From: Eledone cirrhosa
Taxonomy: Eukaryota
DNA length: 64,000 nucleotides
Reading direction: 5' to 3'
NCBI GenBank assembly: GCA_964016885.1
Contig: OZ024746.1
Location: forward strand, 8,680,001 to 8,744,000
The position numbers and the translations under genes are program-made. Under the pieces are notes generated by a model. It was given only the letters and a program-made list of their open reading frames with translations. It ran no database searches and was not told the origin of the DNA. This document shows positions 1 through 64,000 of the stretch, one piece after another. Numbering within the stretch: position 1 is the first letter of the stretch; every line of letters begins with the position of its first letter.

Positions 1-1143
1 ACATGGTGACTCTTTCACGCGTTCGTAACTTTCGTTGGCTCTGTAGGATGATAGAAAGCTGTCACAGTATTGTATATCAGGTTTTCGTTCGAGCCTAATA
101 AATTTCATTTTATCATGACTACTGGAGGTATAATAATACATTAGGAAAATAGGCAGTAGAATCAAACACATATAACCTTGGAAAAGTAGTCCAGGATAAA
201 ACACACCCAAACCCCAAGAAGTGCTTTTCTCTACCCTGTAAGAAATGTGTTACCGGTAAGCGATTGATTCACAGTTTAAATAAATCACACCTGTTTTGTT
301 GCAATAATGCCAAGAGTTTCGAAAGAATGTGGTGGGAAGAGATGCATTCGTTTCACAATGTTCAGAATAAAGGGAGAATGTCATTGTTCTGGTGCCAAAA
401 TAGAAGTTGGTAAATTTTTTCACGATTTTTTTATATCTCTTCTTGCTATATAAAAGAATCAAATTCATTATTTTATACTTTAGAATGACTTTGAAAATTG
501 CTCCCGGAAACACAATAAATCAGTTGCTAACTTGTCATCTTTAGAATATTTTTGCCTCGTAGAAATAAGTTTGCGTCTGCATATTTGAAAACACTCATAC
601 AAACACACAAATACACATACAGACTCATACATACACTCACCAACATATGTATATATATTTACTCAACCCCTTCCACGTCTGAAATGGTCGTAGGTGGTGT
701 GTAGTGATACGGCCACAAGATATGAAGGTTACTTGCGATATACACGGATTCCAGCCAGACGAATAATCAGCTCCAGACCAACAGGGGTAAAATATTAGGG
801 GAGATGGAACAATGGCTGACACTGTTAGTCTCCAGTGATATTGGTTAAAGTACCGCTAACCATTATTTCCGTCTTCTGGGATACTTTACACGATATTTTT
901 AGGTAGACTGACAGATAGATAGACGGGTAAATAGGTATATAGATAGACAAGTAGGTAGGCAGATAGATAGATAAGCAGATATGTACGTAGGTAAAATGAA
1001 CATTATGTAGATAGATAGTTAGGTAGATGAGTAGACAAATAGATGCACAGAAAGGCAGAGAGAAAGACAAGACAAAGATAGTAGATGGTGTTGTTTTTAT
1101 TGTCCGAAGATAGATACATAGGTAAATAGCATATTGAGAACAC

Positions 1144-1183
<40 letters not shown>

Positions 1184-1273
1184 AGAGAGAGAGAGAGAGA
1201 AAGGGAGAAGATATCAGATTACTAAAACTTATCTATCTACCACAAAGTGGTTGTCACGTGACAGTCGCGTGTT

Positions 1274-1338
<65 letters not shown>

Positions 1339-1345
1339 TATATAC

Positions 1346-1410
<65 letters not shown>

Positions 1411-1945
1411 CGTGTGCGTGTGTATATGTGTGTAAGTATGCTAAGGCAAGAAGAAAAAATTCTAATTTTATGTATATATATATATATATATATTATTGTT
1501 CGTCTTGTTGGTTGTTTCGTGTCTTTTACAAGGAATACACTTGTTGGAATGTCAATGTTACCATTAATAATTTTTAAATCCAATATTTATTCAAATTCTG
1601 TTTATTCCTAATGTTTATTCCATTGCTTATTCCTCTAATATTCTGAGTTCAAATCCGGTGGAGGTTAAAGTTGTTTTCATCCTAGTGGAGATCAATAGAT
1701 AAAGTACCAGTTAACTACTGGTTTATTTAATACACTTTGCCTTTACCCACATTTTGCTGGCCTTTTGCTTAAATTAGAAATCAATATCTAGCTTAAAAAA
1801 TAAAATATTCCCTATACATATGTAATTAATTAACTTAATTGAACAAATATGTCAGTGTAGATGTTATTGTCACTTGAAATCATTTGTTCAGATATGTATA
1901 TCAGTTATTATTTGTGAATTGGCAGTAATATTCTTTAGGCAGTAG

Positions 1946-2320
1946 GGCGGTGGATTGGCAGTATCGGTAGAGGGTCGGACGCCATGCTTTCCAGCATAGT
2001 TACGTCCCTTTTCGATCTGAGTTCAAATCCCGCCGAGGTTGACTTTGCCTTTCATCCTTACGGGGTCGATAAAATAAAGTACCAGTAATGCTCTGAGTAA
2101 TTGCTGGCCTTGTGCCTAAAGTAGAAACAATTATTTGAATTGGCAGTATCGGTAGAGGGTCGGACGCCATGCTTTGCAGCATAGAGTTACGTCCCTTTTC
2201 GATCTGAGTTCAAATCCCGCCGAGGTTAACTTCGCCTTTCATCCTTACGAGGTCGATAAAATAAAGTACCAGTAATGCACTGGGTAATTGCTGGCCTTGT
2301 GCCAAAAGTAGAAACAATTA
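1946..2320 (+). mobile_element. Two tandem tRNA-derived SINEs, family 1 (MetaSINE-like centre)
   Basis: tggcagtatcggta (box A), gagttcaaatcc (box B), gcctttcatccttacggggtcgataaaat, tail agaaacaatt. Confidence 0.9.
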
Positions 2321-2378
2321 TTTATAAATCTTCTTCTACCCACATATATTATATGTGTGTCTTGTAAGATTATATATA

Positions 2379-2690
2379 CAGAGTTGAATTTAGGACTTGG
2401 TGGGCCCAGGGCACTTCCGGCTGGGGGTGGGGGATGAGGCTCATGCACAAAAAATTAAAATACACAGCAACCCCTCCCCCAATTTTTCATACTAAAGTTA
2501 GCTTGGTACACGTAATTAACATTGAAAGGTTATACATATAGGTATTACATTCTAAAATTCTAACCATCCTAAAACTAAAAGGCTCAGCTGAGGGCACAAA
2601 TAAATTATTACGGCCGTCGCTGGTGGCTCCCAACTTCAAGGGGCCCGGGGCAATTGTCCCTTTTCCTACCCCCTATTAAATCAGGCCCTC
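2379..2690. mobile_element. hAT-type MITE
   Basis: Imperfect TIRs cagagttgaattta / taaatcaggccctc with gggccc subterminal motifs. Confidence 0.55.
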
Positions 2691-5489
2691 TATATGCATA
2701 AACGCTCTTAAATCAATTTTATTTATAAATTGTCTTTTCTAAATAGCTATTTAGTAGTAATTAATACCTTAAATTTACATATTTATATTGCCTAACGAAT
2801 GAACTCTAGCAATGGCTTCAATAGATAACCAAAGTGCCGCCTGTAACATTAAGGAACATTAGTACATCCCATATTCACATTAACGCAACGAACTGTTGAC
2901 AAATATCATCGGCTTAATGTACGTGGAGTTAATGATCATACATTCGAGAAATAACTTCCTGTAATAAATAATAAAAATACATATTATTACAACTTACAAA
3001 CAACAGATGTTACACAATTATATTGAAGAATATGTGGAGATGCTTTTATCCTAGAAAATATTCGCTTCGTTTGAATGTCCTCCTTTCTTTGAGAAAGTCT
3101 ACCGAAAGATCAACACACTTCCCACACCGATGCTTCAATTCGGACCTAACGTCTCCAGTCTGAAGTCCTGTCAAGAGATACTAGTACCGCCATGTTTGCA
3201 AGCTGGTAAATGTTAAAGTTAGATATTTTAGACGACAGCAATTTGGCATCGATATCTTGCCGTAAAAATCTAACAACGAGTGACTTACGCCAGAATGTAA
3301 TGCATATAAAATCAATATAATTAAAGTTATCTGGAATATATCAAGTGGAAATGTTAGCATTAAGTTTGTGTGAATAGTAGAAAATCTAAATAATGTTTGT
3401 TTTAAGCAGCAGAGATTTTCTTTATGTATTTCTGATGTTAACTGTTAGAGAAGATGGTGAGAGAAAAAAGAGAGAAAAAAAAGGACAGTTGTTTCTATTA
3501 ATAGATTTTATTCGACCACTCTGCAACAAATAAAATGTCTTTTAAAAATATACATCACTGACAATGCTTGGTATGGTCGGTCTGGAGCCGGAAAATAACT
3601 GCTTATGATGATGATGATGATTGTGCTATTTTTCAAACCGCATTAGACATTTCTGAACGACGTCTGCTACTCTTCAATCAGGAGAAGCAACCCATAATCA
3701 GCATCAGTCATACAACTATCAACATAACCATAACAATAAGAAAATAGTAAGAAAATACGAAGAAAGAAAACAACAAGAAAGCCAACTAAATACGTATAGA
3801 TCAAACAGTGCAATAAGATAGGTGTAAGAGACATAAATAAATGAAGACGATTAAATAAGAAAGTTACTGATGAAACGAGGCTAATTAACATCACGACCGT
3901 AAAGATGATTAAACATGTCCTTCGCTTCATTTTAAAAATAGTTTGTCACCCAAACCTCAATAAGTGTCAATACTAAGTCAGAGACATATATTACAACTAC
4001 TTCATGTGCTTCTGAAACTGATGGCTATATGACATCGAATATTTAATCTTTTTTTTTTATTTGATGGCATGCATAGTTATTCTAATGTGAAGTCGAGACG
4101 CTGTGTGAAATTCCTCACAATCTTCCGGTGTCACCATTCGATCAGTATTTCGGCTTCGACCATCACATTGTCTTTGTTGGCATATGTCCAGGACTACTTT
4201 ATCCAGCGTATTTATCCATTTAAAGATAGTAAGCTGTACATGCTACTTTGTTGGCACGAGAAACTCCTTCTTTTACTAGACAGTTTCCTCAGCCAAACTC
4301 AACGACATAACACCACTGGTATAAAACAATAATTAGATCCATCATGGATTATGTCAACCCTACCATTATCACACCAATATCTTTGTGATAACTACATCTC
4401 ACTAAAAGCAAAGGAAAATAAAAGTATTTCACATCATCGTACAGTGCAAACACACCACAGCCATAGATCACCTCTACAAGCTAAAAAAGAAAAAAAAAAA
4501 AAAGATACAAGACCCAAAATGTAAGATAATACTTCCGCTTTCGTAGTCACTGTCACAACATACATAATTACTCTTGAAACAGTCACGTGGACGACATCAC
4601 AGAACAGAACAACACTTTTTACACATGCCCATTGTTTAAATATACACTGTGTTAACAATACACATCGCTTGAATAATACACATTATAAACATTAGAATTA
4701 CAATTAAATTTACACACAACTTTAAATATACACGATGTTTTAAATATTGTTTTAAATATAGTATTTTAATTCTACACTGTTTTCAATATTCTTTATTTAA
4801 ACATACTGTTTCCAATATACACAGTATTTTAAACATAGTGTTTTCACACATACAGACTGTTTTAAACAAACAGTATTATAACATACACTATACTGACTAC
4901 ACATATTTTATTTGTTTTTTATTGTGAGATGGTATTCTTGTATTTTGTTTTTAAAATCGTAATTTCAGTTTTCATTAAACCCCTTCCCCACTTCCCATAT
5001 CACCTTTTCTAAACAATCACAGCATTCATTCTTATATAATAAACACTTGCTATTACTTTCACCAGTCAATTAAATCGATCGTAAACTCCTGCAAGGTTGG
5101 ATGACTAAAGTCAGTGTTATAAATTATTATTAATTATGATATAAATTAAACAGCTTTATCCGTATCTTCATTATATTTTATTATCTCCCGAAGCAGTTCA
5201 CGGGTCAACCGAAACACGGTCTGTTTTAAAGAATACATGCATGTTTATTTCATTTTAACTGCCAAGATGATGCAATGAATGAACTACGAAGCTATCTAAT
5301 TTTTCATTTGAATAGTTTCTTAATTACTAAAAGATAAATTACTGTTAACAGATTCAACCTACCCATAGACAATATCAAACAAAAGAATATATTATCATTT
5401 TAATGACCGGATGGTACCACTGGTCAGTATATTAAATGGTTCCATATTGGCTTGACGTTTTCTTTCCTCTTTTTTTTTTTAAAAATTGA

Positions 5490-5551
<62 letters not shown>

Positions 5552-5589
5552 CACTACTACTACTACTACTGTGTGGCTGTATGTGTGTG

Positions 5590-6545
<956 letters not shown>

Positions 6546-7115
6546 TTTTATGAAATATACTTGTTACTAATTCATATACTTCTCTGTTGATTTCCTTTTA
6601 TACGTCGAGGTTTTCATATTTACCAAATCAAATTTATTATGGAATAATGTAAATGGACCAATAATACATAATGCCGCACCTTAGATAAATGGCTGTTAGA
6701 CATGTCACATCTGTATGGCAGAAAAATATATCATAATTACGGAATACATATTTTAAAGAGAGTAGAGTATTATGTGAGGGAGACCTGTTTACTATTTGAA
6801 TCATTTAGAGTGACTACACTCAGGCTACTGCATTAGTTTGCATATAACCTATTTTTTGTGCCTGTGTATGATTGTGTGGGTCTATGTGTTTGTGAATAAT
6901 ATAGAGAATTATAACATGTGTATGTATATAATTATATATTTGCCTTTCTCTTTTACTTTACCCTCTCTCTGTCTCTTTCTCTTTCTCTCTCTCTCTCTCT
7001 CCCTTATATGTATATATATATATTTATTTATTTATTTTTTTATTTATACATAGGTACACACACACACACATATATATATAAGCTTGTTGAATCCCAACAA
7101 ATTAAATATAATCTC

Positions 7116-7195
<80 letters not shown>

Positions 7196-7513
7196 ACACT
7201 TGTATAATGCAATAGCATATCTGAAAAAAAATCGATATTTTTTAAACTATAGGCAAATGAGATTAAACCATCCACCATTGTGACGTCGTAGACTCTGTCG
7301 TATATATTATATGAATATTTCTCGACTACTTACCTCATACTTTATATGACAGCGACATTTTGTCATATTTATTTATAGCCTGTCGACCATAATTTGTCTA
7401 GTAATTTTCCATACTTACTATTTTTTCCGCTTGTTGTATAGCCCTGGTCGGCGTCGACCAGACCTTTTATGAAAAGCATTTCAGGCACGATTTTCCTGGC
7501 TTTCCTTTAGACA

Positions 7514-7702
7514 TAATTGTTTCTACTTTAGGCACAAGGCCAGCAATTACCCAGTGTATTACTGGTACTTTATTTTATCGACCCCGTAAGGATGAAAGGC
7601 AAAGTTAACCTCGGCGGGATTTGAACTCAGAATAGCAAGGGCCGTAACTCTATGCGCCAAAGCATGGCATCCGACACTCTACCAATACTGCCAATCCACC
7701 GC
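7514..7702 (-). mobile_element. SINE family 1 with 17-bp TSD
   Basis: TSD tttcctttagacataat at 7501 and 7703. Confidence 0.9.
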
Positions 7703-8357
7703 TTTCCTTTAGACATAATGTATGCTTTTATTAAGCCAGTTGTGTGTAATTTTCTTGACGATGTATAGGCACCCGATGTTGGCGAGTTTTCTATTTTTAT
7801 TTTTTTTTAATTGCTGAGATAAATTGATTATTTGATTTCAGTAGCGAGTTTAAGCGATGTCACATCACCCATAATGCTTTGGAGAAAGATATGTTTGATG
7901 CAAATTTCCATAAGAAATATCCTATAAATTTGAATCTTCGAGTTGAGGCAAGGAAATAATCTATATTGGATAATAAGCTCAAGGTGAGCTGGGTTCATGT
8001 CCGATTGGACTTTCATATAAGTATTTTGTGAATATCGGAAAATTACTGACATCACACTACCTCACGAAAACAGAGGATACAAAGGAAATTATATGAAAAT
8101 AGTGCAGACATTAATTCTATATACATACATTTATCAAACAATCTACAAAACTGCATATAGATACGTGCGGAAGTAACATTGTATTAAAATTTACGTTGTA
8201 TATGCACAGGAACATACATACACACAGCTACACACACACAAACATACACACATGCACACACACATTCTCACACACATACACACATACACACACATAAACG
8301 TACACACACACGCACACACACACACATTTATTATATAACGATTGCTTCATTCTATAT

Positions 8358-8752
8358 TATTTATTTATTATTGTTTATTTATTTATTTGTGATAAAAGCC
8401 AACAAACAAATCGTACAACACAATATAACTTCGCCTATTAATCCGTATGGGGAGCAAATGGGGTCCCACGTGCTGGCCTCCCCACAGCCCCGGCGGACAG
8501 GATGGAGAAGGCGTTTCCCTGGGAGATGCGCTGGGAGATCCATTCCAACTCGTGAGGCTCACACCTGTGGCTAACCAGCTCAGCGACTATGGTGGTGAAT
8601 AGGGAGGTAGCCCTAGGGCCGAGGACACCAGAAGTCTCTACTGTCAAGGACACGACCGCGACCCTGTCGGAGAGCGACCGGTACTTGGGGAGTTTGGCCT
8701 CCTCAGTCCGACGTGCAGCAGTACCTGGGTTAGTCGCAGACTGCACCAGGTT
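8358..8752 (-). mobile_element. CRE-clade non-LTR retrotransposon 3' end (restriction-like endonuclease)
   Basis: ORF 8438-8746: GTAARRTEEAKLPKY...VETSGVLGP...QRISQGNAFSIL matches the CRE-type RLE C-terminus; (TAAA)n tail at ~8358-8388. Confidence 0.85.
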
Positions 8753-8763
8753 TGGAATATTAG

Positions 8764-8951
8764 TATCTCCAAGTCGAGTGTTAAATACGTTTCTTTTAAT
8801 TTAGATTTGTAGTCACGATGAAGGACTAGTGTCTGAAATGTTAAATCATATTATAGAATTAGAAAGAGTTTTAACATTTCAGACACTAGTCTTTCATCGT
8901 GACTACAAGTCTAAATTAAAAGAAACGTATTTAGCACTCGACTTGGAGATA
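8764..8951. repeat. ~80-bp-arm inverted repeat with HHR-like words
   Basis: Arms 8764-8844 and 8870-8951. Each reads ACGATGA-a(g/a)gac tagt gtct-GAAA-tgtt inward; no stem I seen. Confidence 0.75.
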
Positions 8952-8959
8952 CACAAGAT

Positions 8960-9560
8960 GATACGAGAGTCACAAAAGAGAAAAAACTTGGATGTTATCG
9001 AAATTAAATTTTATTTATCGAACTTATGGATTTGTAAATCTAAAACACTCAGAATAATTGAAATCATCAGGAATGTCATTCTTGATGATTTTATGCGAAA
9101 AACAGTTCTAATCTTTTCCTCTTCTTGTCGTATGACATATACAAAATAGTTAGAGAGCCAGGTCGAGACCGGTGAGCCTGACCAAGGTGTCATTTGAAGC
9201 ATTATGGATTGCCTCCAAGCCTCCAGGAAAACGCCTGAGGGTTCAATCTTGAACAACATGCTGTACTTTCTGGTCAGGGTACTCATAGTCACATGCTAGT
9301 ATGTCTTTCATTTTCCATCGATAGAAATAACGGGTTGTTCTGGCATGTGCTGTGCAGACTCGATTAAGAGAACACACATTTCTTCCTGGGAAGGTCGAAG
9401 TCAGCTGATTTAGATGTGGGTCTTAGACGAGGTCTTGGTTGGCAAATTTGGACTCATTCCATGATCTCGCCAGGCTTCCTTCAGATCAAAGTTATTGACC
9501 TGATGGGTCTTCATTGATTTCCAGAATGGTTCTAATCTTGTAGAAGTTATTTCTATATGA
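8960..9560 (-). pseudogene. Possible decayed Penelope-like reverse transcriptase fragment
   Basis: GSPVSTWLSNYF...EEK resembles the RT 'MGSPxSxxLANxF' motif; a shifted frame gives CFRF. Adjacent to the 8764-8951 fold-back. Confidence 0.35.
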
Positions 9561-10306
9561 AATATCTTTATATCTTTTCTATGAATATATTGAATACCAT
9601 ATTTAACTATAGTTTATTATCGATCTTCGTGTGTACAATTAAAATTCTACCCACGTACACGCACATTCATACACACATATCCCCTAAAAAATATGTATAT
9701 AACTGATATTCCAATACACATATATCATCATATAATGTTGTTTATTTCATTTAAAACGATAGCTTTTGCTTGAGATATGTTCTAGCATGTCAAAACTAGA
9801 ACTAAGTATTAAGTTGGTCACAAGACGATGAATATAATTGTAACCAAGCTTCAGAAACATTTTATTGAATGTACGCTTTAAATAGAATAATACAACATAA
9901 TGAATATTACGCCGTGAATAGAACTACATTATATAAATATACACAATATATATCTACTGATATAACAATGACTACCAATGACGGAAGGAAAACTATAATT
10001 GAGATTTTAAAGAATTAGATAAAGAGCTAGAACAACAGTAACAACAACAACAGCAATAATATTGATAATAATACATATATTAATATTTATATATAGTTGG
10101 TAAATAAAGCAAAATACTCACAGGGATGCAAAAAGTACAAAGTCTTAGGTTCATGCTTATATATATACTTATATACATATATACATATATACATATATAC
10201 ATATATATATATACATATATACATATATATACATATATATACATATATACATATATACATATATACATATATATATATACATATATACATATATATACAT
10301 ATATAC

Positions 10307-10390
<84 letters not shown>

Positions 10391-10394
<4 letters not shown>

Positions 10395-10585
10395 CGAAGG
10401 AGTTGTGGTAAGGAACCAGATGGACCATAACGCACCAGAGTACTCAATACTTAAGGTAGTAGAGTGGGTAATAGGGAAATGTATGACCCCGACGGCAGAG
10501 CTCAAGCCGTTTCGACGGCTATTTCTGGACTGAAATAGCTGTCGAAACGGCTTGAGCTCTGCCGTCTGGGTCATACATTTTCCTA
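10391..10585. mobile_element. Fold-back cassette family A in (TA)n (putative Penelope-like terminus, HHR 3' half)
   Basis: Long arm plus a shorter inverted arm around gacggctatttc-TGGACT-gaaatagctgtc. Each arm reads GAAA-cggc...gccg-TC outward. Homologous copies at 21435, 21611, 37759, 57361 and 59616. Confidence 0.75.
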
Positions 10586-10761
10586 TATATATATAAATAT
10601 GTGTGTATATATACGAATACATTTACGCACACACGTACACACACTTACATATACACTCATATACATACACATACATGCACACAAACACGCACACACACAC
10701 ACATATATATGTATATATATATATATACATACATATATATATATATATATGTGTGTCTCAT

Positions 10762-11320
10762 GGTCGGGTCGTTGGCGACTAAACTGGCAACCCCACCAAG
10801 GTTTCTTGGTGAGGTGGGTGACTTTGGACATCCTGCAGGACTAAAAACAAAACCTGTCAAAGGGCAAAGGAGCTCTTAAGAGTCAATGGCCATCCAAAAT
10901 CACCGGGAGAGATGACCCCTTAGCCTTTGTCAAGGCAGAATTCTAGGAGAAGGAAAACTCTGATATAACACCTGCAACCCTGATGGTATCCAATGATGTT
11001 GACTTGTTCTTCTTTTTGGTAAATATCATCTTGGTTAAGAGAGTGAGACTGGCTTTGTGCAGTGCCTTTGCTCACTATAAAAGCTTCACGGCACAGGCAT
11101 TGCTTTATATCTGGAGATCTCTCTGCACTTGTCGTCACATGGTACCATGGGCCCAGCACTATGTGCCAATAATTGTCACAAGTATAGTGTTTGTACCATA
11201 GTTTTCAAGTCGCTGGGTGGACTAAAAAGTCACACTCGTTCAGCGCATCGGTAGGGGTTCTCCTACATGGATATAAAGTAGTGGCCGTACTCGAAAACGA
11301 GTTGGCAGCCACCATATTCA
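10762..11320. mobile_element. Rearranged RTE-clade LINE (5'UTR-like part, inverted endonuclease-like piece, 3' end)
   Basis: aaggaaaactctga 5'UTR-like motif; minus-strand WHIVLGP..; plus-strand [16 protein letters not shown] then ctcgaaaacgag stem-loop. Confidence 0.55.
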
Positions 11321-11448
11321 CATATATATGTATATATATTCATATATATATATGTGTGTGTGTATATATATATACATACACACATATATATATATATATA
11401 TGTATGTATATATATATATATACAAACACACATATATATATATTCATC

Positions 11449-11480
<32 letters not shown>

Positions 11481-11539
11481 CACATATATATATTCTTATA
11501 TATATATTTAAAAAAAAAAATTTTTTTTAACATATATAC

Positions 11540-11571
<32 letters not shown>

Positions 11572-13299
11572 ATATATATATATATATCTATATATATATA
11601 CTTATTATATATAGTTATATATATGTTTGTAAGTATGCGTGTTTATAATGTTTTCATGTGTGACTATATAATAAATTCATTGTCCTTGTTTACAAATAGC
11701 AAAGAATACATAATGTCAATACGGGAAGTAAACTAAACACACACACATAACGTCTGGTGTTGCTGTCATCGCTGTTGTCTAGCCACTTATCAGCCATGTT
11801 CAAGAAAACTTGTCATGAAAGGTGTTCCACGCATTACCTAACAGTTTTGTTATTCTAAAGTATGTAATCCCTCATATTCTTATTTGTTTTAAATATACAA
11901 CTATTTACAATGTGATTTCAGCAATCAGACGAAGCCACTCAGTTGAAGATCATCCATTGTCTCATTATGTTTATGTTGTTGTTATTGGTTAGACATGGCG
12001 CAGTTCAGATTAAATAAACTTACGACCAAAAGGTATTTCGTCTTATTTTATGCTTCACATACGGTGTATCAAAGATCACATCAATATTTCGTAGATGGTA
12101 ATGAGTGATTTGAAAGAAATTCGGCTGCTATTTCAAGCAGATCGAGTGACCTTTCAATGCATATCATCAAACATAACTTTTATTTTTTAGAGACGACAGT
12201 GGGTGTGATCTGAAAGAGGCTTTATTGCTATTTGAAACGTTACGAAAATATAGAGGTTATCCTCCAAGAGGTATGTCGTTCATGAAGTTTAAAGCGAGAT
12301 TAACAATTGGTAAAATTGAGTAGAAGCGGAATGGAAATTGTTAATGAGTTCATTTCATTTAGAATTTACATCTACTGGTGAATAGAAATTATATGATCTC
12401 ATCCCCCCCCCCCCCCCCCCCCCCCACGAAAAAAAATAAAAACCTCATTAAAGTAGTTGTTAACGTATTTATTGTCGTCTGCCAAGACATTTTAATTTAT
12501 TCAAATTACACATTTAATGAGAAAACCCCAACCATCGTTTTAACAATAATATCTGGTCAGAAACTCAAAGTAGAGAATGCCCGGAATTTAAATTAATTAT
12601 ACAACATTATAAATACAACGCAGTGGGGAGTAAGTCCGATCTTTGGAAGTATATCGGCAACTCTGGGCATACTTTGTGTTTATTAATCATCATAACGGAT
12701 ATAGTAGTTACTGATTAAGTCCCACTGCTGGGATTTCAATAATATTATGAAGATATCTTAAAACAATATCTAACATGTGATTCACAAAAATACTATTAAG
12801 TCTAATTTTTCCTTGGTTTAGTACATCTTAGAAATTATAATTTATTAACAATTGTACACTAAATAGCTTAGTTTAGTTGTTATACAAAAAGGAAACCTCG
12901 CGTATAAAATCCTCAGCAGATATTCATACTCCTACTCCGCATAGAAAAATGTTTTTTCTATTCGGAAACTCATGAAAACTTATTTCAATTCATTGCATAT
13001 AATTCATTAATCATATAAAACTAATAAAATATAGTGTAGTTAGAAACATTCATGATTTCCCAGTTATTTGCTTGCATTAGTGTATTTACATCAATCAATA
13101 TCCCATATAAATTATGTGGTAGTGAACATTTGGTAGAAAATGTATTAGAAACATGTTACTTTGTTAGGAACTCTGTTTATCTATCTTTCCTCAAGACACT
13201 GCGCTTAAGTAGTTGAGAGCTACTTATTAAAAATATGAATAGATTTGTGTCTAGAAACAACTTATGTTTAGATTGATACCAGGTTTACCCAACTGTTCA

Positions 13300-13620
13300 A
13301 ATCATGTCATCTTCAGCCTTGGAAAGTCCGTTGTTGGACATAGGCCTCCCCCAAGCTGCACCTTCTCTGCCGATCTTGAACCATTGTGGCCAAAAGTTTT
13401 CAATTTTCCCGAGATCGTTTCATCACCTGGTTTTCTAGCATCTTCGGTTTCTTGTGTGACCTCAAGGTGTCCAGAATGTGATATGGGTGGTCCATCTGTG
13501 TCCTGCCCACTTCAATTTTGTTTTGCCAATGATTTCTAGGATGTCACAAACTTGTGTTTTGTTTTCTCGGACTCATTCGGTGTGTTTTTGATCTCACCAT
13601 ATAATGTTTAACATGATGAT
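13300..13620 (-). mobile_element. RTE-clade LINE 3' fragment
   Basis: Minus translation TQVCDILEIIGKTKLKWAGH..RWTT..WTP..LGEAYVQQ, with stops. Confidence 0.8.
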
Positions 13621-14562
13621 ATTGTGTAACTTGATTTAATTGTATAATTCATATATATTCAATTGCATATTACGTATTCTTCCCAATTATATTTTACCAG
13701 TAAAGTAGATTCATGTTATAGAGGTTTCAGCATATTGAGTTTAATAGATTTATAAACTGATAACCTTCTATTTTAGTAGGACAGGACCTACAAACACAGG
13801 ATTGAAGTAATCATTGCTGTATCATGTTTTGTATAATATGGGGGCTATCACTATTTCTAGCAGATCAATTGACCACGTAGAGGACCCGTTAATGCTACCC
13901 ATGATTTATTTACTAGTCAACTTTAAAATGATTTAATGTCTCGTGTCTCAAGCGTAATATCTATTACACACCTATTTTAACAATCAGTAACATTTCATCA
14001 AATTTATTTAAGAGATCTCTGTAAAACAAAACTAAATAAGCGCAAAAGACAGCTGTTTGGGCAATACTAATTCTACAACTCAACAAATAAGATACTAAGC
14101 ATTAACTAACCATCTAATCAAATTTATAATTCAATAATCAACTAACCAGCTAGTAAACCAACCAGTGAAGCATCCATCTAACCAACGAAATCGTTTCAGG
14201 CTTAATCCAAACTTTCATGTGTACAGTCTTTTCTATACTGTTACAACCTATGAGTAATCTTTACATAATATTTATCAATTACAGTTGAAGTTATTAATGT
14301 CCAATGTCTGTCTACCACGTTAAACTAACTGGCTATTCTCTCTACTTAAACGCGTGAATAACTGTAGGGTTAGCGCGAATTCCCCTCATCAGGAATTATT
14401 CGATCGCTTACTGAACGAAAATATATAGAACTGCTAAGTGCTACATAAGTTCCACAACAGATCACATGGAAATAATTCCTATTAGAACTAGGAGAACCTA
14501 TTATCAACAGTATAAAAACATATCATTTATATACACCATATCTACCTCTCTCTCTCACACAT

Positions 14563-14688
<126 letters not shown>

Positions 14689-14823
14689 TCATGTAAGTAA
14701 TAGAGAGGAAAAAGATTATACCCAATACTGGAAGTAGAAGAATACACACACATACACACACACACATATATATGTGCGTGTGTGTATGTGCATGTATGTA
14801 TGTGTGTGTGTGTGTGTGTGTAT

Positions 14824-14916
<93 letters not shown>

Positions 14917-15887
14917 AGTGTGTGTGTGTGTGTGTGTGTGTTCACAATTGCAGATGTGGATAAAAATCTGAAAGAAAAAAAGAAACATCTAAAATGAAAG
15001 AAAATAGAAAGGGAAAGGTCAGATAGAGAAAACTCCTTGTATTATCAGGCTGGAGTTATATAGTTATCATGGAACTATTTTGAAGTTTACCGACAAGATC
15101 TAACTTCTTCCATCTTTCATTTAACTCATGCAAGTCTTAAAATAAGATAAATAACTGCTAATTTAAGCCGAATAATTTATAAACTTTACTCCATTCAAAG
15201 CCAAATATGTATGGACTGGTAAGCAGGGATAATTTGCTCCAGAATTTTCAATGAGTAAGTTGATAAAACCAGTCCTTGAAAATATTCTCATTGAAATCAA
15301 TGTTAGTCTTTCAGCATACGTTCATTCTAGTGTTGTACCATAGTGTAAAGTACAAAGGAAATTACCGTTAGAAGCAATTTAATTTCAAGTTCAACAGAAA
15401 ACTATATCCTTTATGCTGGAAAGGATTTTCAAATTGATATGTGCAATCGAGATTACGAAGTTTTTTTAAACAAGAACAACTAAAATACAATACACAGTGG
15501 AACACAATGTGATCTAAAATAGACCAAGAGGGATTTTGTAAGAAACTAATAAAGCCAGAGATTTTGTGTAAAAACTAATATCATCAGAGAGGTTTTTTGT
15601 GAGAACTAATAACACTATAGATCGCGTAAATTTAATTTCTGCTTACTTCCCGACGAAACATAGATATAGTAGGATCTCCATTAAGAAATTTTGAAAACAG
15701 GCTTAATTAACCATTCAATTCAAAGCTCCTCCGCAACAGCAATAATACAATCTCTTTTCCTACATGTAATTCAATTGTTGCAAGTAATTATCTTCTCAAT
15801 GGTAGTAATTGCTTTTTGAAAGCCTTAGTATATTCCACTAAGGTAGATAATATTCTGAAGACAGGATAATTTCTGTTAGCTACAATG

Positions 15888-15959
<72 letters not shown>

Positions 15960-16074
15960 TAAAATAACAGATTAAAGTTTAAGCAAAGAATCGCTGCTTT
16001 CACCCTTAACGGGATCTTCTGAAACTAACCTTATAGAGCCCTCTTGGGATTTTAGTCTTCAAATTTATTATTAT

Positions 16075-16118
<44 letters not shown>

Positions 16119-16123
<5 letters not shown>

Positions 16124-16247
16124 TTAAAGCAAGTTACTACAATGGCGCATACCAGGTACGTGCGTTTCATTAGTCCCGAGGACCAATTTGTTCAACCTGT
16201 GCCAATGAAAATGTATGACGCCATTGTAGTAACTGGCCTTAATAATT
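16119..16247. repeat. Short fold-back next to (TA)n with degenerate HHR-like 3' half
   Basis: attattaaagcaagttactacaatggcg / cgccattgtagtaactggccttaataat. Minus strand attggtcc-tcg-ggactaat-GAAA-cgca...tgcg-CC. Confidence 0.5.
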
Positions 16248-16306
16248 ATATTGAAATTCGCTCTACTGGCTTGAGTTGCTCTATACCTTGGATATTTTTT
16301 ACTTAC

Positions 16307-16387
<81 letters not shown>

Positions 16388-16475
16388 TATATATATATAT
16401 ACATATGTATATATATATGTATATATATGACTCTCCCCAAGTATAACAATATATATATACATACAAACACATATG

Positions 16476-16520
<45 letters not shown>

Positions 16521-16525
<5 letters not shown>

Positions 16526-18354
16526 TTCAAAATATGAACAAAATAGATATTCTTGTGATCAAGTATATTTTATTATACATATTTCAGAGGTACTGAGTTA
16601 ACTTCAACAGTACGTCCTCATCAGATAAAATAAGATGATGCATGACATACCCTGACATAGTAGATGGTTAAGATTCAGTCAATATTTATATACCTTAATA
16701 TTGAAAACATGAAAAAACTACATTTAATACATATAATATAGAAAGCTTAAAAAATACATGGCAGCAATATAACTGGTAAAGATTCAAATAATTTAAATTA
16801 CTGAAGGAAGAGGAAAGAAAAGAAAGGCATAGAGGAAGAAACAGATGCGGGGATAATATAGCTAGTAGGAGCCTAGAAAACAAAAGAGAGTTGATTACAG
16901 AGAGAGAGATAAACAGGAATAACTTTTATAATGTAATAATATAGGGAGATATTAAATTAGAACAACATTTGGCCTTAGCTTTAGCAAAAAGGAAAAAAAA
17001 CTCAATTCATTGAATTATTGAAATATCTAAAAATATTTATCAATCGGAATTTTAAATATAATTGGGTGTATTCATTAGACAATTATCTATATATACAATA
17101 TATATCCAAACATATCTGGTTGACCGTTAACATTCAAATCATTTAATTTAAGTTAGTTCAGAGTAATGAATAATATTTTAGGTTATAAAAGTTAATAAAT
17201 ATCTGTATTAATATTAAAGTATACTATCATATTTAATTTATAAAATCAAATTTTATGAAATCAAATTTAAAGGATTTGCAAACACGAGAAAGAAAACATG
17301 TTTTTACAACCTCACGAAGGTAAACTTTACTAAATTTATTATATAATATTAAATTATTTATATTATATTGAAAATAGTTATTATTATATAATTTATAAAA
17401 TAATTACAGTTATAATTTTTAAAGAATTTTAAGATTAACAATTTGAATTCTCAAAGGACGAACAGGCCTTATAATTAAACTTAAAAAAGCTTGATTATTA
17501 AATTATATATATGCGTTTATCAAAAAAATACACAAAGATTATAAGATGATACCTCTCAAATAGACATAACATAATACAATACAATAAATAAGTTACTGAA
17601 AATATTGTTAAAATTAATGTTTTAGATCAATTATTGTAATAGGATCATTTAATAGATAATACTATAAATATATAAATCAAAACTTCATGAGTCCTAAGGA
17701 CTAGATTCAAAATAAAAAGTGAAAAAAGTAAAAATAATGAATTGTTTACGATCATAAAAGTGGCCAATATAAAAAAATATAGTTTAAAATGCAAGAGAGT
17801 TTTTTTTAAATTTATATAGTAGACTAACAACACTTCTAAAGTGTCCACGAAGATGATAGAAAGAGGAGCTAAGGATTTGAATGACCCGAAGGTAACTCGA
17901 ATTTAATTAAAATAAATTAAATTAAATTAAGTAATAATCGTTATATAATGTAGAACATTAAGGAAATATCTAGCAATTATAACAATAGAGAGTCATTTGA
18001 GTATCCAAATTACTTATAAATGTAACTAGGAGCATGTTATTATACTAGATAAACAGATTTGTTCAAATATATAGAGATTATTATAGGTATTAGTGAAACG
18101 ATATACATATAATAAATAAATAATAAATTATATAACGATTATTACTTAATTTAATTTAATTTATTGAGTTTTGTCATATATTACTCACTACCATGACTGA
18201 ATCTTAACCATCTACTATGTCAGGGTATGTTATGCATCATCTTATTTTATATGATGAGGACGTACTGTTGAAGTTAACTCAGTACCTCTGAAATATGTAT
18301 AATAAAATATACTTGATCACAAGAATATCTATTTTGTTAATATTTTGAATTAAT
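16521..18354. mobile_element. 1.8-kb element with ~160-bp HHR-containing inverted arms; decayed AT-rich interior
   Basis: Arms 16521-16681 and 18194-18354. Inner inverted repeat ~17908-17949 / 18127-18166. Weak KIHK...FRSII-like words near 17520-17640(+) could be a decayed Penelope RT. Confidence 0.6.
16568..16630 (-). ncRNA. Type I hammerhead ribozyme in left arm of a 160-bp inverted repeat
   Basis: Minus strand: ttttat-CTGATGA-ggacgtactg(ttgaagttaact)cagtacctct-GAAA-tatgta-TA-ataaaa. Stem I ttttat/ataaaa. Plus-strand copy at 18245-18307 has C3->A (ATGATGA). Confidence 0.75.
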
Positions 18355-18453
18355 AATTAATATTAATAACTCCGGAAAACCATTTCTGTTGAGTGCTTCC
18401 ATTCTATTGTAAAACTCATTCTTTGATTTATTCATTGAACCTTGTTTAACTTT

Positions 18454-18553
<100 letters not shown>

Positions 18554-18779
18554 CATAATCCTACAAGCAGAGCATTATGCGTATAATATGCATGTATAAT
18601 ATGTATTAGGTGTATATAAATGGCAATCTTAATCCAGCATCAGTTTAACTCCACAACAATGTCGTTGAAATGTACTCTGTTTGAAACATTCAGATTTTTT
18701 CTCCAGTTCAGTTATTTTAATAGTTCTCTGTAATCATCAAGTCAAACTACTAACAGTGCTGACCTTCCGCCTTTAACTA

Positions 18780-18866
<87 letters not shown>

Positions 18867-18874
18867 TATAGAAA

Positions 18875-18925
18875 GGCTTCTACAGGACTAGAACTGTTTC
18901 ATTCGGGAGAAATCATCAGGAAGCC
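18875..18925 (-). ncRNA. Type I hammerhead ribozyme, almost bare between two (TA)n tracts
   Basis: Minus strand: ggcttc-CTGATGA-t ttc tccc gaa t-GAAA-cag(ttctagtc)ctg-TA-gaagcc. Perfect 6-bp stem I and GUA cleavage triplet. Confidence 0.85.
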
Positions 18926-18930
18926 GTAAC

Positions 18931-18974
<44 letters not shown>

Positions 18975-19762
18975 TTTAGTACAGCATAGACGAAGTTCTA
19001 GTATATGGCCAAGCTAGCGCGTATGCTTATTCGGTTTGTAGCTTTAGCACTCAGATGAGGTAAGACCCCAGAGTAATAACATTATGTTCAGATAGCTTAG
19101 CAAATCAGATATAGCTGTCGGCAGTCCGACCGCATTACCAGAGCAACGAAAATACAGGCCCCAGGAAAAAAAAAAAAATATATATAGACACTTTATTTCA
19201 CGTTGCTCCTTCTACCTGGAGTTACGACCGATAGATACTATTAGCAATTGGAAAGACCAAGGAAACATTGTTTCCTCGGTCCGATTTGACGAAAGTCGAT
19301 CGACTGTCTGTATATATAGCAAGCCTCCAATTTCCGAAAAGCTAAATGTCAACAGAGGGACACCCAGGAGTCATGACCTGGATGCGGTCCGGCCCCCATA
19401 AACTGTAAGAAGTTAAGGACCGAAACATTCGCTTGAGTGGGGTTTCTTCTCTGAAGACCTTCTGCTGTCCAGCTCTCCTGAAAGTTTCTTACCATTATAT
19501 ATATATATTCAGGAAAAATTTAAAAATACATTAATAATTTTTTGAAATTTGATTTCCGATATGACCATTATTTGCCTGTTTATAACGGCGATAATTGTCT
19601 CCATAATAAACTTGAGACGTCCATTATCTCACTAAATAGATTCATGATTTACTTCAATAATATATATCTATATAGTCACCTAAAAATAAACTTCAAATTA
19701 ATTTCCAAGTTATAGAAAGAAAATAGCTATATCTTCAACAATGAGATTTGGACATAGACACA

Positions 19763-19958
19763 CCAGACTTGCCAACCTCTAAAAATTCAAACGGGAGTTC
19801 CATGAAAACAAGTGCTCCAAAACGGGGAGAAATAAGGCAAAATGGGGAGATTTGACATAATGAAAGCTATACCAATTTTCAAAAGAGAAGACATTTCTCA
19901 CCCACCCTAAAGTAGGTGGGAGATCTCCCCCGTCTGACGGGGAGAGTTGACATGTCTT
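19763..19958. mobile_element. hAT-type MITE
   Basis: TIRs cagacttgccaac / gttgacatgtct with repeated gggaga subterminal motifs. Confidence 0.55.
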
Positions 19959-20327
19959 ACATAGAAAGTAAGAAATTCTGTAGCGTAAGTCAATGAAATC
20001 ATTTGTGTACAATTTCTTCCAAATCACTAAATGTACGTGTTGGACCTCTGTCTGAAGTTTACCCGAAGTTTACCTGCAAGTCGGTGAGCCTTCCATAGAG
20101 ACGTGGGACATCTGAAACCTTAAAGTAATTCTCGGTGAAATTCAACATAAGTGTATGTGACACGGTAGGTCCATTGAATTACTCGTACAATTACTGGTAC
20201 AATTATTTTTTTCAGCTTAGTAGACTGGAGTAATGTGATGAAATTTCCCACAAGGAATCGAACTCATGAACTTGCGATTGTGAGCCAAACATCCTAAACA
20301 CGTAGCCATGCAGTTTGTTGTTGTTGT

Positions 20328-20571
20328 TACAGCTCACACCTATGCAGGTCCAGCTGGCCTCCTCCAATGTATATCTCGTTGGAGGTGTCTTGGGTAATTT
20401 AATGATAGGGACCCCAGTCCTATCATCTCATTTCTACAGCTGAGCAATCTGGAGCAACGTGAAAAATAAAGTGTCTTGCTCAAGGAAACAACACATCACC
20501 CGGTCCGAGAATTGAACTCACAACCTTTCGATTGCAAGCCCAATGCTCTAACCACTAAGCCCTGCATCTTC
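20328..20571 (-). mobile_element. SINE family 2
   Basis: Close to 5590-5832, (CAA)n tail; a second degenerate head lies just upstream at ~20215-20312. Confidence 0.9.
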
Positions 20572-20923
20572 TCAAGAAATCCCTAAATACCCTAGTTGTG
20601 TTTTCAATAAATACTTGAGCTATTGTTATCCTTTGAGTGGGAGAAATCGTGTTATTCTATGATATAAATGGGAGGAGGACATGTGTACTCAAGTACAGCA
20701 GGTATGCCATTAACATCGCCTCCACTGTAGAGTTTCTACTACAAGACAAATATAGAAATTAATTACAGTCCAGGGCAACGTGTGGTTAAAGAAACAGGCA
20801 GAAAGATTGATGGGAAGTGGATGTGTATCTAACATACACACACACAGTATCTAACACACCCACACACCCACGCATACACACACATGAGCGAGGAAAGAGA
20901 AAGAGAAAGAGAGATAGAAAGAA

Positions 20924-20978
<55 letters not shown>

Positions 20979-21194
20979 AAGAGAAAGAGAAAGAGAGAGA
21001 GAATGAAACAATTAAGGGACGAGATAAATGATACAGAGGCATTCAGTTGGAGAGTAAAGAAAATATAAGAGATCAATAAATTGATGATAGAAAGAAAAGG
21101 GAGAGGTGGTGCCTGAGAATGGAGAGAAAGAATAATAACAGCAAGAAGAACAAATATATAGAAAGAAAGGGAGGGACATGTGAAGATGAGAGGG

Positions 21195-21283
<89 letters not shown>

Positions 21284-21434
21284 TGAGAGAGAGTGTGTGT
21301 GTGTGTGTGTGTGAGATAGATAAATAGAGGGGTATATAGAGAGACGGGAAGATCGAGATCGACCGAGAGAGATAGATAGAGAGAGATAGCGAGAAAGAGA
21401 TAGAGATAGAGATAGAGGGATATATATATATATA

Positions 21435-21577
21435 TAACGAAGGAAATGTGGTAAGGAACCAGGTGGACCATAACGCACCCAAGTACTCAATACTTAGGGT
21501 AGTAGAGTGGGTAATAGGAACGAGTAGGACCCCGACGGCTGAGCTCAAGCCGTTTCGACGGCTAATTCTGGACTATT

Positions 21578-21611
<34 letters not shown>

Positions 21612-21796
21612 AAGGAATTGTGGTAAGGAACCAGATGGACCATAACGCACCAGAGTACTCAATACTTAGGGTAGTAGAGTGGGAAATAGGAAAACGTATG
21701 ACCCTGACGGCAGAGCTCAAGCCGTTTCGACGGCTATTTCAGTCCAGAAATAGCCGTCGAAACGGCTTGAGCTCTGCCGTCGGGGTCATACTTTTT

Positions 21797-21800
<4 letters not shown>
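21435..21800. mobile_element. Two tandem family A cassettes separated by (TA)n
   Basis: 21435-21580 (second arm reduced to a few nt) and 21611-21800 (full fold-back, loop AGTCCA). Confidence 0.75.
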
Positions 21801-21863
<63 letters not shown>

Positions 21864-22044
21864 AAAGAGACAAAGAGAGAGAGAAGGAAATAGACAGTGG
21901 AAATATAACGGACTAAAATTATAATTAGTTTGGACTAAAATTATAATTAGTGCAGGATAAGAAGTGAGGGAGGCGGCGGGGGGAGTAGGGGAGAAAGAGA
22001 CGTGATATAATAATTATCTAGAGCAAAGAAATGAAGAACAGTGA

Positions 22045-22277
22045 ATGATGAAATCTTCTTCTTCGCCCACTTATTCCCGAGAGCGTCGTGGGAACAGGTT
22101 CCTGAAATACTCCTTCCAGCGGGTCCTGTCAGAAGCAACCCTTACTAACAGATCCGGCTGAATCCTCGAGTGAAACCAGCCGATCTCATGGATGTTATCC
22201 AACTATCTTGCTCGGGGGTCTACCCCTGCCGGTTGGTTATACCAGTAAAATCTGTCCAGGTATTCTTTCCTGAGACA
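22045..22277 (-). mobile_element. RTE-clade LINE 3' fragment
   Basis: YGHVVRMSQERIP...GRGRP...ASDRTRWK; (GAA)n tail. Confidence 0.75.
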
Positions 22278-22374
22278 TTCTAACCACATGCCCATAAGGC
22301 AACACACATGTATGTATATGTTTATTATATACAAGTATGTTTTCCATATACGTATATTCTATATAAACGTATAG

Positions 22375-22649
22375 TACTCACGCTCGGGTCCCAAATAATA
22401 GGAGGGGGTAGAATAAGCAGGAGTGGGGTTTGAACACTTGCTTAAATTCTTATAAGCGTGGGGGAGGGGGTCAGAATAAACGTGAGGGTAGGGAAATCGG
22501 TAAGTGCATAGTGTACGTTCGTAAATATGGTATTCCGTGTTCTTTTTTTGTCATATATAACGTTTTTTTTAATGTAAAATAAAATTATTAGATTCTCCAG
22601 CTGCTGTATCAATATGAATCACAATAAAATAACACCAGAAATAGATAAG

Positions 22650-22700
<51 letters not shown>

Positions 22701-22765
22701 GCTTGGGTTTTGGAAAAAATCTGAAAAAATTAATAAGCGGGGTGGTGGGGATTATTCAGTCTCCT
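22375..22765. mobile_element. Probable non-autonomous DNA transposon with internal (TG)n
   Basis: Repeated aataagcg(ggg) motifs at both ends; weak TIR aataat / attatt. Confidence 0.35.
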
Positions 22766-22887
22766 ATTGCGGGTATGTTACACCATATATATATATAAGA
22801 AAGGGAGGGACATGTGAAGATGAGAGGGAAAACAGAGAGAGAGAGAGAGAGGGAGAGAGAGAGAGAGAGTGTGTGTGTGTGTGTGTG

Positions 22888-22921
<34 letters not shown>

Positions 22922-23272
22922 TATCGAGAATCGGAACCTCGGCCCACGAAATAACGAAACACAATCTTCGAAATGTGTGGCAAAGTGCTCAATAGTTTGG
23001 ATAAACCAGAGCTATAACTAACGTGTAAATACCAACACACTGAGACGATGCTTAAACAATCACTCACACAGCCGAAAACACGACCAAGAAAATTCGGGTC
23101 AGACAAATAAAAATATATATGAATGAATGAAAAAAAAAAAAAAAAAGAAAAAAAAAAAAATATATATATAGTAATAATAATAAATTTGAAGATTAAAATC
23201 CAAAGAGGGCTCGATAAGGATAAATAATATCAAATATATAAGAACCGTAGAGCAAATATTTATTAATATATA

Positions 23273-23319
<47 letters not shown>

Positions 23320-23500
23320 CTACTTGGGGAGGGTCATATTTTTGTAATAATATTGCCAGAAATAATAACAGAACACACTCACCGTTTGGTTGGTTTTCGC
23401 TTCTGTATCTTTTATATCTCCATAGTTAATTTATTTGGCAATTAATGTTTATCATTGACTGACCAACGGTTAAAAATACAGATATAAATATATATATAGT

Positions 23501-23546
23501 CTATCAAAGTTCTTTCGTTGCGCATCTGCAACATCATCAGTGGTAC
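23501..23546 (-). ncRNA. Type I hammerhead ribozyme (minimal stem III)
   Basis: Minus strand: tacca-CTGATGA-t gttgc agatgc gcaac-GAAA-gaac-TT-tgata. Stem I has one mismatch. Downstream part repeated inverted at 23766-23841. Confidence 0.65.
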
Positions 23547-24078
23547 TATTATTATGTACCATCCTATTGTATTGTAATGTTTACGCTATTTTTGTTTACT
23601 ACTGTTATATATATATATATATTTATATTTCCCTTAAGTCAGTATTGTTTGTTTGGGTATGGTTGTTGTTGTTATTCCATTCGTTTTTTCTGTTTAACTT
23701 TGGTTTTCTAAGCTCTATTTCACTTGTTTCTCTGATTTGCTTACTTGTTGGGTCATTTTTATGTGTCGAACTTTGATAGACTATATATATATATATATTT
23801 ATATCTGTATTTTTAACCGTTGGTCAATAAATGATAAACACTCAATTATCACTTATTTTTTATCATTTATTTTGTTTTGACCTGTTTAGCTTGATTTGGT
23901 TTTTGGCTTCGGTGGTTAATGCTTTCTTGACCACCTGTTCAGTTTTGTATGGCTTCTTAACACATTGTTTAGCTCTGGTTTTTAACTATTGAGCACTTTG
24001 CCAGTATCATTTCTGATTTTTCCGTTTCGCTTCGCTTTTCCTGCCCGCCGAAAATGCGATTCTCGCTGAATCTTTATT

Positions 24079-24125
<47 letters not shown>

Positions 24126-24272
24126 GGGTGTGTCTGATTGTGTATAGAAGATTATATTAATAAAAGGAATTCCAACTTTGTCTGATTTACTCGTTTTATT
24201 TACAATCCTTTAAAATTTCTAATGGTATTAGAATGAAATAGTTTGGTAGAATATTAAATGTTAAGTGTTAAT

Positions 24273-24311
24273 TGAACAAGTACTTTCATGCTTTCGCAAT
24301 CTTCAGGTTCA
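24273..24311 (-). ncRNA. Minimal type I hammerhead ribozyme
   Basis: Minus strand: tgaac-CTGAAGA-t tgc gaaa gca t-GAAA-gtac-TT-gttca. Palindromic GTAC replaces stem III. Lies in cassette 24126-24347 between TA-rich tracts. Confidence 0.85.
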
Positions 24312-24599
24312 TATTCTGTGGTGACAGTCAAATTTGCAATTTTCAACTGTATATACTATATATACTATATATATAGTATATATACTGTATATACTATATA
24401 TACTATATATATATGTATCTATGTATATATATACTTCTGTGCATGTGTGTATGTGTATGTAAACAGTAAACACAAAGAGAGTCAAAGTGTGTATGTGTGT
24501 GTGAGAGAGAGGTAAGAGCGAAAGAGGGAGAGAACTATGTGATATAAGTATATTAGAATTTTTATGGTGTTTGCCCAAGAATCAAATCTCAAGCTGAAA

Positions 24600-25365
24600 A
24601 CAACACCCGAACCACCACCACCTCCACCATCACCACCACCACCACCAGCACCTCCACCATCACCACCACCACCTCCACCACCTCCACCACCAGCACCACC
24701 ATAATCACCACCACCTCCACCACCACCACCTCCACCAGCACCACCAGCACCAGCACCACCTCCACCACCACCACCACCACCACCACCACCACCACCACCA
24801 CCACCACCACCACCACCACCGCCACCACCTCCACCACCGCCACCACCACCACCACCACCACCACCACCACCACCACCACCACCACCACCACCACCACCAC
24901 AGCCACCACCGCCACCACCACCACCACCACCACCACCACCACCACCACCACCACCACCACCACCACCACCACCACCACCACCACCACCAATAACAACAAT
25001 AACCAGTCAAACAAAGCAACACAACAGAACTAAATAGGCTTAAGTACTTTAACGAGAGAATTATTTCAGCACAACTTAGCATCATAACAGGGTTTAAAGA
25101 TATCTCACTAACTTACTCCCTCTCTTTCTCTCCACCCCTCTCTTTCTCTCTCTCTCTCTCTCTCCTTCTCTCTATACCTCTCTTTCTCTCTATACCTTTC
25201 TTTCTCTCTACCCCTCTCTTTCTTTCTCACTCTCCATCTCGTTCTCTCTATCTCTTTCTTTCTCTCTCTTTCTCCCTCTCTTTCTCCCTCTATCCCTCTC
25301 TTTCTCTCTCTCCCTCTCTCTCTCTCTCTTTCTCTCTCTTTCTCCCTCTCTTTGTCCCTCTATCC

Positions 25366-25397
<32 letters not shown>

Positions 25398-25756
25398 TTC
25401 TCCCTCTCCCCCTCTCATTCTCTCTCTCCCTCTCTTTCTCTCTCCCCATCTCGTTCTCTCTCTCTTCCTCTCTCTCTTCCCCATTGTTTCTCCCACAACC
25501 CCCTCCCTACAACCACACAACATGGTGGTATTAGTTCTAAGTTGGTGTTGACTAGAAACGTTTATTTGAAAGGTGTGACACAGGAGGCGACACACAGTCA
25601 CCACAAGGACAAATATACAACACAAACAACACATAACAAACAACACAAGGACAAATATACAACACAGACAACACATAACAAACAACACAAACTTGCTTGA
25701 AATATTCTTTAGACATACTTGGAATACTTGGTCAGAATTCGGGATTGAACTGGAGG

Positions 25757-25841
<85 letters not shown>

Positions 25842-25999
25842 TGGTGCCGTTATCCTCACCTAGCCAGTGTTTCGGGAGTACCCTCTCTTTAAACATCAGT
25901 CCCTTTCTTTCTCCTAAAATTGGAAGTGTATATCTATGTTGAAGTCTGTGCGTATCTGTGTCTGTATATGTGTCTCTGTGTGTGTGAGTGTGTGTGTGA

Positions 26000-26091
<92 letters not shown>

Positions 26092-26092
26092 C

Positions 26093-26159
<67 letters not shown>

Positions 26160-26161
26160 AG

Positions 26162-26214
<53 letters not shown>

Positions 26215-27030
26215 GGAGAGAGAGGTTGTTGTATAACTCCTACCAACGCAGCTCCAGTATGACTGGAACGATAATAGTTTGAAATCTACAGAAGAGCTAA
26301 AGACACACACATACACACATACACACATACACACATACACACATACACATACACACACACACATACACACATACACACATACACACATACACACATACAC
26401 ATACACACATACACATACACACATACACATATACACACATACACACATACACACATACACATACACACATACACATACACACATACACACATACACACAT
26501 ACACACATACACACACACACACATACACACATACACACATACACACATACACACATACACACATACACACATACACACACACACACATACACACATACAC
26601 ACATACACACATACACACACACACACATACACACATACACACATACACACATACACACACACACACATACACACATACACACATACACACATACACACAT
26701 ACACACACACACATACACACATACACACATACACACATACACACATACACACATACACACATACACACATACACACACACACATACACACATACACACGT
26801 ACACACAGACACACAGACACACATACACACATACACACAGACACACAGACACACATACACACACACACATATACACAGACACAGAGCCACACATACACAC
26901 ATACACACATACACACAGACACACATACACACATACACACATACACAGACACACATACACACATACACACAATTACATACCCCCCCCACACACATTTATA
27001 TATTCACATACACACACCCACACACACATA
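24600..27030. repeat. Compound microsatellite block: (CCA)n, (CT)n, (CAA)n, (GA)n, (ACACACAT)n
   Basis: Direct reading; source of many spurious ORFs. Confidence 0.95.
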
Positions 27031-27814
27031 TATATGTATATGTGGAGCCAAGTCCGATCTTCACTGGATACAGTATCTAAGAGGCTTATATTCAACTTAA
27101 ATTTAAGTACTCAATACACGCAGACAAAAATCCTTCGATTAGAGCTTTTTATTGAATTGCCAAAAAAAAAAAAAAAATGTGATACACTTTCAGATAATAT
27201 TCAGCCACCCACTCCATTAGTATCATATACGCATGCGCACATTTATCTCATACTCGCATAGAGATGTGCTTTTAGACAGGCATGCGCAGAGAAACATAAT
27301 CATTCTCAAACACTTATAGAAATGAAGAACTTAATAAAGATAAGGATATTTCATTGGAAAAGAACTGTTGATAATGATGTAAGCCTTACAATAAGACAAA
27401 GGTAGTAATTTTATATATAGATTTGAGATAAATTAATTCATTAAGTACTTGAGCTAACAAAGGGGTCACGATGTGATCTCTCCTACAACTAAAAACTACA
27501 AACAGGAACTGTATCAAATCACACACTAGCTTCTGGTCATAGATGCCTGAGGTGAGGGCCATGACTGGAATGTCATGATCATATGTCTGCTTGATCAGTG
27601 TTCACATGAGGGTGAAACAAGAATCTTGATTATTCGTGTTTTTCTTGGGATTATGAACTGAAATACATCTTAAAGTGTTGTTGATTGTATTACAAGTTAC
27701 GGCAGTGTCTTAGCTTGTATTATAGAGGTAAGTGACTTCGGTAGGAATTGCAAGTGTGAAGATTAAATGGAGTTAAATGGACTGACAGAAAATCTATGTA
27801 TGTGTTGGTATATT

Positions 27815-27885
<71 letters not shown>

Positions 27886-28744
27886 CTGTATGTGTATGTG
27901 TGTGTGTGTCTGAGCGTCTGCGAGTTGCTGTGTGTATGTATTTGTGTGTGTGTGTGTGTGTGTGTTTCTGTACGTACGTTTGTGTGTATATATTTGTGTA
28001 TGTGTGCATTTGTGTGTGTGTCAGTGCTTGTGTGTGTGTGTGTGTGTGTGTTCTGTGTATTTGTGTGTGTATATGGTGCATTTGTGTGTGTGTCAGTGCT
28101 TGTGTGTGTGTGTGTGTGTTCTGTGTATTTGTGTGTGTATATGGTGCATTTGAGAGTGTGTCTGTGTTTCTGTACGTACGTGTGTGTGTATATATTTTGT
28201 GTATATATGTGTGTGTGTGTCTGTGTCTGTGTATATGCCTGTGTGTGTGTGTGTGTGTATTTGTGTATGTATTTATCACCGCAGTACAATCACTGAAACC
28301 AGTAAAATAACAACAGAAAGTATACAGATATTTATGTCTGATATCAGTCACTGCCAGCAGCAACAGAAATGTTGGTTGTGGCAATTTCATCTTATTTGAC
28401 TTATCAAATGTCTTGGGTAAAGCTACAAATTGGATCTACGGACAGATGACATTGGTTGGAGAAGGGTTAGTGTCTATAGACACAGTTGATCTTGAAATAC
28501 TAAACAATAATACAGTATTTCTGATTTAATAGGTTATTCAATATTGCTATTTTTGGTCAAAATAAGATTCTCAGAAGACGATTGTTGGTGCAACATGTGG
28601 GAAAATCATAAGATTTATGTTCCATAGTTCAGCGCCGGCCGTAATATTCTGAGTTCAGATTCCACAGATTGATAAAAGTTTGTCTTATCTCACTTCTGTT
28701 ATCAATAAAATAATTTCTCGTGTTTGCCTATGTTAATGTCATTG

Positions 28745-29120
28745 TGAATTGGCAGTATCGGTAGAGGGTTGGACGCCATGCTTTCCAGCATAGAGTTACG
28801 TTCCTTTACGGTCTGAGTTCAAATCCCGCCGATGTTAACTTTGTCTTTCATCCATAAGATGTTAACTTTGCCTTTCATCCGATAAAATAAAGTACCAGTA
28901 ATGTACTGGTTATTTGCTGGCCTTGTGCCAAAAGTAGAAACAATTATTATATCTCTACAAAAGGACAATGGATTGACAGTAATCGCTTGAGCATCGGACA
29001 CCATGCTCCGTAGCAAAGAGTTACAACCCTTTACGGTCTGAGTTCAAATCCCGCCGAGGTTAGCTTTGCCTTTCGGGGTCGATAAAATAAAGTACCAGTA
29101 AGCACTGGGATAAATTTAAT
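28745..29120 (+). mobile_element. Two SINE family 1 copies
   Basis: Same head and core; first copy has an internal duplication. Confidence 0.85.
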
Positions 29121-30807
29121 CGATAGTCTGCAAATTAATAGGCGGGGGTGCTGTCGAGTTATGTAATGCACGGAAACACTCTCCACTGTTGAGAGGATGT
29201 AAGTTATAGGAATTAGGAGACGTGATATGATGAGTGTAGGAGGTGGAATATGACTAAAACCCCTTTAGCTGGAACAGGATATTCTGTCACGGAGAGCTAG
29301 AATAGAACTGACAGAGACCTCAATAGTGTTATAGGGCCCGAGATATGGGTGGAGTTATTGCATAGTATGTGGATATGTGTAGAGTGTTTAGGTGGCGGAA
29401 AGGTGATCAAGAGTGAAGGGGATAAAATTACTCGATGTAAAAAATTGCGGATTGGAAAAGATTCATTTGGTGTCTGCATAATTTAACGATTTAATATATC
29501 TTATTCCCATAGTTGATTGATTTGATTCGGGAAGCAGACGTGTAATCTAGTACAATGCTGTTTCCCTTAAGAGAAACAGCAAAGTCGATACTGCGATGAT
29601 TTGCCTACAAAAGGTATTATACGAATCAAAATTTTGTTAATAATAATTCTGATTCTTTTATTGAAAACATTGTAAATAATCAAATCTCAAATCTATTTAA
29701 ATTGTGTTAAAATTCTGTGCGTCTGACTAACATTTTTTCACTATCGCCTTTAAGAAAATTGATACTTATTCAGATAAGTACAATTAAACGTATAAGAGAA
29801 TTCGTGCAAGAGAATATACTAAATCATAGCGCCGATTATTCATGCTCTGAACTCATGTGTCTGCACTTAGTCCACCCCACTGACATTTAGACATATATGT
29901 TACTTAGTGTCACAGCATTAATGAGATTTTGAGGTTAATTAGACTTCCGACAAAATATCAGAGCGGAATTTCTAAAAGCAGACGTAAGATTCATTAGACA
30001 TTTTGTTCATTATAATGATCTTTAATGCAAGTATTAGACTAAATAAATGTTATATCGGAACTGTTATTGATCTTGTCATAATATAAAATTAGCTTTAATT
30101 TTAGACCGGCTTCTGAAAACAATAACAAAACGAAGTAGCGCATTGAAATGCGGAAGATTAGAAATATCTTGCAAATTTCCTAACACAAAGAGAAATATAT
30201 GAAAATGGTTCACTCCTCTGTACAGACTCACACGTGAACGATGTGGGCGAAGGTGTATATCATTACTTCTCTCTTTCAATCACATCATGTGTGTATTACG
30301 AATACATATGCACGTGTATATATATATATGTGTGTATGTGTGTATACAGGGGCGGTGGAACTGGGGATGGGTCAGGAGGGCCATGTTTCCCCACCCCAAT
30401 AATTATATTTTCCTCACAAAACTACCAAAACACATCTATTTGTATATGCGCTACATTTTATGTACATTTTATGTAGATACAGATGGGAGATATATATATA
30501 TATAGATATAGAGAGGGGGAGAGTTTGGTGGTAATTGTTATAGAGAGGGGGATTGGAAGAGAGTTCCGTGTAGTAGATATAGAGAGGAGGAGAGTTTGGT
30601 GTTAATTATTATAGAGAGTCACTCTAATCCAAGGACGCCTGCCTAGAGATGTTCACAAAGCTGTAAGCAAGTGTAAAGGTGTGCCCCTCACATCCACTCT
30701 ATCACTTTACTGGGACACGAACCGGGGGTTCATCATTTTGAAATTGCTGTTAAAGTACATTCCTTCGCCAGATCGATGATTTCGATTTCCACGTGCTCTG
30801 TTGCTAG

Positions 30808-31054
30808 ATAGTCGTTGACCTTACGTACATACACATACAGAGGGTAACACTCACACATACATACACATACAGAGGGTAACACTCACACATACATACACAT
30901 ACAGAGGGTAACACTCACACATACACACACACACACACACAGGCAAACACTCACACCTCACACATAGATACACATACAGAGGGTAACACTCACACATATA
31001 CACACATACAGAGGGTAACACTCACACATATACATGGATAGTCGTTGACCTTAC
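30808..31054. repeat. ~30-bp minisatellite bounded by an 18-bp direct repeat
   Basis: acatacagagggtaacactcacacat x5; gatagtcgttgaccttac at both ends. Confidence 0.85.
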
Positions 31055-31531
31055 ATACACATAAACATGCGTACACATGTACGCGGATACATATATACTT
31101 TACTACTAAACATAATGTATTGACAAACATATATAAACAAACAAAAATAAACACCCGATAATACTTATAAATGACAAAAGGAAAATGCTAAGGCCAAAAA
31201 CAATAACAACAATAACAAACAAACTATTAAAATAAATAAAAGAATTAAATAAACAAATACATCGAATGATGCCAATTCAACTGATTTCATTGTTTACAGG
31301 AGACATTATAATTTTCTTGGCGCAATCCAAATTTATGATTGTTGGCTCCGGTTTCATATAGAGAACTGTTAATTTCTCCTTCTTTTGCCTTTTGTTTTTG
31401 TTGAAAAGAATTCTATTGAATTTTTATCATCACATGATGTTAGCGAACAAGTTGAAGCAAATAAACAGGCATACAAATGTTGTAGATTACATATATTTAC
31501 TATAATTCCATAAAAAAGATAACAATAATAA

Positions 31532-31910
31532 TAGTTTCTACGTTTGGCACAAGGCCAGCAAATACCCAGTGCATTACTGGTACTTTATTTCATCGACCCC
31601 TGTAAGGATGAAAGACAAAGTCAACCTCGGCGGGATTTGAACTCAGACTGTAAAGGGACGTAACTATGCTGGAAAGCATGGCGTCCGACCCTCTACCGAT
31701 ACTCAATAATAAAACAAGGCCAACCATTTGGGGGGGAGGGGGAAGGGAAAGTCGATTAAATCGACCCAGTGCATTACTGGTACTTATTTTATCGACCCTA
31801 TAAGGATGAAAGGCAAAGGTCAATTCGGCAGGATTTAAACTCAGAACGTAAAGCTCTGTAACTGTACTCCACAAAGCATGTTGTTACCCGCTCTACCGAT
31901 GCTACCAATC
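31532..31910 (-). mobile_element. Two SINE family 1 copies (short and long subfamily)
   Basis: Second copy retains the ggggaaaagtcgattaaatcgac segment that the first lacks. Confidence 0.85.
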
Positions 31911-32093
31911 CAATAATACCTCCTTTTGTTCCAAAGAATACTCCCCTGATAAAAAGACACATTTTCCAATATTGGTTATTCCAATTATTCGAAATTGCTG
32001 ATGTTGTTTCTTTTGCTTTTGAAACCACGGTAGGGAGATGTTTATATGAACGAGACTAAATTATGTTAGTCTGTCTGACTTGTACTTCTCGAA

Positions 32094-32169
<76 letters not shown>

Positions 32170-32532
32170 AAATGAAGTAATTCCGTCGGAAAAGTCCAGG
32201 AAAATTTTTTTATAGTATTGGCTATGAATCAAAGTTGTAGCTGCCACATAGCAGGTACTAATCGATTGATCGATAAGGTTTGGATTTATCGATGTTATGG
32301 TATAAGCATAGCCACTGCATTCGATCGTTTTTCTTCATGTCAACTTTTTAACTGTTGTATATATATATATAGTGAAAAATGGAACGGGAACAAAACAGAG
32401 AGGCAGTACGAACAAAGGTTTATTAGTTTCACGCTCTTGAGAGTGGGGGGTGGTTGGGTGGGTGGGGAATATATATATACTATCTAGCTATATATAGGTA
32501 GGTAGTAGGATTGGTGCTCTGAAATAGCGATA

Positions 32533-32607
<75 letters not shown>

Positions 32608-32698
32608 ACATTACTCCGGAGTAACCAAACCAACCTGCGTACTTCGCCGAATGTTCCAATCTGCATACTGAGGTGTCGGTAAACAACCAACATATACT

Positions 32699-32729
<31 letters not shown>

Positions 32730-32840
32730 AGAAACTAATGCTTTTTGAATGTTACGTTTGAATTTCACGTTGTTGAATATTGTAATGCTAGAAGAAAGGA
32801 GAACGTTAATAGATCAATACAAGATCAGTCATTAACTCAC

Positions 32841-33630
32841 CGTGATTTGATAAGTTGCTGAAAAACCGTTAGCATATGAATCACATCTATTCAACTGTCA
32901 CGAGTAGACCACATAATACATAAATCAATTCAAATTTAATAATTCGTGTTGCTTACATGTCTTACTCGTATGCAAGGTTGGTGGCTTTTGGTAATGAAGT
33001 TTGAATTCTGACGTAAACTTATATGGCCACCTTTCTGCTTATGATTATAAGCGTTACGATAGAAAGCATATCGTTGTTCTATATCAGAAACTAAAATGAC
33101 TTCTAGCAGTTCAAATGTTTATGCACAGGCTCCTTTGTTATCCCGTCTTCTAGAAAGAACGAATAGGTGTACTTGTCATGAGCAGAAGATATCACTGTAT
33201 GCTATTGGAATATTTTAGCTAGCAAACATCACTAGAATTATTTGCTGAAGGTACTAAAAGCTAATTATGACCTAATAGATAAAAAAAAAGTTCAGACCCA
33301 AATTAAGAGCGCATGGTATGACATAGCAAGCCATGACAACATCGAAGTGAAAATAAATTGATATTGAAAGGAATGGACGATTTCATTCACGTTGATTGCT
33401 TGCTACTCCTGATTAGCCTGATACGCGGTAGGACCACATATTTCTCATTAGACGCCATTGGACTTCTATCTCAATTAACAAATTTCCCGACAGGCTGTCT
33501 TAAAATTATCCAAATTCACCACTATAAGTTTGAAATATATTTATTCCCTAGCATATCTATTCCTTTTAGTATACGCCCAGTAAGGGCCCAGGAACCGGAA
33601 ATATCGATATATTTAAAGAAATGACTATGT
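32841..33630 (-). pseudogene. Probable decayed tandem CUB-domain coding sequence
   Basis: NKYISNL*W*IWIILRQPVGKFV, ICG, KYSNSIQ*YLLL, HKHLNC, FITKSHQPCIR and DSYANGFSATYQIT follow CUB motif order, with stops and frameshifts. Confidence 0.4.
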
Positions 33631-33673
33631 GTGTCTGCAAATCTCTTGATAATTTATACTCACACATACATAT

Positions 33674-33755
<82 letters not shown>

Positions 33756-33849
33756 GAGTTATAAACTAAAATAGTCTTTTACAATTAAATAGCTCAAAGA
33801 AAGGGATATTTCTGAGCCATGTATATATATATATAGAGAGAGAGAGAGA

Positions 33850-34023
33850 GAAGGAGAGGTAGAACTCTGGAAGTTAATATCCGTAGTGGTAGAGCACTCA
33901 GTCCATAGGGCGAGTTAGGTAGAAGAGGTAACACAACAGTTAGTTCACCATACTGAGAACAGGATCCACTAGGGTGAAACAATTGTTCTCAGTACGGTGA
34001 ACTAACTGTTATGTTACCACTTC
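33850..34023. mobile_element. Fold-back cassette family B with HHR 3' half
   Basis: Plus strand ga-t cc actag gg t-GAAA-caattg-TT-ctcag, preceded by an inverted copy of the downstream sequence. Homolog at 57121-57273. Confidence 0.65.
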
Positions 34024-34184
34024 CCTCTCTCTCTATATATATATTAATTTCCCCCATAACCTTACGTTCTATTTTCCCGTTATTCTATTTCTTATCTTTA
34101 TTTGTATATTATATATCAGCCTCACTTTCAATTGTTTAGCCTTTGTTTTTAAATTCATATCTTACGTCCATATTAAATTTTACT

Positions 34185-34242
34185 TTTCATTCTGATGAGC
34201 GATTTCAGACGTCTGTCTTCGTGAAACCTTTGGTAAAGGGAA
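34185..34242 (+). ncRNA. Type I hammerhead ribozyme
   Basis: tttcatt-CTGATGA-gcga(tttcagacgtctgtct)tcgt-GAAA-cc ttt gg-TA-aagggaa. Inverted copy at 34371-34428 has a mutated core (CTTATGA). Confidence 0.7.
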
Positions 34243-34268
34243 TAATTGTCTTATGTTGTTTATTACAC

Positions 34269-34344
<76 letters not shown>

Positions 34345-34435
34345 GTGTAATAAACAACATAAGACAATTATTCCCTTTACCAAAGGTTTCACGAAGACAG
34401 ACGTCTGAAATCGCTCATAAGAATGAAAAAAAAAA

Positions 34436-34467
<32 letters not shown>

Positions 34468-34892
34468 ATGTGTGTGTGTATGTATCTGTATGTGTGTGTA
34501 TGTGTCTGTACTTTTGTGAGTGTGTGCGTATGTCTGTATGAGTATGAGCGTGTATGAGCGTGTATGCATTATTTTGCGAGACACTGCAAAACATTTATGG
34601 CCTAAATGATGTTGTCAATAGAGTTAGGTATTTGGTAAGATTTTAAGTAGATAGAAAGGTGACCTGTAATGAAATTAGCGACAGTTAGATTGCCTAATAA
34701 AGGGGAGGGTAAGTTCCAGCTTATGAAGTCGTTAAATTAGTAAAGTTTATCACAAAAACGTAATATGTTACAATGGGCGTGTCAGATGAATGAGAGAGAG
34801 GCAGACGGTTAAAGAGTGAATGAAAGAGGGTTAAAGTTTAAGCTGGTTAGAATGTGAGAAAGATTTGAATCTGTTTTTGTATAGTATACACA

Positions 34893-35006
<114 letters not shown>

Positions 35007-35166
35007 GATAAATATACACGGGTGTGTATGATTGTGTATAGAAGATTATAATAATAAAAGGAATTCAAACTTTGTCTGATTTACTCGTTTTATTTACAAT
35101 CCTTTAAAATTTATAATGGTATTAGAATGAAATAGTATGGTAGAATATTAAATGTTAAGTGTTAAT

Positions 35167-35205
35167 TGAACAAGTACTTTCATGCTTTCGCAATCTTCAG
35201 GTTCA
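35167..35205 (-). ncRNA. Minimal type I hammerhead ribozyme, same family as 24273-24311
   Basis: Identical ribozyme sequence, inside fold-back with arms ~35016-35175 and ~35241-35402. Confidence 0.85.
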
Positions 35206-35402
35206 TAATGTGTGGTGACAGTCAAGTTTGCAATTTTCAAACTTGTTCAATAAACACTTAACATTTAATATTCTACCAAACTATTTCATTCTAATACCAT
35301 TATAAATTTTAAAGGATTGTAAATAAAACGAGTAAATCAGACAAAGCTGGAATTCCTTTTATTATTATAATCTTCTATACACAATCATACACACCCGTGT
35401 AT

Positions 35403-35509
<107 letters not shown>

Positions 35510-35539
35510 TATTGCCATCATGACCATGTAGCAATATAT

Positions 35540-35582
<43 letters not shown>

Positions 35583-35683
35583 ATGTCAACTGGATCCCTT
35601 TTTGTACAAGTTGAAAATATGTTATGTATAGATATATATAAATCTATACATCCCCATCTACATGCACACATATACACGCACTC

Positions 35684-35780
<97 letters not shown>

Positions 35781-35828
35781 TGAGTGAGTGTGAAATGAAA
35801 GACCAAAGGTCATTATTGAAAGTCTCTA

Positions 35829-36015
35829 GGCGGTGAATTGGCAGTATCGGTAGAGCGTCGGATGCCATGCTTTCCAGCAGAGTTACGTCCCTTTACTATC
35901 TGAGTTCAAATCCTGTCGAGGTTAACTTTGCCTTTCATCCTTACGGGGTCGATAAAATAAAGTACCAGTAATGCACTGGGTAATTGCTGGCCTTGTGCCA
36001 AAAGTAGAAACAATT
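35829..36015 (+). mobile_element. SINE family 1 with 18-bp TSD
   Basis: TSD attattgaaagtctctag at 35812 and 36013. Confidence 0.9.
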
Positions 36016-36674
36016 ATTGAAAGTCTCTAGATTTCGCAAAATACATAATATTTTTATTGGAGAAGGTAATATATTTTCCCGCAAAAATTTGATTGCTCTG
36101 TTTTGTTTCTACTTATGTATTTTTTGAAAATGTTATTTATTCGTTATAGAAATTAAATGATAGCATTCTATATGTATTGGGCCTCCTTCATCTCCTGGCA
36201 ACCAATATTTTTAGACCCACTCCGCCACTGTATACATATATATATGCTTTACCCTTCGCTGTGACCTGTCTTTTTTCTCTTCCCTTACTGCTATCCTCTT
36301 TCTCTCTTCCCTTCTCTCTCCTTCTCCCTCTTACTTTCACTCACCTCCTCTGCTACTCTCGGCTAGCCTCTTCCTCGCACTTTCACTCACTCTCTGCTAC
36401 TCACCCTCTCTCTCACTTCCTCCATTGTCCCACACCGTACGCGATCCTTTTCCTCGCTCACATCCGTACGGCTAAGATGTGTCTTTACCTTCTCATCAAA
36501 CTTCGCCTGTTCTTATGTTCAAAATGAATTATTGACTTGATTTTTTCATTTTTTCCTCTCTTTACGTTGCCTCACCATTTGTGTTTGTTTACCTGTCTCT
36601 CTTTCTCCACCCAACTCTTTTTATCCCAATAACTTATTTTAGTTATTGTATCGCCCTAGCTGGAGGTATATGGT

Positions 36675-36853
36675 CTGTAATGCGAAGAAATACCAATGAT
36701 GGCTAGTAGACAACTGATGACGGATATTCCTGGCTTCTATTTTTAATTCTTCATTTATTATATATATATAATAAATGAAGAATTAGAAATAGAAGCCAGG
36801 AATATCCGTCATCAGTTGTCTACTAGCCATCATTGGTATTTCTTCGCATTACA
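36675..36853. repeat. Near-perfect ~85-bp-arm hairpin centred on a short (TA)n
   Basis: tgtaatgcgaag...ttcatttatt (TA)n aataaatgaa...cttcgcattaca. Contains CTGATGA but no complete HHR. Confidence 0.85.
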
Positions 36854-36963
36854 TATATATATTTATATATATAATACAATCATTGTAAGTTTGAATCTAA
36901 CTGACATGCAAAAACATATATATTTGGGATAAGGTAAACCCAAATCATAGTAGATTCAAATAT

Positions 36964-37037
<74 letters not shown>

Positions 37038-37146
37038 GAGGTGCAACAGAAATGAAACATTGTTTAAAATATAGTTTAAAATATAGTCTAGATAGATGAG
37101 AAACAAAACGAGGATGTAGTTTATGTAACACCCGAATGATTTAGAA

Positions 37147-37600
37147 GTCGACCTTAAGTAGGAGCAATAACATTAAGAAAGACATGAACGACACCATATT
37201 TTGTATTGAAAATGTTGAAAGTTGGTTTATAAGTATGAATTTTCATTAGATCTTTGTAACTGTCTCAGTGGACTAGTGGTAGGTACCAGAGACAGTGGGG
37301 ATCCTGGTCTTGGGTTCAATCCTGGTTGAGCGGTACATGAATTTTTTTTTATTTTATATTCCATAGAAAAAAACTGAAAAGGTTCACCGGGAAAACCAAC
37401 TCCCGGTCAGAATCGAACCTCAGATCAGGAACACCACCATCTAAGTTTCCTCCCACTACGCCACCGAGGCAGCTACGAAAGTTTATAATTATTAACGAGA
37501 ATTAATAATTATAAACCTACATTGAAAATCAAAGTTAAAAAGATTTGGTGTCGTTCATGTCATCTGTATTTAGCGTCATTGCATCATATTTAGGGTCGCC
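37147..37600. mobile_element. Diverged fold-back element with two convergent tRNA-like Pol III cassettes
   Basis: Arms share gacatgaacgacacca and ggtttataa.tat.aatt. Box A/B on plus at 37269/37313 followed by T9; box A/B on minus at 37463/37419. Confidence 0.65.
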
Positions 37601-37691
37601 TTGTCAATCTTCTGGCTCTTTGGTAACTACCTTATTATTCCTATGTGTGTTTAACTGTTGAATTTATTTAATTTGAATATTTTAACAAACA

Positions 37692-37758
<67 letters not shown>

Positions 37759-37761
<3 letters not shown>

Positions 37762-37956
37762 CGAAGGAAATGTGGTAAGGAACCAGGTGGACCATAACGC
37801 ACCAAAGTACTCAATACTTGAGGTAGTAGAGTGGGTAATAGGAACCAGTAAGACCCCGACAGCTGAGCTCAAGCCGTTTCGACGGAATTAGCCGTCGAAT
37901 TAGACGGAATTAGCCGTCGAAACGGCTTGAGCTCAGCTGTCGGGGTCTTACTGGTT

Positions 37957-37960
<4 letters not shown>
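37759..37960. mobile_element. Family A fold-back cassette with scrambled/duplicated centre
   Basis: Centre reads gacggaattagccgtcgaatta-gacggaattagccgtcgaaac; (TA)n on both sides. Confidence 0.75.
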
Positions 37961-38000
<40 letters not shown>

Positions 38001-38082
38001 TATACGCACATATATATACATACACACATAAATATAAACATCCACATATATGTATATACAGTACATACCTATACCAGCCAGC

Positions 38083-38139
<57 letters not shown>

Positions 38140-38140
38140 G

Positions 38141-38171
<31 letters not shown>

Positions 38172-39671
38172 GTGTACACGCATAGATTTAAATAAATAAA
38201 TTGAAGTTGAAATTAATTTCGATGTTCACGTATTTGTAATTAATCTACTGTTCAGAAAGTAATTAAATTTGAATTATATTTAAAATGCTCAATAAATGAA
38301 AGTCGATAAAACAAACCTGAAACACCCCGTGAAAATATCTTCATCAAAAGGATATTAGAATTTCTCAGACCAGTTTTCATACTAGGGTAGTTGAAACAAT
38401 TACTAGTCTATTCCACCGAGTAGTGAAGTAATGTTACGGCACCTATCCCTAAAACTATGTAGATATTAGTGTAACTAACTGTATATACGCTAAAAAAAGA
38501 AAAAGACGTATGGCTACAGACAGACAGCACCTCTGGCAGGATAATGATTTTCTCATAGACTAATGAAATAATTTAGTGATATATCTTGGTATGTGTACAT
38601 TGCCGTAACCGAAAGGATCAAATATTTCTACTTACCAAAGATAAAAAAAAGTTTGAAGATGTGATACTGTCACAGCCTCACATCTTCAAACCTTTTTACT
38701 AATAAATATTTACACAATGTATCGTACAACTTTGATCTAAGTGCAGAGACGATGAGATAAATACGGCTGAAGTGTATTGGAATAACTGAAAAAGGATCGG
38801 ATCTTTGGGTGGCTACAGTATTAAATTCAACTTCGCTCATATGGGAATATAATATTTATATAAGGGGTATTTAGATAACAACCAAGACCAGAGAAATAAC
38901 GACAACATTAACAAGAATAATAATTTTACTCTATTGATACTCCCAAAACAATCAAAAAAAGAAACATAACTTGGTTAAAAATGAAGATTACAACAGAGAA
39001 AAGTAAAAGAAAAAAGAATATTTAATTGAATGTTGCATTTTTGCTTTTTTCTGTGAAAGAAAACGCATTAGTTGTATCAATAATTGAATTTTCATTTCTA
39101 GAGTTGCGTTCGAAAATAATCAAAAGCAAATTTAGAACATTCTTCTAACCTTGTGGAAAGAAAGAGTCAGTGTTGGTAGTGGAGAGAGAGGACAGGGAAA
39201 GGAATGGAAAATTAATTTTAAATGCGTTTTAAAAATACAAAAATAAAACGAAAGAATTGACACTTGATACGGTGGCAAATCCAAGATAAAAAAAGAATAA
39301 TGGTTTCTAACACACGTACAATCAACAGACAATTTCTATTTCATCCCTGAAATGATGGAAAATGGTGTCAATTGCGGCAGTGTATTAACTCAAGATGCAC
39401 AAAAGTTGAACCAAATATCGTTTCTGTTACTGGATAACCAGAAATAATTACAACAATAATACAATTCACCTAGCAACTATACGAAATACTACAGAATAAA
39501 TGCACCAAGGTATTAGATTCTACGAGACAGTTCGACGTGCTAGAAATGTCAACCAATTCTGTTTCAAAAAGACACATTAAATTACACAGTCTTAGATATA
39601 GCCCGTGAAAGAAAAACATATAACTTTGTTGCATTGGCTAGAGGCTTATATTTTACACATCAAGGCTTCAT

Positions 39672-39856
39672 TGGATTGGCAGTATCGGTAGAGGGTCGGA
39701 CGCCATGCTTTGACGCATAGAGTTACGGCCCTTGCCATTCTCAGTTCAAATCCCGTCAAGCTTAACTTTGCCTTTTATCCTTACGGGGTCGATAAAATAA
39801 AGTACCAGTAATACACTGGGTAATTGCTGGCCTTGTTCCAAAAGTAGAAACAATTA
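39672..39856 (+). mobile_element. SINE family 1
   Basis: Near-consensus copy. Confidence 0.9.
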
Positions 39857-40580
39857 TCATTCACAGTAATTACTGGCAATATGACACTAATGATGACAAT
39901 AACGGAAATGTTAAACATAAAAATCTAAACAATCAGTAAAGCTAAAGCCAAACGAATCATTTCAATTAACAAGTGGATATTTCTGTGAATGTAGAGCAAT
40001 ATTTAGTAAACACTAAGATAAAATAAATCACTTTCCCTAACGTATATTTTCACTGTAGTTTAAAAAATAAGGTAAAGTTGACAATTACACTGTCATGACA
40101 GACTTCATTAAGTCGACCCTTGAAAAGAAATGCATGGGTACATGATAGTCGAAAAGAAAACCCCGAAAACATTGTGTTCATTGTATTCAAGTACCCTTTA
40201 AAAAATAAATCCAAATTAGGATTAAGGTGTAAACTATTTAAAAATCATTCTCGATTAAATTTAGAGGGGAATTTATATTCTAAGATGCTTAAGCATAACT
40301 AAAGCAGTCTTGAAAATATGTTTTAAAGTTCATTTCAATGACCTTGTTTCAGTATAAACATCCATCTTAATCTATTGAATATTTATTGTAATAGCAATGA
40401 AGAATAATTTACCAATAGAATACTGAATCCAGCTGTTTTGTAGACAAATGTAATTTGTGTAAATGTCATTGTTAGAATGCAACATATATCTTCCAGATTC
40501 ACTAATCCATAACATAACATATCTCACACATTAAAATCACCCCCCCCCCCCGCCACCAAAATAGATATAACATCCGATAT

Positions 40581-41890
40581 TATAACACATTCCACATAAC
40601 AACAGATTACACAACACATTCTAACCCAACACCACCCAATAACACAACACATTCCACATAACAACAGATTACACAACACATTCTAACCCAACGCCACCCA
40701 ATAACACAACACATTCCACATAACAACAGATACACAACACATTCTAACCCAACACCACCCAATAACACAACACATTCCACATAACAACAGATACACAACA
40801 CGTTCTAACCCAACGCCACCCAATAACACAACACATTCCACATAACAACAGATTACACAACACATTCTAACCCAACACCACCCAATAACACAACACATTC
40901 CACATAACAACAGATTACACAACACATTCTAACCCAACACCACCCAATAACACAACACATTCCACATAACAACAGATTACACAACACGTTCTAACCCAAC
41001 GCCACCCAATAACACAACACATTCTACATAACAACAGATTACACAACACATTCTAACCCAACACCACCCAATAACACAACACATTCTACATAACAACAGA
41101 TTACACAACACGTTCTGACCCAACACCACCCAATAACACAACACATTCCACATAACAACAGATACACAACACATTCTAACCCAACGCCACCCAATAACAC
41201 AACACATTCCACATAACAACAGATACACAACACGTTCTAACCCAACGCCACCCAATAACACAACACATTCCACATAACAACAGATTACACAACACATTCT
41301 AACCCAACACCACCCAATAACACAACACATTCCACATAACAACAGATACACAACACGTTCTAACCCAACGCCACCCAATAACACAACACAATCCACATAA
41401 TAACAGATTACACAACACATTCTAACCCAACGCCACCCAATAACACAACACATTCCACATAACAACAGATACACAACACGTTCTAACCCAACGCCACCCA
41501 ATAACACAACACAATCCACATAATAACAGATTACACAACACATTGTAACCCAACGCCACCCAATAACACAACACATTCCACATAACAACAGATACACAAC
41601 ACGTTCTAACCCAACGCCACCCAATAACACAACACAATCCACATAATAACAGATTACACAACACATTCTAACCCAACGCCACCCAATAACACAACACATT
41701 CCACATAACAACAGATACACAACACGTTCTAACCCAACGCCACCCAATAACACAACACATTCCACATAACAACAGATTACACAACACATTCTAACCCAAC
41801 GCCACCCAATAACACAACACATTCAATTCCACATAACAGCAGATTACACAACACGTTCTAAACCAACGCCACCCAATAACACAACACATA
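40581..41890. repeat. Tandem satellite, 61-62 bp unit, ~21 copies
   Basis: Unit ataacacaacacattccacataacaacaga(t)tacacaacac(a/g)ttctaacccaac(a/g)ccaccca; two acacaacacattc sub-repeats per unit. Confidence 0.95.
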
Positions 41891-42117
41891 TAGTACATCC
41901 ACTATTCAATCACCTCAAGAAACTAAAGCTCTTAAAAAACTCACAATATCTACATAATAAGCAGACAAAGAGTAGACATCAGAAACAACAAAGCTAAATT
42001 GATTTATCAGCAAACCCTGTCCATCACTTCAAAAAGACACTGCAGCTCGTTCTTGTGAAACATGAAGGCGAGCTTGTTGATGAGGCATTTCCACCCTTGA
42101 CCTTCTGAGTTTAATTA

Positions 42118-42287
42118 TCCCAGTGTATTCCTGGTATCCCAGTGTATTACTGGTACTTTATTTTATCGACCCCGTAAGGATGAAAGGCAAAGTTAACCTC
42201 GGCGGAATTTGAACTCAGACCATAAAGGGCCGTAACTCCTTGCTGCAAAGCATGGCGTCCGACCCTCTACCGATACTACCAATCCAC
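42118..42287 (-). mobile_element. SINE family 1, 3'-truncated
   Basis: Head and core intact. Confidence 0.85.
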
Positions 42288-42449
42288 AAGCAATTTCACA
42301 TTAAGGAAAAAAAGAAAAGCAAACATTTCATTTAATTGCTAAAATAACATTTGAAATAAAAGAAAACAATTTTTCATTTAAAGAAATTCCAAAAGCTATT
42401 TTACATTCTTCTACATCTATAGAAGTACACTCTTCGGTGGATGTCTTTT

Positions 42450-43900
42450 AGAATCGCTTACTGACACTTCTCAGGTTTTTCTTATCTGTAGTAATCACCG
42501 CATTTGTAAGACATATATAACTTGCTGAATACATGAACTTGGATTCTATTGAAAATAAGAAACAATCATATTTGTGCACGATTGAGCTTTAAACGGAGAC
42601 ATCTTTTAAATTATTTAGTTTCCATCACTATCATCGTCGGAACAAATTGCTGTGTCTCGACTTAACCACCATGTTGGTCATTTGATTTGATCAAGTTGTT
42701 GGCTAATTCAATATATTTGTCAACTGCTAACCAATCAATAATATCTTTGTTCACGAGACTAGGCAATGTATTTTCTATAGTCGTTGTTTGTACTGTCTCC
42801 ATTATTTCTTTTATGCTCTATCTATCATTGAAACCCCGAGAATCAGCATCGTCGACATTAGAAATTCAACGGCCAAACACAAAGAAAGGTCATAATGTTT
42901 ATCATCCTCTCAACCGAGTGACAGGTTTAATAGACAGTCATGCAATAACAGACATTCATGTAATAACAGATGTAAAGAAGATGTCTTTAATAATTGTACA
43001 TTGACGTTGAAACGCAAACGAGAGATGTGACATTCGTTGGTATTTCTACTATTTGACATCATTGAGATTAACCGTATAGTTACCGAGAATTAAGTTAAAT
43101 CTAATGTCTAAAGATTTGCCCATATCATGAAAATTGGTGACCTGCAGGGACAGATTCCTGAGTAAACTTTCTTTAAGATATTCTTTATCCCTTTACGTAT
43201 TCTGTTGGTACCCCAAGAGACAGGCAAATGCCTTATATCCTACAAGGTTCTAGGAAAATAGAACTTACCAATTTGTAAAGGTTTTATACAGAAATGTTGA
43301 CACACATTTGTGTATTTAAAAACTGTCAATTGTTCTTATATTTCGAACCACTTGCATAAAATTCATTGGAACTAGCGAATGTTTTCGTTGGAAATCACTT
43401 TCAATAAATGTCTGTTTCATCGATGTTATATATTTGATTAGTGGTAGGATTATGTTTTATGATAAATTCATCAAATATCACTCTTTATCTTCAAGGCATC
43501 GTACTGGTTTTTTTTATAGGTTTACTGATTGCTTTTTGCCAGCAATCTCTAATTTTCTTATTCTTTGATATATCTTCAATCGGGTCAACCTATTATCCTC
43601 AAAACAAACGAAGGTTTCCAAATCTATTTTGTTCGTTTATATATTTAATTTTTGTTAGACTCATAGTTCTACATATAGTTATAACTTCCAATCACTTCAA
43701 TAAAAATCGCTTGCACAATATTGTATCTAAATTCTCACATTTTGGTTTATTAATATTTGCTATTTTATAGTTATACACGGAACATAAAGTAAAATATGCT
43801 TCAGTTCTTAATGTCGTATAAAGTCGATTTGATGTTCTGTTCTGTCATACTTATGCCTAGTACCATTTTGTTAATGGTATCTAGTTTATCAATAAACTTG
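42450..43900 (-). pseudogene. Decayed pogo/Tigger (Jerky-like) DNA transposase
   Basis: Collinear motifs with stops and frameshifts: DKLDTINKM..STLYDIK, KPKCENLDTIL, IRKLEIAGKKQS, QIYNIDETDIY*K*FPTKTFAS, IPTNVTSL, A*LSIKPVT..L*P, DIIDWLAVD. Confidence 0.85.
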
Positions 43901-45813
43901 GATTATAAACTCCTCTGCAGTAACATCAGCCACAACTAAATAATATGACAAGGAAAAGTATAAAACATTGCAGGCGCAGCGCCAAGCGTTTCATGTTATT
44001 TGACGTGCTGCCGGCAGCCATTTTTACGAGAATTTTTAAGTGTCGTTCACCTGCTTTTTCAGTTTTTCTGTAAGTCTTCATATTCGTAACATGGGAATTC
44101 TATAACAAACACTTTTTTTTATTATCTTTTCATAAATTCATAACAAGATGGAGAGGTTACAATTGAGAAATCTCATGGTATGTGAAAGCTATTGTTATGA
44201 ACTAAATAAAAAAATACAACTTACAGAAACAGAAACTTGGTTTTTCAACTGGATACTTTGTGAACCCTAGAAATTCTGAACGAAATAATCTTACCTTATT
44301 AAACAAATATAGAACATGCTCATCTAAAAATATAAAAACCGTTGGTGGACAAGAATGTTATTATGTAGAACAAAACAGATTTAGAGAAACAGTTATCGAG
44401 TTTCACGACAATTCTAGAAAGGTGAATGAAATGCGAATTTGGAACCCGTCCTTTATCTCAAATTCGAGACATGTTCATTTCAATGTTTTGTGAAATTTCA
44501 GAGCAATTGGGATTCTTTTGAAATTGCAAGTTGTCTATAGCAGAAGATCATGGACTGTCACAGCCTAACAATAAAGATAAACTATTAGAAATGCAGATTA
44601 TTATTGATTTGAAAGCTTGCTGTCATTGAAATGGAATTTTCTTTTATCATCCTATTCCTGAGTTGTCTGTACCTGGCAGCTTTCGAAATATATGTTTCAA
44701 TCGAACTATTATGGAGATAGTTACATTGCTTGTATCAACTATTTCTTACTGTTGCATCTATATCACTGCCTACGTTATCCTACAAAAAGGATTCCACAAT
44801 TCATTCAACTCGCTATATTCCACTTTCCATTTACCTAGATTATGTTTGCAGTGTTAATGTCAACAGACAACTGACAACATGTTTTAATACTGTGGCTTCC
44901 TTTATTGAAATACCGCATCACAAATCTCGTTGTATATGTATGAGGGTGTTGACCACAAATTTCGCTACCATTTGCAAAATGATTTATTTTTTTGATGCAG
45001 CAGGATCATCGTGTGGCTAAACAACTTTCTACTATCACAGACCTGCTATTGTGACATAGCAGACCTACTATTGGGACATATAAATAACAATATAGAGAAT
45101 GAGAAAATTATTAACAGCTACTTCTAAAAGCATTCATGAAGACAATCTTGAAGACAATCTACTAAGACTAATGGGGATCGAGCCAAAATCACTTCTATGG
45201 ATTCTGGGAAAGCCTTTATTTTAAAGCTTTACTAACGACGCTCTGTGTATGAAAGAAATGTGTTGATGGACGATAAGTATGTACATACATGCATACACAC
45301 ACATACATGCATACGTGTTATGATTATTCATCTCATATTTACCCACCATCGGATATGATGTGAGATGAAAAGAGGAGGAAGAAATAAGAACAAGAATTCA
45401 AATAGCTTATTCTCGTGAACGTAAGATTGCTGACAACGTTGTTTCAGAAGACAAGCATTATAAAAAACATATCAATGTGCTGAGTCATCTTATACCAGTC
45501 TACCATCCATCTTTTCATAATTACAACTTCCATTTCAATTGACTTTCACAATGGTAGTACTTAAATTGTAATGTCAATCAATGATTTATCTGCGCACGTG
45601 CAGTTGTAAGCTACTCTGTCAAGGACTACATAGGGTGCTGTAGATAAAGGGATAATGTTGAATAAAGTCACTGATATTGTATTCATTGCGTCTTCTAAGT
45701 ATTAGAAATTCTTAAGTTTTAAATCGTTTCGGTACTTAATTCAGGTAAATGTATTCTCTATATGATTTTGTACAAATTAAATTTCATCATGATTTGTCTT
45801 TCATTATTTACTA

Positions 45814-46392
45814 CGGTGGATTGGCAGTATCGGTAGAGGGTCGGACGCCATGCTTTCCAGCATAATTACGTCCCTTTACGATCTGAGTTCAAATCCCGCC
45901 GAGGTTGACTTTGCCTTTCATCCTTACGGGGTCGATAAAATAAAGTACCAGTAATGCACTGGGTAATTGCTGGCCTTGTGCCTAAAGTAGAAACAATTAT
46001 TTACTAGGGTCGGGCGCCATGCTTTGAATCATAGAGTTACCTCCCTCTATGATCTGAGTTCAAATCCCGCCGAGGTTAACTTTGCCTTTCATCCTTATGG
46101 GGTCGATAAAATAAAGTACCAGTAATGTACTGGGATAATTGCTGGTCTTGTGCCAAAAGTAGAAACAATTATTTACTATCCTTATTTATCGCCCTCAAAG
46201 GGCGGTGGATTGGCAGTATCAGTAGAGGGTCGGACACCATGCTTTGCAGCATAGAGTTACGGCCCTCTATGATCTGAGTTCAAATCCCGCCGAGGTTAAC
46301 TTTGCCTTTCATCCTTATGGGGTTGATAAAATAAAGTACCAGTAATGCACTGGAATAATTACTGGCCTTGTGCCAAAAGTAGAAACAGTTAT
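45814..46392 (+). mobile_element. Three head-to-tail SINE family 1 copies
   Basis: 45814-46002, 46007-46172 and 46200-46392; attatttacta recurs at junctions. Confidence 0.9.
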
Positions 46393-47635
46393 TTATCATC
46401 CTCATTAACAAGAACAACGACTGCTACCGACCAACGCGGGAATCGGCTCAGTTATAACTACTATAGACTTTGTTAGTCTGATCTAGCAGCCTGAATAAAA
46501 CTCCTTATAAGGTTAACCAACATATCTCCCCTATGGGTCCTTACAAGGGTTCCTCCACTCAAAATGGAACCAAACTGACACATATTTACATTTTTCAAAA
46601 TCCTATCCACAAATTACATAGAAACAATTTACAGAAGATCAAGTTGAACCTCAGCTGCATCGATTTCTATGGCGAAGGAGATTACTAGTAAAATATATCT
46701 TTATCGATGCCCCATCTCTGAATTGAGTTATTAAATAGATAATTATTTCACTTATAAACGCATAATAATGAAACTACAGTCTGCCTTAAAAAAATATATA
46801 TATTGGCAAAATATCTTTGATTCAAACTATACATATACATAAGTAAGCAGAAATATTTGCAAATATACATGTATATGCACTCCCTATCATACATCTTCAT
46901 GTAACAATATATATTAGAGAAATATTGTACATACACGAAGGTCGCCTCTCAAGGTTTCGCAGTAGAAATGCACACTAATATACACATATCTATACACAGA
47001 TATATCTCATTTACACAGACATACATAATATCCTGTTTCACACGTTTCATTCCCTCTTACTCCTTAACAGAATACAACAATTTGCTGTAGACATATTTCT
47101 CTCTAAATTATTGACACTGTTCACGTCATGTCAATATTGTCGAACAATTAATCAAAAGCTTGGTGCTGTTATGTTCAAGATCAGTAATAGTTATGCGTAT
47201 ATCTCTGCACTAGCTGGAAATCGATTGCTGCTCAGTTAATTCATGCTTAAACCCTCATAGATATGTGAAAGTGATTTCAATTTATAACTCTTCCCTGCAC
47301 CAGAATTGAACAAAGAGAAACAATATTGCTTAACGTATTTTATATTTTATATTTAGTTTCATTGCCACTTCATGTTTTATTATTTTTTTCTGTATTTATT
47401 TGATAAAGAGTAACATCCTGAAATTAATCGATACAATTTTGTTGTACTTTTGGATATTGACAGAGACTTGAAGAAATATTAGATTTTGACAGAAACCAAA
47501 CTAAAACGATATAGTGCATCCGATCTTGGAGATAGGAAGAAAGAGAAAACAAAGCAGATAAACAACAGAAAAAAAGGAATTAATATGGTGCGTAAATTTG
47601 ATCCTATTATGCGGCAGCAATCGAAAGCAACTTAC

Positions 47636-47886
47636 TTTGTTTGTGCTTTGATATCTGCCCATGTTAATCCCGACAGCTCGGTACAAAACTATGAAAGGAA
47701 AACCAATATCTGCTATTATAAAGCTGCATGTAACGGTATTATTTCCATTCAATATAATTATAATCTTACATATGAGTAACTTTAAATATTCGTTTGTTGC
47801 ATTCCACTTCAATTCAATGGAGACATTAAGCTGCAAGTCTTTCCTTCCGAAGAGAAAAAAAGCTATAAGAACATGCAGCGTTGAAG
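47636..47886 (-). CDS. Two candidate host exons (47770-47886 and 47636-47688), product unknown
   Basis: ttttccag|117 nt|gtaaga, 81-nt intron, tttcatag|53 nt|gtaagt. One frame stays open across the join (STLHVLIAFFLFG...LYRAVGINMG). No homology recognised. Confidence 0.25.
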
Positions 47887-48192
47887 CTGGAAACCGAATA
47901 CAAGAATAGTAATGACATCAGTGGGAATAAAGTGAATCATAGTTGTTTCGCCTTGGATACGTTGGTCAACAGTTTTATGTATTTACAGTGAGCAGAACAG
48001 CATTAATTAGGCAACATTTACAAATTTTGTTTATGACATCAAGCAACAAAAATAATATATTTTTCACGCAGAAATAATTCAACGAATTAAAATAAAATTT
48101 ATTAACTAAGTTTTATTAACTAAGTTCTTTGATAAAATAATTGTAACATTAGATGATTAACTACCACAAACACACACACACACATATATATA

Positions 48193-48288
<96 letters not shown>

Positions 48289-48942
48289 GTCTGGTTGTAA
48301 ATCATATATATATATTGATGTTGACATATTTACTGTTGTGTGGATTAAAGTAATCAGGAATTATCTTTAAAAAATTCACTTGCTAGAGGCTTTGTGGCTA
48401 GGCTATTGGGCTATATATATGTTTACATATTGTTATTAAGTGGATACTATGAATCGCAAATCAAACATTACAAATCCTCAAAAGTTGTATGTTATTTGTA
48501 TGTAAAAGTCACCTTTAATGTTTATCTCATAGCTGAGCGGGAAGAAAAAAATGAGAATAGTATTTTACAAGAAAGTAATTTACTAACAGGAATAATCTCA
48601 AATCAACATAGTTGAAAATCAGAACTGTGGCCATATAAAACTACCAACAATATCTTTCATCTTTAATAGCATATACATAAAGAAGATTCATTTGCCAAAA
48701 TATTTTAAAAACGTTTATTTATAAGATATTTATAAAATAGTTTAGCTTTAACCCATCAAGATCTTGTACCTATAACTTAGAAATATTATAGCCATGGAAC
48801 TTGCGATTGTATAAACTGTTATTTATAAGATATTTATAGAGTATTTTCAGTTTAACCCACCCAGACATTCCCTTTTTATAACGGTAGTACTTTAACTTGT
48901 CTCGTAACATCGGTAATAATATTTCTGATCTCACGAAATAAT

Positions 48943-51900
48943 AATTGTTTCTACTTTAAGCACAAGGCCAGCAATTTGAAGGGGAGGGGAAAATCGATAA
49001 TCGATTAAATCGACATAGATATTTACTGGTACCTTATTTTCTCGATCCGTAAGGATGGAAAGGAAAGCTTACTTCGGCGGGATTTTAACACATAACATAA
49101 AGGGCCGTAACTCTGTGCCACAAAGCGTGATGTCCAACGCTCTACGAACACTGTCAATCCACCGCCCTATCATATTAGATAATAATAGAACAATGTTTAG
49201 AAGAGAGAACACATAATGAACTGAATCAATACAAGGACATTAGGAATACTTAATTCCTCCATCGATAAATGATGAAAGACAAAATAAACTGCTGTGTAAT
49301 TTGAATACAGAAAATAATTAGATAGTGTAAGTTCTGGAGCTGCAATAATATGACATCATTTATCGTGGTTATCTTATTTTTATCTTATTTTTATCTTGTA
49401 AGGAAGTAATATACATATATCACAATCTAACTAAATCAGAAACAGTAGATTTGAAATCAAAGATGTAATACCAATCTCTGTACTATTTTTATATACTAAT
49501 GAAAACAATGATGATAAGTACTTATGTCAAATTCGAGTAGCCAAACTAGAACGAATAACATTAATTCATATTTATTATGTGATTTTTATCTTTATATTTT
49601 GGATACAAACAAACATGACATTGTAATGGTAATAGAAATCAATCGTCACCTGAAGAAGTCGACAATATAAACATTATGCAGCACCCCTTACAACGCTGGT
49701 GATGACTCTGATCATTGGTCAAATAGTATTATTATTGGTGGTGAATTGGCAGTATCGGTAGAGGGTCTGACGCCATGCTTTGCAGCAAAGAGTTACGACC
49801 CTTTATGGTCTGAGTTCAAATCCCGCCGAGGTTAACTTTGCCTTTCATACTTACGGGGTTGATAAAATAAAGTACCAGTAATACACTGGGATAATTGCTG
49901 GCCTTGTGCCAAAAGTAGAAACAATTATTATATCCTATGTCAGAAGACAAAGCAAAGACTAATATTTAAAACAATTCGGGAACTTCGACATGCTAGAAAA
50001 AATGCTAAACAATTCCCCGCAAACCCTGCCTTTCTATCTTCAAAACGAAAAAAGGATATATTTGTTTCTACTTTAGGCACAAGGCCAGCAATTACCCAGT
50101 GCATTACTGGTACTTTATTTTATCGACCCCGTAAGGATGAAAGGCAAAGTCAACCTCGGCGGGATTTGAACTCAGATCGTAAAGGGACATAACTATGCTG
50201 GAAAGCATGGCGTCCGACCCTCCACCGATACTGCCAATCCACCGAAAAAAGGATATATTGGATAATGTAGTCCTTAATCCACTATCTGAAAATAAGACGA
50301 GATGGTCATAACTGGATGGCTTTGATGATATAGAGTTGCTTGATCACAGTTCACTTTGTGCTAAACAACGGTAACATAAAAAATATATTTGCAAGTTCAA
50401 AGTAATGTAATCGCCTTTTTACATCTTAACTGAAATCCAGTCAACTCTGAGGTAACCACTTCATTAAACATTCAAAAGAATTGATTAATACGATCATTAA
50501 TGTATAATAAAAGCTTTCAGTGAAGGAAATCTCGAGGAATTTATACCTAGAAAACTGTCAAACACACAATAACAAGTGAATTTTATGTGTAAACTTAAAT
50601 GATTTTGTAGATTAAATAAATTTGAGACCTACTTTTCAGGCAACGTTGTGTGTTAAAACAAAACAAATATAAACAAGTCTCCAGGTTACAAAAGTGATTA
50701 ACTGAAAAGAAAGACAAGAGCCTTAGATCATAGGTTGAGAGATTTCTTTTGTCAAATACATCGATCAAGAGGATACATTACGACCAATTTAATAAACTAA
50801 ACTAAAATAGGCCAATAAACGATTGACAGATACAAATAGATATACATTGATTAAATGTTAAATCACTTCATCACTTGGCAATAACATCTAACATCAACAT
50901 AATAAATTGTCAGTGAACACCCACACACCTCCACACACTTATACACACACACAAGCCGATACATTTATATACATCCATTTTCCTATATATAGATACATAT
51001 ACATACATACACACACACACTTACTCTCATACATATTTTTCGTAGTATTACTTTATATTGATTTCTTTTAAGATTTAAAGGTTAGCATTTATAGATGGCT
51101 TTACAAATATTACGTTTTTCCATCATTCGTATTAGATTATATATCTTTAAAATATTTCGTCTATGTTGTCCAACAAATAATATCTTCCTGTTTATCATTC
51201 ATTACTTTATATAATTAAATGACAAATGAGCTGCTTTCTATTAAAATACATTAAAACTAGACATTTATTTGAAGTTATATAAGTGTCAACAAGTTCAAGG
51301 CAGCGTTTATTAAAATGACATTAGACTAATTAAGCGATGAGAAGGAAACGCTATATTAATTAATAATGATTTCTGATTTAGGCACATGATCAATTTTTTG
51401 TGGGGAGGGGAATAATCGATTTTCTGATTTAGGCTAAAGGCCAACAATTCTTTGGAGGAGGGGAAAGTCGATTAGATTGATCACTGTACTTTACTGGTAT
51501 ATTGTTTTATCGAACCCGTAAAGCTGAAAGACAAAGCTAACCTCAGCGGGATTTGAACTCGAAACGTAAAGAGCCGTAACTCTATTCTGAAAAACATGTT
51601 TTCCGACGCTCTACCGATACTACCAATCAAGGTCCTTCTGCTATATCAATTAATAATTGTTTCTACTTTTGGCACAAGGCCAGCAATTATACCAGTGTAT
51701 TACTGGTACTTTATTTTATCGACCCTGTAAGGATGAAAGGCAAAGTTAACCTCGGCGGGATTTGAACTCAGACCATAAAGGGCTGTAACTCTGTGTTGCA
51801 AAGCAAGGCGTCAGAGCCTCCTACCGATACTACCAATCCACCGCCCTTATATCAATTAATAATAAATAATATTCTGAATATATTCAATAATTATTAGGAT

Positions 51901-52125
51901 AAGTACGGGAGACATCTTCGGATATGTTTGAATGTTGGTGGATTGGCAGTATCGGTAGAGGGTCGGACGCCATGCGTTGCAGCATAGAGTTACGCCCCTT
52001 TACGGTCTGAGTTCAAATCCAACCGAGGTTAATTTTGCCTTTCATCCTTACGGGGTCGATAAAATAAAGTACCAGTAATGCACTGGGATAATTGCTGGCC
52101 TTGTGCTAAAAGTAGAAACCATTAT
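48943..52125. mobile_element. Cluster of six SINE family 1 copies
   Basis: 48943-49167(-), 49736-49928(+), 50062-50245(-, TSD cgaaaaaaggatatat), 51420-51628(-), 51655-51846(-), 51937-52125(+). Confidence 0.85.
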
Positions 52126-53576
52126 TAGCTCATCAGCTAAGTATAGACTTCACTGTACTTGCCGATATAGGGATGAAAGTGCTATATAAACTAGGACAAA
52201 ACTTGATGAAAATTAATACTTATATCGTCATGGAAACAAATAAATATTTCCTGGTCGAAGGATTATATTATGTATAACTGTTATGGTAAGGAAAGGAATC
52301 TGTCCAGTAATATTATTACTTAAAAATACTGAAATTATAATTTGTGTGATACAAGATACATCATCATCGTCATCATCATCATAATCATCATCATCATCAT
52401 CATCATAATCATCATCATCTTTATCATCATCATTATCATCGTCATCATAATCGTATTCTTCATCTTCATCTTCCAGAGAGCCGCCACAAATACCGCAAAG
52501 CATCTTATTCGAGTTACTAACAACTCTGTTACTTCACCGCCTTATCCATTTAATAGTGAATCCCTGAATCTTAGCCTGGTTATCCAGCCTAAAAATTGCC
52601 TGTTTGTGCACGTGCATAGAAGGTAAACATAACAGGATATATGTTGGTTGGCGAAAAAATATTGAATCGATTAGACTTGTCATCTCTGTGAAAAACGGTA
52701 ATTAAGTTAGTGCTAACATAATTAATGCTGAGAGAATTAAGAGTATAATTACAAATAAATATTCAGTAAAAACAAACAGGTACAGAGGATAACTCAGGAA
52801 ATGTTTCAATCTTATTATGACCTCATTAGCGAATGTGATGGATTAAATGTTAACAGGATTTGATGATATCGAACGGATATAATTATATTATGTACACATG
52901 TTTTCATTCCTCCATTTCTCTTCCACCTCATTAAACCACATATTTATAGCAGAATGCAAAAATACATATTTATCCCTGCCTTTTTATCAATAAATAGAGA
53001 TTTATAGTTTTGAAATGAAGTATGGATCACAATTATTTCTGGATGTAGTATAATTCAAATCATCTGAGTTTGCATTCGATCATCGTTTTCAAATATGAAT
53101 TTGTTCTTCGTTCAATTATACGTTTGACCAGAAAAAAGAGAAAAAGGATATTTAATTAAATATATCACTATTTTTGTAAAAGACTTCAACGTCAAGACAT
53201 TCATTAATCATTGCCTTCAAATTTAATAATTAATCTTACTTGTGTTCGATAAACAAGTCATATATTTTACGTCTTAATTATTAAATATACGATGGGTGGT
53301 GTATTAGTAGATTGTCGTTTGGTATATGCCTTGATACATAAAATTGGTTTTCATTACTTTCTGAGTCCAAGATCGTCTGAGGTCCAATACACTTTCATTT
53401 CCCCGGTTTTCGATCAAAATAAGTAACAGTAATTATACAGTGGAATCAATCTTACTTTGCTCCTTCCATAACTGGAACTGATTATATACAAGAATCCTTT
53501 CTATATGTAATTACGTTTTGATATCTATATAAGTTAATTTATCTTTATACATACTGATGCAGTAACACGCACAAAC

Positions 53577-53696
<120 letters not shown>

Positions 53697-54333
53697 GTAT
53701 CAGTTATACTGTACTATAGAATATATCTATAGATTTTAAACGAAAGCTGTATGAAATAGAGAGATCCTAAGGGCTGTTACAAATGACTGTTCTGTTGATT
53801 CTTCCAATACATGGCCCTTATATAGTTTTATATTGCTTACTTCAATATTAAAGGATAGCGGCATCATTACTGTTTATTAAGGCTTTTAATTTACATTGGG
53901 GTATATGTTTTAAGATTTATCCTGTGTGGTTGAAAGAATAGATTTAAATGATGTTGAGGATGGAGTAATGAAGTTTATTTGTGAGATATAGCAATAGAAA
54001 GAATTGCCAACATTATTATATTCGTGATAAATACTTTCTGATTTAGGCACAAGGCCAACAGTTTTGGGGAGACGGGGAGTCGATTAAACCGACTCCAGTG
54101 GATGAAAGACAAATCTGACCTCGACAGGATTTGAACTCAGAATGTAAAGGGTCGTAACTATATGCCACAAAGCATGTTGTCAGGCGCTCTACCGATACTG
54201 CCAATAAAATATTATTCGGTGAAATCAGTTTAGAAAATGAGTTTTGCAGGAGTTGTGATGTTGTGTAATGATAATAAACTCCTGGAAATTGAAATAATTG
54301 AATAGCAGGAGTAACGACGATCAACCTGTATTG

Positions 54334-54586
54334 TGTGTGTGTGTGACAGCTCACACCTATGCAGGTTTAGCTGGCCTCCTCCAAGCTATATCTCGTTGGA
54401 AGTGTCTTGGGTAATTTAATGATAGGGACCCCAGTCCTATCATCTCATTTCTACAGCTGAGTAAACTGGAGCAACGTGAAATACAGTGTCTTGCTCAAGG
54501 AAACAACACATCACCCGGTCTGAGAATTGAACTCTCAACCTTTCGATTGCAAGCCCAATGCTCTAACCACTAAGCCATGCGCCTTC
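54334..54586 (-). mobile_element. SINE family 2 with 14-bp TSD
   Basis: TSD atcaacctgtattg at 54320 and 54587. Confidence 0.9.
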
Positions 54587-55055
54587 ATCAACCTGTATTG
54601 GCTGATTGTTATGGACTTACCCTCCATGTCAGGCTTCATCAGAGTTATGACAAAGGTATTCCAGCCATGACGATCTTTTCTTTTTGTATTTGGCGCAACT
54701 AAAACCCATCGTATCATTCTTTCATTTTTAACACAAGATGGAATTTGACAGAAATATGGCTCCTATTTTCTCGCACGTTGAACTTATAAGTAGATGTTCA
54801 CTCGTTAACTTGTAAGTTTTGGTTAAGTTTGATGACTGATTGTTGTTGCTAATCTTTTGAGAGACAGTCTGCCGATGTGTTGACAGATTAAATGAATTTT
54901 CTGATGGCTGAAGCCGAAATCACTTTCATACATTAAACCATAAATTTTAATTTTCATTCTACAATTGCAAATATATACTTCATATTGAATATTTCTCTGA
55001 CTGACCTATTGGGTTAAGCTCTTTAATAAAAAAAACATCACGTATGTCACAAATT

Positions 55056-55090
<35 letters not shown>

Positions 55091-55093
<3 letters not shown>

Positions 55094-55622
55094 ATAATAA
55101 TAAAATTGAAGACTAAAATCCAAAGAGGGCTCGATAAGGAAAATATATATCAAATATATAAGAACCGTAGAGCAAATATTTATTAAAATAACAGATTAAA
55201 GTTTAAGCAAAGAATCGCTGCTTTCACCCTTAACGGGATCTTCTGAAACTAACAAAGTCAATCTGTAAACGCAGAACTGGATATTTAAAAAAACGTTGCA
55301 ACCGGAGGAAGACAGGAAGACGATACTTTGGTTCGTGGTAACGTTCCCTGGCAAAGAACGGGAAAAAACGAATATAATACGTCATTAATAGGAGCTGTGA
55401 AAAACAATTACGCGCAAAGACAAAACCACGTTTATATATATATATATAAGAACCGTAGAGCAAATATTTATTAAAATAACAGATTAAAGTTTAAGCAAAG
55501 AATCGTTGCTTTCACCCTTAACGGGATCTTCTGAAACTAGCAAAGTCAATCTGTAAACGCAGATTGACTTTGCTAGTTTCAGAAGATCCCGTTAAGGGTG
55601 AAAGCAGCGATTCTTTGCTTAA
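55091..55622 (-). mobile_element. Penelope-like terminus with tandem plus inverted repeats (CAGAAGA family)
   Basis: Direct repeat ~55155-55273 / ~55443-55563, then inverted 55564-55622. Fragments of the same family at 15951-16080 and 23171-23266, all in (TA)n. Confidence 0.7.
55200..55250 (-). ncRNA. Variant hammerhead ribozyme with CAGAAGA core
   Basis: Minus strand: agttt-CAGAAGA-t ccc gttaa ggg t-GAAA-gca(gcgattctt)tgc-TT-aaact. Same core at 55488-55538(-), 55575-55622(+, truncated) and 15976-16026(-). Confidence 0.65.
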
Positions 55623-55952
55623 TATATATATATATATATATATGTAGGAGGTGAGTTTTATTGTAGTACAATAAAGCAATGCAGATATCGGATAAGAAGC
55701 ACTCTACAGTTTGTAGGACTGGAGTATACATAATATAAGATCAAAAGATGGTTAAAGGAGTTCCATGTATTTTATTATGCGCATTTCAAAAAACAAACAT
55801 CATCATGCAATAATATTTGTGTTTTCATCAGATAAAACAGGAGAACATAATATGAAGGCTAAAAAACACTTGTGGATAGTGCAGTTGTGATATGTTGATT
55901 TAAAACTGCACTATCCACAAGTGTTTTTTAGCCTTCATATCATGTTCTCCTG

Positions 55953-56019
55953 TTTTATCTGATGAAAACACAAATATTATTGCATGATGATGTTTGTTTT
56001 TGAAATGCGCATAATAAAA
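55953..56019 (+). ncRNA. Type I hammerhead ribozyme with long stem II
   Basis: ttttat-CTGATGA-aaacacaaatattattgcatgatgatgtttgttttt-GAAA-tgcgca-TA-ataaaa. Palindromic stem III. Inverted copy at 55770-55837. Confidence 0.8.
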
Positions 56020-56051
56020 TACATGGAACTCCTTTAACCATCTTTTGATCT

Positions 56052-56131
<80 letters not shown>

Positions 56132-56190
56132 GCGCGTTTGTGTGTATGTATATATATGTATATCTATATCTATATCTATCTATCTATCTA

Positions 56191-56245
<55 letters not shown>

Positions 56246-56447
56246 ATAAATGTAATCGGAGTTTTTCGAATATTAATAATTGTTTCTACTTTAGGCACAA
56301 GGCCAGCAATTATCCCAGTGCATTACTGGTACTTTATTTTATCGACCCCGTAAACCTCGGCGGGATTTGTAACATTCGATTCGTTTGCAAGTCTCATTTT
56401 TATATAAAAATGAGGCTTGTTTGCATAATTGCGAAAATTTCCTTTAT

Positions 56448-56480
<33 letters not shown>

Positions 56481-56486
56481 CACACG

Positions 56487-56559
<73 letters not shown>

Positions 56560-56822
56560 AAGGAGTATAACGTGGAGTTACTGTAGGTTCACCCGGCTGA
56601 GCACTCGATGTTTAGGTTCACTTCTGTATCGAGGTGTAGAGCTAGGCAGAGTGTATTATAATAAAATAAAACAAGGACGAGAGGTTACTCCTTCATTACG
56701 TTTATTGGTTGGTGACGCGCGTTTCGCCACTGATCAGCTCAAGGTTCGATCTGTATCGATCTAGCCCAACTCTGTAATCCACGGCTCGTCAGACCCCTTA
56801 TAATATCATTACCATTATAAGA

Positions 56823-56907
56823 GGTCTGACGAGCCATGGATTACAGAGTCGGGTTAGATCGATACAGATCGAACCTTGAGCTGATCAGTGGCGAAACGCG
56901 CGTCACC
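56823..56907 (+). ncRNA. Type I hammerhead ribozyme with ~50-nt stem II insert
   Basis: ggt-CTGACGA-gcca...tggc-GAAA-cgcgcg-TC-acc, followed by AATAAA at 56912. Inverted copy at 56711-56795. Confidence 0.8.
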
Positions 56908-56976
56908 AACCAATAAACGTAATGAAGGAGTAACCACACGTCCTTGTTTTATTTTACTATATATATATATATATAA

Positions 56977-57273
<297 letters not shown>

Positions 57274-58212
57274 TATATATATATATATATATCACTTGTA
57301 TTTAAACACTTCAATTGGTGATTTATATTGAAATTTTAAAAACTTCATTGTAAGCCAACAAGAAATAGCCGTCGAAACGGCTTGAGCTCTGCCGTCGGAG
57401 TCATACTCTTTCCTATATATATATATATATATAGGTAGGAAAAAGCAAAGATTTCTAATTAGAAATCATGGAAGAAGAAATACAAATTCGACTCTAACTT
57501 GATTTGAACTCAGAAGGTAGAGCGATGTAATTAAATTTCACATTGTTGTCGCTTTTTCTGGTATCTGTTACTGATAGGACAAGGAAATAATTGTGCCTAA
57601 CAAAACCACAAAGCCAGAAATTTAGTAGGAGTGAGTTGATTAAATCGGCCCCCAGGACTGGACTGATACTGCCTTTTATAGACCCCGAATGGATGAAAGA
57701 TTAACTGGCTCTTGTTGGGATTTACACTTAGTACGTTAAGAACCAGAAGAAATACAGCAATACATTTTATCCAACACTCCAATATTTATGTCAAAACCCC
57801 TTTTAGAAACTTGGAAATAATGGTTGTAGAAAATAAGTAAAAAATCCTTATAAATATATATAGGATCATGTTTTTATTTCTATGCAAGAACCGTATTCTA
57901 TATCTCTTTAACAAATCAGAATATACAACTAATCGATAAGCTAAATACCCATCTCAGTTAACTGGAATCAAACGTGACGAGATCAATACTTTGTCCGTTA
58001 AGACATAACCACTTTGGTTAAAACATCGATAAGAAATGATGGTGCCCAAAGCGAGGCTGCTGTAGGTTGTGTGTTTAAGAAGTTTATAACAAACGGACTA
58101 TTATATTGAATATCGAATTAGTAACCTTAAGCAATGTTTGTAATTGATGCACCTGGTGTTTCATTGGAAAATATTCCAATAATTTCAGTTTTGCACATAT
58201 ATGTATATATAT

Positions 58213-58312
<100 letters not shown>

Positions 58313-58489
58313 ATATGTGTATATGTACACGCACATAGCCACACGAATTCATACACTAATACGTACAAGAATATACGTATTAATGTATATGTACGTGCTT
58401 GTATCTGTGTTCGTATAGATTTCTTTCTGTCCACACCCACACCCATATAACCCCACACACACATATATATACATATATTTATTTACACA

Positions 58490-58543
<54 letters not shown>

Positions 58544-59548
58544 CATATATATATATATAATATATATATATCACTTGTATTTAAACACATCAATTGGTGA
58601 TTTATATTGAAATTTTAAGAACTTCATTGTAAGCCAACAAGAAAAGAATAGCGCATAAGAGAAAGCAAAATGTAAAAAAACAAAAATACACACACAGAGA
58701 CAAAATAACAGAAAAAATGTTATTGATTATTGCTTTTACTTCTTATTCAGAAATATTTAGATATCTATGTTTTTGAATAATACAAAGATTTGTAAGAAGA
58801 CACGATTTCATATTTTTTGTTGCCTTAAAGACACTTTTTTCTATTGTTGACGGAAATATTTCAGTAATAGAATTCGCGAGTCAGTGTGAAGATATATGTA
58901 ACGTGTTTTATTTGACATCGGTTATATAATGATTTATATATTCTGTAGGAGGCAAATCAAACAGTAAAAAAAAACTCCACACACATGTCTCATCTCAATA
59001 TGGAATATTGTTTTTCCTCTTTAAATACTGCTAGCAAAAATATACGCTGAATCAATCATCGGATGCCAGAATGATCCTTGTAAAACAAGTGAAATTTTAA
59101 AATATAAAGTACAAAACAAACAAAATTAAATTTTACTACACTGGCATTCAATTTGGTACTGCCATTCAATTTCTGGAGTTGTTAATTAATTTAATACCAA
59201 CATTTGTCTATTCCGAACTGTAGCATCAGCTGTTTCTTAATGGACAGTTGATTGGCAGAATTGTTAGTCTCGGATAATATACTTCGCTACGTCTATTTCG
59301 GCTACTTACCTTCTGAATTTATATCTCACCGGGTTAACTTTAGCATCCTGTTGAGGTTGGTAAAATAGATTATAAATCAAGTACTTGGGCCGACATAGTC
59401 GACTGTTCACCGCGCGCCAGAGTCCTTACCTTGTATCCATTCTCTCGTTTATCTTTTATTCGAGCTTCCCATGGAAGAATAACATCGGAAACGTTAAGAC
59501 TTTTTCCTATATATTTACATATGCACCCCCCCCACATATATATATACA

Positions 59549-59615
<67 letters not shown>

Positions 59616-59618
<3 letters not shown>

Positions 59619-59801
59619 AACCAGTAAGACCCCGACAGCTGAGCTCAAGCCGTTTCGACGGCTAATTCCAGAATTAGCCGTCGAAACGGCTTGAGCTCAG
59701 CTGTCGGGGTCTTACTGGTTCCTATTACCCACTCTACTACCTCAAGTATTGAGTACTTTGGTGCGTTATGGTCCACCTGGTTCCTTACCACATTTCCTTC
59801 G

Positions 59802-59804
<3 letters not shown>
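59616..59804. mobile_element. Family A fold-back cassette, opposite orientation
   Basis: Short arm left, long arm right, 2-nt loop (gctaattc-CA-gaattagc); (TA)n on both sides. Confidence 0.75.
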
Positions 59805-59865
<61 letters not shown>

Positions 59866-59867
59866 GC

Positions 59868-59899
<32 letters not shown>

Positions 59900-60363
59900 G
59901 TGAGGTTTTTTTTAAGTAAAGAAATTCAAACACACACACACACAACACACGCACACACACACAAGCACACAAATAAACATACATATCTTTACTGTCTTTA
60001 TTCAATAGAAAATCTGAATTCTGACACCCCAGCGAACTAACAATATTCACTGAACCAGAACAATTCTCCCATCCCTTTCTCTTGACCATTATCTTTCACT
60101 TATCGAACTGGCGCGAAATCTATTATAATTATTGACAAACCAATCAAATTACTTCTCGAAAAACCTGGCATTTCGAGCCACTTTTTCCATATAAAACAAG
60201 TAACATTCAGAGACCAACCAGATGTGAGAAAAACCACAGACCCTCCATCTCAACTCACCTTTTGAAAAGCAGAAGAACTGTGAAACCGGTAAAGGAACCA
60301 AATAAATATATATATTTAAAAAAAAATAAGACTCCAGTTGCATTTTCGATTTCATCTCTTTTT

Positions 60364-60471
<108 letters not shown>

Positions 60472-60942
60472 ATACGTTATATATTTTACTATTTTATTAG
60501 TGTTAGATATCGGTCAGTGGTTATGCTCGGTTTCCACCTTTAAGGATTTTTAGTCAATTATATAAATCACAGTAAGTTTTCACCTAGTGTTTTAAGCGGC
60601 ACCCGAAGAAAGAAAGCTAAATTAAACACAAGTGTAAATAGGATTAACTCGAAACTAACGGGACGTAACTCCAAACAGTTGTTCTAGCTCTCTGCACTCA
60701 AAGTTGAATCTCACCGAGATCAACTTTTCCTTTTATCATTTCGGAGTTGATAAAATAATGTACCAGTCCATGGTGGTGCATAACGGAATTGCTAGACTGT
60801 GGGGTGAGATGTGTTGCTGTCTATGTTCAAAAAGTTGCCAACCCAACGTTGACAGCGGTAGTCTCTAGGATACGAAACTATAATGGAGTATGAAGACTGC
60901 AATGATCTGAGGAGTATTGAGATTGTCTGCTACTTCAGTCGA

Positions 60943-60975
<33 letters not shown>

Positions 60976-62852
60976 CTATTAACGGAGCTGGCTCCACTTA
61001 TCGAGTTACAGACTTTGTAGCACAAATGTTGCACTATTTCCCATTCACTTAATCTTAATATGAAACCATACAAACGTGAGTGAAAAGTAATTCAGTTATT
61101 TGCACACATTGTCAGAAACGGTATTTCAAAAACAAATAGAAACAAACCAAAATGGCTACCAAATGCCACTACCTAAAAATCACGTGGCTAGTGTACGTTT
61201 TTAATCTCATTCTCGAAATATTGGAAAGATCAGAATTATCTTAAGTGGCGCATGATGAAGCATCTAATGTGCTGTAGAAATAAGCCATGACTACCACAGT
61301 ATATTTAGTGGCAGCCCAAAAAATATTTAACCACTAAACACTTATAAACTTCAAGAAGCCTTGCATCTTGTAAATTGGCGTAAGCAAATGCCATTGTGTA
61401 ATAATAAACAGCCGTGCTGATACTCATCATATTTTCGACAAGACAAACTTTGGACGTATTGCCATTGTATGACACACTTGAATGAATAATTTTTCCTGCA
61501 TGTTTTTACGTCATTCCTATTTTCTCTTTCATAATAAACAAAATATTGACTTGTTCCAAATACCTTGTAAAGCAAATGAGTATAAGGGAACATGGAAACT
61601 ACGAATATAGGAAAGACTTCACTGAGTTCAATATTAAATAAACTATCTACGAATATCATTTCACTTTTGACTCTTCACATGGGTGGTTTATACTTTTCTC
61701 AAGGATATTAGTCACTTATGGTTTCTTGAAAGCTGAATCACTAATGTAGCTGAATGCAGTTTAGTTTACCTGCGTCACGAATGTCCTGGAAAAAGAAGAA
61801 TGTTGTATGTTCTTTCCTACAATATAGCATCTTCGAAATTGTACCTAAGCATACAGAAACAGCTTTTATATATCGTAAGTAAAAGCCCCCAAATATTTGC
61901 TTTTCTAGGTAAATAGCAGAAATACAATGACTAGGCATGAAAGCCAACAATTGCAACATGTATGTCATTTCTAGCGACATCAGTCAGGTAAATGAAATCA
62001 AAGGAATATTTTTACTTCATAAGGAAATTTTGGTATAATATTTGTCAAGAAAAAGGCAAGCGCCTTAGGGACTCTCTCTACGTTGCAGTTTCAATTCTCA
62101 ATTGGAAATAATTTCACATGCATAATTAATATCCGTTTTGGTCTTCCGCCTCAAATATATGACATTCTTACCTCCTCTAAAGGTAGCGATTTGATGTGGC
62201 AAATCAGCTTTCAAATTTCATTAAAGACACTAAAAATCTTTAACGCTCATAGGAAAAGCGCAGCAAACGCGCCCCTACTTAAATCAAAAGCTCAATGGCT
62301 AGATATTGCAGTACATGATATTCATAGGTATAATGCATTGAATAATAGGTTTGTTTGATGAGAGTTTATCTGGGGTTTCACAACAACAACTACGACAATA
62401 ACAACAAACATGATGAAAATAATGGCAACAACAACAACAGCATCAACAACAGTAACAGCTCATGTGTTCATAAATATTTTCGAAGAGGGAAAGAGAGAAA
62501 GAGTGAGAGAGAGAGTGGGGGAGAGAAAGAGAGAGAGGGAGAGGGAGAGAGAGAGACTGAATGAGATAGATAGATGGATAGTTATAAATAGATAGATAGA
62601 TAGATAGAGCGAGGGAGGGAGAGAGAGAGAGAGTGAGAGAGAGAGCGAGAGAGAGCGAGAGAGAGAAGACCTTAGTTACTGCTGCTCTATTTATTAAATC
62701 AATTTGACCGATATGCTATTGCTGGATAATTTTAGTAATCAATAATAGCCAGCAAATTGCGTTTGTTAGCCGGTGTTGTCTGGAAGATATCTGTCTTTAT
62801 ATCTATTTAACACATAATTCTATCAAGTGTGGGGTGTTTGAGTGTGAAGTTA

Positions 62853-63360
62853 ATAATTGTTTCTACTTTTGGCACAAGGCCAGCAATTATCCAGTGTATT
62901 ACTGGTACTTTATTTTATCGACCCCGTAAGGATGAAAGGCAAAGTTAACCTTGGCGGGATTTGAACTGAGAATGGCAAGGGCCGTAACTCTATGCGTCAA
63001 AGCATGGCGTCCGACCCTCTACCGATACTGCCAATCCACCGCCTTGTGAAGTTAATAATAATTGTGTGAAGTTAATAAAAATTTCTAATTTTAAGCACAA
63101 GACCAATGATATTGGGGAAACGAAAGTCGATTGAATCAGCTCTAGTATTTTACTTGAACTTCATTTTATTGATATCGAACGGCTGAAAGGCAAAGTTGAC
63201 TTCGGTGGGATTTGAGTTCAGAACGTAAAAATACTACGGGGGATCAACTTTCCTTTTCATCCTTAGTGAATCGATGAAATAAAATACCAGTTAAGTATTT
63301 GGGTCGATATAATCGACTTTTCGCTATCTTCAAATTGCTGGCCTTTTGCCAATATTAGGA
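62853..63360. mobile_element. SINE family 1 copy with TSD plus older degenerate copies
   Basis: 62853-63043(-) flanked by tgtgaagttaataat; diverged pieces to 63360. Others at 54035-54205(-) and 56278-56372(-). Confidence 0.8.
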
Positions 63361-63439
63361 ATAGTGTGAAATTAATAATTGTGAGAGTGAGAGCGCAAGT
63401 TTTTACATATCTTTATAATTGTGTTGATATAATTCAATA

Positions 63440-63900
63440 CGAATGATTTATTACGATCAATTGGGTAACAAGAAATATTATCCCCAATACCATATATTCA
63501 GTTTTATGCGAATTTCTTCCAGGAACATCTTCGTGATCCTGTGTCATTCTATTTGTGGGAATGTAGAAGTGTATGTGTTTAATATATAACATTTGCTGCA
63601 TTCTTGGTATATTAGGTCTGCTGTTATTTCAGTGGTTCATCTGTTGTATTATGTACACACTTGGTTGTGATATTTTGTTGGGTGTCGTTTCTTTCATTTA
63701 TATGGACTGATCGTTGCTATTTCTTCGTGGCGTGTTTAGTTTTTCTCGTAGAATTGATCCTAGCTTACTCATGGTGAATGTCTCCAGGATCCATGAGTTG
63801 GACCACAGTCAAAAGCCTTCTGATAATTATCAATCCATGTCATACTTACACTTTTATTTCTCTTTCTATATTCTCCAAATATGGTTTTGTTGAGCAGTAA
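63440..63900 (-). mobile_element. Decayed LINE apurinic-endonuclease fragment (RTE-like)
   Basis: TVVQ..P, DQFYEK and HRIT..PGR words across frameshifts. Confidence 0.4.
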
Positions 63901-64000
63901 CTAACCCATACGAAAACATTGTAAATATCTATTACAATTTTTTGTAAATGTTTGTAAATATCTATAAATGTTTGCTAAGATGAACGGCTACATCTGTGTC

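What the first reader, a model, noticed from the sequence alone, without database searches (positions are those of the whole stretch)
10480..10585. Fold-back centre coincides with predicted ribozyme stem II
In all family A copies the arm reads 12-bp stem, GAAA, cggc...gccg, TC, gggg, which is HHR stem II, core, stem III, cleavage site. The CUGANGA half is never present; an inverted copy replaces it. The shared loop implies a template-encoded hairpin. Inference: cDNA snaps back on the ribozyme's own helix and self-primes second-strand synthesis, destroying the ribozyme.
Basis: inference. Interest (0 to 1): 0.8.

Follow-up and report, generated by a model that had tools for sequence, protein, structure and literature searches.

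The report
Penelope palindromes record RNA start sites
This hairpin is one of over 16,000 short head-to-head insertions left by a Penelope-type jumping gene; it likely formed when two DNA copies made from the same RNA were joined where both ran off the RNA's 5' end, not by folding back on the ribozyme's helix.

Summary
The hairpin is real. It is a short head-to-head insertion of a Hydra-clade Penelope-like retroelement in (TA)n, with at least 16,135 such loci in this 3-Gb genome. Parent copies carry the missing half with a U3-A8 core (UUGANAA; at least 1,965 copies), a different stem II and a 33-nt loop II. The stem II snap-back product was found 0 times. Both arms end at one site inside loop II that resembles an initiator, likely the transcription start. 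Either arm can reach further in (28 vs 28 of 65), 28 of 65 centres have loops of 2 nt or less, and 65 of 67 elements pair one arm ending at +61 with one tailed arm (tail end +139). Best reading (inferred): two cDNAs, primed from opposite target strands at the element's two start sites, are end-joined. A minor class is centred at the predicted cleavage site, hinting that the variant ribozyme cuts in vivo. Inverted pLTRs, tails, U3-A8 cores and a self-priming proposal are published; I did not find the junction evidence in print.

The parts
10393..10586 (.). Whole short head-to-head Penelope-like insertion (family A) between two (TA)n runs
   Evidence: same layout in 65 of 67 sampled fold-backs
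10393..10531 (-). Long (tailed) arm: pLTR from +1 (AGTCC, inside hammerhead loop II) to +139
   Evidence: continues into 5' UTR and ORF in parent copies
10393..10470 (-). 78-nt tail, between the two inferred reverse-transcription start sites (+61 and +139)
   Evidence: 3' ends cluster at +61 and +139
10532..10586 (+). Short (tail-less) arm: pLTR from +7 to +61
10526..10531 (-). Centre TGGACT = positions +1 to +6 of the long arm, absent from the short arm; not a template-encoded loop
10533..10571 (+). Hammerhead 3' half: stem II 3' strand (10533-10543), GAAA (10544-10547), stem III with palindromic GAGCTC loop, predicted cleavage after 10566 (after 10491 on the minus-strand arm), stem I 3' strand
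   Evidence: sequence; complete type I fold in parent copy L268
21436..21579 (-). Family A single tailed arm, 5' end at about +1, no inversion
21609..21801 (.). Family A fold-back in which the tail-less arm carries the extra central bases
37760..37961 (.). Family A fold-back with a 21-nt locally templated insertion at the centre
57362..57418 (+). Family A single tail-less arm
59614..59803 (.). Family A fold-back with a 2-nt central loop

Best explanation
The hairpin is a short head-to-head insertion of a Hydra-clade Penelope-like retroelement in (TA)n, likely formed by joining two separately primed cDNAs rather than by one cDNA folding back. Inferred steps: (1) The element is transcribed from a start inside its pLTR, at an initiator-like TT-A(+1)-GTCC in loop II of its hammerhead, so this RNA lacks the ribozyme's 5' half. 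(2) The RT-endonuclease, probably as a dimer on one RNA, nicks both strands of (TA)n and primes one cDNA at +61 and the other at +139. (3) Priming in the 5' pLTR leaves only 61 or 139 nt to copy, so both cDNAs run off the RNA 5' end. (4) Their 3' ends are trimmed and end-joined through 0-2 nt microhomology, templated insertions or A-runs. Longer or read-through RNAs give the same structure with centres up to 2.2 kb upstream. RNAs cut by the ribozyme would give the rare class centred at GUC|GGGG. Shown: parentage, anatomy and junction statistics. Odds by step: Penelope origin 0.97; variant hammerhead in parent 0.85; two cDNAs 0.7; +1 is the transcription start 0.65; in vivo cleavage 0.5.
For: Parent: arm and tail continue into a UTR and an RT plus GIY-YIG-type ORF; unit 3.0-3.2 kb. 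Two 3' ends: 15 at +61 and 9 at +139 of 33 scored; one tailed and one tail-less arm in 65 of 67. Centre symmetry: tailed arm longer 28, tail-less longer 28, equal 9 of 65; 13 vs 11 among 26 elements whose arms are identical over 25 nt. In long elements L259, L262, L277, L145 and L134 the tail-less arm is longer by about 0.14-2.9 kb and holds no full internal tail, so neither arm can be a copy of the other. Central loop of 2 nt or less in 28 of 65. One element (L219) has arms from two recurrent subfamilies. 5' ends: 35 of 63 arms at -5..+8; furthest end at 6-9 nt into CTGGACT in 46 of 65; single arms end at the same site; A/T runs on both arms. TTTAGTCCA in 85 of 103 parent-type copies. PMC11167929 (sections read): a purified PLE protein nicks and extends both strands, starts RT at two internal sites that bound the tail, and is predicted to be a dimer. 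PMC2377424 (passages): Penelope has an internal promoter.
Against: No RNA data, so the start site rests on cDNA ends and a motif match (initiator consensus recalled, not from a call). A small hairpin in loop II has its 3' strand at the same place, so an RT stall is possible. The arms share a subfamily in 34 of 36 (random 0.29) and 61 of 68 (random 0.15), which snap-back predicts as well. Later flipping of the spacer by recombination between arms would mimic both the 28:28 symmetry and the long-element cases. PMC11167929 saw no strand difference in start site in vitro, whereas here the two sites are used one each. 50 of the 67 sampled fold-backs came from a pattern limited to spacers of 26 nt or less.
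Confidence: 0.6

Rival explanations
1. One cDNA runs to the RNA 5' end, snaps back on chance microhomology and primes its own second strand; spacers were later flipped or shortened in the genome.
For: Arms nearly always share a subfamily. The commonest single junction (6-nt loop, 7 of 65) fits a hairpin. Self-priming was proposed for PLE palindromes in PMC3846280 (passages).
Against: Needs flipping to saturation for 55-bp arms, in young copies and across 2-kb spacers. 28 of 65 loops are 2 nt or less. L219 has mixed arms. Long tail-less arms suggest +61 is a real priming site.
Confidence: 0.2
2. One reading: cDNA snaps back on hammerhead stem II and destroys the ribozyme.
For: The centre does lie within the stem II/loop II domain of the parent. 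Stem III-centred minis exist (22 of 50 listed).
Against: Predicted product 0 hits and 0 of 50 listed. The left arm is the exact complement of the right arm, not the parent's 5' strand. Other families mostly keep the ribozyme (48 of 58). Family A copies with a full ribozyme fold back at 51-2,178 bp upstream (19 pairs among the first 100 hits).
Confidence: 0.03
3. The +1 hot spot is an RT stall or RNA break at the small hairpin in loop II, not a transcription start (compatible with either joining model).
For: An 8-bp hairpin ending at TTTAGTCC is predicted in parent copies.
Against: Arms end 6-9 nt in, past the hairpin base. The hairpin is weak in the AATT subfamily, which has the same hot spot. 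RT has already passed stems III and II by then.
Confidence: 0.12
4. The short palindromes replicate as a unit of their own (MITE-like or as a non-autonomous master), so the centre is inherited.
For: High copy number; some junctions recur; the common junction creates a TCAGTC that could act as a start site.
Against: Junctions vary within every subfamily and recur across subfamilies. The ends are unequal (tail on one arm only). The same layout holds in full-length copies.
Confidence: 0.05

Closest known systems
Hydra clade of C-terminal-endonuclease Penelope-like elements (Craig et al. 2021, PMC8557442; section 11 and passages read)
   Same: RW(R/K), DKT, CxCx5C linker, no CCHH, CxxC before E, CxH after N, (TA)n targets, inverted 5'-truncated copy, tail at one end.
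   Different: Unit 3.0-3.2 kb (described as generally under 3 kb); tail 78 nt (30-40 bp described for PLEs); hammerhead is U3-A8 with a long branched loop II, not canonical; short palindromic copies far outnumber long ones.
Poseidon PLE of Anolis studied in vitro (Frangieh et al. 2024, PMC11167929; parts 1-2 of 4 read)
   Same: Two internal RT start sites bounding the tail; both target strands nicked and extended; AT-rich target; ribozyme not needed for insertion.
   Different: Other clade; the parts read do not explain the inverted copy and saw no RNA ends at the cleavage site; here the two sites are used one per arm.
U3-A8 hammerheads of Cercyon PLEs (Cervera and de la Pena 2014, PMC4209133; parts 1-2 of 4 read)
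   Same: U3-A8 core in a pLTR, palindromic loop III, pairs of ribozymes on opposite strands 100-700 bp apart.
   Different: Here stem III has 4-5 bp, loop II has 33 nt with an inner hairpin, there is no extra base before G10.1, and a C3-A8 subfamily exists.
Self-priming proposal for head-to-head PLE palindromes (Arkhipova et al. 2013, PMC3846280; passages read)
   Same: Palindromes at inverted junctions, tail on one inverted pLTR, initiator-like motif in the pLTR.
   Different: Proposes self-priming on an antisense template; the junction statistics here favour two joined cDNAs.
LINE-1 twin priming (passages in 10.1101/2024.12.14.628481; original model recalled)
   Same: Both target ends prime cDNA and the products are joined by microhomology.
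   Different: L1 twin priming copies non-overlapping parts of the RNA and gives an inversion; here both cDNAs copy the same stretch and give a palindrome.

Membership tests
Penelope-like element (EN+) | Single ORF with RT and C-terminal GIY-YIG endonuclease | tested here: met
   YRDD-type and VIY...YIG motifs in that order in broken copies. By motif only: Pfam gave no RT or GIY-YIG hit for 3 fragments.
Penelope-like element (EN+) | pLTRs, inverted 5'-truncated copy, tail at one end | tested here: met
Hydra clade | RWK-type motif and DKT | tested here: met
   14 and 13 matches in 20 loci
Hydra clade | CxCx5C linker, no CCHH, CxxC and CxH around the conserved E and N | tested here: met
Hydra clade | Insertion in (TA)n | tested here: met
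Hydra clade | Canonical hammerhead in the pLTR | tested here: not met
   U3-A8 in 70 and C3-A8 in 27 of 103 copies, C3-G8 in 0; 9 C3-G8 copies genome-wide
Hydra clade | Placement in the RT tree | not tested
   no reference proteins were fetched
Type I hammerhead ribozyme (parent copy) | Core 3-9 with a 3-8 pair and free position 7, GAAA, UH triplet | tested here: met
   positions 4, 5, 6, 8, 9 kept in 99-102 of 103; position 7 is A 33, C 25, G 42, T 3; U3-A8 is a natural active covariation (PMC3088659, passage); the C3-A8 subfamily breaks the pair
Type I hammerhead ribozyme (parent copy) | Three stems around the core | tested here: inconclusive
   L268 centroid gives the three-way junction (z -3.3), but L262 and L305 fold no better than shuffles (z -1.4, -1.0); stem II has a 2x1 loop after G10.1-C11.1; no Rfam hammerhead hit
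Type I hammerhead ribozyme (parent copy) | Self-cleavage | not testable with these tools
   indirect only: arm ends peak at the predicted site
Type I hammerhead ribozyme (window copy) | 5' half of core and stems I and II | tested here: not met
   absent; no Rfam hammerhead hit in the window

The most novel reading that the evidence does not exclude
Penelope inverted repeats are made by a dimeric RT-endonuclease that primes two cDNAs from opposite target strands at the element's two start sites and end-joins them. The thousands of palindrome centres are then a fossil 5'-end map: a major peak at a transcription start buried in the ribozyme's loop II, which splits the ribozyme so that the mRNA cannot cut itself, and a minor peak at the cleavage site that shows in vivo cutting by a U3-A8 hammerhead.
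Probability: 0.4. Interest if true: 0.75.

Novelty: new variant of a known kind. Interest (0 to 1): 0.55.

Why it matters
How PLEs form their inverted repeats and tails, and whether their hammerheads cut in vivo, are described as open in PMC8557442 and PMC11167929. This family supplies over 16,000 natural junctions that distinguish self-priming from two-cDNA joining. It names exact sites to test (+1, +42, +61, +139) and gives genomic hints of in vivo cleavage by a non-canonical PLE hammerhead.

Tried and rejected
CTGANGA within 22 nt of the 3' strand: 30 hits, none a parent; most are junction inserts, and one (L073) led to the ORF. Rfam: no hammerhead in the window or in parent copy L268. Pfam: no informative hit. 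Cap-derived C at arm ends: inconclusive in family A (first base A 24, G 11, C 9); two family F centres show an extra C. An extended stem I does not visibly covary with the hypervariable 3' strand. Motif tallies cross-matched between families and were redone per cluster; family E was mis-specified there and redone (8 of 8), giving 48 of 58. Assembly artefact rejected: arms differ by substitutions, one arm is tailed, and both ends sit in (TA)n. Earlier scan notes: none found. Prior art for two-cDNA joining in PLEs was not found in searches; subscription papers are not searched and supplements were not read.

Full report
Observation. The hairpin at 10475-10586 is real (z = -20.9). It is part of a 194-bp element (10393-10586) lying between two (TA)n runs: a long arm with a 78-nt tail, a 6-nt centre and a short arm. 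The window holds four such fold-backs and two single arms. The window lies in a 3.0-Gb genome where an exact pattern finds 16,135 fold-backs with spacers of 0-26 nt and 1,628 with spacers of 27-57 nt. Rfam finds no hammerhead in the window.

Parent. A looser search gave 30 hits; in one (L073) the tail continues into a UTR and an ORF. That stretch retrieved long copies (40 scored of 1,049 candidates) with an RT followed by a VIY...YIG endonuclease, a 3.0-3.2-kb unit, direct pLTRs and often an inverted 5' copy. Individual copies show RW(R/K), DKT, CxCx5C, no CCHH, CxxC before E and CxH after N. These are the features given for the Hydra clade in PMC8557442 section 11. Pfam did not recognise the 3 fragments tried, and no tree was built. 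Family A is therefore the 3' part of the pLTR plus the tail of a Hydra-like Penelope element.

Ribozyme. A pattern for this 5' half has 1,965 hits; a second subfamily pattern has 1,213. In 103 parent-type copies the 3-8 pair is U-A in 70, C-A in 27 and C-G in none; position 7 is free while 4, 5, 6, 8 and 9 are kept in 99-102. Only 29 copies genome-wide have G8, 9 of them with C3. U3-A8 is known in Cercyon PLEs (PMC4209133) and is an active covariation (PMC3088659). One copy folds into the type I three-way junction (z -3.3); two others fold no better than shuffles, and Rfam misses the parent. Activity is untested, and the C3-A8 subfamily spread with a broken core pair.

Test of snap-back on stem II. 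A cDNA folding on the real stem II would keep the whole loop. That product has 0 hits for the main loop variant and is absent from the 50 listed long-spacer junctions; one comes near. The 'shared loop' is bases +1 to +6 of one arm and occurs in 7 of 65 sampled elements. The sample was 17 fold-backs from 664 kb of unselected DNA plus 50 from the stretches holding the first 50 places listed; 2 of the 67 were dropped for lacking exactly one tail, and 37 fold-backs from selected sets were left out. Among the first 100 full-ribozyme hits, 19 inverted pairs have centres 51-2,178 bp upstream of the core. In ten other families with the same short-arm, long-arm, (TA)n layout, 48 of 58 fold-backs keep a full core plus GAAA in at least one arm, at family-specific distances from the centre. 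Inversion does not depend on stem II.

What fixes the centre. Arm 5' ends cluster at one site, AGTCC in loop II: 35 of 63 arms lie at -5..+8, the further arm ends 6-9 nt in for 46 of 65, and single non-inverted arms end there too. The context TTTAGTCCA is kept in 85 of 103 parents and fits the initiator consensus (recalled). Several junctions carry A/T runs on both arms or locally templated insertions. Penelope has an internal promoter (PMC2377424). I infer a transcription start inside the ribozyme. An RT stall at a small hairpin in loop II is the rival. No RNA data could be brought to bear.

One cDNA or two. The 3' ends fall at +61 and +139 (15 and 9 of 33), one of each in 65 of 67 elements. 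This matches the two RT start sites that bound the tail in vitro, where both target strands are nicked and extended by a predicted dimer (PMC11167929). If the short arm were copied from the long one, it could never reach further in. It does so in 28 of 65, against 28 for the long arm, and 11 vs 13 in copies with identical arms. In five long elements the tail-less arm is 0.14-2.9 kb longer and holds no full tail; in L260, L264 and L295 the tailed arm is the longer. Central loops are 2 nt or less in 28 of 65, too tight for an intramolecular primer. Against this: arms share a subfamily in 34 of 36 and 61 of 68, which needs one RNA or one source locus; only L219 is clearly mixed; and later flipping of the spacer would mimic the symmetry. 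I put two joined cDNAs at 0.7.

Minor classes. For the ATTT subfamilies, 185 mini fold-backs have centres within 30 nt between the stem I 3' strands. Of the 50 listed, tallied by eye, 22 are centred on stem III, 10 on the GAGCTC palindrome with no loop (3 of them tandem repeats of one another), 10 have at least one arm starting exactly at the first base after the predicted cleavage, and 8 are other. The first two classes can arise at birth by annealing or later by deletion between direct repeats. In the narrower search, both arms start at that base in 10 of 18 (2 ambiguous by one base) and at least one arm does in 14 of 18, often with non-templated spacers. This suggests ribozyme-cut RNAs served as templates; a stall at the base of stem III is the alternative. 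The class is rare: 1 of 63 unselected arms.

Comparison with what is known. Inverted 5' copies and one-sided tails are standard PLE features (PMC8557442). Twin priming is known for LINE-1 but copies non-overlapping RNA parts. Searches found no paper with junction evidence for two-cDNA joining in PLEs or a start site inside the ribozyme; subscription papers are not covered and supplements of PMC8557442 and PMC4209133, which list ribozymes by family, were not read.

Verdict. Observation partly confirmed; stem II snap-back not supported. The element is a variant of a known kind. Its value is a large natural data set bearing on an open step of the Penelope cycle. Interest 0.55.

Noticed in passing
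window 56657-56961: Fold-back of another PLE-like family with a complete CUGACGA hammerhead (long loop II) in both arms; centre about 16 nt upstream of the core.
   Followed up: partly
window 55789-56050: Fold-back of family F with a complete CUGAUGA hammerhead; centres in this family cluster 63-72 nt upstream of the core, and two carry an extra C that may copy the cap.
   Followed up: partly
window 34170-34443 and 36676-36853: Tail-to-tail pairs around a (TA)n centre, the opposite orientation to family A; the first has a CUGAUGA...GAAA motif.
   Followed up: no
window 57118-57275: Short fold-back of another family centred on a self-complementary AATT stretch, lacking the core's 5' half.
   Followed up: partly
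L279-L307, about 1470-1490: A successful subfamily has C3-A8 with G7 (CUGAGAA); the ribozyme is either dead or uses a shifted register.
   Followed up: partly
parent pLTR +46..+57 (e.g. L266:840-860): The stretch just before the +61 end is hypervariable between subfamilies while its flanks are fixed.
   Followed up: no
G000:C6 about 8759530-8759690 (L087): Three head-to-tail 47-nt repeats of an older family A variant that restart near +6 after the cleavage-site region.
   Followed up: no
window 51480-52127: Large inverted pair of a different repeat with tRNA-like promoter-box motifs (recalled), possibly SINE-related.
   Followed up: no
L032-L036, L040, L041: An unrelated repeat with coding-like sequence, possibly a LINE, that matches CTGACGA by chance.
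   Followed up: no
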